Assembly: GCA_038904015.1 (NCBI GenBank)
Contig: JBCKKZ010000003.1
Coordinates: forward strand, 2,068-66,067
Direction of reading: 5' to 3'
DNA: 64,000 nucleotides
From: Burkholderiales bacterium
GTDB lineage: Bacteria; Pseudomonadota; Gammaproteobacteria; Burkholderiales; SG8-39
Shown here piece by piece: positions 1-64,000 of this stretch. The stretch's first letter is position 1; the number at the start of each line of letters is the position of its first letter. A program made the position numbers and the translations under genes. The notes beneath the pieces are model-generated. The model ran no database searches. It had not been told where the DNA came from and saw only the letters and a program-made list of their open reading frames with translations.

Positions 1-1
1 G

Positions 2-817
2 TGGCAGGCGCCGCTGGAGGCGGTGCTGGGCGCCGACGTGGCGGCGGAAACGAAGCTTGGAGTCGGCGCGACTTTTTCCGGCGCGCATGGCATCGAGGGC
101 GGGGGCGACATGCACGAGAGCGCACCGTACCGTGTGGTCGGTGTGCTCGCGCCCAGCGGCACGGTGATCGACCGGCTGGTTCTGACCAGCGTCGAATCGG
201 TGTGGGCGGTGCACCGGCACGGCGAGCCGGGCGAGGACCCGGCGAAGCTGATCGCGGACATGGCCGAGGAGGAGAAGGAACTGACCGCGCTGCTGATCCA
301 GTATTCGACGCCGCTCGCCGCGGCGCTGCTGCCGCGCCAAGTGAACGCCAGCGCCACGCTGCAGGCCGCATCGCCCGCCTACGAAAGCGCACGTTTGTTC
401 CGGATGATCGGCGTGGGCGTGGACGTGGTGCGGGCGTTCGGCCTGGTGCTGGTGCTGGCCGCGGGGCTGTCGGTATTCATCGCGCTGCTCAATGCGCTCG
501 AAGAGCGGCGCTACGATCTGGCCGTGATGCGCATGCTGGGGGCGAGTCGCGGCCGGCTCATGGGCCTGATGCTGCTCGAGGGAGCAGCGTTGTCGCTTGC
601 CGGCGGCATGGCCGGCATCGCGCTCGGGCATCTGTTTACTGGACTGCTGGGCCTCGCGCTCGGACAGGCGAAACAGGCGGCGGTGACCGGCTGGGCCTGG
701 GATGCGCGGGAGCCGTGGTTGCTCGGGCTCGCGCTCCTGGTAGGATTTTCCGCCGCGCTGTTGCCCGCCTGGCGGGCCTACCGCGGCGATGTAGCCGCTG
801 TTCTTGCGCAAGGATGA
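2..817 (+). CDS. ABC transporter permease, FtsX/MacB-like (3' part; 5' end outside window)
   Basis: Frame is open from the window edge. C-terminal FtsX-type membrane domain (...GLVLVLAAGLSVFIALLNALEERRYDLAVMRMLGASRGRL...LLPAWRAYRGDVAAVLAQG*). Confidence 0.7.
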   Translation, partial: WQAPLEAVLGADVAAETKLGVGATFSGAHGIEGGGDMHESAPYRVVGVLAPSGTVIDRLVLTSVESVWAVHRHGEPGEDPAKLIADMAEEEKELTALLIQYSTPLAAALLPRQVNASATLQAASPAYESARLFRMIGVGVDVVRAFGLVLVLAAGLSVFIALLNALEERRYDLAVMRMLGASRGRLMGLMLLEGAALSLAGGMAGIALGHLFTGLLGLALGQAKQAAVTGWAWDAREPWLLGLALLVGFSAALLPAWRAYRGDVAAVLAQG

Positions 818-867
818 GAGGGGAAACATGAAACGGCATTGAGAGCGGGCTTGTCAGCCGGTGTAGA

Positions 868-1371
868 ATGGAACATATGAAAATCATCGCCCTTGTCGCC
901 GCCGCACTTCTGTCGGCGGGCGTGCATGCACAGACCAAGTTCGGCCAGCCGCCGCAGGCGCAGCCCGCGCAGGGCCAGATGCCTGGAATGGATGTCAAAC
1001 CGCTCGCCGAGCGCAAGGACGTGGTGTCCTGGAAACTGCTGGCGCAAGTCGAGCTGGTGAAAGTGAAAGACCGCTACCAGCCGCAGTTTTCCGCCGGCGT
1101 CGCGGCGCTGGACGCGAAGGAAGTCAAGATCCAGGGCTTCATGATGCCGCTCGAAATGGGCGACAAGCAGTCGCATTTCATCCTCTCGGCGACGCCGCAA
1201 TCCTGCTCCTTCTGCATGCCCGGCGGGCCCGAAAGCCTGGTCGAGGTGAAGACGAGAAAGCCGATCGCCTATGGCATGGAACCGGTGGTGCTCACCGGCA
1301 AGCTCGCGGTGCTGAAGGACGACCCGACCGGCGTCTTCTACCGGCTGGTCGATGCCGTCCCGGCGAAGTAG
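868..1371 (+). CDS. DUF3299-like secreted protein
   Basis: Signal peptide MKIIALVAAALLSAGVHA. Motif FMMPLEMGDKQSHFILSATPQSCSFCMPGGPESLVEV is typical of DUF3299 proteins found next to FtsX-type ABC systems. Confidence 0.6.
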   Translation: MEHMKIIALVAAALLSAGVHAQTKFGQPPQAQPAQGQMPGMDVKPLAERKDVVSWKLLAQVELVKVKDRYQPQFSAGVAALDAKEVKIQGFMMPLEMGDKQSHFILSATPQSCSFCMPGGPESLVEVKTRKPIAYGMEPVVLTGKLAVLKDDPTGVFYRLVDAVPAK

Positions 1372-1377
1372 CCGCCC

Positions 1378-1698
1378 GTGAATCTCGCCCGTAACTTGCG
1401 CCTGCTGCTCGCGGTCGCGCTGCTTGCGGCCTGGCAGAACGCGCTGCTCCACCCGCTCGAGCACATCGACGGGCACGGCGGCTTCGTCCACCTCAGCGGC
1501 GGGGACGGCAGCCAGGGCAATACAAGCGATCCGCGCTGCGCTGCGATCGCGGCGGTCGCGGTTTGCGTCGACGGATCGATCGCGCACGTTCTTCCCGCCC
1601 CGCGGGGCGTCGAAGCGTTTTCCGGCCGGCATGCGGGTATCGTCCGCAGCGCCCGGCTTCTCGCATACCGCAGCCAGGCACCTCCGCAGTACTCCTGA
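1378..1698 (+). CDS. small hypothetical exported protein (weak DUF2946-like resemblance)
   Basis: GTG start just after the previous stop. Hydrophobic N-terminus LRLLLAVALLAAW, with His/Cys residues. Sits directly upstream of a TonB-dependent receptor. Weak call. Confidence 0.3.
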   Translation: MNLARNLRLLLAVALLAAWQNALLHPLEHIDGHGGFVHLSGGDGSQGNTSDPRCAAIAAVAVCVDGSIAHVLPAPRGVEAFSGRHAGIVRSARLLAYRSQAPPQYS

Positions 1699-1759
1699 AG
1701 GGCAAGTAGCCGGCGGGGGCGATTCGCTCCCGGCTTTCATTCGTCTTCAGGAGTCAGCA

Positions 1760-3847
1760 ATGCAGCGAACTTATTTCGCACGCGCGATCGCGGGCGCTCT
1801 GGTGGCGTGGAGTTGCGGCGCTTTCGCCCAGGCAACCGAGCAAGACGCGGTGGTGGTGACCGCAACGCCGTTTCGAAGCAGTCTTTTCGACCTGGTATCG
1901 CCGGCCGACGCGCTGTCAGGCCTGCGCCTGCTGTGGCAGCGCAAGAGCTCGATCGGCGAGACACTGGAGGGCATTCCCGGTGTGAGCTCGACCTACTTCG
2001 GTCCTTTCGTCAGCCGGCCGATCATTCGCGGACTGGACGGCGATCGCGTCCGCCTGCTGCAGAACGGCGTCAGCACGCTGGACGCTTCATCGCTCTCGTT
2101 CGACCACGCGGTGCCCTACGACCCGCTCGTCGCCGAGCGGATCGAAATCGTGCGCGGCCCGGCCGCGGTTCTGTACGGCGGCAACGCGGTGGGCGGCGTG
2201 GTCAATCTCATCGACAATCGCATTCCGACCGCGCCGCTGGATGGATTCTCGGGGCGCGTCGAGGCCCGTCTTGGCGGCGCCGACCGCGAGCGCAGCACCG
2301 GCGCGGTGCTCGAGGCGGGCAACGGCGGTTTCGCGATTCACGCCGACGCCTTCGATCGCGTGAGCAAAGACCTCGGCATTCCTGGATTCGCGCGCTCGAC
2401 GCGCCAGCGGGTCCTGGACGGACCGGGTATCGACCAGCCCCGGGGCACCCTACCCAACAGCAACGCCACGGCCTCCGGCGGGACGCTGGGCGCCTCGGCG
2501 ACCTGGGGCGACGGCTATTTCGGGCTGTCCTACGGAGCGTTCAACGCGAACTACGGATCGGTTGCCGAGACCGGTGTCCGGATCGACATGAAGAGCGAAC
2601 GGTTCGATTTCGCGGGTGAAGCGCGCGAGCTGGGGAACGTCATCACGGGGGTCAAGTTCAAGCTCGGCCATAGCGATTACCAGCACCAGGAGATCGAGGG
2701 CGGGGCGGTCAATACCACGTTCAAGAACCGGGGCTACGACGGCAGGCTGGAACTGTCTCACGGCAAGCTCGGGCCGTTGACGGGCGCGTTCGGGCTGCAA
2801 TCGACGAACTTCGAGTTCTCCGCGCTGGGCGCCGAGGCCTTCGTGCCCAGGGCCAACACCGACGCGAAGGGCTTGTTCCTGTACGAAGAACTGCCAATGG
2901 GCAGCTGGAAGTTCTCGTTCGGCGCCCGCGGCGAGCGCACGCGCGTCAGCTCCGGGGGCGGCGGTCCGATCGACGCGGGCACCGGCTTGCCGCGCTTCGA
3001 TCCGGCGCAGAGCAACCGCTTTTCGACGCGCTCGGGCTCCGCCGGGTTGCTCTACAGCTTCACCAAAGATCTCGCGCTGGCGGCCAATTTTTCCTCCACG
3101 CAGCGCGCGCCCACCTACTACGAGCTGTATGCCAACGGCCCGCACGTGGCGACCGGCGCTTTCGAGATCGGCGACAGCGGCTTCGGCAAGGAAAAATCCC
3201 GCTCGCTGGATGTAGGCCTGCGCTGGCGCAGCGGCGCGCACTCGGTGAGCATCAGCGCCTACCGGACGCAGTTCAAGAACTACCTCGCCGCCTTCAACAC
3301 CGGCAACATGCGGGGCGCGGACGGAGAGCTGAATCCCGTCGATGCCGACGGCGACCGCGTGGCCGACGGCAGCGGCGAAGACATCCTGCCGGAATTTCGT
3401 TACCGGGCGGTGCCGGCGCTGTTCCGTGGTTTTGAGGCGGCGACGCGCTTCAGGGTCTACGACCGGATCGGCACCGTCGATTTGGAACTGAAAGGCGATC
3501 TGGTGCGGGCCTATGACCGCAGCACGGGGCAGCCGCTGCCGCGCATCTCACTTGCGCGCATCAGCATCGGCGCCGAATATGGTTGGAACCGGTTTACCGC
3601 GCGGGTCGACCTGCTGCACGTCAACGGTCAGGATCGTGTTGCGGCGAACGAACTGCCGACGGATGGCTATACGCTGGTAAACCTCGTACTCGGCTACAAC
3701 TTTGCGTTCGAGAAAGCTGCGCTGAACGCGTTCCTGAAGGTCAACAATCTGTTCGACAAGGAAGCGCGCAACCATGCTTCGTTCCTGAAGGACATCGCGC
3801 CGCTGGGCGGCCGCGGCGTCCTGCTGGGCGCGCGCGGGAGCTTCTAG
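1760..3847 (+). CDS. TonB-dependent outer-membrane receptor
   Basis: ATG 1760 preceded by caggag. Signal peptide ...AWSCGAFAQA. Plug motifs VVVTATP, IRGLDGDRVRLLQNG, IEIVRGPAAVLYGGNAVGGVVNLI. Barrel ends ...LLGARGSF*. The ORF-track start at 1424 adds 112 Arg/Ser-rich residues and was rejected. Confidence 0.9.
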   Translation: MQRTYFARAIAGALVAWSCGAFAQATEQDAVVVTATPFRSSLFDLVSPADALSGLRLLWQRKSSIGETLEGIPGVSSTYFGPFVSRPIIRGLDGDRVRLLQNGVSTLDASSLSFDHAVPYDPLVAERIEIVRGPAAVLYGGNAVGGVVNLIDNRIPTAPLDGFSGRVEARLGGADRERSTGAVLEAGNGGFAIHADAFDRVSKDLGIPGFARSTRQRVLDGPGIDQPRGTLPNSNATASGGTLGASATWGDGYFGLSYGAFNANYGSVAETGVRIDMKSERFDFAGEARELGNVITGVKFKLGHSDYQHQEIEGGAVNTTFKNRGYDGRLELSHGKLGPLTGAFGLQSTNFEFSALGAEAFVPRANTDAKGLFLYEELPMGSWKFSFGARGERTRVSSGGGGPIDAGTGLPRFDPAQSNRFSTRSGSAGLLYSFTKDLALAANFSSTQRAPTYYELYANGPHVATGAFEIGDSGFGKEKSRSLDVGLRWRSGAHSVSISAYRTQFKNYLAAFNTGNMRGADGELNPVDADGDRVADGSGEDILPEFRYRAVPALFRGFEAATRFRVYDRIGTVDLELKGDLVRAYDRSTGQPLPRISLARISIGAEYGWNRFTARVDLLHVNGQDRVAANELPTDGYTLVNLVLGYNFAFEKAALNAFLKVNNLFDKEARNHASFLKDIAPLGGRGVLLGARGSF

Positions 3848-4026
3848 GCGGCAGGCTTGGCGGCCAGTTCCTGCGCGAGGCAGCGCTTGCACAGGCAGCC
3901 CCGGCCGGGAACGGGCTCGAGCGGCGGCAGTTCGGTGCACCAGCAAAGTTCCTCGCCCGCCGCACCGCAATGGAACGTGGCGCCGCAGCGCGAGCAGTTC
4001 GAATTACTTTTCTTCAGCACTTTCAT
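3844..4026 (-). CDS. cysteine-rich CWC family protein
   Basis: 60 aa with CSRCGATFHCG...CWC...CLCKRC pattern. Overlaps the 3' end of the anti-sigma gene, so likely co-transcribed. Confidence 0.55.
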   Translation of the reverse strand: MKVLKKSNSNCSRCGATFHCGAAGEELCWCTELPPLEPVPGRGCLCKRCLAQELAAKPAA

Positions 4027-4198
4027 CGTCGGCCAGCCGCCGGACCGCCGAGCGCAGGAACTTGAACTGCGCGCTCACGCTACGGCAGCCGTTGCAGATC
4101 GCCAGGTGCACGCGCAAGGCGATCCGCTCGCCGAAGGCGAGCTTGCGGTCTTCGCCCAGCGACAGCAGGCGCGTGGTTTCCTTGCACGACAGCAGCAT
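4004..4198 (-). CDS. small zf-HC2-type anti-sigma factor
   Basis: MLLSCKETTRLLS...RVHLAICNGCRS (H-x3-C-x2-C). Its ATG overlaps the sigma gene stop (TAATG at 4196-4200). The longer ORF-track start at 4267 was rejected. Confidence 0.65.
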   Translation of the reverse strand: MLLSCKETTRLLSLGEDRKLAFGERIALRVHLAICNGCRSVSAQFKFLRSAVRRLADDESAEEK

Positions 4199-4809
4199 TA
4201 TTTTGCGAACCAGTTTTTTTCCAGGCACAGGCGCAACGCCATGCGCGCCCGATGCAGCATCACCCAACAGTGGGTCGCTGTGATTCCCAAGTCCTTACAT
4301 ATCTCGGCAGTTTCCAGACCGAGGTGTTCGCGCATCATGAAGACGCGTGCGGTACGTTCGGGCAGCGCGCGCAGGCAGGCCTCGAGCGCGGCGAAGAATT
4401 GTTTCTGCTGCAGCGATCCCTCGGGTTGATGCCAAGCATCCGGCGCCGCTTCCCAGTGGCCGCGCCGGTCGAACAGGCCCTCGAAATCATCCGCGTCGCC
4501 ACCGGGCTCCGGTTCCATGGCCGGGTGGTCGCGGCTCTGGCGCCGGATGGTATCCACGATCTTGTGCTTGAGTATCCCGGTGAGCCAGGTGCGCAGGTTG
4601 GAACGGCCAGCGAAGCCGGCTTCGCCCGCGAGCGCCGCCATCAGGGCATCCTGGACCGCGTCTTCCGCGGCGGCGGCATCCCGCAGCTGCAGCGTGGCGT
4701 AGCGCAGCAGGTAGGGCCGCAGATCCTCGACCTGGGTGCGGAAATCGGCTGGCTTGGCGGGAGGCGGCAGGGGACTTGAATCCGGCGATCGAGCCCTTAT
4801 TTTAGACAT
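4198..4809 (-). CDS. ECF-family RNA polymerase sigma factor
   Basis: Region 2 (DAVQDALMAAL...RTWLTGILKHKIVDTIRRQ) and region 4 (LPERTARVFMMREHLGLETAEICKDLGITATHCWVMLHRARMALR). Confidence 0.85.
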   Translation of the reverse strand: MSKIRARSPDSSPLPPPAKPADFRTQVEDLRPYLLRYATLQLRDAAAAEDAVQDALMAALAGEAGFAGRSNLRTWLTGILKHKIVDTIRRQSRDHPAMEPEPGGDADDFEGLFDRRGHWEAAPDAWHQPEGSLQQKQFFAALEACLRALPERTARVFMMREHLGLETAEICKDLGITATHCWVMLHRARMALRLCLEKNWFAK

Positions 4810-4832
4810 ACCGACTTTGACAGGAGGTTTTC

Positions 4833-4975
4833 ATGGCCAACGTTACGAGATTCAATCCGTTCGATGACATGGTGGACGATTTGTTCAAGGGCTTTCTCGT
4901 GCGCCCGGTGGCATACGAGGGCAGAAACGCGCTCGAGGTGCCGCGGCTGCTCGCAAGTCGATCACCATCCAGTAA
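4833..4975 (+). pseudogene. internally deleted small heat-shock protein (Hsp20/IbpA-like) relic
   Basis: Strong SD aggagg, then [26 protein letters not shown], an Hsp20 N-terminus. The alpha-crystallin core is missing. A different frame ends ...[14 protein letters not shown] (4973-4975), which is Hsp20 C-terminus-like, and an intrinsic terminator follows. Confidence 0.5.
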
Positions 4976-4994
4976 CAGTCAGTGCAGTGCCGAA

Positions 4995-5027
4995 GGGCCG
5001 GCGAGGTTTCGCCGGCCCTTTTCTTTG
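4995..5027 (+). terminator. rho-independent terminator (hsp20 relic)
   Basis: gggccggcga-ggtt-tcgccggccc perfect 10-bp stem (4995-5018) followed by ttttctttg. Confidence 0.6.
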
Positions 5028-5057
5028 TACAATCGGTGTGTCCATGTTTACCCCCGT

Positions 5058-5951
5058 ATGAACGCAGCTGCCAACCACGATACGCAAGCGGCCGAAAAGG
5101 CGCGCATCCTCGGCGAGGCGCTGCCCTACATCCAGCGCTTCCACGGCAAGACCATCGTGGTGAAATTCGGCGGCAACGCCATGACCGACGACGTGCTGAA
5201 GGTCAACTTCGCGCGCGACGTGGTGCTGTTGAAGCTGGTGGGCATGAACCCGGTGGTGGTGCACGGCGGCGGGCCGCAGATCGAGACCGCGCTCGCGCGT
5301 CTGGGCATGAAGGGAACCTTCGTGCAGGGCATGCGCGTCACCGACGCGGCCACCATGGACGTGGTCGAGATGGTGCTCGGCGGCCAGGTGAACAAGGAAG
5401 TCGTCGAACTCATCAACCAGGCGGGCGGCAAGGCCGTGGGCCTCACCGGCCAGGACGGCGCCTTCATCCGCGCGCGCAAGCTGATGCTGCCCTCGGAAAA
5501 GGGCAACGGCAAGATCGACATCGGCCAGGTCGGCGAGATCGACGCCATCGACCCGCTGGTGATCGCCGCGCTGGAGCAGGCGGGCTTCATCCCGGTGGTG
5601 GCGCCGATCGCGACCGGCGCGGACGGCACCACCTACAACATCAACGCCGATCTGGTGGCCGGCAAGCTGGCGGAAATCCTGCGGGCCGAGAAGCTGATCG
5701 TGCTGACCAACACACCGGGGGTGCTCGACAAGTCCGGCAAGCTGCTGACCAGCCTCACACCGCGCAAGATCGACGATCTGGTGGCCAAGGGCGTGATCTC
5801 CGGCGGCATGCTGCCGAAGATCGGATCGGTGCTGGATGCCGCACGCGCCGGGGTCAAGTCCTGCCACATCATCGACGGCCGCGTGCCGCATGCGCTGCTG
5901 CTGGAAGTCCTCACCGACGAAGGCGTCGGCACCGTCATTCGTTCCAAGTAA
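5058..5951 (+). CDS. argB: acetylglutamate kinase
   Basis: [42 protein letters not shown]...VVHGGGPQI...NINAD...; full-length AAK family. Confidence 0.95.
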
Positions 5952-6616
5952 TGCGCATCATGAAATACCCGCCGTCCCGGCGGGTGTGGATCTTCGACCT
6001 CGACAACACGCTGCATGACGCGCGGCCGCACATCTTTCCGTCGATGCACGCGCAGATGAACGACTATCTGATGCACCACTTCGGGCTCAACCACGAGGGG
6101 GCGAACGAGATGCGGCGCTTCTTCTGGCAGCGCTATGGCACGACCCTCAAGGGACTGGTGCGGCACTATGGGCACGACCCGAAGCATTTCCTGCGCGAGA
6201 CCCACAAGTTTCCGGACCTCGCCGGCATGGTGGTGCGCGACAACGCGCTCAAGCACGCGCTCGCGCGCCTCGGCGGCACGCGGCTGGTGTTCTCCAACGC
6301 GCCGCGGCATTACGTCGAGGAAGTGGTGCATGCGCTCGGCTTGAAACACTACTTCGATGCGGTGTATGCGATCGAGAGTACGCGCTATCGCCCCAAACCC
6401 GCGCTGCAGGGTTTCCAGGTCCTGCTGCGGGCGCACAACCTCGATCCGCACCGCTGCGCGCTGATCGATGACATGCCCGAGAACCTGCGCGCCGCGAAGC
6501 AGCTCGGCATGTCCACCGTCTGGGTCAGCAGCGAGGGGCGGCATGCGCATTTCGCCGACCTGCGCGTCAAATCCGTCACGGAACTGCCCAGACTTGTGTC
6601 CCGTCACTCGCATTGA
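5951..6616 (+). CDS. pyrimidine 5'-nucleotidase (HAD superfamily)
   Basis: ATG overlaps the argB stop (TAATG). HAD motif I WIFDLDNTLH, then ...VFSNAP...IDDMPENL. Confidence 0.8.
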   Translation: MRIMKYPPSRRVWIFDLDNTLHDARPHIFPSMHAQMNDYLMHHFGLNHEGANEMRRFFWQRYGTTLKGLVRHYGHDPKHFLRETHKFPDLAGMVVRDNALKHALARLGGTRLVFSNAPRHYVEEVVHALGLKHYFDAVYAIESTRYRPKPALQGFQVLLRAHNLDPHRCALIDDMPENLRAAKQLGMSTVWVSSEGRHAHFADLRVKSVTELPRLVSRHSH

Positions 6617-6663
6617 AGGCCCGCCGGTAAGTCCGGCGGGTTAGATGCGCGTAGAATTTCCCC

Positions 6664-7242
6664 ATGCCGCGTGTGAAGGGGGAACGGCGGCTCGAGATCC
6701 TCAAGGCCCTTGCCGGGATGCTCGAGCAGCCGAAGTGGGGCAAGATCACGACCGCAGCGCTCGCCGGGAAGCTCGACGTCTCGGAGGCGGCGCTGTATCG
6801 CCATTTCGCGTCCAAAGCGCAGATGTACGAAGGCCTCATCGAGTTCATCGAGACTTCCGTCTTCAGCGTCGCCAACAAGATCGCGCAGGACGAAACCGAC
6901 GGCCGCAAGCAGGCGGCGAAACTGGTCGAGATGCTGCTTTCCTTCGCCGAAAAGAACCCCGGCATGGTGCGTGTTATGACCGGCGACGCCCTGGTCGGCG
7001 AGCACGAGCGCCTGCAGGCGCGCATGAACCAGTTCTACGACCGCTTCGAAGCCACCCTCAAGCAGGCCCTGCGCTCACCCGGCGCCGACGGCGGCCAGAA
7101 ACCATCGGACGCCGACGTCTCCGCGCATGCCGGCCTCCTCACGCGCTACATGATCGGCTGCCTGCACCAGTACGCGAAGTCCGGCTTCACCAAGAAACCC
7201 ACCGAAAGCTACGCCGCGCAGCGGCGCTATCTCGCCGCGTAG
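6664..7242 (+). CDS. slmA: nucleoid occlusion factor SlmA (TetR family)
   Basis: RRLEILKALAGMLEQPKWGKITTAALAGKLDVSEAALYRHFASKAQMYEGLIEFIE. Also has the argB-nucleotidase-slmA neighbourhood. Confidence 0.8.
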   Translation: MPRVKGERRLEILKALAGMLEQPKWGKITTAALAGKLDVSEAALYRHFASKAQMYEGLIEFIETSVFSVANKIAQDETDGRKQAAKLVEMLLSFAEKNPGMVRVMTGDALVGEHERLQARMNQFYDRFEATLKQALRSPGADGGQKPSDADVSAHAGLLTRYMIGCLHQYAKSGFTKKPTESYAAQRRYLAA

Positions 7243-7349
7243 CCGGCGCGGCGCAGATCGTCGGCCACGGTGAGCAGAATGACCCGGTCGTCATCGACCA
7301 CCAGGACGCAGGGCCGGCGTTGCGGGGACTCGATCGGTTGGGCGTTCAT
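7227..7349 (-). pseudogene. response-regulator receiver fragment (first ~40 codons only)
   Basis: My own translation: MNAQPIESPQRRPCVLVVDDDRVILLTVADDLRRAGYAAR*. The stop falls inside the slmA 3' end. Too short for the ORF track. Confidence 0.45.
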
Positions 7350-7378
7350 GGGCAAGACCTACATTCCGCGAAGTTCGG

Positions 7379-7891
7379 CTAGCCGCGCCCGAGTACCTGG
7401 ATGGCGTGGGCGATCGCGGCTGCGTCCATCCGGTCTTTGGGACGCACACCGGACTTTGTTTTCAGCAGGCCCTCGAGGCTCAGCACGCGCAGTCGGACGT
7501 CGTCGAGCAGGACTTCCTGAACGTAGGGACGCAGATCGTCCCAGGAGAGACCCGCGGCCATCGGCAGGACGTCCACCGTGATCTCGTCGTTGACGCGAAT
7601 GGCGTAGCGCTTCTGCTCTCCGAATACATCCGGTTCCGCCGCAAGCTCGCGAGCCGCACCGTCGGGCAGGCGCGAGAGCGCGAGAATCCAGCGGCGGCTG
7701 TTCTCGGGCGAGGGGTTGACGAGAACGTCGATGTCTTCGGTGAGGCGATTGAGTCCATGGGCGCCGAGTGCGTAACCGCCGATCAGCGCATACTCGACGC
7801 CCGCTTCATCGAAGTACCGGGCCACGCGCTTGACGTCCTCCCAGGTCGCCGGGCGCGTGTACTCAGCCACGCGAGCGCGCAGTCGCGACAA
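7379..7891 (-). CDS. minimal nucleotidyltransferase-fold protein (AbiEii/DUF2204-like)
   Basis: ALIGGYALGAHGLNRLTEDIDVLV matches the GG-x-AL...R-x-T-x-DID NTase signature. 170 aa. Overlaps the upstream small gene. Confidence 0.6.
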   Translation of the reverse strand: MSRLRARVAEYTRPATWEDVKRVARYFDEAGVEYALIGGYALGAHGLNRLTEDIDVLVNPSPENSRRWILALSRLPDGAARELAAEPDVFGEQKRYAIRVNDEITVDVLPMAAGLSWDDLRPYVQEVLLDDVRLRVLSLEGLLKTKSGVRPKDRMDAAAIAHAIQVLGRG

Positions 7892-8099
7892 TCACCTCGG
7901 TGAGCCAGCGTTCCTGGTCGCGCGTCATCTCTTCGTGACTGGCGTAGCGGATTACGCCCTTGGGTACCCGGGTGAGCCGGTTTACCAGCGTCGCGAAGGC
8001 CGCGCGAGCCTCGGGCGAAGGAGGAACTCCGAGCGGCGGTTCGGTGCGTCGGCCGACTATCCTGCCGATCGGTTGCTGGTCGGGGAAATTCGAGGCCAT
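7863..8099 (-). CDS. small partner protein of the NTase (putative antitoxin-like)
   Basis: 78 aa. ...RVPKGVIRYASHEEMTRDQERWL motif. Its 3' end overlaps the NTase start by 29 nt. Confidence 0.45.
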   Translation of the reverse strand: MASNFPDQQPIGRIVGRRTEPPLGVPPSPEARAAFATLVNRLTRVPKGVIRYASHEEMTRDQERWLTEVIVATARSRG

Positions 8100-8116
8100 G
8101 CGGAAATTCTACGCCT

Positions 8117-8559
8117 TTGCTTCTCGATAGACAGATCGCGGACGCGCTCGAGGGCGGCGGCTGCGAGGTCTTCGTCGCGCCCTTCGAGGTGCGGCTGCCG
8201 CGCGGCGGTGAGGCCGACGAGCAGATCGACACCGTGCTCCAGCCCGACCTCACCGTGGTATGCGACCTGAAAAAAATCGACGAGCGGGGCTGCCGCGGCG
8301 CGCCGGATTGGGTCATCGAGGTGCTCTCCCCCGCCACCGCGGCCCACGACCAAACGGTCAAGTTCGCGGCGTTCGAACGCGCGGGCGTGAAGGAATGCGG
8401 GTTCGTGCACCCGGCCGACAGGACCGTGGCCGTTTATTCTCTCGCCGGCGGAGTCTACGGACGGCCCGCGATCTCCGAGCTGCAGGGAAGCCCTGCGGCG
8501 CTCATCTGGAAGTCGTTGCCTTCTGGCACGCGAGCCGTGGAGAAGGTCCCTCGCTCTGA
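8117..8559 (+). pseudogene. Uma2-family endonuclease fragment (N-terminal ~1/3 missing)
   Basis: CEVFVAPFEVRL...LQPDLTVVC...RGCRGAPDWVIEVLSPATAAHDQTVKFAAFERAGVKECGFVHPADRTVAVY is the C-terminal PD-(D/E)xK half of Uma2/DUF820. An in-frame stop lies just upstream of the TTG start. The ORF then runs antisense into moeB. Confidence 0.5.
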
Positions 8560-9306
8560 CTATTTCGCGCAAACCGCGCAGGCCGGATCCTTCTTGACTC
8601 GCACCGTGCGCCACTCGGATCGTTTGGCGTCGAGCAGCAGTAATCGTCCATTCAGTGTTTCGCCTGCCGCGGTAAGCAGCTTCACCGCTTCCATCGCCTG
8701 CAGCGAACCGACTACGCCTGTGAGGGGCGCGAACACGCCCATCGTGGAGCACTGCACTTCCTCGATCGCGCCGTCTTCCGGGAAGAGGCAGGCGTAGCAG
8801 GGGGCGTCGGGCTTTCTCAGGTCGAAGACCGCGACTTGGGCGTCGAAGCGGATCGCGGCACCGGAGACCAGTGGCTTGTGTCCCACGATGCAGGCGCGGT
8901 TGAGGGCGTGGCGGGTGGCGAAGTTGTCGGAGCAATCGAGGACGACGTCGACGTCGGTGAGTAGCGTCTGCAGGTCGTTCGCTTCGATTCTTTTCTGCAG
9001 GGGAACGATCTTTACGTCGGGATTCAGGGCGGCGAGGGCGGTGCGGGCCGCGTCCACTTTTGGCGTGCCGACGGAATCGGTGCGGTAGAGGATCTGGCGC
9101 TGCAGGTTGGTGAGGTCGACTTTGTCGGGGTCGGCGAGGGTCAGTTTGCCGATGCCGCTGGCGGCGAGGTAGAGGGCGGCGGGGCAGCCCAGGCCGCCGG
9201 CGCCGATGATCAGGGCGTGCGCGGCGCGCAGCCGCTCCTGGCCCTCGATCCCTATTTCATCGAGCAGGATGTGGCGGCTGTAGCGGAGGAGCTGCTGGTC
9301 GTTCAG
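8560..9306 (-). CDS. moeB: molybdopterin-synthase adenylyltransferase (MoeB/ThiF family)
   Basis: The frame is continuous upstream of the ORF-track start and encodes (L)NDQQLLRYSRHILLDEIGIEGQERLRAAHALIIGAGGLGCPAALYLAASGIG (Rossmann GxGxxG). No ATG/GTG/TTG lies in frame before 9057. CTG at 9306-9304 aligns with the usual Met. Confidence 0.8.
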   Translation of the reverse strand: MNDQQLLRYSRHILLDEIGIEGQERLRAAHALIIGAGGLGCPAALYLAASGIGKLTLADPDKVDLTNLQRQILYRTDSVGTPKVDAARTALAALNPDVKIVPLQKRIEANDLQTLLTDVDVVLDCSDNFATRHALNRACIVGHKPLVSGAAIRFDAQVAVFDLRKPDAPCYACLFPEDGAIEEVQCSTMGVFAPLTGVVGSLQAMEAVKLLTAAGETLNGRLLLLDAKRSEWRTVRVKKDPACAVCAK

Positions 9307-9357
9307 GGGGTGGAAAAACTGGCTTCCCGCCTTCGCGGGAATGACGTGGCGCTTTGC

Positions 9358-10782
9358 TCAGTTCGATTTCGCGGCCGGTTTGGTTTGCGCGACCGAGGGC
9401 GTCTGGCCCTTGAGCGGCTCGCCCTTGAGGAACGCGATCGACTGCATGAGCTGGAAGTCGTCCTTGGAGCCCAGTTCGATCGGCTTCGGCGGCTCGGAAG
9501 TCGCGGCCTGCGCCGGGGTCATCGCAGCGGCTTTCGCCTGCGCCGGTGTGGCCTTGGCGGCTTCCTTTTCCTTCTCGCCGTTGCCGAGGTGCCGGTTCAG
9601 GTCCGCTTCGCGCACGCGCGCGGCGAGGGTGGCGCCGGGTTCTTCGACGATCACGTCAGGCGTGATGCCCTTCGCCTGGATCGAGCGGCCGCTGGGGGTG
9701 TAGTAGCGCGCGGTGGTGAGCTTGATGGCGGTGTTGTTGCCAAGCGGCATGATGGTCTGCACCGAGCCTTTGCCGAAGGTCTGCGTGCCGACGATGGTCG
9801 CGCGCTTGTGGTCCTGCAGCGCGCCGGCGACGATCTCGGACGCGGAGGCCGAGCCGCCGTTCACCAGCACCACCATCGGCACCGTCTTCACCGCAGCGGG
9901 CAGGCCCTTCATCATGTCGTTCTTGGCGCCGCGCAGGTAGTCTTCGTTGGTGGCGTAGAACTTCTTGCGCGCGTCTTCGGTGCGGCCATCGGTCGAGACC
10001 ACCAGCAGCTTTGGCTGCAGGAAGGCCGCCGAGATCGCGACCGCGCCGTAGAGCAGGCCGCCGGGATCATTGCGGAGATCGAGCACCAGGCCCTTCAGCG
10101 GCCCCTGCTTGAACATGGTTTCGAGGTGGTGCGCGAGGCTCTCCGGGGTCGCTTCCTGGAACTGCGACACCCTCACCCAGCCGTAGCCCGGTTCGATGAC
10201 CTTGGACTTGACGCTCTGCACCCGGATCACCGCGCGCGTGAGCGTGACGATGATCGGTTGCGGCTCGCCTTTGCGCGCGATTGTCAGCGTGATCTGCGTG
10301 TTGGGCTTGCCGCGCATGCGCTTCACCGCGTCGTTCAGCGTCATGCCCTTGACCTGCGCATCGTCCAGCTTGACGATCAGGTCGCCCGGCTTGACCCCGG
10401 CGCGATACGCCGGCGTATCCTCGATCGGCGAGATCACCTTGACCAGGCCGTCTTCCATGCTGACCTCGATGCCGAGGCCGCCGAACTGGCCCTGCGTGCC
10501 CACCTGCAGTTCCTTGAACGCCTCCGCGTCGAGGTAAGCCGAATGCGGATCGAGCCCCGCGAGCATGCCGTTGATCGCCTCGGTGATCAGTTTCTTGTCC
10601 TCGACCGGTTCGACGTAGTTCTGCTTGATCGCACCGAACACTTCGGTGAAGGCCCGCAATTCCTCGACCGGCAGAGGAGAGCGCGTGGCGAGCTGCCCGA
10701 TCGCCTGGAAGTTCAGGCTGACCAGTATTCCCGCCACCACGCCCAGCGTGATCAGTCCGAAGCTCTTGAATTTGCCGGTCAT
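9358..10782 (-). CDS. ctpA: carboxy-terminal processing protease (S41)
   Basis: PDZ plus S41 motifs (GIEVSMEDGLVKVISPIEDTPAYRAGVKPGDLI...VLVNGGSASASEIVAGALQD...GKGSVQ). ATG overlaps the envC stop (ATGA). Confidence 0.9.
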   Translation of the reverse strand: MTGKFKSFGLITLGVVAGILVSLNFQAIGQLATRSPLPVEELRAFTEVFGAIKQNYVEPVEDKKLITEAINGMLAGLDPHSAYLDAEAFKELQVGTQGQFGGLGIEVSMEDGLVKVISPIEDTPAYRAGVKPGDLIVKLDDAQVKGMTLNDAVKRMRGKPNTQITLTIARKGEPQPIIVTLTRAVIRVQSVKSKVIEPGYGWVRVSQFQEATPESLAHHLETMFKQGPLKGLVLDLRNDPGGLLYGAVAISAAFLQPKLLVVSTDGRTEDARKKFYATNEDYLRGAKNDMMKGLPAAVKTVPMVVLVNGGSASASEIVAGALQDHKRATIVGTQTFGKGSVQTIMPLGNNTAIKLTTARYYTPSGRSIQAKGITPDVIVEEPGATLAARVREADLNRHLGNGEKEKEAAKATPAQAKAAAMTPAQAATSEPPKPIELGSKDDFQLMQSIAFLKGEPLKGQTPSVAQTKPAAKSN

Positions 10783-11957
10783 TTCAGTTTTACCCACTGT
10801 AGGGGATCGAATGGTTTGCCCAGATGCCGCAGTTCAAAGTATAGACCTGTTTGCTCGTTGCCCCCGCTGTGCCCGACAGTTGCGAGAGGCTCGCCCAGAT
10901 TAACCGAATCGCCGGTCTGCTTGAGTAAAGATTCGTTATTGCCGTAGATCGACAGGAAGGCTTGGCCGTGATCCACGATCAGCAGGTTGCCAAAGCCCCG
11001 CATCCAGTCGGAATACACCACCCGGCCGGCGCCAACCGCGCGCACCGGCTCGCCTTCCGGGGCCCGGATGAAGACGCCTTTGGTGGCAAGGCCCCCGTCT
11101 GTATGTGGAGCGCCAAAGCGCCCTGCAAGTTCCCCTCGAACCGGCAGGAGCAGGCTCCCCTTGAGGGTGGAAAACACGCCGCCGGCGGCCCCGGTGCCCG
11201 CCTCGGGCACGGCAGTGACGCGGGCATAGCCCGCGCCGGGCCGCGCCGCGAGCAGCTTGCCGATTTCCTCGACCAGGCGTGCGAGCCGCGATTCGTCGGC
11301 CAGCAGCACCTTGATCTGCTTCCTCGCGTTGCGGATCTCGCCGGCGATGCGCTCCAGGAGCCGACGGTATTCGCGCCGCTCCTTCAACAGGTGTTCGCGG
11401 TCGCTGCGGCTGCGCCCCTCGATGGCCGCCAGCCCGCGCGCCTTGTCCTCGGAATCGGCTTTCAAACGGGCGGCTTCGACGAGCCCGCCCCGCTGGGCCT
11501 CGATCATTTGCGCCGCGGCGCGGGACACGTAGGTCAGGTAGTGAAGTTTGCGCGCGGCGTCGGCCAGGTCTTCTCCCGCGAGCGCGAGACGTACGAAATC
11601 GGGCGCACCCCCCGAGATGCCCGCGACCGCGCGCGCGGCGAGCAGGCGCCCGAGCGCGGCCTGGCCGGCCTCCAGCGATCGCTCCTGCAGGGCCCGGCGC
11701 GCGGCAAGGTCGGCGATGGCCGCGCGCGCGTCGCGGGCTTGCGCCTCCACCGCCTGCAGCGCGCGGTTGGCATCCGATATCGCGACCTCCGATGCCCGCA
11801 GCGCGTCGCGCGCGTCGCGCCGGCCGGATTCCCGGCCCTCGAGCTCGGTTCTGAGCGATTCGATGCGCGCGCGCAGGGCGGCAAGATCCTCCTCTCGCGT
11901 AGCGCCCTGCGCCGACGCGGCTGCGAGCAGTAGCGCGACGAGAAGGTTCCTGTTCAG
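10779..11957 (-). CDS. envC: murein hydrolase activator EnvC-like (coiled coil + LytM/M23 domain)
   Basis: Signal peptide (L)[17 protein letters not shown], a long coiled coil, and C-terminal ...[24 protein letters not shown]...[15 protein letters not shown]. The only plausible start is CTG 11957-11955, overlapping the gpmA stop (CTGA). Confidence 0.8.
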
Positions 11958-12694
11958 ATTTTTGTTTTTCCCTGCGCGGCGACTGCGGCCACGCGCTTCG
12001 CTATTTCCTCTGCATCTCCGAGGTAGTAATGCCTGAGCGGTCGCAGATTGTCGTCCAGCTCGTAGACCAGCGGCACGCCGGTTGGCACGTTCAAGCCGAC
12101 GATGTCCGCGTCCGACACCCCGTCCAAGTGCTTGATCAGCGCGCGCAGCGAGTTGCCATGCGCGGCGATGAGGAGCCGGCGGCCGGCGCGCACCGCCGGC
12201 GCGATGGTACTTTCCCAGAACGGAATCACCCGCGCCACCGTGTCCTTCAGGGATTCGGTTCTCGGCACCGTGATGCCGGCGTAGCGCGGGTCGCGCGCCT
12301 CGTGGCGCGGGTCGCCAGGCGGCAGCGCCGGCGGCGGCGTGTCGTAGCTGCGGCGCCACGTCAGAACCTGCGCTTCGCCGAACTTCGCCGCTGTCTCGGC
12401 CTTGTTCAGTCCCTGCAGCGCGCCATAGTGGCGCTCGTTCAGGCGCCAGTCCTTGGCCACCGGGATCCAGAGCTGGTCGAGTTCCTCGAGCGCGAGGTTG
12501 AGCGTGCGGATGGCGCGCTTCAACATCGAGGTGCAGGCGAAATCGAAGGCGTAGCGTTCGGCCAGGAGCAGCCGTCCCGCGCTGCGCGCCTCCTCGACGC
12601 CCTGCGCCGAGAGATCGACGTCGGTCCAGCCGGTAAAGCGGTTCTCGCGGTTCCAGCCGGACTCGCCGTGCCGCAAGAGCACGAGCTTATGCAT
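11954..12694 (-). CDS. gpmA: 2,3-bisphosphoglycerate-dependent phosphoglycerate mutase
   Basis: [29 protein letters not shown]...[11 protein letters not shown]...[11 protein letters not shown]. The ORF-track 488-aa extension was rejected. Confidence 0.95.
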
Positions 12695-12733
12695 GCGCTG
12701 AATTATAATGCGGCGATCAAATCGGGAAACCCG

Positions 12734-13153
12734 GTGGAAAACCCTCTGGAATTCATCTCTAAGTATTGGCACCTTGTCGCCATCGCCGCGGTCTCCGGCG
12801 GCATGCTTCTGTGGCCGCTCCTGCGCCGCGGCACGGGCGGGCCCTGGGTCAATACGCTCGCAGCAACGCAGCTGATCAACCGCAGCGATGCGCTGGTGAT
12901 CGACCTGCGCGGCACGGAGGACTACGCCAAGGGGCACATCCTCGGCGCGAGGAACATCCCGCTCGCCGATCTGGAACGGCGCGCGGGCGAGCTCGACAAA
13001 CACAAAACCAAGCCGCTGATCCTGCATTGCGCAGATGGCAATCGTGCCGGTGGAGGTGTGGCGACGCTGCGCGGGAAAGGCTTCGACAGCGTGCACAATC
13101 TTACCGGTGGATACGCCGCCTGGCGGGAAGCCGGACTGCCGGTCGAGAAATGA
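12734..13153 (+). CDS. rhodanese-domain membrane-anchored protein
   Basis: N-terminal [21 protein letters not shown], then rhodanese fold ...[23 protein letters not shown]...[12 protein letters not shown] (active-site Cys loop). GTG start chosen to avoid overlap with divergent gpmA. Confidence 0.75.
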
Positions 13154-13177
13154 GCACGGTAAAATGAGGCAGGCCCA

Positions 13178-13441
13178 ATGGCGCGCGTGCTGATCTACGC
13201 TACCGCCGCGTGCCCCTATTGCCAGGCCGCCGACCGCCTGCTCGAGAGCAAGGGCGTGAGCGACATCGAACGCGTGCGGGTCGATCTGGAACCCGCGCGC
13301 CGCGCCGAAATGCAGCAAAAGTGCGGCCGCGCTACCGTGCCGCAGATCTGGATCGGCGGCCGGCACGTCGGCGGCAGCGACGAGCTGCATGAACTGGAAG
13401 ATTCCGGAAAACTCGATCAACTACTGGCGAAGGCAACATGA
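13178..13441 (+). CDS. grxC: glutaredoxin 3
   Basis: [19 protein letters not shown]...[18 protein letters not shown]. Confidence 0.9.
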
Positions 13442-13944
13442 GCGACCCGACACCACCCGCAGGCGCCGATCCACTGCAGGCGCCGGCGCCGCAGCAAGCC
13501 TCGTTCCAGATCGAGAAGCTCTACGTCAAGGATCTGTCGCTCGAGGTGCCGAACGCGCCGCAGGTTTTCATCATGCAGACGGAAAACCCGCAGCTCGAAA
13601 TCCAGGTGCGCAACGAGGGGGCGCAGTTCGCGGAGGCGCTGTTCGAGGCCACGGTCACGGTCACGGTGACCGCGCGCTCGGGCGAGAAGACCGTGTTTCT
13701 CGCCGAAGTGGCGCAGGCCGGGATATTTTCGGCGCACGGCATCCCGGCGCAGGATATTGAGCCGCTGCTCGGCATCGCCTGTCCGACGATCCTCTATCCG
13801 TACGCGCGGGAGGCGATCTCGGACCTGGTGACGCGCGCCGGGTTTCCCGCGGTGGTGCTGGCGCCGGTGTCGTTCGAGCAGATCTACATGGAACGCAGGC
13901 GGCAGGCGGCACAAGCCGAGCCGAAAATCGAATTGGCGAACTGA
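13438..13944 (+). CDS. secB: protein-export chaperone SecB
   Basis: [22 protein letters not shown]...[38 protein letters not shown]. Confidence 0.9.
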
Positions 13945-13946
13945 CC

Positions 13947-14399
13947 GTGAAACGGATTTTATCCTTTGCCATATTCGCCGCATTCAGTGCGTGCAGCATC
14001 GCGCCAAGCACGATGGCAGCCGATTTCCGTTCGGTGCAGGACAACGCCGCGGTGCTCTACGATGCGCCCTCGCGGCAGGCGACGCCGCTGTTCGTAGTGT
14101 CGCGCAGCTATCCGCTCGAGGTCATCGTCAACCTGGAGGCCTGGGTCAAGGTGCGCGACCATGCGGGAGCGCTCACCTGGATCGAGAAGAAAGCGCTGGG
14201 CGACAAGCGCATGGTGCTGGTGACCGCCCCTGCGGTGGAGGCGCGCCAGCGCGCCGAAGACGCCGCGCCGGCCGCGTTCAGCGCTGCGCAGAACGTGGCG
14301 CTGGAACTGGTCGAGATCGCGCCCAATGGCTGGCTGCGCGTGCGCCACGCCGACGGTGCGACCGGGTATGTGCGCGCCGCTTCGGTCTGGGGCGACTGA
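13947..14399 (+). CDS. exported SH3-like domain protein
   Basis: Signal peptide [24 protein letters not shown]. Two SH3b-like segments (AAVLYDAPS...YPLEVI...WVKVRD; ...[21 protein letters not shown]). Confidence 0.5.
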
Positions 14400-14407
14400 G
14401 AGGGCGC

Positions 14408-15406
14408 GTGGCGGTGCTCGCGGTGCTGGGTGCGGGCGCGTGGGGCACGGCTCTGGCCATCGCGTTGGCGCGATCCAGCGAAGCGCTTGCCAACCGGCAC
14501 CGGGTGACGTTGTGGACGCGCGATCCCGCGCAGGCACAGGCGCTGGCCGCCGGGCGCCGCAACGCGCGCTACCTGCCCGAAGTTGCATTGCCTGAAGCGT
14601 TGCGAGTCGCATCCGACCTGGACCTGGCGCTGTCAGGCGCGGAACTTCTCGTTGCTGCAACGCCAGTGGCGGGACTGCGCGACCTGCTGGGCAAACTGAA
14701 GGGCGGCAAAGTTCCGCTGGTCTGGCTGTGCAAGGGATTCGAGCAGGATAGCGCCGCGCTGCCGCACGAAATTGTCGCGGCCTCGGGAATCCGCGCGCCC
14801 AGCGGCGCGCTTTCGGGGCCGTCGTTCGCGCTGGAAGTAGCCAAGGGCTTGCCCTGCGCATTGACGCTCGCCTCCGCTGATGCCGCGTTTGCCGCGAGCG
14901 CGGCCGCGCAATTGCACGGCGGCAGGCTGCGTGTCTACCACTCGGACGACGTGGTGGGCGTCGAGATCGGCGGCGCGGTGAAAAACGTGCTCGCGATCGC
15001 GGTGGGCATCTGCGACGGCCTGGGCCTGGGACAGAACGCCCGCGCCGCGCTGATCACCCGGGGCCTGGCCGAGCTCGCGCGCCTGGGCGTCGCGCTCGGC
15101 GGGCGCGCCGAAACGGTGATGGGGCTCACCGGCGCGGGCGACCTCATTCTCACGGCCACGGGGGATCTCTCGCGCAACCGGCAAGTCGGATTGCAGCTGG
15201 CGGCCGGCAAATCGCTGCCCGAGGCGGTGGCCTCGCTCGGGCATGTCGCCGAGGGCGTGCGCTCGGCGCAGGCGACGCTGGCGCGCGCAAAAAGCTGTGC
15301 GGTGGAGATGCCGATCGCCGCCGCGGTGAACGCAGTACTCGAGGGGAAGCTAGCGCCCCGGCAGGCGGTCGAGTTGTTGCTGGCCCGCGATCCGCGCGGC
15401 GAATAG
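14408..15406 (+). CDS. gpsA: NAD(P)H-dependent glycerol-3-phosphate dehydrogenase
   Basis: [21 protein letters not shown] (GxGxxG) ...[28 protein letters not shown]... Confidence 0.9.
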
Positions 15407-15445
15407 CCGGTCCGATTCACCTGAACGCAGCCGAGGGACCAAATC

Positions 15446-16594
15446 ATGCCCGACATTTCCCGCGCCTACTCGATCGAGGACCTCAGAAGCATGGCCCGCA
15501 GGCGCCTGCCGCGCGCGATCTTCGATTTCTTCGACGGCGGCGCGGAGGACGAGCTGACGCTGCGCGACAACCGCGCCGCCTTCGAGCGCACGCGGCTGCT
15601 GCCGCGGGTGCTGGTGGACGTGTCGGCGCCCGAGCTTGCGTGCGAGATTCTGGGCGCGCCGTCGAAGCAGCCCTTCGTCATCGCGCCCACCGGCGGCATC
15701 GGCATCGCGTGGCCGGGGGCCGACGTGGCGATCGCGCGCTGTGCGGCGGCGCTCGGCATTCCCTACACGCTTTCCACCAACGCCACCGCCTCGATCGAGG
15801 AGATCGCGGAAAAGGCGCCCGGGCGCCTCTGGTTCCAGCTCTACGTGCTGCGCGAGCGGGCCTTCGTCGACAAACTGGTGGCGCGTGCGGATGCCGCCGG
15901 CTACGAGGCGCTGGTGCCGACGGTGGACCTCGCGGTCGGCGGCAAACGCGAGCGCGATTTTCGCAACGGCTTCTCCATCCCGCCGCGCCTGACGCCCGGC
16001 CAACTGCTCTCGGGCGTGCTGCACCCGGCCTGGGCGTGGCGCATCGCGTTGAACGGCGGCCTGCCGGACTTCGTCAACGTGCGCGGCTACGCGGGCAGCC
16101 GGGAGCGCGGCCTCGCGCTCGCCTCCTCGGTCGGCCGCGACACCGATCCGTCCTTCGACTGGGACGATCTCGCGCGCCTGCGCGAGCGGTGGAAACGGAA
16201 GCTCATCGTCAAGGGCGTGAGCCGCCCGGACGACGCCGAGCGGCTGGTGAAAATGGGCGTGGACGGCGTCTGGGTGTCGAACCACGGCGGGCGGCAGCTC
16301 GATGGCGCCATCGCCTCGCTCGATGCGATGGCGGCGATCGCGCGCGCGGTCGGCGGCAGGATCGCGGTGATCATGGACGGTGGCGTGCGGCGCGGCGCCG
16401 ACGCGCTCAAGGCGCGTGCGCTGGGCGCGCAGGCGGTCTGCGTCGGCCGCGCCGCGCTCTACGGCGTCGCCGCCGGCGGCGAAGCGGGCGCGCGCCACGC
16501 GCTCTCGATCCTCTCGAGCGAGCTCGTGCGCACGATGCAGCTTTGCGGCGCGGCCCGCATCGCCGACATCGGCCCCGACCTGATCAGCCGATAA
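15446..16594 (+). CDS. FMN-dependent alpha-hydroxy-acid dehydrogenase (L-lactate dehydrogenase/glycolate oxidase family)
   Basis: ...LYVLRERAFVDKLVARADAAGYEALVPTVD...VKGVSRPDDAE...VWVSNHGGRQLD...DGGVRRGADALKARALGA. Confidence 0.85.
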   Translation: MPDISRAYSIEDLRSMARRRLPRAIFDFFDGGAEDELTLRDNRAAFERTRLLPRVLVDVSAPELACEILGAPSKQPFVIAPTGGIGIAWPGADVAIARCAAALGIPYTLSTNATASIEEIAEKAPGRLWFQLYVLRERAFVDKLVARADAAGYEALVPTVDLAVGGKRERDFRNGFSIPPRLTPGQLLSGVLHPAWAWRIALNGGLPDFVNVRGYAGSRERGLALASSVGRDTDPSFDWDDLARLRERWKRKLIVKGVSRPDDAERLVKMGVDGVWVSNHGGRQLDGAIASLDAMAAIARAVGGRIAVIMDGGVRRGADALKARALGAQAVCVGRAALYGVAAGGEAGARHALSILSSELVRTMQLCGAARIADIGPDLISR

Positions 16595-16597
16595 ATC

Positions 16598-16680
16598 GTG
16601 GGCCGGGTGGTTGAAACCATGCAAGGCATCAACGATTCTTGCAACAGGATTGCCGACATCATCAGCGTGATCGACAGCGG
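16598..16680 (+). pseudogene. methyl-accepting chemotaxis protein fragment (~24 codons)
   Basis: VVETMQGINDSCNRIADIISVIDS resembles the segment just before the conserved [20 protein letters not shown] signalling core, which is absent here. Confidence 0.35.
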
Positions 16681-16730
16681 CCACTGCGGAGAAAAAACCT
16701 TACATTCGCCGCGTAATACGCGGTCATTAA

Positions 16731-17156
16731 TCGGCGCAACGCTACTACAGCCTGTCGGCGCAAATTCAGCGCGAGCGCAAGGACTACTACGACCTGCTTG
16801 AGCGTACGCAAAAAGGCACGCTAGATGTCACCGGCTGGCTCGAATGGTTTCTCGGCTGTCTGCTGGGCGCGATGCGGGGAGCCGATGTGATTCTCTCCGC
16901 GGTGCTGGGGAAAGCGCGCTTCTGGCAGCACTGGGCCGGTACGCCGATGAATGCGCGGCAGATCGAGATTCTCAACCTGCTGCTCGATGGTTTTGAAGGC
17001 AAATTGACCAGCAGCAAGTGGAGTGCGATCGCCAAATGCTCGCCGGATACTGCGTTGCGCGACATTACTGAATTGCTGGAGCGGGGCGTGTTGGTCAAAT
17101 CGGATGCGGGCGGGCGCAGTACGAGTTACGAGTTGAAACGCTTCACTGCCGGATAG
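16731..17156 (+). pseudogene. Fic-family protein, C-terminal fragment (catalytic Fic domain missing)
   Basis: Starts right after an in-frame TAA. ...RYYSLSAQIQRERKDYYDLLERTQKGTLDVTGWLEWFLGCL...FWQHWAGTPMNARQIEILNLLLDGFEGKLTSSKWSAIAKCSPDTALRDITELLERGVL...GGRSTSYEL. Confidence 0.6.
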
Positions 17157-17189
17157 CTCAAACACCAAGCCGCTTTCGCCTTTGGTCGC

Positions 17190-17417
17190 TTGCCGATCTG
17201 CTCGATTTCTGAAATCGCGATTGGCGACGAAGTGCAGAGCTGGAATTTTGCGGCCGGCCGCATCGCCGCCAACCGCGTCTCGCGCCTGCATCGTTTCGAT
17301 GCCGACGGCTATCTGAAGATCAACGATCTGGAAGTCACCGGCAAGCATCCTTTCGCCGTCGCAGAAAACGTCTGGGCCGAAGCTGAAGACCTGTGCGCGG
17401 GAGATCTGCTCGTCGGC
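17190..17417 (+). pseudogene. Hint (intein/pre-toxin Hint)-domain fragment
   Basis: ...ISEIAIGDEVQSWNFAAGRIAANRVSRLHRFDADGYLKINDLEVTGKHPFAVAENVWAEAEDLCAGDLLVG. The Hint-like pattern lacks its own beginning and any downstream toxin or extein. Confidence 0.4.
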
Positions 17418-17476
17418 CGCGCGACGTGCTGGTCGAGTTCGAGGACCCGGGCTGATGCGGGCAGCTTGAGTCGGTC

Positions 17477-17941
17477 TCACGCACCACTGGCAAAACCGAG
17501 CTGGCGCCACGCCTCGAATACCGTCACCGCGACCGCGTTGGAGAGATTCAAGCTGCGGTTGCCGGGACGCATTGGCAATTTGATTTGTCGTCCCGGGGGA
17601 AATTGCGACAGAAATTCTTTGCCCAAACCCCTCGTTTCAGAACCGAAGACAAAAGCGTCGTTCGCCAGAAATCGGGTGTCGAACACGCTTGTTACAGCAC
17701 CTGTTGTCAATGCAAAAAGGCGTTCCCGATTCAAAATCTTCACACACGAATCCCAATCGGGGTGCACGCGCACGCTGGCGTACTCGTGGTAGTCGAGCCC
17801 GGCGCGCTTGAGCTGCTTGTCGTCCATGGAAAAGCCAAGGGGTTCCACCAAATGCAGGCGCGCGCCGGTGTTGGCGGCGAGGCGGATCACGTTGCCGGCA
17901 TTGGGCGGAATTTCCGGATGGACGAGAACGATGTCGAACAT
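17477..17941 (-). CDS. trmL: tRNA (cytidine/uridine-2'-O)-methyltransferase TrmL (SpoU family)
   Basis: MFDIVLVHPEIPPNAGNVIRLAANTGARLHLVEPLGF...FVFGSETRGL...RSLNLSNAVAVTVFEAWRQ. Confidence 0.9.
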   Translation of the reverse strand: MFDIVLVHPEIPPNAGNVIRLAANTGARLHLVEPLGFSMDDKQLKRAGLDYHEYASVRVHPDWDSCVKILNRERLFALTTGAVTSVFDTRFLANDAFVFGSETRGLGKEFLSQFPPGRQIKLPMRPGNRSLNLSNAVAVTVFEAWRQLGFASGA

Positions 17942-18642
17942 CAGTAGGCCGGCGTGGGCGGAAAGGTGCGGGCAATGACCCAGTTTTCGACGCGCGCCGC
18001 GCCGGCGCGCTTGAGCGTGCCGGCGATCTCATCGAGCGTCGCGCCGGTGGTCATGACGTCGTCCAGCACTGCGACCCTTGCGCCCGCGACCAGGCGCGGG
18101 CAATGGAAGGCGCCGCGCACGTTCTTCGCGCGCTCGGCGAGCGGCAGGTCCATCTGTGCCGGCGTGTCGCGCTGGCGCTCGCACAGGTCGGTCGCCAGCC
18201 GCGTTCCGATGGCACGCGCCACATGCCGCGCGATCTCGAGCGCCTGGTTGTAGCCGCGGCTGCGCAGGCGCGCGGCAGAAAGCGGTACCGGGATTACACA
18301 GTCCACGTTGCTGCCTGAAATGCATGCTGCAAGCAGCTCCGCGAGGAGGGGCGCCAGTGCCAGTTCGCCGCGGAACTTGAGCGAGTGCACCAGCACGTCG
18401 GCCGGGAAACCATAGGCGAGCGCGGCGATGGTTGCGTCGTACTGCGGGGCCTGCGTCAGGCAGCGGCCGCATAGCGCGCCATTGGGCGAGGCGAGCGCGC
18501 AGCGCGGGCACAACTCCCCTGTCAGGCGCGGCAGGTCCGCATCGCATTGGGCGCACAGGATGCCTGCCGCTTTTCCCCGGCACAGAAAACAGCTGCCGCC
18601 AAACAGCAGATTGCCGATGTGTCGCCCGAGGTTCGCCAGCAT
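17941..18642 (-). CDS. comF: ComF-family phosphoribosyltransferase-domain protein
   Basis: N-terminal Cys pairs (CFLC...CAQC...CPRC...CGRC) and C-terminal PRTase motif VAVLDDVMTTGATL. Confidence 0.8.
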   Translation of the reverse strand: MLANLGRHIGNLLFGGSCFLCRGKAAGILCAQCDADLPRLTGELCPRCALASPNGALCGRCLTQAPQYDATIAALAYGFPADVLVHSLKFRGELALAPLLAELLAACISGSNVDCVIPVPLSAARLRSRGYNQALEIARHVARAIGTRLATDLCERQRDTPAQMDLPLAERAKNVRGAFHCPRLVAGARVAVLDDVMTTGATLDEIAGTLKRAGAARVENWVIARTFPPTPAY

Positions 18643-18667
18643 GAAGAATATTGTGCGCTAGACTGGC

Positions 18668-18772
18668 CGCCCGTGGAAAACGAGCCAGGACGCCCGCGCC
18701 CGCCCGCGGGAATTGAACCGGAGCGGGCAAGCCCGCCCGTGGAAATTGAGCCGGGGCGGCCGCGCCCGCCCG
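18668..18772. repeat. 33-bp tandem repeat, about 3.1 copies
   Basis: cgcccg anchors at 18668, 18701, 18734 and 18767. Copies 1 and 3 differ at 5 of 27 non-anchor positions; copy 2 is more diverged. Lies between the comF start and the conserved part of bioC. Confidence 0.8.
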
Positions 18773-19611
18773 GCTTTGCGATAGACGCGCGCGCCGCGCG
18801 GCGCCGGTTCGAGCGCTCGGCAAACAGCTATGCGCAGGCCTCCAGGCTGGAAGCCGAAATCGGCGAGCGCATGCTGGAGCGCCTCGACTATGTGAGGCTC
18901 GCGCCGCGCCGCGTGCTCGATGCCGGCAGCGGCCCGGCGCGCGATGCGCGCGCGCTGGCCAAGCGCTACCGGAAGGCAGACGTGCTGGCCCTCGATTTCT
19001 CGCAGGCGATGCTGCATGCAGGCCGGCCGCGCTTGCGTTTTTTCGAACGGCGGCGGCCGAAACTGGTGTGCGCCGATCTTGCCCGGTTGCCCCTGGCGAG
19101 AGCGACGATCGGTCTGCTGTGGTCGAACATGGCTCTCCATTGGGCGGCGGACCCGCTCGCCGCCTTGCACGAATTCCATCGCGTGCTCGCGCCCGAGGGG
19201 CTGCTGATGTTCAGCACGCTGGGCCCCGATACGCTCACCGAACTGCGTACGGCGGCGGGCGGGGCGCGGGTGCATTCGTTCGCCGACATGCACGACCTGG
19301 GCGACATGCTGGTCGCAGCCGGCTTCGCCGAGCCGGTGATGGATATGGAGCGCGTCACCATGGTGTATGCGGATGGCGAGACGCTGATCAATGATTTGCG
19401 CGCGAGCGGCCAGACCTGCGCGCTCACCGGCCGCGCGCGCGGCCTCGCTGGGCGGCGGTTCCGGGCTGCTCTGATGGAGAAACTCGCGGCGCAGCGGCGC
19501 TCGGGCAAGCTTTGCGTCAGCTACGAAGTGGTATACGGCCATGCCTGGAAGGCGGCGCCCCGTCAGCTCGAGGACGGGCGTGCCATCGTGCGGTTCGAGC
19601 GGCGCCGCTGA
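18739..19611 (+). CDS. bioC: malonyl-ACP O-methyltransferase BioC (start uncertain: GTG 18673 or 18739)
   Basis: ...ARAARRRFERSANSYAQASRLEAEIGERMLERL...RVLDAGSGPARDARAL (SAM motif I)...LLWSNMALHWAADP. Confidence 0.8.
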   Translation: MEIEPGRPRPPGFAIDARAARRRFERSANSYAQASRLEAEIGERMLERLDYVRLAPRRVLDAGSGPARDARALAKRYRKADVLALDFSQAMLHAGRPRLRFFERRRPKLVCADLARLPLARATIGLLWSNMALHWAADPLAALHEFHRVLAPEGLLMFSTLGPDTLTELRTAAGGARVHSFADMHDLGDMLVAAGFAEPVMDMERVTMVYADGETLINDLRASGQTCALTGRARGLAGRRFRAALMEKLAAQRRSGKLCVSYEVVYGHAWKAAPRQLEDGRAIVRFERRR

Positions 19612-19672
19612 ACATCACGAGCGCTTAAACCGGAATCCGCGCCATGACGTACTGATTGCGGAGGATGTTGCG

Positions 19673-19891
19673 ATGAGGCGCCGCCTGTATTTCCTGCTCC
19701 CTGATGTCGCCAGCGCGAGCGACGATGGTCTTGCACGTACGTGGGAACGGCCGGATCGCGGTGTCGACATCCACCGGGGTTATGCGTTCCAGTGGTATTC
19801 TCTCGCCGCACTGATTCTGGTCCTACTATGTCGTCCTCAACTTCCGCCGCACCGAACCCGCGCCGCCGCGCCAGGATTGAGCTGGTGTTGA
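19673..19891 (+). pseudogene. chimeric small ORF carrying a SURF1 C-terminal tail
   Basis: ggagga SD plus ATG. MRRRLYFLLPDVASASDDGLAR (unrelated) is fused to TWERPDRGVDIHRGYAFQWYSLAALILVLL, the conserved SURF1 C-terminus. The first ~200 SURF1 residues are absent. Confidence 0.5.
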
Positions 19892-20421
19892 TCGCGGCGC
19901 TGTTCGCGTTGCCGCTGATCGCGTCCTACCTTGCGTTCTTTGTGTGGCGGCCGGAGGGGCGCCTGAATTACGGTGATCTGCTCGAAGTGCGGCCGCTGGC
20001 CGAGATGCCGCTTCGATACCTCGATGGCCGGACGTTCCGATTCGCGGAACTTCGCGGCAAATGGGTCATGGTCAGCATCGACGCCGGCGCCTGCGCGCGG
20101 TCCTGCGAAGCCAAGCTTTTCATGTTGCGGCAACAACGTCTCATGCAGGGCCGCGAGATGGACCGCGTGGAGCGCGTATTCCTCGTCGAGGACGACGCAC
20201 CGCTGTCGACAACGCTGCTGCGTGATTTCGACGGCACCCGTGTTCTGCGCGCGAGTGGCAGCCCGCTGCTGAATGCGTTTCCGCCGAAAAGCGCGCGCCG
20301 CGATCATATCTACCTGATCGATCCACGCGGCAATCTGATGATGCGGTTTCCAGGGGCGCCGGATCCTCAGCGCATGAAAAAGGATATCGACCACCTGTTC
20401 AAGGCGCAGGGGGCGGCGTGA
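19828..20421 (+). CDS. membrane-anchored thioredoxin-fold (SCO-like) oxidase-cluster protein
   Basis: TM IELVLIAALFALPLIASYLAFFVW, then ...LRGKWVMVSIDAGACARSCEAKLFMLRQ...IYLIDPRGNLMMRF. This protein type follows SURF1 in betaproteobacterial aa3 clusters. Confidence 0.6.
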   Translation: MSSSTSAAPNPRRRARIELVLIAALFALPLIASYLAFFVWRPEGRLNYGDLLEVRPLAEMPLRYLDGRTFRFAELRGKWVMVSIDAGACARSCEAKLFMLRQQRLMQGREMDRVERVFLVEDDAPLSTTLLRDFDGTRVLRASGSPLLNAFPPKSARRDHIYLIDPRGNLMMRFPGAPDPQRMKKDIDHLFKAQGAA

Positions 20422-21140
20422 TCAACGCGCAGATCCCGGCAACGCGCATCACCGCCGAATTCTACGACCTGCATCTGCTGATGATGGTCGGCGTCCTGGT
20501 GATTTTCTGCGTCGTATACGGGGTGATGTTCTACTCCGTCTACACCCATCGCAAGGCGGCCGGGCCACACGTACACACGGCCGGGCGGTTCCACCAGAAC
20601 GCGGCCGTCGAGATTATCTGGACCGTCATCCCCTTCATCATCCTGCTCGGCGCGGCGTGGCCGGCAACCAGGAACCTGGTGGGGCTCAGGGACAGCTCCG
20701 ACGCCGATATCACCATCAAGGCCACCGGCATGCAATGGAAATGGGGCTACGAATACGTCGAGGGTGACGGTGAAGGCATTACTTTTTTCTCCAACCTGTT
20801 CGCAAACAGCGATAACTATCGGCTCGAGGTCGACAATCCTGTGGTTGTGCCGGCCAACAAGAAAATCCGCGTGGTCCTTGCCGCAAACGATGCAATCCAC
20901 TCATGGCACATTCCGGACCTGGGGGTCAAACAGGATGCGATCCCGGGTCTCGCCCGCGACACCTGGTTCAATGCACAAAAAATCGGCACCTATCGTGGCC
21001 TGTGCAGCATCGAAGCCTGCGGTGCGGGACGCGCTTGCGTGCTGATCGTCGTCAATGTGGTGAGCGACGGCGATTACAAAAAATGGGTTGACGGCAAAAA
21101 AAGGGGCATGGCCGCCAACGCCAAGTACGCGGCAAACTGA
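20418..21140 (+). CDS. cytochrome c oxidase subunit II (CtaC)-like paralogue with degenerate CuA site
   Basis: Two TMs and a cupredoxin domain (ADITIKATGMQWKWGYEY...NDAIHSWHIPDLGVKQDAIPG...). The CuA loop reads GLCSIEACGAGRACVLIVV instead of GQC-x-E-x-CG-x-x-H-x-x-MPIVV. No signal peptide and no cytochrome c tail. Confidence 0.6.
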   Translation: MINAQIPATRITAEFYDLHLLMMVGVLVIFCVVYGVMFYSVYTHRKAAGPHVHTAGRFHQNAAVEIIWTVIPFIILLGAAWPATRNLVGLRDSSDADITIKATGMQWKWGYEYVEGDGEGITFFSNLFANSDNYRLEVDNPVVVPANKKIRVVLAANDAIHSWHIPDLGVKQDAIPGLARDTWFNAQKIGTYRGLCSIEACGAGRACVLIVVNVVSDGDYKKWVDGKKRGMAANAKYAAN

Positions 21141-21152
21141 ATCAGCTTGCGA

Positions 21153-21515
21153 TCAAGCCTTCTTCACCCAGGCCGAGCACCAGCCCTTCCCGGCCACCAG
21201 TTTGCCTGGCAGGATTGGACACGGCGCCCATGCGTCAGTGGGTTTGCCCTGAAACAGCTGGCAGTTGGCACAGGTCTGGCCGGCCGCGTATTGCTTGAAC
21301 TTGGCCTTGTCGGCCTTGCTGGCATCGTGTTTGTAACCCAGGGCCTGCGCCGTCGGGTCTTTTTCATCGAGCTGCGGCAGTGCGCCTTTCTTATCCTGCG
21401 CTTTGGTCTGCGCCAGGGATGTTCCGGCGCGCGACGCTATCGCCAATGCAGCCACAGCAAGCGAGCCGATTTTCAGGAAACCACGACGTCTAATATTGAT
21501 TCGGTTTTGCTTCAT
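21153..21515 (-). CDS. high-potential iron-sulfur protein (HiPIP), Tat-exported
   Basis: Twin-arginine signal NIRRRGFLKIGSLAV. Cluster ligands ...CANCQLF...APCPILPGKLVAGKGWCSAWV. Confidence 0.85.
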   Translation of the reverse strand: MKQNRINIRRRGFLKIGSLAVAALAIASRAGTSLAQTKAQDKKGALPQLDEKDPTAQALGYKHDASKADKAKFKQYAAGQTCANCQLFQGKPTDAWAPCPILPGKLVAGKGWCSAWVKKA

Positions 21516-21540
21516 GGAAGGTGCCTCCGGATATTACGGC

Positions 21541-21927
21541 CTAGTGGTGTTTCACGACCTCGGGTGACGGCGAGAAGTATGCGCCCCGCGTGAGGAAGGT
21601 GTAGTTCCCTTCGAGCGACATGAGGCTGATCAAAATCAGCAAAGCGCCGGTCGGTACCAGAATGGCATACACCAGGGCCAGACGCTCCCATGCCATGTGC
21701 ATGAAGATGGCGACGATCAGCCCGGCCTTCAGCAGCATGAACAGGAGGATCAGCGACCACCTGAGATAACCCTGGAAATGAAAGTAGTCGACCATATAAG
21801 AGAACGCACTGAGGACAAACAGCAGCCCCCAGATCCACAAATAAACACTGATCGGATGTTGCTGTCCTTCTGCGTGCGCGATGTTGTCCCCTGCCATCGG
21901 ATGTTCTTGTCCTTTCGCGTGCGCCAT
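21541..21927 (-). CDS. cytochrome c oxidase subunit IV-like small membrane protein
   Basis: His-rich N-terminus MAHAKGQEHPMAGDNIAHAEGQQHP, then three TMs (ISVYLWIWGLLFVLSAF..., LILLFMLLKAGLIVAIFMHM, ALVYAILVPTGALLILISL). SD gggga. ORF-track 229-aa version rejected. Confidence 0.6.
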   Translation of the reverse strand: MAHAKGQEHPMAGDNIAHAEGQQHPISVYLWIWGLLFVLSAFSYMVDYFHFQGYLRWSLILLFMLLKAGLIVAIFMHMAWERLALVYAILVPTGALLILISLMSLEGNYTFLTRGAYFSPSPEVVKHH

Positions 21928-21935
21928 GTCGTCCC

Positions 21936-22655
21936 CTACCAGAGATAAAAGAATGCAAAGATGAACACCCACACCAGATCGACGAAGTGCCAATACAGGC
22001 CCATGATTTCTACCATCTCGTAGTTGCCCTTGCGGCCGGTCAGAAAGCCCGGCCTTTCGTGATCGAGATCTCCCCGCCAGACCTTGGCGGCCGTGATAAT
22101 CAGGAAAATCACGCCGACCGAGACGTGAAAGCCGTGGAAACCCGTGATCATGAAAAAGCTCGAGCCAAACTGCGCCGCGCCCATGGGGTTGCCCCAGGGA
22201 CGCACCCCTTCCATGATCAGCTTGGTCCACTCAAAGGCCTGCATGCCGACGAAGCTGGCGCCGAATAACGCGGTCACCGCCAACAAGATGGCGCACATTT
22301 TTTTATTTTTTTCATAACCGAATTTGACCGCCATGGCCATCGTCCCGCTGCTGCTGATCAGGATGAAGGTCATGATGGCGATCAGCAGCAGCGGGACCTG
22401 CTGTCCCGCGACCGTCAACGAGAAGACCTCGCTGACGTTGGGCCAGGGCACCGTGGTGGACATTCGCACCGTCATGTAACTGATCAAAAAAATGCTGAAA
22501 ATGAAGGTGTCGCTGAGGAGGAAGATCCACATCATGGCCTTGCCCCAGGGGACCTTCTTGAACGCCCGCTGGTCCGAGGACCAGTCGGCGACAATGCCCT
22601 GCAAGCCTTCAGCCGGGGCGAGACCTGCCGGGTTCGTCATTGCATCTTGTGCCAT
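21936..22655 (-). CDS. cytochrome c oxidase subunit III
   Basis: ...SSFFMITGFHGFHVSVGVIFL...MVEIMGLYWHFVDLVWVFIFAFFYLW*. Confidence 0.85.
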   Translation of the reverse strand: MAQDAMTNPAGLAPAEGLQGIVADWSSDQRAFKKVPWGKAMMWIFLLSDTFIFSIFLISYMTVRMSTTVPWPNVSEVFSLTVAGQQVPLLLIAIMTFILISSSGTMAMAVKFGYEKNKKMCAILLAVTALFGASFVGMQAFEWTKLIMEGVRPWGNPMGAAQFGSSFFMITGFHGFHVSVGVIFLIITAAKVWRGDLDHERPGFLTGRKGNYEMVEIMGLYWHFVDLVWVFIFAFFYLW

Positions 22656-22669
22656 GTGCAGGGAGCCGA

Positions 22670-23347
22670 TTATGTAAACAGGAGGAGACCGAACAAGACC
22701 AGCCAGACCACCAGCAGAAAGTGCCAGTAAACCGTGCACAGCTCCACGCTCAAACGCACTTCATGCACCGCGGCGCCGCGTTGCAGCTTGACGGCGGTCC
22801 TGGCCCAGACCCACAGGCCACCCAGCAAGTGCAAGCCGTGCAGCGCCGTGAGCAAGTAGAAGAAAGCGTTGGCCGGGTTGGTCGTCAAAAAATGACCAGC
22901 GGTATTCAGTTGCTGCCATGCCAAAAGCTGTCCGGCCAGAAAGACCAGGGTGCAAACGCCGCCGGCAAGCAGGCCGAGCCTCACGCCGCCTACCTGCCCG
23001 GATTTCGCGGCGTTGCGTGCCCATTGAAAGAACACACTGCCCAAGATCAGCACCGCAGTGTTGAACCACAGCACCATCGGCTGGGCCAGGGGACGCCAGT
23101 CCGCCCCCTCCCTGCGCATCAAGTAAGCGCTGATGGAGAGCGCAAATAAAGACGTGGCGACCGCCAGAAATACGCCGAGGCCGACCTTTATCGGGGGCAG
23201 GGACAAGCCCTCTCCGCCACGATCGTTGGCCAGCGGCCTCTGCTCGACCCAGGGCTTGACATCGAGCGTTTGTCGAACCAGCCACCAGACCACGACGGCC
23301 ATGATGACCGTGATGACCGCCAGAAACATCAACGCGGTCGTCGTCAT
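22670..23347 (-). CDS. second heme-copper oxidase subunit III-family protein
   Basis: ...NAFFYLLTALHGLHLLGGLWVW...ELCTVYWHFLLVVWLVLFGLLLFT*. Confidence 0.7.
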   Translation of the reverse strand: MTTTALMFLAVITVIMAVVVWWLVRQTLDVKPWVEQRPLANDRGGEGLSLPPIKVGLGVFLAVATSLFALSISAYLMRREGADWRPLAQPMVLWFNTAVLILGSVFFQWARNAAKSGQVGGVRLGLLAGGVCTLVFLAGQLLAWQQLNTAGHFLTTNPANAFFYLLTALHGLHLLGGLWVWARTAVKLQRGAAVHEVRLSVELCTVYWHFLLVVWLVLFGLLLFT

Positions 23348-23349
23348 GA

Positions 23350-25134
23350 CTAAGTTGGCTCGAGACCTGCGGTCGTCTTACCAGGCGGCTGGTTTTGCGG
23401 TATGAAATCTTTCTCGGCCCCTGGCACGCTGTAGTCGTAGGCCCAGCGATAGACCACCGGTAATTCCTTGCCGAAGTTGCCGTGCTGCGGCGGCGTATCC
23501 GCGGTCTGCCATTCCAGCGTAGTGGCCTCCCAGGGATTGTCGCCCGATGGCTTGCCTTTGAAATAGCTCCAGACCAGGTTGTACAAGAAAACCATTTGAA
23601 CGACGCCCACGATCAGAGCCGCGATGGTGATAGCGGCGTTCAAGGTTTGCACCGACTCCGGGACGAAGTAAGTGTTGCCCATCGCATAATACCGGCGCGG
23701 CACCCCCAGAAAACCGATGTAATGCATCGGCAGGTAGATCGCATAGGAGCCGAGAAAGGTGACCCAGAAGTGAAATTTTCCCAGGCTGTCGTTCAGCATG
23801 CGCCCGGTCATCTTCGGGTACCAATGGTAGATCGCCCCCATGACCACCATAATCGGCGCGATCGCCATCACCATATGAAAGTGGGCGACGACGAACATGG
23901 TGTCCGAAAGCGGCACGCTTACGGAAACGTTACCCAGGAAGATGCCGGTCAAGCCGCCGTGGATGAAGGTAAAGATGAAGCCGATGGCAAACAGCATCGG
24001 CACGTTCAAGCGGATGTTGCCCCGCCACAAGGTCAGCACCCAGTTGTACACCTTGAGGGCGGTGGGAACGGCAATGATCAGCGTGGTGGTGGCGAAAAAG
24101 AAGCCGAAGTACGGGTTCATGCCGCTGACGTACATGTGGTGCGCCCACACCACGAAGCTCAAGCCGCCGATGGCCACAATCGCCCACACCATCATCCGAT
24201 AACCGAAGATGTGTCTCCTCGCGTTGACGCTGATCAGGTCCGAGACGATGCCGAAGGCCGGCAGCGCGACAATGTAGACCTCGGGGTGGCCGAAAAACCA
24301 GAACAGGTGTTGAAACAACACCGGGCTGCCGCCGCCGTAATCAAGCTGTTTGCCCATCGACACGATGCCTGGCATGAAGAAACTCGTGCCCAGCGTAAGG
24401 TCGAACATCATCATGATGGCGCTGACGAACAGGGCGGGAAAGGCCAACATAGCCAGGATGCTGGCGATGAAAATGCCCCATACGGTCAAGGGCATGCGCA
24501 TCAGCGTCATTCCCCGCGTGCGGGCTTGCAATACCGTCACAATATAGTTCAACCCGCCCATGGTGAATCCAACGATGAAGACAGCCAGCGAGACGAGCAT
24601 CAAAATAATGCCCCAGGTCGCCCCCGGCGTACCCGGCAGGATGGCCTGGGGCGGGTACAGAGTCCAACCGGAGCCCGTGGGCCCGCCGGGCACAAAGAAG
24701 CTCGCCAGCAACAACAGCACGGCAAACAGATAGATGTGGTAACTCAGCATGTTTACATAGGGGAAAACCATATCCCTGGCGCCGACCATCAGCGGGATGA
24801 GGTAGTTGCCGAACCCCCCCAGGAACAACGCGGTGAGCAGATAGATCACCATGATCATGCCGTGCATGGTGACAAATTGAAGGTAGTTGCTTGGGTCGAT
24901 AAAGGAGAAGCTGTTGGGGAACCCCAGTTGCAGCCGCATCAACCACGACAACACCAACGCCACCAACCCTATCCCGATGGCGGTGATCGAGTACTGGATG
25001 GCGATGATTTTGGCGTCCTGGCTCCAGATATATTTTCCGATGAACGTTTTCGGATGGTAAAGCTCTACCTCCGCCACTTCGGCAGGCGGGGCGTAAGCCG
25101 ATGCGTCATGCCCAAGGTGAACGGAAGCCATCAA
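23350..25134 (-). CDS. ctaD: cytochrome c oxidase subunit I
   Basis: ...LFWFFGHPEVYIVALPAFGIVS...WAHHMYVSG...VVAHFHMVMAI... with aaggag SD. Confidence 0.95.
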   Translation of the reverse strand: MMASVHLGHDASAYAPPAEVAEVELYHPKTFIGKYIWSQDAKIIAIQYSITAIGIGLVALVLSWLMRLQLGFPNSFSFIDPSNYLQFVTMHGMIMVIYLLTALFLGGFGNYLIPLMVGARDMVFPYVNMLSYHIYLFAVLLLLASFFVPGGPTGSGWTLYPPQAILPGTPGATWGIILMLVSLAVFIVGFTMGGLNYIVTVLQARTRGMTLMRMPLTVWGIFIASILAMLAFPALFVSAIMMMFDLTLGTSFFMPGIVSMGKQLDYGGGSPVLFQHLFWFFGHPEVYIVALPAFGIVSDLISVNARRHIFGYRMMVWAIVAIGGLSFVVWAHHMYVSGMNPYFGFFFATTTLIIAVPTALKVYNWVLTLWRGNIRLNVPMLFAIGFIFTFIHGGLTGIFLGNVSVSVPLSDTMFVVAHFHMVMAIAPIMVVMGAIYHWYPKMTGRMLNDSLGKFHFWVTFLGSYAIYLPMHYIGFLGVPRRYYAMGNTYFVPESVQTLNAAITIAALIVGVVQMVFLYNLVWSYFKGKPSGDNPWEATTLEWQTADTPPQHGNFGKELPVVYRWAYDYSVPGAEKDFIPQNQPPGKTTAGLEPT

Positions 25135-25212
25135 AATCTCCTTTTTGCCAAATCTTCGATTGCGCTATTTTACTCTGCGGCCGGTGACTGATATGGCGCG
25201 GCCGTGGCCCGC

Positions 25213-26571
25213 TCAGCGCAGGGTATTGATGTAGGCAACGAGGTCATGGGTGACCTGGTCATCGGCCAGAGTCGCGGCCATCAATGCCATCTGGTCGCCG
25301 TATTTGTCATCCGGATGGGCGCCGCGAATGCGCTGTTTGAAATTTTTCAGTTGAGAGACCAGATACCAGTCGCTCATGCCCGCGAGCCGGGGGGCGTTCA
25401 TCGCCTGTATGCCCTGGCCATTGGTGCCGTGGCAGATGCCGCAGGTCGTCACGTAACGGTTTCGACCATCGCTCGTGCTCTTTTTCAGCGTGGCCGGGGC
25501 AGGATTGTCCGGCAGCGTCTTGATATAGGCGACGACGTTACCGATGGCGGCGTCATCGACCAGCGTCGCCGCCATCGGCGCCATCATTTTGCCAAAAACA
25601 TCCTTGTCGTGCGTACCCCGAATACCCTGCTTGTAATACTTCAATTGCTGTTTCAGGTACCAGTCGTCCTGCCCGCTCAGTTTGGGCGCATGCAGCGCGG
25701 CATTGCCTTCCCCCTGCAAGCCATGACAGGCACCGCACACGGCATAGAGTGGTTTGCCTGCGGCGGCATCGCCGGCAACCTGGATTGAGGTCTGCGCGAA
25801 CGTCGGATGACCGCTCAGCCACGCCTGAAACGCTGCCTCTTCTTCCACGACGACTTTGCCGCGCATGGCGAAATGCGCAATGCCACATAATTCATTGCAG
25901 AGAATGTCGAATTTCCCGCTACGGGTAGGGGTGAACCAGAGGTAGGGGACCATGCCCGGCACCATATCCATCTTGACCCGGAACTGCGGCACGGTGAAGT
26001 TGTGCAGCACGTCCTTGGAGCGCAGCAGCACCTTGACCGGCTTGCCGATGGGGAGGTGTACTTCCTGGCTCGAAATCAAGACGTCATCCTTGCCGTTGGG
26101 ATCGTCCGGATTCATGCCAAACGGGTTCGCATCGCTCACGAAGCGCGAATTGACGGTGCCCATCACGCCGTCCTTGCCCGGGAAACGATAGCTCCAGTGC
26201 CACTGCTGGGCGGCGACCTCGAAGACCGCCGCGTTTTCCGGAACCCGGATGAAATTGGCCCAGACCACCAGGCCGGGGGCCAGCATGGCGACGATGCCCA
26301 GCGTGGTCAAGCCGATGAGCCACCACTCCAGCTTCTTGTCCTCGGGTTCGTAATGCGCCTTCGCCCCCTTTCGGTGCCGGTAGCGGAGCACGCAATAGGC
26401 CATGAAAAAATTGACGGCGACAAAGACAAAGCCGGTGACCCAGAACGTCAGGTTGATCGTGTCATCGATCGAGCTCCAATTGGAGGCGATCGGCGTAAAC
26501 CACCACGGGCTCAGAAAATGAAACAGCACCGTACCCACAATCAGCAGGACCAATACTATTGCCATCGCCAT
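25213..26571 (-). CDS. coxB: cytochrome c oxidase subunit II fused to two c-type cytochrome domains
   Basis: Intact CuA loop HNFTVPQFRVKMDMVPG...LCNELCGIAHFAM. Two heme-c motifs CGACHG and CGICHG in the C-terminal half. Confidence 0.9.
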   Translation of the reverse strand: MAMAIVLVLLIVGTVLFHFLSPWWFTPIASNWSSIDDTINLTFWVTGFVFVAVNFFMAYCVLRYRHRKGAKAHYEPEDKKLEWWLIGLTTLGIVAMLAPGLVVWANFIRVPENAAVFEVAAQQWHWSYRFPGKDGVMGTVNSRFVSDANPFGMNPDDPNGKDDVLISSQEVHLPIGKPVKVLLRSKDVLHNFTVPQFRVKMDMVPGMVPYLWFTPTRSGKFDILCNELCGIAHFAMRGKVVVEEEAAFQAWLSGHPTFAQTSIQVAGDAAAGKPLYAVCGACHGLQGEGNAALHAPKLSGQDDWYLKQQLKYYKQGIRGTHDKDVFGKMMAPMAATLVDDAAIGNVVAYIKTLPDNPAPATLKKSTSDGRNRYVTTCGICHGTNGQGIQAMNAPRLAGMSDWYLVSQLKNFKQRIRGAHPDDKYGDQMALMAATLADDQVTHDLVAYINTLR

Positions 26572-26629
26572 GCCCGATTTACCCCTTTGCCTTATGGTTA
26601 CAGAGCCAATTTAAACCAACTTTGGGGGG

Positions 26630-26848
26630 TCATGCAAGCCAATCTGTGACTAACTGAGTTTGTCGGGTATCAGGCCGAATGTAATGGCCCGCCATCAACA
26701 TCAGGAACAGGAACAACGGAAGACCCACGCGTACGGCCAGGGCGTTGACCGTGCGCTTCGATTTACCCTGGTCATGCACCAGAAAAAACAACGCCGAAGC
26801 CAGGCTACCGGCAATAGCCAGAAGAAGCACCACGACCAGAATTTTCAT
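26630..26848 (-). CDS. small twin-TM protein (DUF2909/HIG1-like) of oxidase clusters
   Basis: MKILVVVLLLAIAGSLASALFFLV...RTVNALAVRVGLPLFLFLMLMAGHY. Confidence 0.5.
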   Translation of the reverse strand: MKILVVVLLLAIAGSLASALFFLVHDQGKSKRTVNALAVRVGLPLFLFLMLMAGHYIRPDTRQTQLVTDWLA

Positions 26849-26980
26849 CGATCTGAATGCGGCAGGAACTTCAATCGAGTGCAGCACGCGGGAATTCCAA
26901 TCGTGCAGGCGAGCCGTGCCGCGTGATAAACTGCGAGCCCTTTGCGCCGCATTTCCCGCATTTCCGGTACTTTAAATCCG

Positions 26981-27874
26981 ATGCAACTTACTCTCAACTC
27001 GACCACGCATTTGCTGCGTCAGTTTTATGAACTGACCAAGCCGCGCGTCGTCTCGCTGATTGTGTTCTGCGCGGTCATCGGCATGTTTCTGGCGGGACCG
27101 CCTGACGGCCTGCCGCCGTTGCCCATCGTCGCGGTGGCGGCGCTGGGAATTTTTCTCGTCGCCGGCTCGGCCGCCGCGGTGAACTGCCTGATCGAACAGA
27201 GAATCGATGCCATGATGGCGCGCACGCGCGCGCGCCCGCTGCCGCGCGGTCAACTCACCGATGTTCAGACTGTGGTGTTCGCCGGCGCGATAGGCAGCGC
27301 CGGCCTGTGGCTGCTCTACCGTTTCGTCAATCCGCTCACCATGTGGCTGACCCTTGCCACTTTCGTCGGCTATGCCGTCATTTACACCGTGCTGCTCAAG
27401 CCGGCGACGCCGCAGAATATCGTGATCGGCGGGGCATCGGGCGCGATGCCACCGGTGTTGGGCTGGGCCGCCGTGACCGGCGACGTTTCGGCGCACGCCC
27501 TGCTTCTTTTCCTGATCATTTTCGCGTGGACCCCGCCGCACTTCTGGGCGCTCGCCCTCTACCGCACCGACGAATATGCCAAAGCGGGATTGCCGATGCT
27601 GCCGGTCACGCATGGCGCGAAGTTCACCCGCCTGCATGTGCTGCTGTATACGATCATTCTGTTCGCCTGCACGCTGCTGCCGTTCGCTGCCGGCATGAGT
27701 GGAATTGTCTACCTCGTCGCGGCGCTTGCGCTCGGCATCCGGTTTCTCTATTACGCGATCAGGATCTACATCGATTACAGCGATCCGCTTGCGCAGAAAA
27801 CGTTTCGCTTTTCGATCGCCTATCTCGCGCTGCTGTTCGCGGCGATGCTCGTTGACCACTATCTGCCGCTCTAG
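26981..27874 (+). CDS. cyoE: protoheme IX farnesyltransferase (heme O synthase)
   Basis: [23 protein letters not shown]...[17 protein letters not shown]...[10 protein letters not shown]. Confidence 0.9.
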
Positions 27875-28460
27875 GCTGATCCTTGTCGCGGCGACCGCGG
27901 TATTTGCGGTACTTACCGCCGCCTGCAGCCCGGCAGCACCCAAGTTCCGCAGCACCGACATCAGCGGCGCGGATTTCGGCCGCGAGCTCGCGCTTACCGA
28001 CCACACGGGCAAGCCGCGCACGCTCGCCGATTTTCGCGGCAAGGCCGTGGTGCTGTTCTTCGGCTTCACTCACTGCCCCGATATCTGCCCGACGACCCTG
28101 GCTGACGCGGCGGGGGTGATGAAGTCACTCGGCAAGGACGCAGAGCGCGTGCAGGTGCTGATGGTCACGGTGGATCCGGAGCGCGACACGCCCGAAGTGC
28201 TCTCGAAATACGTTCCCGCCTTCGACCCGCGCTTCCTTGGCCTGTACGGCGATGCCGCCGCGACGCAGCGCGCGGCGAAGGAGTTCAAGATCTTCTACGG
28301 GAAGCGCGCCGGCTCGACGCCGTCCTCGTACAGCGTGGACCACAGCGGCCAGAGCTACGTCATCGACCCGCAGGGGCGGCTGCGGCTTTTCGTGCGCCAT
28401 GACCGCATCGCGCAGGACCTTGTGGAGGATCTGCGCGCGCTGTTAGCGGAGAAACGCTAA
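27852..28460 (+). CDS. SCO1/SenC copper chaperone
   Basis: TTG start overlapping the cyoE end. Signal/anchor [18 protein letters not shown]. ...[20 protein letters not shown] (CxxxC)...[19 protein letters not shown]. Confidence 0.8.
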
Positions 28461-29368
28461 GCCGCAACCGGCGCTGGCAGCGCGCGCGGCGAACTGCGCG
28501 CCGCGCCTTGCGCCATCATGGCCTGCTTCATCTTTTCCAGCGCCTTGGCCTCGAGCTGGCGAATGCGTTCCGCCGAGACCTTGAACTCGGCGGCGAGATC
28601 GTGCAGCGTGGCGCCGTCTTTTTCCTTCAGCCAGCGTGCCTCGACGATGCGCCGGCTGCGGGGATCGAGCGCGGCAAGCGCACTCTGCAGGCCCGCCGAA
28701 GCGACTCTCTCGTCCTGCGCGTCTTGCAACACGCGCGACGGTTCGGCGCCGGGGTCGGTGGCGAGGTAGTGCACCGGGGCGTAGGTCGCGTTGTCGTCGT
28801 CGTCAGCTTCGAAGGCGACGTCGCGCCCGGCGAGACGGGTCTCCATCTCGGTGACTTCCCCGGGCTTGACCTTCAGCGTCGCGGCAACGTGCCGGATTTC
28901 CTCGGCCGTGAGCGGGGCGGGGCCCTGCTTCATCGAACGCAGGTTGAAAAAGAGCTTGCGCTGCGCCTTGGTAGTAGCCACTTTGACCAGCCGCCAGTTG
29001 CGCAGGATGTACTCGTGAATCTCGGCCTTGATCCAGTGGATCGCGAACGACACCAGGCGCACGTTGCGCGCCGGATCGAAGCGTTTCACCGCCTTCATCA
29101 AGCCGATGTTGCCTTCCTGGATGAGATCGGCGTGCGGCAGGCCGTAGCCGAGGTAGCCGCGCGCGACCGACACCACGAGGCGCAGGTGCGACAGCACCAG
29201 CTGGCCCGCCGCCTCGAGGTCATTGCTTTCGCGCAGCCGGGCCGCGAGCGCTCGCTCGTCTGCCGCGCTCAGCATCGGTATCCGGTTGACCGCCTGAATG
29301 TAGGCATCGATGCTGCCGGCCGATACCGGGGCCGGGCGCATCATCGGCAAAGACATTGCGGATTGCAC
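28457..29368 (-). CDS. rpoH: RNA polymerase sigma-32 (heat-shock sigma factor)
   Basis: RpoB-like region 2 IQEGNIGLMKAVKRFDP and the RpoH box TKAQRKLFFNLRSMK. Located next to ftsYEX, as in many proteobacteria. Confidence 0.9.
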   Translation of the reverse strand: MQSAMSLPMMRPAPVSAGSIDAYIQAVNRIPMLSAADERALAARLRESNDLEAAGQLVLSHLRLVVSVARGYLGYGLPHADLIQEGNIGLMKAVKRFDPARNVRLVSFAIHWIKAEIHEYILRNWRLVKVATTKAQRKLFFNLRSMKQGPAPLTAEEIRHVAATLKVKPGEVTEMETRLAGRDVAFEADDDDNATYAPVHYLATDPGAEPSRVLQDAQDERVASAGLQSALAALDPRSRRIVEARWLKEKDGATLHDLAAEFKVSAERIRQLEAKALEKMKQAMMAQGAARSSPRALPAPVAA

Positions 29369-29461
29369 GGCTTGCCTCCTTGGTTAGGTAGATCTTAGCA
29401 CTCCAAGCCTTGGAGTGCCAATCGATCCCAAGGTTCACGTGGAAGTCTTCCTTTAGACGTT

Positions 29462-30397
29462 CTATTTTGGCTCTATTTCAAGTAAGTATTTGCTCACTGA
29501 TATATATGCGCCAAACCACCCCAGGAGGGCGGAAAACAGCACCACGGCAAGGGCATCGCCGGGGGCCAGGAACGCTAGCCGGAAGGACGAGCCGTAGCTC
29601 GAAGCAAGCTCCGAAACGCCGACATTCAACGCGGCGAGGCTCGCCTGGAGGATCGCAAGCGCGACCAGCGCTCCGGCCAGGCCCTGCAGGGCCCCCAGGT
29701 AGAAGAAGGGGCGGTGAATGAACGCATCCGTGGCGCCGATCAGCTTGGAGATCTCGATCTCGGCCCGCTGGGTGAGGATCTGCAGCCGGATCGTATTGAA
29801 GGTGATGGCCACGAGGCCAAAGGCGAGCAGCGCGGCGAGCAAGGCGATCGCGAGCCGCGCGGTGCCCGCGAGCGCGCCCAGGCGCCGCGCCCAGGCGGAA
29901 TCCACCTGCACATGCGCCACCCCCGGCATCGCGCGCAGTTCCGTCGCCAGCGCATCCAGGACTGCGGCGTCGGCGTTGCCCGTACCGCCCGTACTGTCCG
30001 TACGTTTCGGCCGCACCACAAACGCATCGGGCAGCGGATTGCGGCTGAGCGCGGCCACCACCTCGGCGAGGCCCTCGGTCGCCTGCAGTTCCTTCAGTGC
30101 CTGTTCGCGCGGCACGAATCGCACACCGTTCACGCGTGCGTCGCCTTTCAGTTTCAAGCCCAGGGCGTCGGCCTCCGGTCGCTTGGTATGGTGGTGCAGG
30201 AACACCGAGAGTTGCGGCTCGAGGGCCGCGCCCAGGGTGACGTTGCGCAGGCTGGCGAGCAGCGCGTAGCCGCCCGCAGGCAGCGAGAGCGCGATGCCGA
30301 TCACCAGCGCGTTCAGGATCGCGGCCGATTTGTGCGCGGCCAGCTTGCCGACTGCGGCCGCGAGCGCCTGGCGGTGCTGCCGCAGCCAGGTTTTCAC
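29462..30397 (-). CDS. ftsX: cell-division ABC transporter permease FtsX
   Basis: ...ITFNTIRLQILTQRAEIEISKLIGATDAFIHRPFFYLGALQG... immediately downstream of ftsE (4-nt overlap). Confidence 0.9.
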   Translation of the reverse strand: MKTWLRQHRQALAAAVGKLAAHKSAAILNALVIGIALSLPAGGYALLASLRNVTLGAALEPQLSVFLHHHTKRPEADALGLKLKGDARVNGVRFVPREQALKELQATEGLAEVVAALSRNPLPDAFVVRPKRTDSTGGTGNADAAVLDALATELRAMPGVAHVQVDSAWARRLGALAGTARLAIALLAALLAFGLVAITFNTIRLQILTQRAEIEISKLIGATDAFIHRPFFYLGALQGLAGALVALAILQASLAALNVGVSELASSYGSSFRLAFLAPGDALAVVLFSALLGWFGAYISVSKYLLEIEPK

Positions 30398-31047
30398 TGG
30401 ACCAGGCTGCCCTTGGCCAGCCGCAGCACGCGCCTGGCAAAGCGCCCGATGAGCGCTTCGTCGTGCGTGGCGACCAGCACCGTGACGCCGACCTGGTTGA
30501 AGGCGGCGAAGATTTCGAGGATTGCCGCGGCCGACTCCGCGTCCAGGTTGGCCGTGGGCTCATCCGCAATCAGCACCGAGGGCCGGTTCACGACGGCGCG
30601 GGCGATGGCCAGGCGCTGCTGCTCGCCGCCCGAGAGCTGGACCGGGTTGGCCTTCTCGCGCGCGAGCAAGCCCACCTTCTCGAGCGCCGCGCGCGCGCGG
30701 CGCGCCGCCTCGCGTGCGCCCAGTTCGCCGAAAGCGAGCGGCAGCATCACATTGTCGTAGACGCTGCGGTCGTAGAGCAGCTTCTGGTCCTGGAACACCA
30801 GGCCGAGGTTGCGCCGCAGGTAGGGCAGGGCGGCGCGCTTGAGTGCGCCGACATTCTGGCCGTTGACCAGGATCGCCCCGCTGCTCGGGCGCTCGATCGC
30901 GGGAATCAGCTTGAGCAGCGTGGATTTGCCGGCGCCGGAATGTCCGGCGACGAACGCGAATTCGCCCGCTGCGATGGTGAAGGAAACGCCTTTCAGCCCC
31001 TCCTGGCCGCCGGGATAGCGCTTGACCACGCCCGAGAAGCTAATCAA
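30394..31047 (-). CDS. ftsE: cell-division ATP-binding protein FtsE
   Basis: Walker A GHSGAGKST, signature LSGGEQQR, Walker B VLIADEP. TTG start overlaps the ftsY stop. Confidence 0.9.
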   Translation of the reverse strand: MISFSGVVKRYPGGQEGLKGVSFTIAAGEFAFVAGHSGAGKSTLLKLIPAIERPSSGAILVNGQNVGALKRAALPYLRRNLGLVFQDQKLLYDRSVYDNVMLPLAFGELGAREAARRARAALEKVGLLAREKANPVQLSGGEQQRLAIARAVVNRPSVLIADEPTANLDAESAAAILEIFAAFNQVGVTVLVATHDEALIGRFARRVLRLAKGSLVQ

Positions 31048-31957
31048 CCAGCGCCTCCACGAAGTCGCTCGCAACGAACGGCCGCAGGTCATCGATTTGT
31101 TCGCCCACGCCGATGAAAAGCAAAGGGACGGGCTTCACTCTTGCGATTGCCAGAATTACGCCGCCCTTCGCGCTGCCGTCCAGCTTCGTGAGAATCAGCC
31201 CGGTGAGGCCGAGCGCGTCGTCGAAAGCCTTTACCTGCGCTATTGCGTTCTGCCCGGTGCCCCCGTCCAGTACCAGCAGCGTCTCATGCGGTGCGCCGGG
31301 CATCGCCTTCGCGATCACGCGCTTTACCTTTTTGATCTCCTCCATCAGGTGCAACTGCGTCGGCAGCCGGCCGGCCGTATCGGCGATCAGCACATCCGCG
31401 CCGCGCGCCGTTGCCGCGCCGATGGCATCGAACACCACCGCGCCCGGATCGCCGCCCTGCTGTCCGATCACTGTTACGCCGTTGCGCTCGCCCCAGGCCG
31501 CAAGTTGCTCCCGCGCCGCGGCGCGATACGTATCCCCGGCCGCGAGCATCACATTCAGGCCGCGGCCCTGCAGCCATTTCGCGAGCTTGCCGATCGAGGT
31601 GGTCTTGCCCGAGCCGTTGACGCCGGCGACCACGATGACGCAGGGCTTGCGTCCGCCGGGTTCCAGCTTGCGCTCGAGCGGCACGAGGCGCTCGATCAGC
31701 GCGGCCTTGAGCGCCTGCTTGAGCGCGACGCCGTCCTCGATGCGCTGCTTTTTCACTCTGTCGCGCAAATCGTCCAGCAATCCGCGGGTTGCCTCGACGC
31801 CGCAGTCGGCCGATAACAGCGCGGTCTCGAGTTCTTCGAACAGCACCTCGTCGATCTTGCGCCGGCCGAACAGCGTACCTACATCGCTGCCAAGGACTTC
31901 GCGCGTGCGCGCCAGTCCCGCCTTGAGGCGCGCCGCCCAGGAAGTCGCTGCTAACAT
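31040..31957 (-). CDS. ftsY: signal-recognition-particle receptor FtsY (short form, NG domain)
   Basis: MLAATSWAARLKAGLARTRE...VIVVAGVNGSGKTTSIGKLA...DTAGRL...TKLDGSAKGG. ORF-track 500-aa extension rejected. Confidence 0.9.
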   Translation of the reverse strand: MLAATSWAARLKAGLARTREVLGSDVGTLFGRRKIDEVLFEELETALLSADCGVEATRGLLDDLRDRVKKQRIEDGVALKQALKAALIERLVPLERKLEPGGRKPCVIVVAGVNGSGKTTSIGKLAKWLQGRGLNVMLAAGDTYRAAAREQLAAWGERNGVTVIGQQGGDPGAVVFDAIGAATARGADVLIADTAGRLPTQLHLMEEIKKVKRVIAKAMPGAPHETLLVLDGGTGQNAIAQVKAFDDALGLTGLILTKLDGSAKGGVILAIARVKPVPLLFIGVGEQIDDLRPFVASDFVEALVD

Positions 31958-31963
31958 GGATGC

Positions 31964-32593
31964 GTGAATTCTAGCAAAGGCACTCGCGGTACTCGCGGTA
32001 CGTCCGGCACCTTGCGCGTGATCGGCGGCAAGTATCGCCGCCGCCTGCTGCGCGTGCCGCAGCGGCCCGGCCTGCGTCCGACGCCGGACCGGGTGCGGGA
32101 AACACTCTTCAACTGGCTTGGACAGGACCTGAGCGGGCTCGCATGCCTGGATCTTTTCGCCGGCAGCGGGGCGCTGGGCTTCGAAGCCGCCTCCCGCGGC
32201 GCGGCGCGCGTCGTGCTGGTGGAGAAGGACCGCGCCATCGTGGCCGAACTGGAACGCAGCCGTGCCGCGCTCGGTGCGACCCAGGTCGAGATCGTAGGCG
32301 GCGACGCCGCGGCATATCTCGCGCGCGACCACGAGCGCCCCGGCGCTCGTCCTTCGAGGCGTTTCGACGTGGTTTTCCTCGATCCGCCGTTCAGGCAGAA
32401 TGCCGTGCCGGCGATACTTGGAAGTCTTGCGCCGCGGCTGGTAGAGGGGGCGCGCGTCTATGTCGAATCGGAGGCGCCGGTCGAGGCGGCTGCGCCGTGG
32501 ACGGAACTCAAGCGCGCCAAGGCAGGGCAGGTGAGCTATCAACTACTGCGATGGGACGGACATGATCAAAGCGGTATATCCGGGAACGTTTGA
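31964..32593 (+). CDS. rsmD: 16S rRNA (guanine966-N2)-methyltransferase RsmD
   Basis: [36 protein letters not shown]...[19 protein letters not shown]...VFLDPPF. Confidence 0.85.
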
Positions 32594-33050
32594 CCCGCTC
32601 ACGCGCGGCCACGAAGACCTGGTGCGGCGCGCCAGCCGCCTGTTCGACAGCCTGGTCCTCGGCATCGCCGACAGCCGCGCCAAGCGCACCTTTTTCACGC
32701 TGCAGGAGCGCATCGAGATGGCCAAAGAGGTGCTCGCGGACGTGAAGAATCTTTCCATCGTCGGATTCTCCGGCCTGTTGACCGATTTTGTCCGCCAGCA
32801 GAACTCCCGCGTGGTGCTGCGCGGCCTGCGCGCGGTGTCGGATTTCGAGTACGAGTTCCAGCTCGCGGGCATGAATCGAGACCTCAATCCGGAAATGGAA
32901 ACCGTCTTTCTCACCCCAGGCGAGCAGCACATGTTCATCTCGGCGACGCTGGTGCGCGAGATCGCAACCCTGGGCGGCGATGTGTCGAAATTCGTCGATC
33001 CGGTGGTGCGTGCGAAGCTCGCCGCAAAAGTAAAATCTCTCGGCGGGTAG
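32562..33050 (+). CDS. coaD: phosphopantetheine adenylyltransferase
   Basis: [24 protein letters not shown]...[23 protein letters not shown]...ISATLVREI. Confidence 0.95.
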
Positions 33051-33059
33051 GGGGTTCTG

Positions 33060-33869
33060 CTATCGCTGGCAGCCTGGGCAGTAGTAGGTCGCCCGCTGAC
33101 CCTGCACCATGCGGCGGATCCGCGTGCCGCAACGCTTGCATTTCTCGCCTTCCCGGCCGTAGACCCAGGCGCGCCGCTGGAAGTGGCCCGGCGCGCCGTC
33201 GCTGCCGACGAAGTCTCGCAGGGACGAGCCGCCCGCCCGGATCGCGGCGCGCAGCGTCGCCTTGACCGCGCTTGCGAGGCGCGCGCTCCTCTGCGCCGAC
33301 AGGCGGCTGGTGCGCGTGCGCGGATGGATCGCGGCAAGGAACAGGCTCTCGGAGGCGTAGATGTTGCCGACGCCGACGATGTGCCGCGCGTCCATCAGGA
33401 ATTGCTTGATCGCGGTCCGGCGCCCGCGTGTGAGCGCGTGCAGGCGCCGCCCGTCGAGGGCGCGCGAGAGCGGTTCGATGCCCAGATGGCGGATCAGCGG
33501 ATGCGCCTCGGGCGGCTGCGCCGTCCAGAGCACCGCGCCGAAGCGCCGCGGGTCGCGCAGGCGCAGCAGCTGGTTGCCGATTCCCAGGTCGAAATGGTCG
33601 TGCTTGCCGGGGGGCGTCCCGGCGGCAACCAGGCGCAGGCTGCCCGACATGCCCAGGTGCACGATGAGGTGGCCGTCGCCGCAATCGAGCAGCAGGTATT
33701 TGCCGCGCCGCCTGACTGCAAGCACTACGCGCCCTGCAAGCGAGCGCACCGCATCGGGAATCGGCCAGCGCAGGCGGGATTCGCGTACCGTGACCACGGT
33801 GATCGTAGCGCCAACGAGGTGGGGAGCGATGCCCCGGCGTGTGACTTCGACTTCGGGGAGTTCCGGCAT
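33060..33869 (-). CDS. mutM: formamidopyrimidine-DNA glycosylase
   Basis: MPELPEVEVTRRGI... with C-terminal zinc finger CKRCGTRIRRMVQGQRATYYCPGCQ. Confidence 0.95.
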   Translation of the reverse strand: MPELPEVEVTRRGIAPHLVGATITVVTVRESRLRWPIPDAVRSLAGRVVLAVRRRGKYLLLDCGDGHLIVHLGMSGSLRLVAAGTPPGKHDHFDLGIGNQLLRLRDPRRFGAVLWTAQPPEAHPLIRHLGIEPLSRALDGRRLHALTRGRRTAIKQFLMDARHIVGVGNIYASESLFLAAIHPRTRTSRLSAQRSARLASAVKATLRAAIRAGGSSLRDFVGSDGAPGHFQRRAWVYGREGEKCKRCGTRIRRMVQGQRATYYCPGCQR

Positions 33870-33931
33870 CGCGCAGCTTACCCGCAGGTTATCTTGTGCG
33901 AGGCACCGAATATACCTACACTGACCGGATC

Positions 33932-35689
33932 ATGTTCGTGCTCCCACGCCGGCTTGCTGCGTTTGCCGCGGCGCTCCTGGCCGCAGTTTTCCTGCTGAGC
34001 GGCGTTCAGGCCCAGCAGCCGTCCGACGAAGCCGACGACGACGACGCGCTGCCTGCGGCGCTGCAGGCGAGCGCGCCTGCAGCGCCGCTGAACCTGCCGC
34101 TGCAGGATCTTACAGGGCAGACGCTTTACGATTTCCTGCTGGGCGAAATCGCCGCGCAGCGCGGCAATCCCGGAATGGCGGCGCAGACTTTCCTCGAGTT
34201 GGCCAAGCGCACCCGGGACCCGCGCATCGCGCGGCGCGCCGTCGAGGTCGCGAATATCGCGCGCATGCCCGATCTTGCGCTCGCGTCGGCGCGCATCTGG
34301 CACGAAACCGACCCCGCGTCCGCCCAGGCGCTGCAGACCGTCACCCTCCTGCTGGTCGGCGCCAAGCGCGTGGACGAGGCCGAGCCCTACCTCGCCAAGC
34401 TGCTCGCGGCCGACGCCAACGCGGCGGCAAACGGTTTCATGCAGCTCGGGCGGCTGCTCGCGGGCAATCCTGATCCGGCGGCGAATCTGCGCGTGGTGCG
34501 CAGGCTCGTGGAACGTTATCCAAATCTGGCGCAGGCGCATCTGGCCCTGTCGCAGGCCGCGGCCGCCGCGAACGACGAGGCGCTCGCGCTCGCCGAAGTG
34601 CGCGGCGCGATGGCGCTGCGTCCGGACTGGGAGATAGCCGCGATGTACGAGGCGCAACTGCTGCAGCGGCGCTCGCCCGCCGAGGCTGCCAGGCATCTGG
34701 CCGCGTTCCTCGAGAAATATCCGGATTCGCGCGACGTGCGGCTCGGCCACGCGCGCATGCTGGTTCTCGACAAGCGCTATCCGGAAGCGCGCGCGGAGTT
34801 CGAGTCGATCATCAAGCGGTTTCCGAAAGACTTCGACGCGATTTACGCGGTCGGCCTGCTCGCTTTCCAGGTCAAGGAGTACGCGGTCGCCGAAGCCAAC
34901 CTGAAGCGGCTGCTCGAGCTTGGCTACCGGGATGTGAATTCGATTCACTACACGCTCGGCCAGATCGCCGAGGAGCGAAAGGACTGGCCGGGCGCGATCG
35001 AGTGGTACCGGCAAATCCAGCGCGGCGAACAGGCGCTGCCGGCGCGCATGCGCACCGCCAACGCGATCGCCAAGCAGGGCAAGCTGGAAGAGGCGCGCGC
35101 TTACCTGCGCGGCGTAAGCGTGCAGGCCGAAGCGCAGCGCGTGCAGCTGCTGGTGGCTGAATCGCAACTGCTGCGCGACGCCAACTTGAACCGCGAGGCC
35201 TTCGATCTGCTTGGCCAGGCGCTCGCCAAGACCCCCGACCAGCCGGACCTGCTGTACGACCATGCGCTTACGGCGGAGAAGCTCGAGCGCTTCGATGTGC
35301 TTGAGTCCAGCCTGAAGCGGCTGATCCAGTTGAAGCCGGACCATGCGCATGCCTACAACGCGCTCGGCTATTCGTTCGCGGATCGCAACCTGCGCCTGCC
35401 GGAGGCGAAACAACTGATCGAAAAGGCGCTCGAGTTCGCGCCCACGGATTTTTTCATCATCGACTCGCTGGGCTGGGTGTTGTACCGCATGGGCGACCTG
35501 AAGGGCGCTGCGCGCGAGCTGCGGCGTGCCTGGGAAGGCCGTCCCGACGGCGAGATCGGGGCGCACCTGGGCGAAGTGCTGTGGATGCTCGGCGAACGCG
35601 GTGAAGCGCAGCGCATCTGGCAGGAATCGCTCAAGGCGAGCCCCGAGAACGACACGCTGCAAAAGACCTTGAAGCGCTTTGTTCCTTAG
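33932..35689 (+). CDS. exported tetratricopeptide-repeat protein
   Basis: Signal peptide MFVLPRRLAAFAAALLAAVFLLSGVQA. Many TPR-like A/L/Y-rich 34-residue units. Conserved mutM-TPR-lolB-ispE position. Confidence 0.75.
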   Translation: MFVLPRRLAAFAAALLAAVFLLSGVQAQQPSDEADDDDALPAALQASAPAAPLNLPLQDLTGQTLYDFLLGEIAAQRGNPGMAAQTFLELAKRTRDPRIARRAVEVANIARMPDLALASARIWHETDPASAQALQTVTLLLVGAKRVDEAEPYLAKLLAADANAAANGFMQLGRLLAGNPDPAANLRVVRRLVERYPNLAQAHLALSQAAAAANDEALALAEVRGAMALRPDWEIAAMYEAQLLQRRSPAEAARHLAAFLEKYPDSRDVRLGHARMLVLDKRYPEARAEFESIIKRFPKDFDAIYAVGLLAFQVKEYAVAEANLKRLLELGYRDVNSIHYTLGQIAEERKDWPGAIEWYRQIQRGEQALPARMRTANAIAKQGKLEEARAYLRGVSVQAEAQRVQLLVAESQLLRDANLNREAFDLLGQALAKTPDQPDLLYDHALTAEKLERFDVLESSLKRLIQLKPDHAHAYNALGYSFADRNLRLPEAKQLIEKALEFAPTDFFIIDSLGWVLYRMGDLKGAARELRRAWEGRPDGEIGAHLGEVLWMLGERGEAQRIWQESLKASPENDTLQKTLKRFVP

Positions 35690-35717
35690 GGATTCTGGCG
35701 CGGGGATCCGCAAGACC

Positions 35718-36257
35718 GTGCGTAGCCTTTGCGTCGCTGTACTCGCGCTTCTGCTGGCGGCTTGCGCCATGCCCCGCTTTACCCTGCCGGAGCAGGGCGC
35801 CGAATTCGAAATCGCCGGCCGCATCGCGGTGACGTACCGCGACGACGCGGGCAGCGGCAACATTGCCTGGCGCCACGGGGCACTCGTCGACGAAATGCTT
35901 CTGACCACGCCCTTCGGCCAGGGGATCGCGCGCCTCGCGCGCGCGGGCAACGAAATCACGCTGACGACGCAGGACGGGCGCGAGTTCCGTGCGGCGGATG
36001 CCGAAGCGCTGACCGAGCAGGTGCTGGGGTTTCGCGTGCCACTGGTGGGCCTCGCCGACTGGGTGCGCGGCCGTCCGGCCGCCAAGCCGGCGCCCGAGCC
36101 GACGCGGGAGCGCAGGGATGCGCTCGGACGGCTCGACGAACTCGAGCAGTCCGGCTGGAGGATCCGCTACCTCGAATACGCCGATGCGCGGCCTTCGCGC
36201 CTTACGCTCACATTCCCGGGCCTTGAGCTGAGGCTCGCGATTTCAGAGTGGAAATGA
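35718..36257 (+). CDS. lolB: outer-membrane lipoprotein LolB
   Basis: Lipobox VAVLALLLAAC, then ...FEIAGRIAVTYRDDAGSGNIAWRH...GWRIRYLEY. Directly upstream of ispE. Confidence 0.75.
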   Translation: MRSLCVAVLALLLAACAMPRFTLPEQGAEFEIAGRIAVTYRDDAGSGNIAWRHGALVDEMLLTTPFGQGIARLARAGNEITLTTQDGREFRAADAEALTEQVLGFRVPLVGLADWVRGRPAAKPAPEPTRERRDALGRLDELEQSGWRIRYLEYADARPSRLTLTFPGLELRLAISEWK

Positions 36258-37117
36258 GTTCGCCGCTGGAATGGTTTCCGGCACCCGGGAAACTCAATCT
36301 CTTCTTGCATGTGCTGGGACGCCGCACCGAGGGTCCCAATGCGGGCATGCACGAGCTGCAGACCGTGTTTCGCCTCATCGAGCATGGCGACCGGATCGGC
36401 ATCCGGGAGCGCGATGACGCCGAAATTCGCTTCACCGGGGTGTTCGGGGAGGACAATCTTTGCGTGCGCGCCGCGCGGCTGCTGCAAAGCAGGGCGGGCA
36501 GCGCGAAGGGCGCCGATATCGAACTGCGCAAGCAGCTTCCGGTCGGCGGCGGGCTGGGCGGCGGCTCCTCTGATGCGGCGACCGTGCTGCTGGTTTTGAA
36601 CCGGCATTGGAAGTTGAACTTGAGGAGAAAAGAACTCATGGCGCTGGGGCTCCGCCTGGGCGCCGATGTCCCGCTATTCGTCTACGGCCGCAATGCCGCG
36701 GCCGGGGGCGTCGGCGAACGTCTCCAGGCGGTCGATTTGGATCCCGCCTGGTACCTGGTTTTGACGCCCCAAGTCCCGGTTTCAACAAAAGAAATCTTCT
36801 CCGATGCCTCGTTGACACGGGATACGAAACCGCTCAAAATGTTGCCCTTTTTATCGGGGCAGGGCCGCAACGATCTCGAGGCGGTCGCGGTGCGCCGATA
36901 TCCGGAAATCGCGGCACATCTCGCGTGGCTGAAGGAACGCAGCCCACGGGGCTCCTTTCCTCCGCGCATGACGGGTTCCGGGGCCTGCGTGTTTGCCGAA
37001 TTTCCACGGGAAGAAGATGCCGTTGTGCTGCACAGTGAACTGCCGGCGGCAATACGAGGTTTTGTCGCCCGGGGGCTCGAGCGCCACCCTCTGCATGAAT
37101 GGGCTCACGATGAATGA
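36248..37117 (+). CDS. ispE: 4-diphosphocytidyl-2-C-methyl-D-erythritol kinase
   Basis: WFPAPGKLNLFLHVLGRR...KQLPVGGGLGGGSSDAATVL (GHMP motif)...MTGSGACVFAEF. Confidence 0.9.
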   Translation: MEMSSPLEWFPAPGKLNLFLHVLGRRTEGPNAGMHELQTVFRLIEHGDRIGIRERDDAEIRFTGVFGEDNLCVRAARLLQSRAGSAKGADIELRKQLPVGGGLGGGSSDAATVLLVLNRHWKLNLRRKELMALGLRLGADVPLFVYGRNAAAGGVGERLQAVDLDPAWYLVLTPQVPVSTKEIFSDASLTRDTKPLKMLPFLSGQGRNDLEAVAVRRYPEIAAHLAWLKERSPRGSFPPRMTGSGACVFAEFPREEDAVVLHSELPAAIRGFVARGLERHPLHEWAHDE

Positions 37118-37123
37118 CACAAC

Positions 37124-37198
37124 TGGGGCGTCGCCAAGCTGGTCTAAGGCACCGGATTTTGATTCCGGCATTCCTAGGTTCGAATCCTAGCGCCCCAG
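37124..37198 (+). tRNA. tRNA-Gln (anticodon UUG); CCA encoded at 37199-37201
   Basis: Hand-folded cloverleaf: acceptor tggggcg/cgcccca, anticodon stem ccgga/tccgg with loop ttTTGat, T arm ctagg-ttcgaat-cctag. 75 nt. Close to the classical proteobacterial tRNA-Gln sequence. Confidence 0.92.
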
Positions 37199-37214
37199 CC
37201 ATCCAATCCACCAA

Positions 37215-38189
37215 ATGATCAATCCGCTCACGTCCCACGCCTCGATGGACCGCTTGATGGTGTTCGCCGGCAACGCGAACCCGCGTCTGGCGCAGGAGGT
37301 GGTCAAGCAACTCAACATCTCGCTCGGGCGCGCCGTGGTCGGCAAGTTCTCCGACGGAGAAGTCATGGTCGAGGTGATGGAGAACGTGCGCGGCAAGGAC
37401 GTGTTCGTGCTGCAATCCACCTGCCAGCCGACCAACGACAATCTGATGGAATTGATGGTGATGGTGGATGCGCTGAAGCGCTCCTCGGCCGCGCGTGTCT
37501 CGGCCGCGATCCCGTATTTCGGCTATGCGCGCCAGGACCGCCGCCCGCGCTCGGCACGCGTCGCGATCAGCGCCAAGGTGGTCGCCAACATGCTGACCGC
37601 GGTGGGCATCTCCCGCGTGCTGACGATGGACCTGCACGCCGACCAGATCCAGGGCTTTTTCGACATGCCGGTGGACAACATTTACGCCGCACCGGTGCTG
37701 TTGGGTGATGTCTGGAAGCAGGGCTACGAGAACCTGATTGTCGTCTCCCCCGACGTTGGCGGCGTGGTGCGCGCCCGCGCGCTCGCCAAGCGGCTCGAAT
37801 CGGACCTGGCGATCATCGACAAGCGCCGCCCGCGTGCCAACGTGTCCGAAGTCATGAACGTGATCGGCGAGGTGAAGGGGCGCACCTGCGTGATCATGGA
37901 CGACATGGTGGACACCGCGGGGACCCTCTGCAAGGCAGCCGAGGTGCTGAAGGCGGAAGGCGCGACCAAGGTCGTCGCCTATTGCACCCACGCGGTGCTT
38001 TCCGGCGACGCGGTCAAGCGCATCGCCGCCTCGGCCATGGACGAGCTGGTGGTCACCGACACGATTCCGCTGCGCGAGGACGCGCGCGCCTGCAGGAAAA
38101 TCCGCAGCTTGTCGGTGGCCGGGCTGCTCGCGGAAACGATCCTGCGGATATTCACCGAGGATTCGGTGAGTTCCCTGTTCATAGAATAG
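37215..38189 (+). CDS. prs: ribose-phosphate pyrophosphokinase
   Basis: ...GYARQDRR...HADQIQGFF...[13 protein letters not shown]...[14 protein letters not shown]. Confidence 0.95.
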
Positions 38190-38277
38190 TTTTTCCAATC
38201 CAAACTTTTTAACCCGTGCATTTCAACCCCCGCCTGTGTCCGGTCGCGGAACCGGCGGAAACTGAAGGAGTATTGCG

Positions 38278-39027
38278 ATGAAAATCGAAATCAATGCGCG
38301 CAAGCGCGAGGCGCAAGGGACGGGTGCGAGCCGCCGTCTGCGCCGCTCGGGCAACGTCCCGGGCATCGTTTATGGCGGCGCGAAGGAGGCGGTGACGATC
38401 GAGCTCAACCACAAGGAGCTCTACCAGCACCTAACGAACGAGAAGTTCCACGCCTCGATCCTGACGCTCAAGCTCGATGGCGCGGCGCAAGACGTGCTGC
38501 TGCGCGCGTTCAACATGCATCCCTGGAAGGGGCATGTGCAGCACATCGACTTCCAGCGCGTCTCCAAGGACAAGAAGATCCACATGAAGGTGCCGCTGCA
38601 CTTCGTCAACGCCGAGGTTTCGCCGGGCGTGAAGGAGCAGGGCGGGATCGCCAACCACGTCCTGAACGATCTGGACGTCACCTGCCTGCCGGACGACCTG
38701 CCGGGATTCATCGAGGTCGACATGGGTCATCTCACGATCGGCCACTCGGTGCATGTCAAGGAACTGAAGCTGCCGAATGGGGTGGAAGCGGTGTTGCATC
38801 GGGGCGAGAACCCGGTGGTAGCCACTATCATCCAGCCGGTGCTGATCACCGAAGAGGAAACCACGACTGACGAAGCCGTACCGGCAGCCGACGTGCCGAC
38901 CACCGAGCAGGCCGCACCCGACAAGGCCGCGGAGGCGGCGGCCGGCGGCGACAAGGGTGCCGCCAAAGGTGGCGACAAGGGTGGCAAGCCGGCCGAGAAA
39001 GCCGCCGAGAAGAAAGAGAAGAAGTAA
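38278..39027 (+). CDS. rplY: 50S ribosomal protein L25/general stress protein Ctc
   Basis: ...RRLRRSGNVPGIVYGG...HPWKGHVQHIDFQRV..., with an Ala/Lys/Glu-rich Ctc-type C-terminal tail. Confidence 0.9.
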   Translation: MKIEINARKREAQGTGASRRLRRSGNVPGIVYGGAKEAVTIELNHKELYQHLTNEKFHASILTLKLDGAAQDVLLRAFNMHPWKGHVQHIDFQRVSKDKKIHMKVPLHFVNAEVSPGVKEQGGIANHVLNDLDVTCLPDDLPGFIEVDMGHLTIGHSVHVKELKLPNGVEAVLHRGENPVVATIIQPVLITEEETTTDEAVPAADVPTTEQAAPDKAAEAAAGGDKGAAKGGDKGGKPAEKAAEKKEKK

Positions 39028-39030
39028 ACT

Positions 39031-39759
39031 TTGGCCGGCACCATACGCCCCGACTCTATCCGGCTCATTGTCGGCCTGGGAAATCCGGGCAAAGACTACG
39101 AACGCACCCGCCACAATGCCGGTTTCTGGCTGGTGGAGCGTTTCGCCGTGCAATCGGGGCTGGCGCTGCGCAAGGACGGCAAGTACCAGGCGCTGGTCGG
39201 CCGGCTTAGTTCGAACGGCGCCTGGCTGGTGCTGCCGCAGAGTTTCATGAACGCGAGCGGGCATGCGGTGCAGATGCTGGCCGGTTTTTTCAAGATCCAG
39301 CCCGCCGAGATCCTCGTGGTGCACGATGAGCTCGACTTTGCGCCGGGCATGGCGAAGATGAAGCAGGGCGGCGGCATCGCGGGCCACAACGGGCTGAAGG
39401 ACATCTCGCAACGCCTCGGTTCGCACGACTACTGGCGCCTTCGCCTGGGCATCGGCCATCCGGGCGACAAGAGCGTGGTTGCCGGCTACGTGCTGCAGAA
39501 GCCCTCGGCGCAGGATCGCGAGGCCATCGACGCCGCGATCGTGCGGAGCATCGACGTGTTGCCGCTGTGCCTGTCCGGGGATCTGCAGGGGGCGATGCAG
39601 AAACTGCATTCGCATAAAGAAGAAAAGCGGGAAGAAAAGCCGGTAGAGAAAACACCCGAACCCAAGCCGGAAGCAATGCCCGTATTGAAAGCCGAGCCGC
39701 CGCAGGAAAAGCCCGCCGCCAGGGGGCTGTTCGGTTCCCTGTTCGGCAAGAAGAAATGA
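39031..39759 (+). CDS. pth: peptidyl-tRNA hydrolase with ~49-aa Lys/Glu/Pro-rich C-terminal extension
   Basis: [24 protein letters not shown]...PQSFMNASG...VVHDELD...GHNGLKD. Stop overlaps the ychF start (ATGA). Confidence 0.9.
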
Positions 39760-40865
39760 GCCTGCGCTGCGGCATCGTGGGCCTGCCGAACGTGGGCAAG
39801 TCCACGCTGTTCAATGCGTTGACGAAATCCGGCATCGCGGCGGAGAACTATCCGTTCTGCACCATCGAACCGAATGTCGGGATCGTCGAAGTTCCCGATC
39901 CGCGCCTGGCGGGCCTCGCTTCGATCGAGAAGCCGCAGAAACTCATCCCGGCAGCGGTCGAGTTCGTCGACATCGCCGGGCTGGTCGCCGGCGCCTCCAA
40001 GGGCGAGGGTCTGGGCAACCAGTTCCTCGCCAACATCCGCGAGACCGATGCCATCGTGCACGTGGTGCGCTGCTTCGAGGACGCGAACGTGATCCACGTT
40101 GCGAACAAGATCGACCCGCTCTCGGACATCGAAGTGATCAACACCGAGCTTGCGCTGGCGGATCTCGCCGCGGCCGAGAAGCAGCTCTCCAGAAATGCCA
40201 AGCTCGCCAAGACCGGCGGCGACAAGGATGCGCAGCGCCTGGTCGCAGTGCTGGAGAAAGCGATCGCGGCGCTGGACCAGGGCAAGCCGGTGCGCGCCGT
40301 GGATTGGTCGAGGGAAGAGCTGCAGGTACTCAAGCCGCTGTTCCTGCTCACCATGAAGCCGACGCTGTACGTGGCGAATGTCGCCGAGAACGGCTTCAAG
40401 GACAACCCGCTGCTGGCCGCCGTGGAAACGCATGCCCGCAAGGAGAAAGGCACGCAAGGCGCCGCTCCGGTGGTGGCGATCTGCGCCGCGATGGAATCGC
40501 AGATCGCCGACATGCCGGACGAGGACAAGAAGCTGTTTCTCGCCGACATGGGGATGGCCGAGCCGGGCCTCGCGCGCGTGATCCGCGCCGGCTATAAGTT
40601 GCTCGGACTGCAGACCTATTTCACCGCCGGGCCGAAGGAAGTGCGCGCCTGGACCGTGCCGGTGGGCACCACCGCGCCGCAGGCGGCGGGCGTGATCCAC
40701 ACCGATTTCGAGCGCGGCTTCATCCGCGCGGAAGTCACGACCTACGACGACTACATCGCTTGCAAGGGCGAGGTGGGCGCCAAGGAAGCCGGCAAGCTGC
40801 GCGTCGAGGGCAAGGAATACGTCGTGCATGACGGCGACGTCATGCACTTCCGCTTCAACGTCTGA
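39756..40865 (+). CDS. ychF: ribosome-binding ATPase YchF
   Basis: [19 protein letters not shown]...NKIDP...[11 protein letters not shown]...[14 protein letters not shown]. Confidence 0.95.
40819..40857 (+). repeat. left copy of the 39-bp direct repeat (genuine ychF 3' end)
   Basis: cgtcgtgcatgacggcgacgtcatgcacttccgcttcaa; 36/39 identical to 42616-42654 (hand alignment). Confidence 0.85.
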
Positions 40866-40891
40866 GCAAAATCGCGGACCTGGCCTGAGTT

Positions 40892-40911
40892 CCACGGCGG
40901 ATTCCCGCCGT
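40892..40911 (+). terminator. hairpin downstream of ychF (possible terminator, no U-tract)
   Basis: cacggcgg-attc-ccgccgtg perfect 8-bp stem, 26 nt after the ychF stop. Confidence 0.35.
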
Positions 40912-40931
40912 GCAGTGGATCGCCTGACTGG

Positions 40932-41000
40932 TATCGACAAGAACGATAATTGACATGTATCGTTTAAGTCGATACATTAAGTTTATCGATAATGCCGATA
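40932..41000 (+). promoter_or_regulatory. hipBA promoter with three TATCG-N7-CGATA operator palindromes
   Basis: Palindromes at 40932-40948, 40958-40974 and 40984-41000, exactly 26 bp apart. TTGACA at 40950-40955 and TACATT at 40973-40978 (17-bp spacer) are interleaved with them. Confidence 0.6.
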
Positions 41001-41011
41001 AGGCCGCCCAC

Positions 41012-41260
41012 ATGAAACAGATCCTGACCCACGGCTCCCAGCTCGGCCAGATCCTGGCGACGCGGAGGCGCGCTGCCAAGCTCTCGCAACGTGCACTGGC
41101 CGCCAAGTTGGCGATCAGTCAGAACCGTCTGTCCGAGATTGAAACGAACCCCGGCAATCTCACCGTCAAGCGGCTGCTGGAACTCGCGAATCTGCTCGGC
41201 CTGGAACTGGTGATCCAGGACAGGCCGACCGCGCAACGCTCACCCAGAACGGAGTGGTAG
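41012..41260 (+). CDS. hipB: HipB-like XRE-family antitoxin/repressor
   Basis: HTH LGQILATRRRAAKLSQRALAAKLAISQNRLSEIETNPGNLTVKRLLELANLLGLEL. 3 nt upstream of hipA. The start at 40955 was rejected because it lies inside the promoter/operator DNA. Confidence 0.75.
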   Translation: MKQILTHGSQLGQILATRRRAAKLSQRALAAKLAISQNRLSEIETNPGNLTVKRLLELANLLGLELVIQDRPTAQRSPRTEW

Positions 41261-41263
41261 GCG

Positions 41264-42604
41264 ATGGGCCGAAAATCCCGCGCGCGCGCGCTTTCCGCAT
41301 GGGTCAACGGCAAGCTGGCCGGCGAGTGGCGCATTCCGGCCAGGGGCGAGACCGAATTCCAGTATGACTCCGGCTGGGTCGAATCCGAGGAAGGGCGGCC
41401 GCTCTCGCTTTCCCTGCCATTCAGCCTGGATCGGGGCTCGATAAAAGGCAGGCCCGTCGAGGCCTACTTCGACAACCTGCTGCCCGATGCCGATCCCATT
41501 CGAAAGCGGATTCAGGATCGCTTTCACACCACTTCGCGCAGCGCATTCGAGCTCCTCGCGGCGATCGGGCGCGATTGCGTTGGCGCGGTCCAGTTGCTTC
41601 CCTCCGGCGAACAACCGAAAAACGTGCGCACGATCGACGCGATGCCGCTCTCCGAAGCCGAGGTCGAGCGGGCTTTGGTTGAAACCGTATCGCCGGCCTC
41701 CTTCGCGGCACACCCCGCGGGCGATGAGTTTCGCATTTCGATCGCAGGCGCCCAGGAAAAAACCGCCTTCCTGCTGCACGACGGCCGCTGGTGCCGGCCG
41801 CTGGGCGCCACGCCCACGACGCACATCTTCAAGCTGCCGCTAGGGCTCGTGGGCGGGATGCAGGCCGACATGCGCACGTCGGTCGAAAATGAATGGCTCT
41901 GCGCAAGGATATTGCGCGCCTACGGGCTGCCTGTCGCCGGCTGCGATATCGCGCAATTCGGCGCGCAGAAGGTGCTGGTGGTGGAAAGATTCGACCGGCA
42001 GCTCCATTCGAGCGGGAAATACTGGCTGCGCCTCGTGCAGGAGGATTTCTGCCAGGCCACCGCCACGCCTTCCTCGACGAAATACGAGCGCGACGGCGGA
42101 CCGGGGATGCTGGAGATCGCGCAAATACTCAGAGGGTCGGTGAATCGCGACACCGACCTGGCGTGCCTGCTCAAGGCCCAGCTGCTGTTCTGGATGCTCG
42201 CCGCCACCGACGGTCACGCGAAGAACTTCAGCCTTCGTATCTTGAGCCAGGGGCGCTTTCAACTGACCCCGCTCTACGATCTCCTGTCGATCTGGCCCAT
42301 CATGGGGGAAGGCCCCGGCAAGATCTCATGGCACAACGCCAGGCTTGCGATGTCGGTGCGCGGCAAGAACAAGCACTACCTGTTGAAGGACATCCGGCGC
42401 AGGCACTTCAATGACCTGGCCGCCCGGTGCGGACTGGGAGAAACGGCGGAGCCGTTGATCGAGGACATTCTCGCCGCGACGCCGGCAGTGATCGCGTCCG
42501 TCCAGCAGGATTTGCCGAAGGGATTTCCGCAGCGCGTGCTCGGTGCGATCCTGAAAGGGCTGTCGCAATCGGCCAAGCAGCTTGAGGCGATGCCTGCCGC
42601 GTGA
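41264..42604 (+). CDS. hipA: HipA-family serine/threonine kinase toxin
   Basis: N-terminal coupling domain (LSAWVNGKLAGEW...) and kinase core (ISIAGAQEKTAFLL...THIFKLP...DGHAKNFSL...LTPLYDLLS). Full length, 446 aa. Confidence 0.9.
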   Translation: MGRKSRARALSAWVNGKLAGEWRIPARGETEFQYDSGWVESEEGRPLSLSLPFSLDRGSIKGRPVEAYFDNLLPDADPIRKRIQDRFHTTSRSAFELLAAIGRDCVGAVQLLPSGEQPKNVRTIDAMPLSEAEVERALVETVSPASFAAHPAGDEFRISIAGAQEKTAFLLHDGRWCRPLGATPTTHIFKLPLGLVGGMQADMRTSVENEWLCARILRAYGLPVAGCDIAQFGAQKVLVVERFDRQLHSSGKYWLRLVQEDFCQATATPSSTKYERDGGPGMLEIAQILRGSVNRDTDLACLLKAQLLFWMLAATDGHAKNFSLRILSQGRFQLTPLYDLLSIWPIMGEGPGKISWHNARLAMSVRGKNKHYLLKDIRRRHFNDLAARCGLGETAEPLIEDILAATPAVIASVQQDLPKGFPQRVLGAILKGLSQSAKQLEAMPAA

Positions 42605-42615
42605 AGGCAGGAGCG

Positions 42616-42654
42616 CGTCGTGCGCGACGGCGACGTCATGCACTTCCGTTTCAA
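42616..42654 (+). repeat. right copy of the 39-bp direct repeat (orphan ychF-3'-like segment)
   Basis: cgtcgtgcgcgacggcgacgtcatgcacttccgtttcaa, 12 nt after the hipA stop. Would encode [13 protein letters not shown] but has no proper stop or upstream gene body. Confidence 0.85.
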
Positions 42655-42685
42655 GATCGGCGATAGTCGCGCCGAGCTCAGGGCG

Positions 42686-43225
42686 TCAGAACGACCAGAC
42701 CTGCATGGTCCGGTACATTCCGGCGAGTTCCGTGTCGTTGAGCGCGGGCAGCGTGCTGCCGGCCGGGTCAACCTTGTCGGCGAGCTCGAGCACCATGGTG
42801 TTCATCGCCGCGAGGCGGCGTGCGAGCACTTCGGCGATCGCGGCGGCGATTTTGAGCGCGGCCGTCGATCCGCCGTCGAGCAGCGACCGGAAACGCTGCA
42901 CCGGGAGGCGCAGCACGCGCGAATCGACGATGGCGCGGCCGGTCGCGGAGCGCACGTCGGCGGTGATCAGCGACATCTCGCCCAGGACCCCGCCCACGCC
43001 CACGCGCGCGAGCGAGCGATCGCCCCGCGGGCCGCGCTTGATGACCTCGATCTCGCCCGCCACCACCAGGAAAAGGCCGTTGCCCGGATCGCCTTCGTGG
43101 AACAATTCCTTGCCGGCTGCAATGTCCTGCATTTCAATGATTTCGGCGATGGCATCAACTTCAGCGCCCGAAAGCGCGCGGCACAGCGCCATTGCCATTA
43201 ACGCGGCGGATTGTTCTTTGGCCAT
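42686..43225 (-). CDS. cyclic-nucleotide-binding domain protein
   Basis: ...ELFHEGDPGNGLFLVVAGEIEVIK...GGVLGEMSLITADVRSATGRA (cNMP phosphate-binding cassette). Confidence 0.75.
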   Translation of the reverse strand: MAKEQSAALMAMALCRALSGAEVDAIAEIIEMQDIAAGKELFHEGDPGNGLFLVVAGEIEVIKRGPRGDRSLARVGVGGVLGEMSLITADVRSATGRAIVDSRVLRLPVQRFRSLLDGGSTAALKIAAAIAEVLARRLAAMNTMVLELADKVDPAGSTLPALNDTELAGMYRTMQVWSF

Positions 43226-43318
43226 CGGCGAAGTCTACTCCAAGGTGCGGGGTGGATTCGCATCGGGGAATGCCCACGAGTATCATGACCCTGTCATCTG
43301 GGCGGTCTCAAGGGAGAA

Positions 43319-44785
43319 ATGCACATGGCGATCGAGCTGGACAATCGAACCAAGATCCTGGCGGGCGTGGTGGTGCTGGCTGCGGTCGGCGCCGGCGCGT
43401 GGTTCTTCTTCCTGGAGGATTTTCTCCGCGAACCCCCACCAAAGCCCGCTGCGGCCAAAAGCGCGCCTGCCGGTGCGCCGAAACAGGCCGATGCAGCCAA
43501 GCCGGCCGCCGATGCGCCAAAGCAGGCCCCGGATGACGCGAAGCAGGTCACGGCGGCCACTGCGCCCCCACCCGGTGCGAAACCGATCCCGACCAATCTG
43601 GATAAATTGATCGCGGAGGTGATCGAAACGTCCGGCGTGAATGCCTACTACCGGACCCTGGGTCGCGAGGTCATGCTCAGGGCCGGCGGCGGCAACGAAG
43701 CCCGCAAGCAGAGAACGAAACCGGCCGACTACCAGGCGACGGTGGAAATCGTGAACCGCGTGTTCGAGCCCGCGGCGATGACCGCGGAGATCGCCGCGAA
43801 CCTGAAAACCGGCAGTTTCGACGCCGAGCGCATGGCGCGTTTTCTCGAACTGCTGCGCCAGCCGATCGCCGTCAAGATGGCCGCGCCGGAGATGCGCAGC
43901 GTCACGCCAGAGGCGACGAAGGAGCACACGGACAGCCTGCGCAAGAATCCGCCTCCGGCTGCGCGTATCAAGATGATCCAGACGCTGGATGATGTGACCC
44001 GCACCTCGGAGGTCGGCATCGACATGGCGGGGGCGCTGGCCCGCGACATGGTCGACTCGATGCTCGAATCGATGAAGAAGCCGGGCCAGAACGTTCCCAA
44101 CGAAGCCCAGCAGACGGTCGGCTCTCAGTTGAATGCGATGCGCAATCAAGCGCGTGCGCAGATCCGGGAGGTGATGTACGTGATGTACCGCAAGACGAGC
44201 GACGAAGAGATGTCCGAGTACGTCAAGCTGCTCGACACCGACACGGGCAGGTGGGGGTGGGAGCTGCTCGCGAACGCGCTGCGCCCGGCGGTCGTAACCC
44301 GTGGCAGCGCACTGGGCCGGGAGGCGGCGCATTTCGCGATGGCCACAATGACGGCGGGCAAGGAGTCCGCGGCACCGCGGCCTGTGGCGCAGCAGGAGCA
44401 GGCTCCCGCCGAGAAACCCGCCGCCGCCCCGGTAGCGGTAGCGGCAGCGGTTGAAGCGCCCGGCTACCAGCGACCGGCCAATATCCGTGAGGTCTACGTG
44501 CGCTACAACGACGTGATCACCGCGACCGTGATGCGCGATCGCGCGGCGGTGAAGGAACTGCTCGACGACGGCAAGAATCCGAATGCGCGCCAGAAGGACG
44601 GCATCACGCCGCTCATGGTCGCGGCTTCGAATGGCGATACCGAGATCGTCTCGATGCTGCTGGCCAAAGGCGCGGATCCGAACCTGCGCGCGGGCAGCAG
44701 AAGCGCGTTGTCCATGGTGAAGGCCCGCGGCAGCGCCGGCGCCGGGATGGTGCAGCTGCTGGTGCGCAGCGGCGCCAAGGATTGA
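43319..44785 (+). CDS. membrane-anchored protein with Pro/Ala/Lys-rich linker, DUF2059-like middle region and C-terminal ankyrin repeats
   Basis: TM ILAGVVVLAAVGAGAWFFFL. ...YRKTSDEEMSEYVKLLDTDTGRWG... ANK repeats DGKNPNARQKDGITPLMVAASNGDTEIVSMLLAKGADPN. Confidence 0.65.
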   Translation: MHMAIELDNRTKILAGVVVLAAVGAGAWFFFLEDFLREPPPKPAAAKSAPAGAPKQADAAKPAADAPKQAPDDAKQVTAATAPPPGAKPIPTNLDKLIAEVIETSGVNAYYRTLGREVMLRAGGGNEARKQRTKPADYQATVEIVNRVFEPAAMTAEIAANLKTGSFDAERMARFLELLRQPIAVKMAAPEMRSVTPEATKEHTDSLRKNPPPAARIKMIQTLDDVTRTSEVGIDMAGALARDMVDSMLESMKKPGQNVPNEAQQTVGSQLNAMRNQARAQIREVMYVMYRKTSDEEMSEYVKLLDTDTGRWGWELLANALRPAVVTRGSALGREAAHFAMATMTAGKESAAPRPVAQQEQAPAEKPAAAPVAVAAAVEAPGYQRPANIREVYVRYNDVITATVMRDRAAVKELLDDGKNPNARQKDGITPLMVAASNGDTEIVSMLLAKGADPNLRAGSRSALSMVKARGSAGAGMVQLLVRSGAKD

Positions 44786-44824
44786 GCAGCCGGTTGTGCG
44801 CTGCCTGATTGCGGTCGTCGGGCT

Positions 44825-45037
44825 TTGGCTTTCAACGGCAGCCTGGCGACGCTCGCGGACGTGGTCCGGCACTATTCCGAGATCAATCCGGACCGCCTGC
44901 ATTCCGACGGCGAAAGCCTGCTCAAACCGCTGCGCCTGAGCGCCGCGGAGGCGGCCGATCTGGTCGTGTTTCTCGAATCGCTTACCGAGGCTTCGAGCGC
45001 GCTGCCGCCTAGGCAGCCGAGCGCAGCCTGTCGCTGA
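44825..45037 (+). pseudogene. di-heme cytochrome c peroxidase, C-terminal fragment only
   Basis: AFNGSLATLADVVRHYSEINP...LLKPLRLSAAEAADLVVFLESLT matches the CCP/MauG C-terminus. No heme-binding part upstream. Overlaps the desaturase 3' end. Confidence 0.5.
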
Positions 45038-46010
45038 AAATCTTGCCGAGCGTGGCGCCAAAGGGCATCACTTCCGCGCCCGCCAGCAAGCCGCGGCCCG
45101 CGAGTTCGCGGTGCAGCTCGGGCAGGTTGTACTGCGGCACCGATGCGTAGAGATGGTGCTCGATGTGGTAATTGACGTGGTGGGGAAAGAGCAGCCAGCC
45201 GAGCCAGGCCGGGACCAGGTTGGTGCGCGCCGCGGTGAGCGGCGATGAAAAATCGACGGTCGCGCCATGCTCGGCGATGGCGCGCAGCCGCAGGATCGCC
45301 TGCACCACGCTAACCAGCGGCAGGATCCAGAGCACGAGGTATTGGAGGAGAAAGCCGCTCCACGCGAAGATCATCAGGAAACCCGCGTGAAAAAGTATCA
45401 CGGCATTGCGATCATGCCGTGCTTCATCCCGCAATTTCGATGAGGTATCGTCCAGCGGGCGGATCGCCACGTTGGTCTGCGTGTTCAGCGCCGGCGCGCC
45501 GCCGAGGAAATAGACATAGGTCTTCCAGGCGGTGAAGCCCGACAGGTCCTTGAGCAGCTTCCTCGCGAGGTAGGCCCTGCCTCTCGGGTAACCGCCATGC
45601 AATGCGGTGTCGGGGTCGAGCTCGGTATACAGATTGTTGTGGTGCAGGCGATGGATCACGCGGTAGGTGCGCATCGAGAGGCCCTGCAACGTGGCGCACA
45701 GGCGCCCGGCGGCGTCGTTCAGCCAGCGCTGCTCGAACAGGCGGTAATGCGCAGCCTCGTGCGCGAGCACGAAGAGCGCGTGCTGGCGCGTGCCGATCAG
45801 GATTACGCAGGGCACAACCACCCACGGCGTCCACCAGGCCAGCGCCGCGGCGATCAAAGCGCAGATGACGACGATCTCCTGCAGCAGCGACCAGGCCGAG
45901 CGCCCGGCCGACAGCCGCGACAGGCGCTGAATGAGCTCCGCCGGCAGCGCCTTGCGGAAATCGTCCTTGAACTCTTCGCCGTGCCTGGGCGCGTTCATCG
46001 AAATCTCCAA
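45009..46010 (-). CDS. membrane fatty-acid desaturase
   Basis: His boxes HEAAHY, HRLHHNN, HHVNYHIEHHLY, and multiple TMs. Confidence 0.85.
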   Translation of the reverse strand: MEISMNAPRHGEEFKDDFRKALPAELIQRLSRLSAGRSAWSLLQEIVVICALIAAALAWWTPWVVVPCVILIGTRQHALFVLAHEAAHYRLFEQRWLNDAAGRLCATLQGLSMRTYRVIHRLHHNNLYTELDPDTALHGGYPRGRAYLARKLLKDLSGFTAWKTYVYFLGGAPALNTQTNVAIRPLDDTSSKLRDEARHDRNAVILFHAGFLMIFAWSGFLLQYLVLWILPLVSVVQAILRLRAIAEHGATVDFSSPLTAARTNLVPAWLGWLLFPHHVNYHIEHHLYASVPQYNLPELHRELAGRGLLAGAEVMPFGATLGKIFSDRLRSAA

Positions 46011-46099
46011 ACCAATGCAACGGTTTCAACCTTGGATTCTACGGCGATTCACGATCACGTAATGCTTGACGCAAAACGCCGGCCGGGCCCCAAGCCGGG

Positions 46100-46117
46100 G
46101 TGTAATACGGCTGTAAC
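46100..46117 (+). promoter_or_regulatory. candidate Pho box upstream of pstS
   Basis: gtgtaat-acgg-ctgtaac: two 7-bp direct repeats at 11-bp phasing (compare CTGTCAT-N4-CTGTCAT). A tagact -10-like hexamer lies 10 nt downstream (46128-46133). Confidence 0.45.
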
Positions 46118-46165
46118 ATCGGCCACCTAGACTCGCCTGCGTCAACCACAAGGAGAAGACGAGTC

Positions 46166-47164
46166 ATGAAAGCCAAGTATTCGATTCAGGCGCTGGCCGT
46201 GGCCGGCGCGGTTGCCGCGGCGTCGGCTGCGTTTGCGCAGCAGATCGTCAAGATCGACGGCTCGAGCACGGTGTTCCCGGTGACCGAGGCGGTCGCCGAA
46301 GATTTCCAGAAAGCCAAGAAGAACGCCATCAAGGTCACGGTCGGCATTTCGGGCACCGGTGGCGGCTTCAAGAAATTCTGCCGCGGCGAGACCGACATCT
46401 CGAACGCTTCGCGACCCATTCTCAAGCCGGAGATGGCGGATTGCGCCAAGGCGGGCATCGAGTACATCGAGCTGCCGGTGGCGTTCGACGCGCTGACGGT
46501 CGTCATCCATCCGAAGAACAACTTCATCAAGAGCCTGTCGGTCGAGGAGCTGAAGAAGATGTGGGAGCCGGCGGCGCAGGGCAAGATCACGCGCTGGAAT
46601 CAGGTCAACCCGTCTTGGCCGGACGCGCCGCTCAAGCTGTTCGGCGCGGGCGCCGACTCGGGCACCTTCGACTACTTCACCGAGTCGATCGTCGGCAAGT
46701 CCAAGTCCTCGCGCGGCGACTTCACCGCTTCGGAGGACGACAACGTGCTGGTGCAGGGCGTGTCGCGCGACGTGAATGCGCTCGGCTTCTTCGGCTTCGC
46801 GTACTACGTCGAGAACAAGGACAAGCTGAAGGCGGTGCCGATTATCGCGAAGCCCGGCGGGTCCGCCGTCGAACCCTCGATGGAGAACGTGCTGAAGGGC
46901 GCCTACCAGCCGCTCGCGCGGCCGATCTTCATCTATGTGAGCACCAAGGCGCTCTCCAGGCCGGAGGTCAGGGAGTTCGTCGAGTACTACATGAAGCATG
47001 GCGAGAAGTTGTCGCGGGAAGTGAAATACGTGCCGCTGCCCGCTTCCGCGTACACCGTCGCCTGGGATCACGTCGTGAAGATGAAAAAGGGCACCAAGTT
47101 CGGCGGCATCGCCGAGGTCGGCGTGACCATCGAGGAGCTGCTGAAGCGCGAGGGCAAGCTCTAA
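46166..47164 (+). CDS. pstS: phosphate ABC transporter substrate-binding protein
   Basis: Signal peptide ...AAASAAFAQ, then [18 protein letters not shown]...[12 protein letters not shown]...SNASRPI. aaggag SD. Confidence 0.9.
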
Positions 47165-47187
47165 GCCGCCTGCCGCGGCCTTTCGGG

Positions 47188-47220
47188 GCCCGCCGCGGGA
47201 TCCCCCTGCGGCGGGCTTTT
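47188..47220 (+). terminator. intrinsic terminator/attenuator between pstS and pstC
   Basis: gcccgccgc (47188-47196) pairs with gcggcgggc (47208-47216), followed by tttt. Confidence 0.6.
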
Positions 47221-47249
47221 CATTGCTAACATAGGCAACTCTAACCCCC

Positions 47250-48203
47250 ATGTCCGCCGTCGTGCCTGGCGACCTCTCCGCGAGCCCGCAGTCAGGGGCG
47301 ATGACCGCCCGTCTCGCCTACCGGCGCTCGCGCATCCTGCGCGAGAAGTGCATCGAACTGCTGCTGTTCCTCGCCGCGCTGGTGTCGGTGTTCACCACCG
47401 TCGGCATCGTCTACGTGCTGGTCAAGGAGTCGGTGATCTTCTTCCAGCATGTGTCCTTGCTGGATTTCCTGACCGACACGCAGTGGACGCCGCTCTTCGA
47501 TGACGCGCATTTCGGCATCATGGTCCTGCTCTCGGGCACGTTCACCAGTTCGGCCGTCGCGCTGTCGATCGCGATACCGCTGGGCACCGTGATCGCGATC
47601 TACCTGTCGGAGTTCGCGCCGTTCTCGGTGCGCGAGGTCGCCAAGCCGTTTCTGGAGTTGCTCGGCGGCGTGCCGACCATCGTCTACGGCTTCTTCGCGC
47701 TGCTCTTCATCACGCCCATCCTGCAATGGTTCTACCCGGAGCTGCCGGGCTTCAACCTGCTGTCCGCCGGTATTGCGATGGGCATCATGATCGTTCCCTA
47801 CGTCGCCTCGATCAGCGAGGATGCCATGCGCTCGGTGCCGATGAGCCTGCGCGAGGGCTCCTACGCGATGGGCGCGACGCGCTACCAGACCGCCGTCAAG
47901 GTGGTGGTGCCGGCCGCGTTCTCCGGGATCGCGGCCGCCTACATCCTCGGCATCTCGCGCGCGGTGGGGGAGACCATGATCGTCGCGGTGGCGGCCGGCA
48001 TGCAGCCGAATCTCACCTTCAACCCGCTCGAGCCCGCCGCCACCGTGACCGCGTACATCGTGCAGGTGGCGCTCGGCGATCTGCCGCACGGTTCGGTCGG
48101 CTACCAGACGATCTTCGCCGCGGGCCTGACGCTGATGCTGTTCACGCTGGTGTGCAACATCGCCGGCCACATGCTGCGCAAGAGCTTCCGGGAGGCCTAC
48201 TGA
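47250..48203 (+). CDS. pstC: phosphate ABC transporter permease PstC
   Basis: ...ISEDAMRSVPMSLREGSYAMGATRYQTAVKVVVPAA... (EAA-type loop), multiple TMs. Confidence 0.9.
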   Translation: MSAVVPGDLSASPQSGAMTARLAYRRSRILREKCIELLLFLAALVSVFTTVGIVYVLVKESVIFFQHVSLLDFLTDTQWTPLFDDAHFGIMVLLSGTFTSSAVALSIAIPLGTVIAIYLSEFAPFSVREVAKPFLELLGGVPTIVYGFFALLFITPILQWFYPELPGFNLLSAGIAMGIMIVPYVASISEDAMRSVPMSLREGSYAMGATRYQTAVKVVVPAAFSGIAAAYILGISRAVGETMIVAVAAGMQPNLTFNPLEPAATVTAYIVQVALGDLPHGSVGYQTIFAAGLTLMLFTLVCNIAGHMLRKSFREAY

Positions 48204-48204
48204 C

Positions 48205-49131
48205 ATGGCCTACGCCAAGGACCTCGGCGCAATCCGCGCGCTGATCGCCAGCCACAAGCGCTGGGACCGCGTGTTCGCGGTCTGCGGCCTGCTCGCGCTG
48301 ATGGTCGGGGTGCTGACGTTCACGGCGCTGTTCGTCGACATGGCGATCGAGGGCATCCCGCGCCTGAAGCCGGATTTCTTCACCAACTTTCCTTCGCGCC
48401 ACCCCGCGCAGGCGGGCATACTCTCGGCCTGGGTCGGTTCCTGCCTGGTGATGCTGGTGACCGCATTCTTCGCCGTTCCTCTCGGCGTCGCCGCCGGACT
48501 TTACCTCGAGGAATACGCGCCGAAGAACTGGATGACCGACATCATCGAGATCAACGTCACCAACCTCGCCGGCGTGCCCTCGATCGTGTACGGGCTGCTG
48601 GCGCTCGGCCTGTTCGTCTACCAGTTCGGCTTCGGGCAATCAATTCTCTCGGCAGGCTTGACCCTCGCGCTGCTCATTCTGCCGGTGGTGATCGTGGCCA
48701 CGCGCGAGGCGGTACGTGCGATTCCGCAGGGCATCCGTGAAGGCGCCTACGCTCTGGGCGCGACACAGTGGCAGGTCTGCCGCCACCATATCGTCCCGTA
48801 CTCCTCGGCGGGCATCCTCACCGGCGTGATCATCGGCATGGCGCGCGCCATCGGCGAGACCGCGCCGATCATCACCATCGGCGCGCTGACGTTCATCGCA
48901 TTCCTGCCGCCGTCGCCGATCAAGGCGGAACCCCCGTTCCTTTCGTTCGACTGGCTGACGTCGCCGTTCACGGTGATGCCGATCCAGATGTTCAACTGGA
49001 CCTCGCGGCCCGAGGCCGCTTTCCAGCAGAATGCCGCCGCCGCCGGGTTCGTGCTCGTGCTCATGACGCTGGCCATGAACGGGTTCGCGATCTGGCTGCG
49101 CTACCGGCTTCGCAAAAACATCAAATGGTGA
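48205..49131 (+). CDS. pstA: phosphate ABC transporter permease PstA
   Basis: ...VATREAVRAIPQGIREGAYALGATQWQV... Follows pstC by 1 nt. Confidence 0.9.
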   Translation: MAYAKDLGAIRALIASHKRWDRVFAVCGLLALMVGVLTFTALFVDMAIEGIPRLKPDFFTNFPSRHPAQAGILSAWVGSCLVMLVTAFFAVPLGVAAGLYLEEYAPKNWMTDIIEINVTNLAGVPSIVYGLLALGLFVYQFGFGQSILSAGLTLALLILPVVIVATREAVRAIPQGIREGAYALGATQWQVCRHHIVPYSSAGILTGVIIGMARAIGETAPIITIGALTFIAFLPPSPIKAEPPFLSFDWLTSPFTVMPIQMFNWTSRPEAAFQQNAAAAGFVLVLMTLAMNGFAIWLRYRLRKNIKW

Positions 49132-49134
49132 CCC

Positions 49135-49953
49135 ATGGCTGCCGTCGCGATCGCCGCCGCCGTTGAGGGCCGCCCGGGCCAGAGCGCCCAGGCTGCGCCC
49201 AAGGCGGAGGCCAAGAAACTCAGCTTCTACTATGGCGCTTTCCGCGCGCTGACCGACATCGACCTGGTGGTGTATGAGAATCGGGTCACCGCGCTCATCG
49301 GGCCGTCCGGCTGCGGCAAGTCCACCTTCCTGCGCTGCTTCAACCGGATGCACGATCTCTACCCTGGAACGCGCTACGAGGGAGAGATTCGGCTCTATCC
49401 GGACGACACCAACCTGCTCGCCGCCAGCGTGGATCCGATCGAGGTGCGCATGCGTCTCTCGATGGTGTTCCAGAAACCCAACCCGTTCCCCAAGTCCGTC
49501 TTCGAGAACGTCGCCTACGGTCTGCGGGTGCGCGGCGAGCGTTCGGGCCGGGCGATCTCGGACAAGGTCGAGGCCGCGCTGCGCGGCGCGGCGCTCTGGG
49601 ACGAGGTCAAGGACCGGCTGCGCGATCTGGCCTTCAATCTTTCCGGCGGGCAGCAGCAGCGCCTGTGCATCGCGCGCGCGCTGGCGACCGACCCCGAGAT
49701 CCTGCTGTTCGACGAACCCACCTCGTCGCTCGACCCGATCGCCACGGCGAGCATCGAGGAATTGATCGCGGACCTGAAGAAGAAGGTCACGATCCTGATC
49801 GTCACCCACAACATGCAGCAGGCGGCGCGCGTGTCGGATTACACTGCCTACATGTACCTCGGCAAGCTGATCGAGTTCGGCCGTACCGACGAGCTGTTCA
49901 TCAAACCGAGGAACAAGCAGACCGAGGACTACATTACCGGCAGGTTCGGTTGA
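49135..49953 (+). CDS. pstB: phosphate ABC transporter ATP-binding protein PstB
   Basis: Walker [24 protein letters not shown], Walker [14 protein letters not shown]. Confidence 0.95.
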
Positions 49954-49957
49954 GAGG

Positions 49958-50674
49958 ATGACCATGGGCGTGACCGAGCACATATCCAAGCAGTTCGAGG
50001 CCGACCTCGACACCATGCGCACGCGCGTGCTGCAGATGGGCGGCCTGGTGGAGGCGCAGATCCTGGCCGCGATCCAGGCCTTCGCTTCCGGGGACCCGGC
50101 GCTGAGCGACCAGGTGGTCGAGAACGACGCCCGCGTCAACGGCTACGAGGTGGCGATCGACGGTGCCTGCGGGCAATTGCTGGTGCGCAGGCAGCCTGCG
50201 GCCTCCGATCTGCGGATGGTGATGGCGATCAGCAAGATCGTCACCGATCTCGAACGCATGGGCGACGAAGCGAAGAAGATCGCGCGCATGGCGAAGCAGA
50301 TCCACGAGGGCAGCGCGCAGCATGCGCAGCGCTTCCCGTCGATCCGCCACGCCGCGCAGATCGCGGTCAAGATGCTGCGCCAGGCGCTGGACGCCTTCGC
50401 GCGCCTGGACGCGGCGAGCGCCGCCGAGGTGCTGAAGGAGGACTCGGAGATCGATACGGAGTTCAAGTCGGTGCTGCGCCAGCTGATCACCTACATGATG
50501 GAGGATCCGCGCACCATCACCATCTCGCTGGAGACGGTCTGGGTGGCGAAGGCGGTCGAGCGCATCGGCGACCACGCCAAGAACGTGGCCGAGCAGGTGA
50601 TCTACATCGTCAAGGGCACCGACGTGCGCCATACCTCGTTCGCCGACATCGAGCGCGAGATCGCCAAGGAATAG
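49958..50674 (+). CDS. phoU: phosphate signalling complex protein PhoU
   Basis: ...ISKIVTDLERMGDEAKKIA... and ...VAKAVERIGDHAKNVAE... (duplicated PhoU motifs). Confidence 0.95.
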   Translation: MTMGVTEHISKQFEADLDTMRTRVLQMGGLVEAQILAAIQAFASGDPALSDQVVENDARVNGYEVAIDGACGQLLVRRQPAASDLRMVMAISKIVTDLERMGDEAKKIARMAKQIHEGSAQHAQRFPSIRHAAQIAVKMLRQALDAFARLDAASAAEVLKEDSEIDTEFKSVLRQLITYMMEDPRTITISLETVWVAKAVERIGDHAKNVAEQVIYIVKGTDVRHTSFADIEREIAKE

Positions 50675-50696
50675 AAGGGAAAAGGCGGCGAAGCGC

Positions 50697-51404
50697 ATGC
50701 CCGCAACCGTTCTGATCGTGGAGGACGAACCGGCGATCCTCGAGCTGGTCGCGGTCAATCTCGAGCACGCGGGCTACGAAACGCTGCGCGCACGAACCGC
50801 TGAAGACGCCGGCCGGCTGCTCGCCGATATCCTGCCCGACCTGGTGCTGCTCGACTGGATGCTGCCGGGGCAATCCGGCGTCGCGCTGGCGCGCCGGCTG
50901 CGAGGCGACGCGCGCACGCGCGAGCTGCCGCTGATCTTCCTGACCGCGCGCGCGGACGAGCCAGACAAGATCGCCGGGCTGGAAGCGGGCGCCGACGACT
51001 ACATCACCAAGCCGTTCTCCACCAAGGAACTGGTGGCGCGCATCCGCGCGGTATTGCGCCGGAGGAAGCCCCAGCACGGCGATGCGCCGGTGGAAATCGC
51101 AGGCCTGCGGCTCGACCCGGCGGCCCACCGCGTCACCGGCAACGGCGAAGCGCTCAACTTCGGGCCGACCGAGTTCCGCCTGCTGCATTACCTGATGACG
51201 CACCCGAACCGGGTTTATTCGCGCACCCAGTTATTGGACGAAGTCTGGGGCGACCACGTGTTCATCGAGGAGCGCACCGTGGACGTGCACATCCGCAGGC
51301 TGCGCCAGGGGCTCGCACCCACCGGCCACGATGCGCTGGTCGAGACGGTGCGCGGCAGCGGCTATGCGCTGCGCGCGGAGAGCGCGGCCATGAGCCGCAG
51401 CTAA
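50697..51404 (+). CDS. phoB: phosphate regulon response regulator PhoB
   Basis: Receiver VLIVEDEPAI...LVLLDWMLPG plus winged-helix ...LNFGPTEFRLLHYLMTHPNRVYSRTQLLDEVWG...VDVHIRRLR. Confidence 0.9.
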   Translation: MPATVLIVEDEPAILELVAVNLEHAGYETLRARTAEDAGRLLADILPDLVLLDWMLPGQSGVALARRLRGDARTRELPLIFLTARADEPDKIAGLEAGADDYITKPFSTKELVARIRAVLRRRKPQHGDAPVEIAGLRLDPAAHRVTGNGEALNFGPTEFRLLHYLMTHPNRVYSRTQLLDEVWGDHVFIEERTVDVHIRRLRQGLAPTGHDALVETVRGSGYALRAESAAMSRS

Positions 51405-51424
51405 GCTCTGGTCGGACCATCGGC

Positions 51425-52663
51425 GTGAGCGGACTGGAGATCGGCCTTGCAGTCCTCGCGGCAGTCCTCGCTGGCGTGCTGCTGCGCCACCGGCACGAGT
51501 TCCGCAAGCTGAAGCACTGGGCTTCGCAGCCCCGCCTCACCGACGCGCCGGAGGCCGAAGGCGCCTGGGGAGAAGTGTTCAACCTGCTGCACCGGCATCG
51601 GCGCGCGGCGCTGGGGCGCCGCCGCGAGCTGGCGCGGCTGATGGTGCGCTCGTGGCGCGGCGCGCAGGCGTTGCCCTACGGGGTCGCGGTGCTGGATTCG
51701 GAGTTCCGTCTGGAATGGTGCAACGACGCCGCGCGCCACCACCTCGGTCTCGATCCGGAGCGCGACCGCGGCCAGCCGGTGGTCAACGTGGTACGCGCGC
51801 CGGAGTTCGTCGAGTACCTGGGCGCCGGGAATTTCTCGGAAGCCGTGCGGATCCGCGCCCCCGGCGATTCGCGCACCCTCGCGCTGCAGGTCGTGTTCTT
51901 CGGCGACGAGGAGCATCTGCTGCTGTCGCATGACGTGACGGGCGCAGAAAGGGTCGAGGCGATGCGCCGCGATTTTGTCGCCAACGTCTCGCACGAGCTG
52001 CGCACGCCGCTCACCGTGCTCGCCGGCTTTCTCGAAACCATCCAGGACCTGAAGCTGGATGCCGGCCGCGTGCGGGACTACGTCAGCCTGATGGCGTCAC
52101 AGGCCGAGCGCATGAAGCGGCTGATCGACGATTTGCTCACGCTATCGTCGCTGGAGCACGCGCCTCCGCCGCCGGCCGCCGAGCGCGTCGCGCTGCGCAC
52201 GCTGCTCGAGCGGGTGCGCGCAGAGGCGGAAGGCCTGTCCGGGGGCAAGCACCGGATCTCGCTTGAAGCGGTGGGCGGATACGATCTGCTCGGCGCCGAG
52301 AGCGAGATCTCGAGCGCCTTCGTGAACCTGGTGTCCAACGCGGTGCGTTATACGCCCAGCGGAGGCGAAATCCACCTGCGCTGGATTTCGACTGACGCCG
52401 GTGCCGAGTTCTCCGTCGAGGACACGGGCATCGGCATCGATCCGGAGCATCTCCCGCGTCTGACTGAGCGCTTCTACCGCGTGGATCGCGGCCGTTCGCG
52501 CGAAACCGGTGGCACCGGCCTCGGGCTGTCGATCGTGAAGCATGCGCTCGCGCGGCACCAGGCGACGCTCGATATCGAGAGCATGCCGGGCAAGGGCAGC
52601 CGCTTCACGGCGCGCTTCACGGCGGCGCGTCTCGCGCCCGCGCGACAAACGGTGGAGGGCTAG
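51425..52663 (+). CDS. phoR: phosphate regulon sensor kinase PhoR
   Basis: TM, PAS-like region, H box FVANVSHELRTPLTVL, and ATPase ...GGTGLGLSIVKHAL. Confidence 0.85.
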   Translation: MSGLEIGLAVLAAVLAGVLLRHRHEFRKLKHWASQPRLTDAPEAEGAWGEVFNLLHRHRRAALGRRRELARLMVRSWRGAQALPYGVAVLDSEFRLEWCNDAARHHLGLDPERDRGQPVVNVVRAPEFVEYLGAGNFSEAVRIRAPGDSRTLALQVVFFGDEEHLLLSHDVTGAERVEAMRRDFVANVSHELRTPLTVLAGFLETIQDLKLDAGRVRDYVSLMASQAERMKRLIDDLLTLSSLEHAPPPPAAERVALRTLLERVRAEAEGLSGGKHRISLEAVGGYDLLGAESEISSAFVNLVSNAVRYTPSGGEIHLRWISTDAGAEFSVEDTGIGIDPEHLPRLTERFYRVDRGRSRETGGTGLGLSIVKHALARHQATLDIESMPGKGSRFTARFTAARLAPARQTVEG

Positions 52664-52664
52664 G

Positions 52665-53117
52665 ATGGACCTGATTCTCTGGCGGCACGCGGACGCGGAG
52701 GAAGGCGAGCGCGACCTCGAACGCAGGCTCACCGCCAAGGGCCGCAAGCAGGCGCTTCGCGTGGGCGAGTGGCTGACCGCGCGCCTGCCGGGCCGCCACA
52801 CGGTGCTGGCGAGTCCAGCGCGCCGCGCGCGCGAGACCGCGGATGCGCTGGGTACGCGATACAAGATCGTTGAGCGCCTCGCGCCGGGCGCGGCGCCGGG
52901 CGAAATTCTGCAGGCCTGCGGCTGGCCGTCGCACAAGGGCGCGGTGGTCGTCGTCGGCCACCAGCCGGATCTGGGACGGGTAGCGGCGCTGCTGGTTTGC
53001 GGCGCCGAGGGAGACTGGTCGGTGAAGAAGGGCGGCCTGTGGTGGCTGAGTAACCGCGAGCGCGGCGGTGAAATCCAGGTGGTGGTGCGCGCGGTACTCG
53101 CGCCCGACCTGATCTAG
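52665..53117 (+). CDS. sixA: SixA-like phosphohistidine phosphatase
   Basis: MDLILWRHADAE...LTAKGRKQA...ASPARRARETA...VVVVGHQPDL (histidine phosphatase superfamily). Confidence 0.7.
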   Translation: MDLILWRHADAEEGERDLERRLTAKGRKQALRVGEWLTARLPGRHTVLASPARRARETADALGTRYKIVERLAPGAAPGEILQACGWPSHKGAVVVVGHQPDLGRVAALLVCGAEGDWSVKKGGLWWLSNRERGGEIQVVVRAVLAPDLI

Positions 53118-54625
53118 CCGCGGAGCTGCGCGACTTTTTTCTCCGACAGACTGTTGACCGTGAAATTCATGCCGATCGCCTTCCACTGCCCGGTTTCGGT
53201 GTCGAGCGCGGCGGCGGCCAGCGGGTTTTCCTCAAGCCATGCCTGCGGCAGGTCGAGCGCGTAGCCCGCTTCGTCACCCGCCACGTGCAGCAGCGGAAAG
53301 CGCGCATCGGTGCGGTTGCGCAGCACCAGCGCCGCGATCCGCAGCGCGAATACCAGCGCCCAGTCGCCGTCCTCGAGGTCCGCGTCGTGCATCTTGCCCA
53401 GCTTGCCGCGATGTGCGAGCACGATGCGCGCGAGGCGCTGCTGCTCCATGCGCGAAAAGCCGGGCATGTCGGCGTTCGACAGGATGTAGGCCGAGTGCTT
53501 GTGGTACTGGGCGTGCGCCACCGACAATCCGATCTCGGAAAGCCGCGCCGCCCAATCGAGAAGCAGGCGGTCCGGTTCTTGATCTTCTTTTTGTTTGATT
53601 ATTGAATCAAAAATGCGAAGAGCAAGGAGCCGAACCCTTTCGGCCTGTGCCGTGTCAACGTGGTAGCGGCGCATGAATTGCGTCACCGTCGCCTCGCGCA
53701 TGTCGCGATGCTGCACGCGCCCTAGCAGATCGTAGAGCACGCCATGCCGCAGGGCGCCGTCGGAGACCGCCATGCGCTCGATGCCGAGTTCGGCAAACGC
53801 GCTGAGCATGATCGCCAGGCCGCCGGGAATCACCACCGCGCGGTCCTTGCGCAGCCCGGCGATCCGGTCGGGGTCGGCGCGCTCGTGCTTGATGAGCAGG
53901 CTTTTCAAGCGCTCCAGGCCTTCCAGCGTGATGCCTTCCTCGGCGAAACCGTTTTCGCGCAGGATCGCTTCCAGCGCGCGCGCCGTGCCCGATGAGCCGA
54001 TGGCTTCCTGCCAGCCGGTGGCGCGGTACTCGCCCGCCATGCCGGCGAGCTCCTGGCGCGCCGCGAGCTCGGCTTTCTTGAAGCGCGATTTCTCGATCCG
54101 GCCCTCCGGAAAGTAGGCGAGGCTGTAGCTGACGCAGCCCATGTAGAGACTCTCGGTGAGCAGCGGGTCCAGGCCCTTGCCGATGATGAATTCGGTCGAG
54201 CCGCCGCCGATGTCCACCACCAGTCTGTTGTGCGCGGCCGGCGGCATTGCGTGGGCGACGCCAAGGTAGATGAGCCGCGCTTCCTCGCGGCCGGCGATCA
54301 CCTCGATCGGGAAACCGAGCGCGGCGCGCGCATCGCGCAGGAACTGCGGCGCGTTCTTGGCCACCCGCAGCGTATTGGTTCCCACCGCGCGAACGGCGCC
54401 GCGCGGCAGGCCGCGCAGGCGCTCGCCGATACGCGCAAGCGCTTCCAGCGCGCGCGCCTGCGTGGCGCGGTCGATGCGTTTCTCGGCGGTCAGGCCAGCG
54501 CCCAGGCGCACCACTTCGCGCAGCGAATCGAGCGGATAGATCTGCCCGTCGACAACCCTGCCGACCTGGAGATGGAAGCTGTTCGAACCGAGGTCGATCG
54601 CGGCGAGTACGTCAGGTCGGGGCAT
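53114..54625 (-). CDS. ppx: exopolyphosphatase (Ppx/GppA family)
   Basis: LAAIDLGSNSFHLQVGRV...VVDIGGGSTEFIIG... plus a C-terminal HD-like region. Confidence 0.9.
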   Translation of the reverse strand: MPRPDVLAAIDLGSNSFHLQVGRVVDGQIYPLDSLREVVRLGAGLTAEKRIDRATQARALEALARIGERLRGLPRGAVRAVGTNTLRVAKNAPQFLRDARAALGFPIEVIAGREEARLIYLGVAHAMPPAAHNRLVVDIGGGSTEFIIGKGLDPLLTESLYMGCVSYSLAYFPEGRIEKSRFKKAELAARQELAGMAGEYRATGWQEAIGSSGTARALEAILRENGFAEEGITLEGLERLKSLLIKHERADPDRIAGLRKDRAVVIPGGLAIMLSAFAELGIERMAVSDGALRHGVLYDLLGRVQHRDMREATVTQFMRRYHVDTAQAERVRLLALRIFDSIIKQKEDQEPDRLLLDWAARLSEIGLSVAHAQYHKHSAYILSNADMPGFSRMEQQRLARIVLAHRGKLGKMHDADLEDGDWALVFALRIAALVLRNRTDARFPLLHVAGDEAGYALDLPQAWLEENPLAAAALDTETGQWKAIGMNFTVNSLSEKKVAQLRG

Positions 54626-54751
54626 TGGCGGGAAAAGCTTACACCCTGTGGATAACCTGGCAAACCGGGTGGTTCAGGCGGTTTCACAAGGTTGCAACAT
54701 TTGTCGTGTAGGCTGGTCACCCAAAAGGTCGCGATCCCCCGCCGGTCCCCA

Positions 54752-56839
54752 ATGGTCAAAAAGATTCTTCAACCGTTGCATTTTCTCAATCGGGAACTCG
54801 GCCTGCTCGAGTTCAACCGGCGCGTCCTGGCTCAGGCGGCGGACGATTCGGTGCCGCTGCTCGAGCGGCTGCGATTTCTCACCATCGTCTCCTCCAACCT
54901 CGACGAATTCTTCGAGATCCGGGTCGCCGGGCTGAAGGAGCGGATCAAGATCGGCATCAAGGGAACAGGCCCCGATGGCCGCGGCCCGGCGGAAGTGTTC
55001 GAGCTGGTCGCGGCGCAGGCCCATGCCCTGGTCGGCGAACAGTACCGGCTGCTGAACAGCGTCCTCTTGCCCGCGCTGGCGAAACAGGGTGTGATTTTTC
55101 CGCGCCGGGAGGACTGGACCGAACCGCAGCGCGCCTGGATCCGCGATTACTTCATGCGCGAGCTGCTCCCCGTCCTCACGCCGATCGGCCTCGACCCGGC
55201 GCATCCGTTTCCGCGCGTGCTGAACAAGAGCTTGAATCTGGCGATCGAGCTCGAAGGCCGCGATTCCTTCGGCCGCAAGTCGCGCGCCGCCATCGTCCAG
55301 GCGCCGCGCGCGCTGCCGCGGGTGATCCGGCTGCCCGCGGACGTCGCGGGCGCGGAGTACGCGTTCGTGTTCCTGTCCTTGATCCTGCATGCGCACGTGG
55401 AAGAGCTGTTCTCGGGCATGGAAGTGCGCGGCTGCCACCAGTTCCGCGTGACGCGCAATTCGAACCTCTTCGTGGACGAGGAAGAGATCAAGAACATGCG
55501 CATCGCGATCCAGGGCGAGCTGCTGCAGCGCCACTTCGGCGACGGGGTGCGGCTGGAAGTGGCCGACAGTTGCTCGCAGCAGACCGTCGATTTCCTGCTG
55601 CAGCAGTTCGGCCTGTCCGCGTCCGACCTGTACCGCGTCGACGGCCCGGTCAACCTGTACCGGCTGAGTGAAGTGACGGACCGGGTGGACCGGCCCGACC
55701 TGAAGTACCCGGCATTCCAGCCGGCGCCGCCGCCGGCGCTCGCCGGCCAGCGCGACATCTTCGCGGTGCTGAAAAGGGAGGACGTGCTGCTGCACCATCC
55801 CTATGAATCCTTCCTGCCGGTCATCGACTTCATCCGCACCTCGGTGACCGATCCGCAGGTGATCGCGATCAAGCAGACCGTGTACCGCACCGGGACCGAC
55901 TCCGAGCTGATGGAGATCCTGGTCGAGGCGGCGCGGCGCGGCAAAGAAGTCACGGTGGTACTGGAACTCATGGCGCGCTTCGACGAGGAAGTGAACATCA
56001 CCTGGGCATCGCGCCTGGAGGAGACCGGTGCGCACGTGGTCTACGGCGTCGTCGGTCACAAGACGCATGCCAAGATGGCGCTGGTGGTGCGTCGCGAGGA
56101 CGGCCCGCAGGGCACCACCGTGCTGCGACGCTACGCGCACCTTTCGACCGGAAATTACCATCCGCGCACGGCGCGCCAGTACACCGACTTCGGCCTGCTC
56201 ACCGCGCATGAGGAAATATGCGCGGAGGTCAACGATGTCTTCAAGCAGCTGACCGGCTTGGGCAAATCGAGCCGCATGAAGCTGCTGTGGCTGTCGCCGT
56301 TCACGCTGCACAAGCGCGTGGTCGCGGCGGTGCGCAACGAGGTGCGCCTGGCGAAGGAAGGCAAGCCGGCGCGCATCATCGCGAAGATGAACGCGCTGCT
56401 CGAACCCGAGTTGATCGAGGAACTGTACGCGGCCTCGCAGGCGGGGGTGCAGATCGACCTGATCGTGCGCGGCGTGTGCGCGCTGCGCCCCGGCGTCGCC
56501 GGCCTGTCGGAGAACATCCGCGTGCGCTCGGTGGTCGGGCGGTTCCTCGAACACACCCGCATCTGCTATTTCCAGAACGAGGGCGCCGGGGACGTCTACC
56601 TTTCGAGCGCCGACTGGATGGACCGCAATTTCTTCCGCCGCATCGAGCTCGCCTTCCCGGTGCTTGACCCGGCCCTCAAAGCCCGCGTCATCAATGAAGG
56701 CCTGCAGGCCTATCTTGACGACGCGAGCCAGACCTGGATCATGACCTCGGAGGGCACCTACAACGCGCCGGCGCCGCGCCGCGGCAAGGCGCGCGTGGTG
56801 CAGGAGGAACTGCTGCGCACCCTCGCGCCCGCGGCCTGA
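54752..56839 (+). CDS. ppk1: polyphosphate kinase 1
   Basis: FLNRELGLLEFNRRVLAQA...RFLTIVSSNLDEFFEIRVAGL...HAKMALVVRRE...YLSSADWMDRNFFRRIE. Confidence 0.95.
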   Translation: MVKKILQPLHFLNRELGLLEFNRRVLAQAADDSVPLLERLRFLTIVSSNLDEFFEIRVAGLKERIKIGIKGTGPDGRGPAEVFELVAAQAHALVGEQYRLLNSVLLPALAKQGVIFPRREDWTEPQRAWIRDYFMRELLPVLTPIGLDPAHPFPRVLNKSLNLAIELEGRDSFGRKSRAAIVQAPRALPRVIRLPADVAGAEYAFVFLSLILHAHVEELFSGMEVRGCHQFRVTRNSNLFVDEEEIKNMRIAIQGELLQRHFGDGVRLEVADSCSQQTVDFLLQQFGLSASDLYRVDGPVNLYRLSEVTDRVDRPDLKYPAFQPAPPPALAGQRDIFAVLKREDVLLHHPYESFLPVIDFIRTSVTDPQVIAIKQTVYRTGTDSELMEILVEAARRGKEVTVVLELMARFDEEVNITWASRLEETGAHVVYGVVGHKTHAKMALVVRREDGPQGTTVLRRYAHLSTGNYHPRTARQYTDFGLLTAHEEICAEVNDVFKQLTGLGKSSRMKLLWLSPFTLHKRVVAAVRNEVRLAKEGKPARIIAKMNALLEPELIEELYAASQAGVQIDLIVRGVCALRPGVAGLSENIRVRSVVGRFLEHTRICYFQNEGAGDVYLSSADWMDRNFFRRIELAFPVLDPALKARVINEGLQAYLDDASQTWIMTSEGTYNAPAPRRGKARVVQEELLRTLAPAA

Positions 56840-56854
56840 ACGGGCGGCGGCCGG

Positions 56855-57310
56855 TCAGGGTCGCAGGTAGGAGAACCCCTCGCGCTGCTGCAGGCGGGTG
56901 ATCTCGGCCACGCCAGAAGGCACGTAAACCGCTTCCTCGATGAATTGGTCCTTGGTCAGCTTGCGGTTGCGCAGCGTGATTTCGCAGATGTCGAATTTCA
57001 CGCCCTGGCTCTTGAGGTCCTGAACGATCGCTTCGTAGGGATTACCGTTGGCGTCCTTCTTGCCCTTCATCAGGTAGTCGACGCCCAGCGCGTGCGCCAC
57101 GACCACGATGCGCGCCTTGGGATTGACTTCCAGATGATTGCGAACGTTGCGCAGGCCGTTGCTTGCCTGCGCCAGGCCTTCGCCCAGGTGATAGACCACC
57201 TTGTCGGGACCGACGGGGTCGGTGAGCGAGCCGCCGGTGTTGGCGCAGCCGGAAAGCACGACAAGTGCGGCAAGCAGGGCGGCAAACTTTGGCATCGTGG
57301 ATTTCGTCAT
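56855..57310 (-). CDS. DsrE/DsrF-like family lipoprotein
   Basis: Lipobox ALVVLSGC. ...KVVYHLGEG...ARIVVVAHALGVDYL...GVKFDICEITL. Directly downstream of soxZ. Confidence 0.55.
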   Translation of the reverse strand: MTKSTMPKFAALLAALVVLSGCANTGGSLTDPVGPDKVVYHLGEGLAQASNGLRNVRNHLEVNPKARIVVVAHALGVDYLMKGKKDANGNPYEAIVQDLKSQGVKFDICEITLRNRKLTKDQFIEEAVYVPSGVAEITRLQQREGFSYLRP

Positions 57311-57456
57311 TTGTGTTCTCCTCGCGTGCGTAGAAAAAGCCATTATAGGTGTCCTGCGGTGCGCTCGAAATCCGCGTGGGCGAAGGCGTGGGCCAGCGCT
57401 CTTCGCGGCGGGATGCGGTAATGTCCGAGAAACGCTTCGGCCGTTGCGGGCTGCGG

Positions 57457-57768
57457 TCAGGCGACCGCGGTTTCGGTCTTGTTGGTCTCCCCCTTGTTGT
57501 CGAGCCAGCTGATCTCGATTTTGTCGCCGCCCTTGGCGCCCTTTAGCCGGAACGAGAACACCGGGTTGCGCGACACGGCCTGGCTGATCTGGCCCTCGAT
57601 CACGGTCTTGCCGTTCAGCTTCACCGTGACTTCCTGGATGAAGTGCGTCGGGACGATCTTGCCGGCGCTGTCCTTGCGCTGCCCGGTCTCCATTGGGTGG
57701 CCCATCAGCACGCGGACATCGGCGGTGTCGCCCTTGAGTGTCGCCCGGATTTTCATCGGTTCCGCCAT
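57457..57768 (-). CDS. soxZ: thiosulfate-oxidation carrier protein SoxZ
   Basis: MKIRATLKGDTADVRVLMGHPMETGQRKD...HFIQEVTVKLNGKTV. 1 nt after soxY. Confidence 0.85.
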   Translation of the reverse strand: MAEPMKIRATLKGDTADVRVLMGHPMETGQRKDSAGKIVPTHFIQEVTVKLNGKTVIEGQISQAVSRNPVFSFRLKGAKGGDKIEISWLDNKGETNKTETAVA

Positions 57769-57769
57769 G

Positions 57770-58219
57770 TCAGCCTCCGCATCCGCCGATGGTGACCTTC
57801 ACTTCCTTGACCGCGGTGAAAAACCTACCGCCGGCCTCGGCCACCACGCGCACGTTGGATGATTCGCCCATCTTGACGTTGACCCTGACGAAGGGCGCCG
57901 CGCCTTCCATGAAGTCGAACTTGGCGATGAGCGGGAAGGCGTTCTTGTCGATCAGCACCGCGATCGACTTTGTGTTCGGCAGGTTACTCGTTACCTCGAT
58001 CGGCACCGCGGCGCCGTTCTCGGCGATCTGTGGCGCGTCGATCACGATGTCCTTGCTGTCGGCCGGGCTCGCCGCGCCGAGGCTCTTGAGCGCCTCGGCC
58101 AGGCTCTTCGAGCCGAACGCTTCCTTGTTCCAGCCCGTGGCGAGCGCCCGCAGCGGCTGCAGCAAGAGGAGCGCGGCCACGCTTGCCGCCTTCAGCGTCA
58201 TTCTTCGAATTGCGAACAT
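57770..58219 (-). CDS. soxY: thiosulfate-oxidation carrier protein SoxY
   Basis: Signal peptide, then ...APQIAENGAAVPIEV... and the diagnostic C-terminus VKVTIGGCGG*. Confidence 0.85.
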   Translation of the reverse strand: MFAIRRMTLKAASVAALLLLQPLRALATGWNKEAFGSKSLAEALKSLGAASPADSKDIVIDAPQIAENGAAVPIEVTSNLPNTKSIAVLIDKNAFPLIAKFDFMEGAAPFVRVNVKMGESSNVRVVAEAGGRFFTAVKEVKVTIGGCGG

Positions 58220-58362
58220 GTCTCCTCCATTGCGGCTTCGCAGCCGGAATCGCCGCTAAGATGCTAACGGTTTGCGGCGCCCGGCGTCAATCGCGTGTGC
58301 AACAATACCCGGCAGCGGCGCATTGCGGGTTCTGCCATACAGGAAGAAAAAGGGGCGCACCA

Positions 58363-58851
58363 ATGACGAGAACCATCCGTCTGTTCGCGGCGGCGCTGGC
58401 GGCGGCCTTCGGCGCGGCGGCCCTGGCGGCCGATCCGCACCCGGTCGTCACCTACTCGAAGCAAGCGAAGTTCGAGGAGGTTCGCGACGATCTGAAGCTC
58501 GCGATCGAAGACCGGGGCCTCGTCATCGACTATCAGTCGTTCGTCAACCGGATGCTCGAGCGCACCGGCAAGGATGTCGGTTCGGCGCGCAAGCTCTACG
58601 CCGATGCGCAGGCGTTCGTGTTCTGCAGCGCCGCGTTGTCGCGCAAGGCTATGGAAGCCGATCCCGCGAACATGGCGTTGTGTCCGTACAGCATCACCGT
58701 GTACGCGGTGGCGGGCGAGCCGGAGAAGGTCTACGTTTCGTATCGGCGCGTCTGGCGCCCGGACGGCTCTGCGGCGTCCAGGGCGGCGCTCAAGGAGGTC
58801 GACGCGCTGCTTGACGGCATCGCCCGCGAGGCGGTGGGCCTGAAGAAATGA
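58363..58851 (+). CDS. exported DUF302-domain protein
   Basis: Signal peptide MTRTIRLFAAALAAAFGAAALA. ...FEEVRDDLKLAIEDRGLVIDYQSFV...FCSAALSRKAMEADPANMALCPYSITVY. Confidence 0.65.
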   Translation: MTRTIRLFAAALAAAFGAAALAADPHPVVTYSKQAKFEEVRDDLKLAIEDRGLVIDYQSFVNRMLERTGKDVGSARKLYADAQAFVFCSAALSRKAMEADPANMALCPYSITVYAVAGEPEKVYVSYRRVWRPDGSAASRAALKEVDALLDGIAREAVGLKK

Positions 58852-58905
58852 CAGGCGCGGTCTGTAGCGTGAGCCGGTGGCAAACCCTGCTTGAGGAGAT
58901 CGGAT

Positions 58906-59805
58906 ATGTCTTTGGCAAGCGCATTGGGCGCGAAGTTGACACGAAGCGGGGCCGCCTTTCTTCTGCTTCTTGCCGCCGCGCCCGTCGGCGCACAGCAGAC
59001 GCGCCAGGTCGAGGCGCCCTGGTGGTGGGACGACGCCTGGTGGACGGAAGGCCGTCTGCTGTCGTCGCCATCGCACCCCGTCGAGACGAAGGAGCTGACG
59101 TACAAGAGCGGCGGCGAAGATGTCGCGGCGCTTCTGCTGCGCCCCAAGAGCGGCGGCAAGTACCCGCCGGTGCTTTTCGTGCACGGCCGGCGCGGCCTTG
59201 ACGATGTGAACCGGGCGCATGCGCGGCGCCTCGCGGCGCAAGGCTTCGTCGTGCTCGCCCCGGACCTCTACCTGCTCCGGTTCATCCCGCAGATGCCGAT
59301 CGAACACGACTATGTCCTCGAGGATGACACCGCCGCCGGCCTCGACCACCTGCTGACTTTGCCCGGGATTTCCGCCTCGCGCGCCTGCCTTTACTCGATC
59401 TCGCGCGGCGGTTACTACGCGCTCAAGGCGGCCGTGACCAAGAAGCGGCAGGAGACCGGCGTCGCCTGTTATGTCGGTTACTACCCCCACCTGCAAGACC
59501 CCAACGCCCCCGAGCCGATGCAGGTCTATCGCTTCGCCCCCGAGGCCGAAAGCCTGCGGGTTCCGGCCTTCTTCCTTCTCGGCGATGCCGAGCAGTACCA
59601 GCGCCGCCGGGGCATCGAGATGGCGGCGGAAGCGATGCGCGCTAAAGGGAGCGACGTGACAGTCGCGCTTTACCCGGGTGTCGGACGCGGGTTCGATTTC
59701 CGCGAACGGCAGGTCCGCACCTTTGCCGACGACCTGGCCGCTCGTGACGCAATACAGCGCGCGGGCGCCTTCATGCGCCGGCATATGCAACCTTTCGCGC
59801 GCTAA
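58906..59805 (+). CDS. dienelactone hydrolase-family protein (exported)
   Basis: gaggag SD plus ATG 58906. ...YPPVLFVHGRRGLDDVNRAHARRLAAQGFVVLAPDLY... Confidence 0.7.
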   Translation: MSLASALGAKLTRSGAAFLLLLAAAPVGAQQTRQVEAPWWWDDAWWTEGRLLSSPSHPVETKELTYKSGGEDVAALLLRPKSGGKYPPVLFVHGRRGLDDVNRAHARRLAAQGFVVLAPDLYLLRFIPQMPIEHDYVLEDDTAAGLDHLLTLPGISASRACLYSISRGGYYALKAAVTKKRQETGVACYVGYYPHLQDPNAPEPMQVYRFAPEAESLRVPAFFLLGDAEQYQRRRGIEMAAEAMRAKGSDVTVALYPGVGRGFDFRERQVRTFADDLAARDAIQRAGAFMRRHMQPFAR

Positions 59806-59815
59806 GGGAAATCAG

Positions 59816-59864
59816 GGACAGACCACGTTTTCCTGCTGCATAAATCGAAAAACGTGGTCTGTCC
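59816..59864. other. perfect 16-bp inverted repeat with 17-nt loop between convergent genes
   Basis: ggacagaccacgtttt (59816-59831) pairs with aaaacgtggtctgtcc (59849-59864). No flanking U/T tract on either strand. Confidence 0.7.
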
Positions 59865-59964
59865 ACGCTCGGAGGCGGCGAACAGGCCCACCGCACTACG
59901 CGGGACCTGCTCGTACAAGAAGGCGCCTTACGTCCAGCTGATCAAGGACTGAGTTTCCGACCGG

Positions 59965-61758
59965 TCAATCCGGCCCCAGGTGGGCGAGCAGTTGCGTCGC
60001 CCAGGCGAAGGCGCCCTCCGGAGGCGGGCGCACGCCGGGGGCGAGCGCGTCGCGGGCGCGGACGGCGAGCGCGTCGTCGCCAAGCCCGAGACTCGCGAGG
60101 AGCAGGATCGCCGAGGGCGACGGCGCGTGGCCGTCGCTCACCACCGCCTCGGGTTCGAGACCCGCGAGCAGCGGCTTCGCCTGCCGCATCCAGCCGTCGC
60201 GGTAGAACTCGCTCCAGGCCGCGCGCGCGATCGCCGCGCCCAGCGCGCGGTCCTCGGCCGATTTGGTGAACGCGGCGTAGCGCGCCAGGCCCCAGGCGAC
60301 AAAAGCGTAGTCTTCGAGTTCGCCCGCGCCGCCCTTCGCCGTGCCGCCGAGCTTGCGCAGCGTCTTGCCGTCCCAGAGCGATCGTTGGATAAAGCGGCGC
60401 AGCGCCGCGGCATCCCTGGCGGCGCCGGCGTGGTGCGGCGCCGCGGCGGCGAGCGCGGCGAGCGCGAGCCCGTTCCAGCCCGCGAGCAGCTTGCCGTCGC
60501 GCGGGCTTTTCTCGGCGGCGCGCGCCGCGCGCAGGCGCGCGTAAGCGCTGTCGAGGAGCCTGCGCTCGGCCGCGCCCGGCGCAAGCGCCTCGTGCGCCAG
60601 CACGCCGTGTGCGTGCGCCGGCGCCGCGACGATGCCCCACACCCGCGTCACCGCCGCGCGCTCGGCGGCGGGCAGCGCTCTGGCGAGCTGCGCCGGGGTC
60701 CACCGGTAGCGCCCGCCGTCGCGTCCGCGCGCGCTTTCGGCGGACAGTCCGGCGGCGAAGGCGCCCGCCTGCGCGTCCCAGAGCTCGCGGCGCATGAACT
60801 CCAGCGTCTCCAGGGCGACCTCCCGGTAGAGCGGCTCCCGCATGACCTGCGCCGCGCGCAGGTACACGAGCGCGAGCAGCGCATTGTCGGCGAGCATCTT
60901 TTCGAAGTGCGGCTCGCTCCAATCCGGGTCGACGGTGTAGCGGAAGAATCCGCCCCAGAGATGGTCGCGCAGCGCCTGTGTGCGCATGGCCTCGAGCGTG
61001 ACGCGCAGGATCTCGGCGATCTGCGCATCGGGCGCGCGGCGCTCTAGCTCGAGCAGCGCGAGCAGTTGCGGCGCGGAGGGAAACTTGGCGGTCGAACCGA
61101 AGCCGCCGCGCAGCAGGTCGGCGCGCTCAAGCGCGTCGGCGACAAAGCGGGCGCGCAGCGCCGCTACGTTACCGGCGTCGGGCGCGATGCGCGGCCGCGC
61201 GCGGGCTCCGGCCGGAGCGGCCGAGGCGCGTGCGCCCGCCACGAGCGCCTCACGCTCCTCGCGCCAGCGCCTCGCCCAGCCGGCGATGGTGGCGCGAAAC
61301 GCCTCCGCGGGCTCGTAGAACCCGGCGGCGGCGGCGTAGCCATCGGGGGTGACAAGCACTTGCAGCGGCCAGCCGCGCCGCCCGGCGTGGCGGTGGGCGA
61401 ACGCCTGCAGCGCGGCGTCGAGGGCGCTATCGAGCTCCCGGTCGACCTTGACCGGTACGAAATTGCGGTTGATGAGGGCGGCGGTCTCCGGGTTGCGGAA
61501 GCTTTCCCTTTGCAGCACGTGGCACCAGTGGCAGGCGAAGAATCCCACCGAGACGAGTAGCGGCACGTTCCTGCGGCGCGCTTCGGCGAGCGCCGCCGCG
61601 TTCCACGGTCGCCACGCCACCGGATCGGCGGCGTGCATCGCCAGGTAAGGCGAGGGCTCGCCGGCAAGGCGGCTCACCGCCGCCATGGGCGCGCTCGCCG
61701 ATGCCGCCAGTGCGACGACAAGCGCCGGCGCAGCCAGTCGCCTGAACAGCCTCCTCAT
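59965..61758 (-). CDS. exported thioredoxin-domain protein (YyaL/DUF255-like, N-terminal Trx fold + alpha-toroid region)
   Basis: Signal peptide ...AASASAPMAA. ...NVPLLVSVGFFACHWCHVLQRESFRNPETAALINRNFVPVKVDRE... Confidence 0.8.
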   Translation of the reverse strand: MRRLFRRLAAPALVVALAASASAPMAAVSRLAGEPSPYLAMHAADPVAWRPWNAAALAEARRRNVPLLVSVGFFACHWCHVLQRESFRNPETAALINRNFVPVKVDRELDSALDAALQAFAHRHAGRRGWPLQVLVTPDGYAAAAGFYEPAEAFRATIAGWARRWREEREALVAGARASAAPAGARARPRIAPDAGNVAALRARFVADALERADLLRGGFGSTAKFPSAPQLLALLELERRAPDAQIAEILRVTLEAMRTQALRDHLWGGFFRYTVDPDWSEPHFEKMLADNALLALVYLRAAQVMREPLYREVALETLEFMRRELWDAQAGAFAAGLSAESARGRDGGRYRWTPAQLARALPAAERAAVTRVWGIVAAPAHAHGVLAHEALAPGAAERRLLDSAYARLRAARAAEKSPRDGKLLAGWNGLALAALAAAAPHHAGAARDAAALRRFIQRSLWDGKTLRKLGGTAKGGAGELEDYAFVAWGLARYAAFTKSAEDRALGAAIARAAWSEFYRDGWMRQAKPLLAGLEPEAVVSDGHAPSPSAILLLASLGLGDDALAVRARDALAPGVRPPPEGAFAWATQLLAHLGPD

Positions 61759-61771
61759 GAGGCGCAGCCGC

Positions 61772-63520
61772 CTATCTGGCGCCGCGCCAAGGCTGCACTT
61801 CGGGGCTGTCGGATATCGCCTTCGGCAACGGCCGCTTGAGGGTGATGCGGTTCAGTTCCGGGTTCGCCGTCCGGTTCGGCAGCGAGTTCAGGTAGCGCAC
61901 CACGACCTCGACGCCATCGAGCACCTGCCCGCGCTCGTCCTTCAGCACCTGCACGTTCTTGACCGGCACGACGTTGATGAGGTCCGGGTCATTGGCGTAG
62001 TGGTACGAGGCGTACGTGTATGTCCGCTCCGGGTTCAGGGCTTCCCACCCGTTCGAGCTGCGATTGAACACTTTGATGTCGGAGGCGCGCTTGCCGCTGG
62101 CTTCGTACGGATCGAGCTGTATCGTCACGCCGGAGAAATTGAACAGCCACCCCCCGGTCCAATTCTGCACCTGCGGGTTGAGCGAGCCGTCGGCGCTGTT
62201 CTCGATCTGCCCCTTCAGTTGCCGGCCGGCGATCTCGCCCTTGGCGATCATCGGGCCGATCGGGATGAAGTGATACAGATCCTCCATGCGGATCGGTCCC
62301 GGCGCGACATGCGTGCCGTAGCGAAAGCCCCGGATCGCGCCGATGTCGGCGCCGGTTTGCGCGCGGAACGCATCGGCGAGGAAGTCGTGCGAGGAGCCTT
62401 CGATCACCGCCGGCATCGCCTCATGCGAGAAGTTGCTCCGGTGCAGAGGGATCGCGGTGCGGCCGACCACGGTGTCGATCGGGCGTTGCAGGCGTGCGCC
62501 GTTGAACGGGTTCACGTGCTGCGTGAACGCCGGGCCGGAGACGAAGGTCCTGCGCACCTCGTTCACCGCGGCGGCGATGGTCGGATGCTCGGCGATGCGG
62601 CTGTCGATCACGTGCAGCCGGTGCTGCCAGTCCTTCACCTTGCCGCCCTCAATCGCCAGCGTGATCTCGCCGATGACCGTGCCGTCCTGCCCTTCATCGA
62701 CGATGAGCGTGCCGCCTTTCGTGACGTAGGGCTTGCGCGAGATCTCGTGCATGTCCGACGACAGCACGACGTCGATGCCCGGGATCGCCTCGGCCAGGCG
62801 GATGTTGTTCGCCATCCCCATCTCGGAGGCCATGACCACCACGTCCACCGCATGCTTGCCGCGCAGTTCGGCCACCATGGCCTTCACCTCGGCATCGACC
62901 TCGGTGCCGTTCTTCAGGAAGCGAAAGCCTTTCGTCACCGCGCGGCCGACGACCTGCGGTCCGCGGTCGGTCGTCAAACCGAGGATGCCGATCTTCACGC
63001 CGCCCACGTTGCGAATCACGTACGGAGGCAGCACGCGTTCGCCCTTCTTCGCCGCGTACGGTTCGCCGTCGTAGTACACGTTGGCCGCGATCGTGGTCCA
63101 CGGCGCCTTGGGGCTGGGACTCGCGAACAGTTCGATGAAGCGCTCGGTGCCGTAGACGAACTCCCAGTTGCCCGGCGCGAAGACGTCGATCTTGAAGTGA
63201 TTGAGGACGTCGACGAGCGCCTGACCGCGCGTGTACAGCGCCTCGGCCGAACCCTGGATCGTGTCGCCGGTGTTGATCAGCAGGTGGTTCGGTTTGGCGC
63301 GGCGAATCTCCTCGATGCGCGTAAACATGCGCGCCAGTCCGCCCTGCATGCGGCCTTCGCCATCCGAGCGCAGATGCGGACGCGGAACGAGGTGCCCGTG
63401 CACGTCGCCCATGTGGATCAAGGTCACCTGTCGCGGCCCGCTTTGCATCAGGCCCGCGCAGGCGGCGAGCACACCGGTCGCACACGCCGCAGCCGCCAGC
63501 ATGAGCACTGGTTTCTTCAT
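61772..63520 (-). CDS. soxB: SoxB-like thiosulfohydrolase (metallophosphatase/5'-nucleotidase family)
   Basis: ...LIHMGDVHGHL...INTGDTIQGS...GNWEF... dinuclear metallophosphatase motifs plus a 5'-NT C-terminal domain. Size (~580 aa) and sox neighbourhood support SoxB. Lipoprotein-like rather than Tat signal. Confidence 0.6.
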   Translation of the reverse strand: MKKPVLMLAAAACATGVLAACAGLMQSGPRQVTLIHMGDVHGHLVPRPHLRSDGEGRMQGGLARMFTRIEEIRRAKPNHLLINTGDTIQGSAEALYTRGQALVDVLNHFKIDVFAPGNWEFVYGTERFIELFASPSPKAPWTTIAANVYYDGEPYAAKKGERVLPPYVIRNVGGVKIGILGLTTDRGPQVVGRAVTKGFRFLKNGTEVDAEVKAMVAELRGKHAVDVVVMASEMGMANNIRLAEAIPGIDVVLSSDMHEISRKPYVTKGGTLIVDEGQDGTVIGEITLAIEGGKVKDWQHRLHVIDSRIAEHPTIAAAVNEVRRTFVSGPAFTQHVNPFNGARLQRPIDTVVGRTAIPLHRSNFSHEAMPAVIEGSSHDFLADAFRAQTGADIGAIRGFRYGTHVAPGPIRMEDLYHFIPIGPMIAKGEIAGRQLKGQIENSADGSLNPQVQNWTGGWLFNFSGVTIQLDPYEASGKRASDIKVFNRSSNGWEALNPERTYTYASYHYANDPDLINVVPVKNVQVLKDERGQVLDGVEVVVRYLNSLPNRTANPELNRITLKRPLPKAISDSPEVQPWRGAR

Positions 63521-63547
63521 CGTTCGTCCTCTTGAGATGTCGTACCG

Positions 63548-64000
63548 CTATTGCCGGGAGGCGAGCCGCTCGCGCCAGTAGGCGTCGAACGCCTTCGCGC
63601 GGAATTCGCCCTTGACGACGAAGTCGGCGAAGATCAGGAACTCCCCGGCATCGCGCGCCGGGCCGTAGTGGCGCAGCAACTCCTTGCCCTCGAGCCCGAT
63701 GACCGTGAAGCTGGGCGTGCCGCGCACGCGCGCGACCTTCTGCGAGTAGTCCTTGCTGCGCATCGGCCGGCCCTCGAGGTCGGCCATCTCGGCGTCGCCG
63801 TTGTAGTCGATGTGCAAGACGCGGAAATGGCGCCGGTAATACTCCTGCACCTTGACCTGGTTCAGCACCGTTTTCTTCATGCGGATGCACGGCGTGCAGT
63901 CTTCGGCGGAGAACATGAGGAACAGGCCGCGCTTGCCTTCGGCCCGCGCCTGGCGCAACTCGTCCTTGAGGTCACCGAAAGTGGCGTCGAAGAAATGCGT
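63548..64000 (-). CDS. thioredoxin-fold protein (SoxW-like), 5' end beyond window
   Basis: Frame stays open to the window edge (...HFFDATFGDLKDELRQARAEGKRGLFLMFSAEDCTPCIRMKKTV...GTPSFTVI...). CxxC-type motif CTPC. Confidence 0.6.
   Translation of the reverse strand, partial: THFFDATFGDLKDELRQARAEGKRGLFLMFSAEDCTPCIRMKKTVLNQVKVQEYYRRHFRVLHIDYNGDAEMADLEGRPMRSKDYSQKVARVRGTPSFTVIGLEGKELLRHYGPARDAGEFLIFADFVVKGEFRAKAFDAYWRERLASRQ

Follow-up and report, generated by a model that had tools for sequence, protein, structure and literature searches.

The hipBA locus at the end of ychF

A hipBA toxin-antitoxin pair lying between two imperfect copies of a ychF 3' end in a Burkholderiales genome raises the question of how such a module reached the terminus of a housekeeping gene, and what, if anything, brought it there. 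The layout of the locus within the window, as we term here the whole 64-kb stretch of DNA that was analyzed, is summarized in Table 1. As originally predicted, ychF ends at 40865 and is followed by hipB and a full-length hipA, gene calls that are confirmed by Pfam matches; the match to the YchF C-terminal domain spans the entire model, which indicates that the YchF protein is complete. The insert amounts to 1.75 kb, and its GC content is equal to that of the host.

Table 1. Features of the hipBA insert and its surroundings (window coordinates).
Feature	Position	Strand	Basis
tRNA-Gln	37124-37201
ychF, target gene, 369 aa, intact	39756-40865	+	Pfam MMR_HSR1 and YchF-GTPase_C (1-84/84)
Direct repeat copy 1, attL side, within the ychF 3' end; ungapped extension to 40813	40820-40858	+	36/39 identical to copy 2
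Putatively element-derived ychF terminus CGTCTGA and 30-nt remnant of the int-proximal arm (GCAAAATCGCGGACCTGGCCTGAGTTCCAC)	40859-40895	+	Flank comparison
Putative integrase pseudogene fragment, 18 nt, GGCGGATTCCCGCCGTGC	40896-40913	+	Comparison with L081
Putative alpA pseudogene 3' end, 14 nt, AGTGGATCGCCTGA (...EWIA*)	40914-40927	+	Comparison with L081
Predicted hipBA promoter/operator	40928-41011	+	Palindromes and sigma-70-like promoter
hipB, antitoxin, 82 aa, HTH	41012-41260	+	Pfam HTH_3/HTH_31
hipA, toxin kinase, 446 aa	41264-42604	+	Pfam Couple_hipA and HipA_C
Direct repeat copy 2, attR side, non-coding ychF 3' fragment; ungapped extension to 42609	42616-42654	+	Repeat search
Spacer from copy 2 to the stop of the cNMP gene; holds CGATAG (42661-42666)	42655-42685	+	Flank comparison
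cNMP-binding protein gene, native convergent neighbor of ychF in empty-site relatives	42686-43225	-	Pfam cNMP_binding

The imperfect 39-bp direct repeat on which the original prediction was built is present, with 36 of 39 positions identical between CGTCGTGCATGACGGCGACGTCATGCACTTCCGCTTCAA at 40820-40858 and the second copy at 42616-42654, the register of the first copy having been set one nucleotide too far upstream (40819-40857). With up to three mismatches allowed, the 39-mer matches the whole 64-kb window at these two positions only, and no match was obtained in 100 dinucleotide shuffles. The repeat search extends the similarity without gaps to 46 nt at 87% identity (40813-40858 and 42609-42654), and a gapped alignment stretches it, weakly, to about 62 nt, at which point it reaches the hipA stop codon. 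The second copy starts 12 nt past that stop (42602-42604) and outside any gene, precisely as had been described, and ends 31 nt short of the stop codon of the cNMP-binding gene, which is convergent; as a non-coding ychF fragment, it is identical at 37 of 39 positions to the ychF ends of other genomes (L001, L052). That the repeat arose by chance, or that the arrangement was inherited vertically from an ancestor, has nothing in its favor except that the 3' end of ychF is strongly conserved, and the probability of such an origin is negligible in view of the shuffles, of the multiple empty sites described below and of the 80 reference ychF loci, where no second copy of the respective ychF 3' end occurs within 7 kb.

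The hipBA module itself is apparently functional, to judge from the conservation of both genes and of their control region. The window HipA matches Couple_hipA (E = 2e-22) and HipA_C (E = 8e-50), can be aligned from residue 10 to 430 with structures of E. coli HipA (E = 1e-88) and keeps the motifs ISxAGAQEKTA and TDGHAKNFS, the first of them as ISIAGAQEKTA in the alignment to 2wiu_A, which by reference to E. coli HipA we take to hold the catalytic and autophosphorylation residues. Homologs of HipA number more than 100 at 75-99% identity, nearly all of them of 446 aa, and HipB shares 77-91% amino acid identity with the partners of these homologs at about 90 loci. Only 3 nt separate the end of hipB from the start of hipA, in the same operon. 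The A/T-rich promoter/operator region expected between the copies resolves into a sigma-70-like promoter, TTGACA-17-TACATT (40950-40978, with the -35 element at 40950-40955 and the -10 element at 40973-40978), overlapped by three TATCG-N7-CGATA palindromes (40932-40948, 40958-40974 and 40984-41000) where none would be expected, and the operon is predicted to be autoregulated through these putative operators. The module thus resembles E. coli K-12 HipBA in a kinase alignable over 420 residues with its catalytic motifs kept, in an HTH antitoxin encoded upstream and in several palindromic putative operators overlapping a sigma-70 promoter. It differs in belonging to a betaproteobacterial lineage, in having a function predicted from sequence and in its putative operator, TATCG-N7-CGATA in three copies, that of E. 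coli being TATCC-N8-GGATA in four copies. The hairpin also placed between the repeat copies does have its stem (40893-40900 and 40905-40912), which falls mostly within the integrase fragment and spans the junction between that fragment and the arm remnant, but it folds no better than shuffled sequence (z = -0.55). With no T-run and a negative terminator scan, it was discarded as a terminator.

Empty and occupied ychF sites

In seven close relatives, ychF and the cNMP-binding gene are convergent and 15-44 nt apart, without hipBA between them. Empty sites occur in at least five related lineages. The loci L173-175, L256-257 and L259-261 share the gene order lolB-ispE-prs-rplY-pth-ychF, facing cNMP-Ank, and on the contig carrying P0137, known by its gene calls only, the two genes lie 1 nt apart; the ychF genes of L173 and L174 are 88% identical to that of the window in nucleotides and 92% in amino acids. 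The relatives that lack hipBA also lack the second ychF-like 39-mer, and hipBA is not universal at this site, so that the predicted insertion at the ychF terminus is well supported. Eighty ychF loci drawn from GTDB had also been considered as empty sites and were set aside, being too distant (at most 89% amino acid identity) and having downstream flanks that are all unrelated. One locus of this set, L026, carries an integrase gene downstream of ychF and is described below.

The comparison of both kinds of site also bears on the proposal that the insert had given ychF a replacement end. The terminus of ychF reads GTATAG or GTATAA in all seven empty sites, as against GTCTGA or GTCTAA in every occupied one (L081, L114, L026, L176, L177 and the window, where it is GTC TGA). 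Moreover, the flank that follows the stop codon in the window is common to L114, the ychF gene of which is only 82% identical in nucleotides, and in part to L026, yet absent in the closer empty-site relatives L173 and L174. A terminus signature and a flank that cross host lineages in this manner imply that the present ychF stop codon and its downstream flank came from the incoming element, which would accordingly have supplied a replacement end comprising the last codons and the stop, much as predicted.

Remnants of integrase and alpA genes

No intact gene of the AlpA or excisionase type lies in the insert, and no intact integrase adjoins either of the putative att sites in the window. The latter agrees with the original prediction, which had nonetheless missed two pseudogene pieces at 40896-40927, an 18-nt integrase fragment and the last 14 nt of an alpA gene. 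Both are too short to be recognized alone and are recognizable only through L081, a near-identical strain in which a fragment of a P4-type tyrosine integrase gene, fused to the 3' end of alpA, lies between ychF and hipB. At this position L081 holds 71 nt more than the window, reading GPQAIGWPESEVSEWIA*; its integrase remnant, which has an internal stop, reaches about 60 nt and its alpA remnant about 54 nt. In L081 the integrase fragment of the window joins, without a break, a stretch that translates as RIPAVRM*KRKEHFIPVP. The L081 integrase peptide agrees with the L026 integrase (residues 280-300) at 14 of 21 positions, and the DNA is 87.5% identical over 40 nt; with the stop changed to K, identities rise to 15/21 with L026 and 16/21 with L176, and all 60 matches returned by a search with this peptide are integrase genes aligned at the same motif. 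The L081 alpA stretch, in turn, shares 82% identity with the C-terminal ends of AlpA in L100 and L101 (94% in nucleotides over 34 nt). The AlpA genes in L082-L086 belong to Pfam PF05930, and an intact alpA lies immediately upstream of hipBA in L100, L101, L095 and L131. With its integrase reduced to a fragment, the locus is classed as a remnant and not as a functional island.

These fragments speak against the suggestion that hipBA is a self-contained cassette, inserted by some recombinase-independent process that duplicated 39 nt of its target. No intact recombinase is found in or near the insert, and the similarity to hipBA modules from other, unrelated surroundings has sharp boundaries, starting at 40928-40930 and ending at the hipA stop, as an autonomous cassette would have it. 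Such boundaries are nevertheless to be expected because, at about 83% nucleotide identity, only constrained sequence stays alignable. The insert, besides, starts at the ychF stop codon and not at the boundary of the hipBA module, and the integrase and alpA fragments within it, together with the intact ychF-targeting elements of L026 and L176, largely refute this origin, which we regard as very improbable, and supply a probable mechanism where the original prediction had left it unexplained. An integron-cassette reading was likewise rejected: an array of cassettes is lacking, and the loss of alignable signal outside constrained sequence accounts for the boundary at the hipA stop.

A probable decayed island of the P4 type

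Two intact elements illustrate what may have entered the site. In L026, an integrase gene lies 195 nt after ychF and is followed by an alpA-like gene and a primase gene; the integrase, of 423 aa, has the domains Arm-DNA-bind_3, Phage_int_M and Phage_integrase. L176 contains a 7-kb element with an intact integrase, bounded on each side by a ychF-end repeat and with CGGGTA motifs in each arm, the ychF-like part of its attR being only about 23 nt long, stop codon included. On comparative grounds, the ychF 3' end can be regarded as an attachment site for a family of P4-type tyrosine integrases in the Burkholderiales. The integrase of L045 was not retained as a further ychF-site element, birA and coaX standing between it and ychF.

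Taken together, the empty sites, the ychF stop and flank attributed to the element, the integrase and alpA fragments and the placement of the two repeat copies as attL and attR point to island integration, and we estimate at roughly 80% the probability that the insert is the eroded remnant of a P4-type integrative island in the 3' end of ychF. Such an island, equipped with a tyrosine integrase with an arm-binding domain and with an AlpA regulator or excisionase, would have entered the ychF 3' end site-specifically: a circular element bearing a ychF-like attP would have recombined to yield the order ychF-attL-int...alpA-hipBA-attR-cNMP. Serial small deletions, several of them at microhomologies like GGCGGATTCC, may then have removed int, most of alpA and other cargo, while hipBA would have been retained as an autoregulated addiction module, the loss of which is counter-selected, leaving its neighbors free to decay. 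The 71 nt of int/alpA sequence deleted from the window relative to L081 and the 54 nt deleted from L081 and L172, a stretch that covers copy 2, point to a decay that is still going on within this strain group. The scar is probably immobile by now, since the integrase is gone, only 30 nt of the int-proximal arm are left and the terminal CGTCTGA is missing from copy 2.

Some features of copy 2 fit this decayed island less well, as does the GC content of the insert, equal to that of the host. The complete attR of an intact island would read …TTCAACGTATAG followed by the native spacer; copy 2 ends at TTCAA and continues with GATCGGCGATAG in place of the expected ychF terminus, the last 7 nt of ychF being missing, so that an extra small rearrangement must be assumed. 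The attR of the window, 39-46 nt without a stop codon, also has a geometry unlike that of L176, the sole intact two-ended example; the arm-type motif CGGGTA is found near neither copy in the window, and the hipA stop abuts copy 2 with no recognizable arm. As to the origin of copy 2, we lean slightly towards a displaced native ychF end. The CGATAG at 42661-42666 is one edit away from CGTATAG, the empty-site terminus, and is possibly a degenerate native ychF terminus, a post hoc match with a background of 0.4% of 14-nt windows. The spacer after copy 2 has no significant similarity to the element arm or to native spacers (p = 0.08-0.87), and the diagnostic bases read CAC in both copies and CAT in all empty sites, the CAT/CGC codon being polymorphic among the latter, so that these bases do not single out either copy as the native one.

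Some of these features suit a second history, in which a unit already eroded (a ychF 3' end, the arm stub, the integrase and alpA fragments, hipBA and the ychF-like repeat) arrived from another Burkholderiales lineage and was joined to the conserved ychF 3' end, which served as the anchor for recombination, either homologous or illegitimate with the help of homology, with no integrase action in the lineage of the window. A ychF-like repeat longer than that of L176 and a hipA gene abutting copy 2 without an arm are what such a join might leave. L114, in spite of its divergent ychF, has the same arm stub after the gene, with a deletion endpoint no more than ~20 nt into the stub, followed by a 59-nt hipA 3' remnant that is closer to the hipA of the window (52/59) than to the second hipA of L114 itself (46/59), which suggests that the truncated state is older than the separation of the two lineages or a transfer between them. 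The same distribution could, however, have come about if the element had been precisely excised in ancestors of the empty-site relatives; the sequence past copy 2 would still not be a native terminus, a donor with the exact structure was not found and decay in situ is demonstrable. We hold this transfer to be unlikely, if worth keeping as a tentative alternative.

hipBA at other loci and the question of mobility

At a second place, in L126 and L127, the hipBA family of the window is the only gene pair between tRNA-Lys and a second copy of the tRNA-Lys 3' portion, which begins exactly at the anticodon loop; this locus offers a parallel case for the reading of the ychF locus as a decayed island. 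The occurrence of hipBA as the sole gene pair between target 3' repeats at two independent loci might also indicate a non-autonomous, integrase-less mini-element, moved in trans by related P4-type integrases. This concept is known for streptococcal elements in the form of CIMEs, cis-mobilizable and att-flanked derivatives of ICEs and IMEs that have no recombinase (PMC5704250). The insert resembles CIMEs in being an att-flanked segment without recombination genes and the deletion product of an integrative element; unlike them, it has att sites that look defective and in the course of being deleted, and no sign of mobilization in its sequence. Its attR is without the terminal CGTCTGA, its int-proximal arm of 30 nt has no arm-type motifs and its pseudogene fragments indicate descent from an autonomous element. 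The outright deletion of copy 2 in L081 and L172 counts against selection for mobility, and the ychF and tRNA-Lys loci have no att sites or flanks in common, for which reason convergent erosion to a similar end-state is the better reading. A mobile mini-element is therefore quite improbable; were it real, hipBA would be a toxin-antitoxin hitch-hiker cassette of tyrosine-integrase islands and not a passive survivor.

As regards the ancestral island, an intact element with both an integrase of the L026/L176 type and the hipBA family of the window was not found, which counts against the reading of the insert as an island remnant. Seven integrase queries against the 10 kb around ~90 hipBA loci gave no clear integrase of the L026/L176 class, the sole match being a weak, non-adjacent one in L097, 5.6 kb downstream, and L100, where alpA adjoins hipBA, has neither an integrase nor recognizable island genes within 10 kb. 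No relatives of the window HipA were found in IMG/VR, and look-ups of the exact YchF and HipA proteins of the window gave no match.

Relation to known islands and toxin-antitoxin systems

The mechanism of insertion put forward here is not new. P4-type genomic islands are exemplified by CP4-57, which resides at ssrA. The locus resembles these islands and satellites in the target 3'-end repeats at both borders, in the restored gene end and in the empty sites of relatives, as well as in alpA and in the protein with Arm-DNA-bind_3, Phage_int_M and Phage_integrase domains encoded next to attL in L026 and L176. It departs from them in that the window has pseudogene fragments only of int and alpA and a second copy without the last 7 nt of ychF, and also in its target, ychF instead of a tRNA or another protein gene. 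Protein-coding targets have been described elsewhere, SGI1 integrating at trmE (PMC8409611). Only two reports concerning ychF as a target were found in the literature: serine-recombinase pipolins use ychF in Actinomycetota (PMC11551731), and in S. pneumoniae a satellite prophage lies in the intergenic DNA that precedes ychF (PMC10383233). An attachment site at the ychF 3' end could aid island-prediction tools and integrase prospecting.

Toxin-antitoxin modules have been proposed to act as stabilizers of islands (Van Melderen & Saavedra De Bast 2009, PMC2654758), and a statistical association indicates that chromosomal type II systems were acquired on mobile elements, the linked genes being streamlined thereafter (Belot et al. 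2026, PMC13617665). The trajectory proposed for the window fits this general model, of which the locus would be a concrete instance. As in the systems of that study, a pair of the addictive type persists while its carrier erodes and its neighborhood turns over fast; the difference lies in an erosion series that is here resolved to the base over strains (the window, L081/L172 and L114) and in which att scars and pieces of recombinase genes are kept. The stages proposed are the entry of an island into the 3' end of a housekeeping gene, the stepwise deletion of int, alpA and att scars, and the survival of the addiction module. The locus is a clear but ordinary case of toxin-antitoxin pairs stranded in chromosomes, and its interest is modest.

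Finally, the surroundings of hipBA at 82 loci were scanned for repeats of the att kind, which gave three leads. The repeats of L162 and L128 were rejected as an analogue of the ychF locus, being IS3-like end remnants beside a truncated OrfA-like frame, and short repeat matches of 17-23 nt surround hipBA in L088/L089 and L093.

The ychF terminus as an insertion site

Sequence comparison with relatives indicates that hipBA at the ychF terminus (Table) is an insertion, as the original prediction had proposed. In relatives with conserved synteny (L173/L174, L175, L256/L257 and L259-261; lolB-ispE-prs-rplY-pth-ychF on one side, cNMP-Ank-MauG on the other), the convergent ychF and cNMP-binding genes lie 15-44 nt apart, with neither hipBA nor a second ychF fragment at these sites; the ychF of L173/L174 shares 88% nucleotide and 92% amino acid identity with that of the window. 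In a further contig, represented by gene calls only (protein P0137), the two genes are called 1 nt apart. Close homologs of the cNMP-binding protein are numerous, and none of 80 species-representative ychF loci carries hipBA near ychF. The site is occupied in L081 (GCA_038903915.1) and L172, strains near-identical to the window. The YchF of the window has 369 aa against 363-364 aa in most relatives, the extra residues lying roughly 120-130 codons from the C-terminus; that of the P0137 contig likewise has 369 aa.

Table. Features of the hipBA locus in window coordinates
Feature	Coordinates	Strand	Remark
ispE, prs, rplY, pth			with tRNA-Gln and ychF, gene block ahead of hipBA
tRNA-Gln	37124-37201
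ychF	39756-40865
Integrase fragment	40896-40913		18 nt
alpA fragment	40914-40927		14 nt
hipB	41012-41260
hipA	41264-42604
cNMP-binding gene	42686-43225	minus	convergent, after hipA

The 39-bp direct repeat flanking the insert is real (36/39 identical), although its first copy had been placed 1 nt off, the true register being 40820-40858 versus 42616-42654. The copies are the sole matches at three mismatches or fewer in the 64-kb window, none occurred in 100 shuffles, and ungapped extension reaches 46 nt at 87%. Copy 2, after hipA, is non-coding and stops at TTCAA, followed by GATCGGCGATAG in place of CGT(A/C)T(A/G)(A/G); the CGATAG found there is one edit from native CGTATAG (background rate 0.4%, post hoc test), and the spacer after copy 2 holds no other similarity. 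The diagnostic bases of the two copies do not single out the native one.

At empty sites ychF ends in AAC/AAT GTA TAG or TAA (7/7), whereas in the window and L081 it ends in AAC GTC TGA, followed by GCAAAATCGCGGAC…CTGAGTTC. Because this terminus recurs, with a homologous flank, in the microbial-mat contig L114, and in a related version in loci L026, L176 and L177, the stop codon and flank are seen to travel with the inserted DNA and not with the host lineage; the ychF of L114 is only 82% identical in nucleotides to that of the window and its downstream genes differ. The replacement end for ychF that had been predicted is thus supported by an element-linked stop codon and flank.

A probable decayed tyrosine-integrase island

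The mechanism of insertion had been considered unexplained, but int and alpA pseudogene fragments within the insert suggest that it resolves into a decayed tyrosine-integrase island. From the flank of ychF to the promoter of hipB, L081 is 71 nt longer than the window. Part of this stretch translates as RIPAVRM*KRKEHFIPVP and matches residues 280-300 of the 423-aa L026 integrase (14/21 aa; 87.5% over 40 nt of DNA). With its stop codon changed to K, this peptide matched integrase genes exclusively in a 2.8-Mb search, at the same motif each time (60/60 outside L081 and L026). The remainder encodes, in a different frame, GPQAIGWPESEVSEWIA*, an AlpA C-terminus with 82% aa identity to the AlpA genes of L100/L101 (94% nt over 34 nt). 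Intact alpA lies immediately upstream of hipBA in L100, L101, L095 and L131, and the AlpA genes of L082-L086 are called PF05930. The hairpin previously noted has a stem (40893-40900/40905-40912) across the junction of the integrase fragment with the arm stub, a 30-nt remnant after the ychF stop, but it lacks a T-run and is no more stably folded than shuffled sequence (z = -0.55).

Intact elements with the same class of integrase also target ychF. The Burkholderiales MAG L026 encodes, 195 nt after ychF, an integrase of P4 type with Arm-DNA-bind_3, Phage_int_M and Phage_integrase domains; alpA-like and RepB-primase-like genes follow it. The 7-kb element L176 starts with a ychF 3' end and an integrase 83% identical to that of L026, carries HTH_36/DnaD-like, DnaB-helicase and Phage_tail_S genes, and ends in …CTGAATTTTGTTTTAACGTCTGA and a native-looking terminator, with CGGGTA motifs in both arms. 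The ychF-like part of its attR spans about 23 nt, whereas that of the window spans 39-46 nt, stop codon excluded. Serine-recombinase pipolins in Actinomycetota use ychF as a target (PMC11551731); we found no published report of its targeting by an L026/L176-type P4 integrase.

A circular element with a ychF-like attP would have recombined at ychF, and int, alpA and any other cargo may have been lost afterwards by microhomology deletions, for which GGCGGATTCC, present in the L177 arm and inside int, is a candidate; hipBA would have been kept as addictive. This proposed history agrees with a published model in which streamlining comes after acquisition (PMC13617665), and the insert is a further instance of an already known sort of system, not a new mechanism. 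Alternatively, an already-eroded unit might have moved between lineages by ychF-anchored homologous recombination, a possibility raised by the truncated arm common to L114 and the window.

The hipBA module in other contexts

HipA aligns with E. coli HipA across residues 10-430 (E = 1e-88), its catalytic motifs intact, and has over 100 homologs at 75-99% identity, almost always of 446 aa. Three TATCG-N7-CGATA palindromes (zero expected by chance), spaced 26 nt apart, overlap the hipBA promoter, TTGACA-17-TACATT. Homology to hipBA in unrelated contexts extends from 40928-40930 to the hipA stop. In L082-87 and L088-91, hipBA borders island-like regions (AlpA, Gp49/HTH, Toprim-DUF3987 primase, Y2 transposase, IstB) and adjoins ordinary chromosomal genes. 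Since L082-L087 keep a 19-aa alpA C-terminal remnant directly upstream of hipBA, ~170 nt from hipB (e.g. L082 5581-5637), despite an intact alpA 3.4 kb further upstream, the alpA-hipBA linkage seems ancestral, and hipBA modules seem to move with an alpA stub. Across about 90 hipBA loci, no clear integrase of the L026/L176 class occurs within 10 kb.

In L126/L127 (9161-11798), a lone hipBA of the window's family (77% aa) is bordered on one side by a complete tRNA-Lys gene and on the other by a 306-nt repeat (93% identity) that starts exactly at the anticodon loop and continues 257 nt beyond the tRNA; no int or alpA trace accompanies it. This arrangement suggests that related elements accreted in tandem; GGGTA-type motifs occur in the repeated arm. 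In L162 (copies at 9053-9094 and 11368-11409) and L128, a 42-nt direct repeat (93%) flanks hipBA and a truncated GNAT-like region; these repeats are probably solo IS ends, because a truncated IS3-type OrfA-like frame follows the left copy. In L117/L118 (8635-9749), a tRNA-Phe gene precedes hipBA by about 1 kb, with no downstream repeat of the tRNA 3' end within the locus.

Erosion among strains

Erosion continues at strain level: the 71 nt of int/alpA kept by L081 are missing from the window, and a 54-nt stretch (window 42619-42672) that includes most of copy 2 is missing from L081 and L172. In L114 the arm stub is fused directly to a 59-nt hipA 3' remnant, closer to the window hipA (52/59) than to that of L114's own complete second hipBA (46/59), 2.8 kb downstream. 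In this other genus, the ychF site thus seems to hold a small islet rich in toxins (L114 6909-11341), made up of the hipA remnant, a minus-strand GNAT acetyltransferase, an unknown ORF, a Fic-domain protein of 516 aa and the second hipBA, all downstream of ychF.

At 44833/44834 the window lacks 1827 nt found in L081, which carry an Amidohydro_2 gene together with the greater part of one for a MauG/di-haem peroxidase, both also present in empty-site relatives (L175, L256, L259); a 70-aa ORF (44825-45037) seems to be what is left of the MauG C-terminus. The Ala/Pro/Lys-rich centre (43565-44439) of the ankyrin-repeat gene has no blastn match to L081, flanks being 96-99% identical, and a tblastn comparison of the gene gives just 51% identity, with residues 145-488 matched; this centre is a hypervariable or replaced segment between otherwise near-identical strains.
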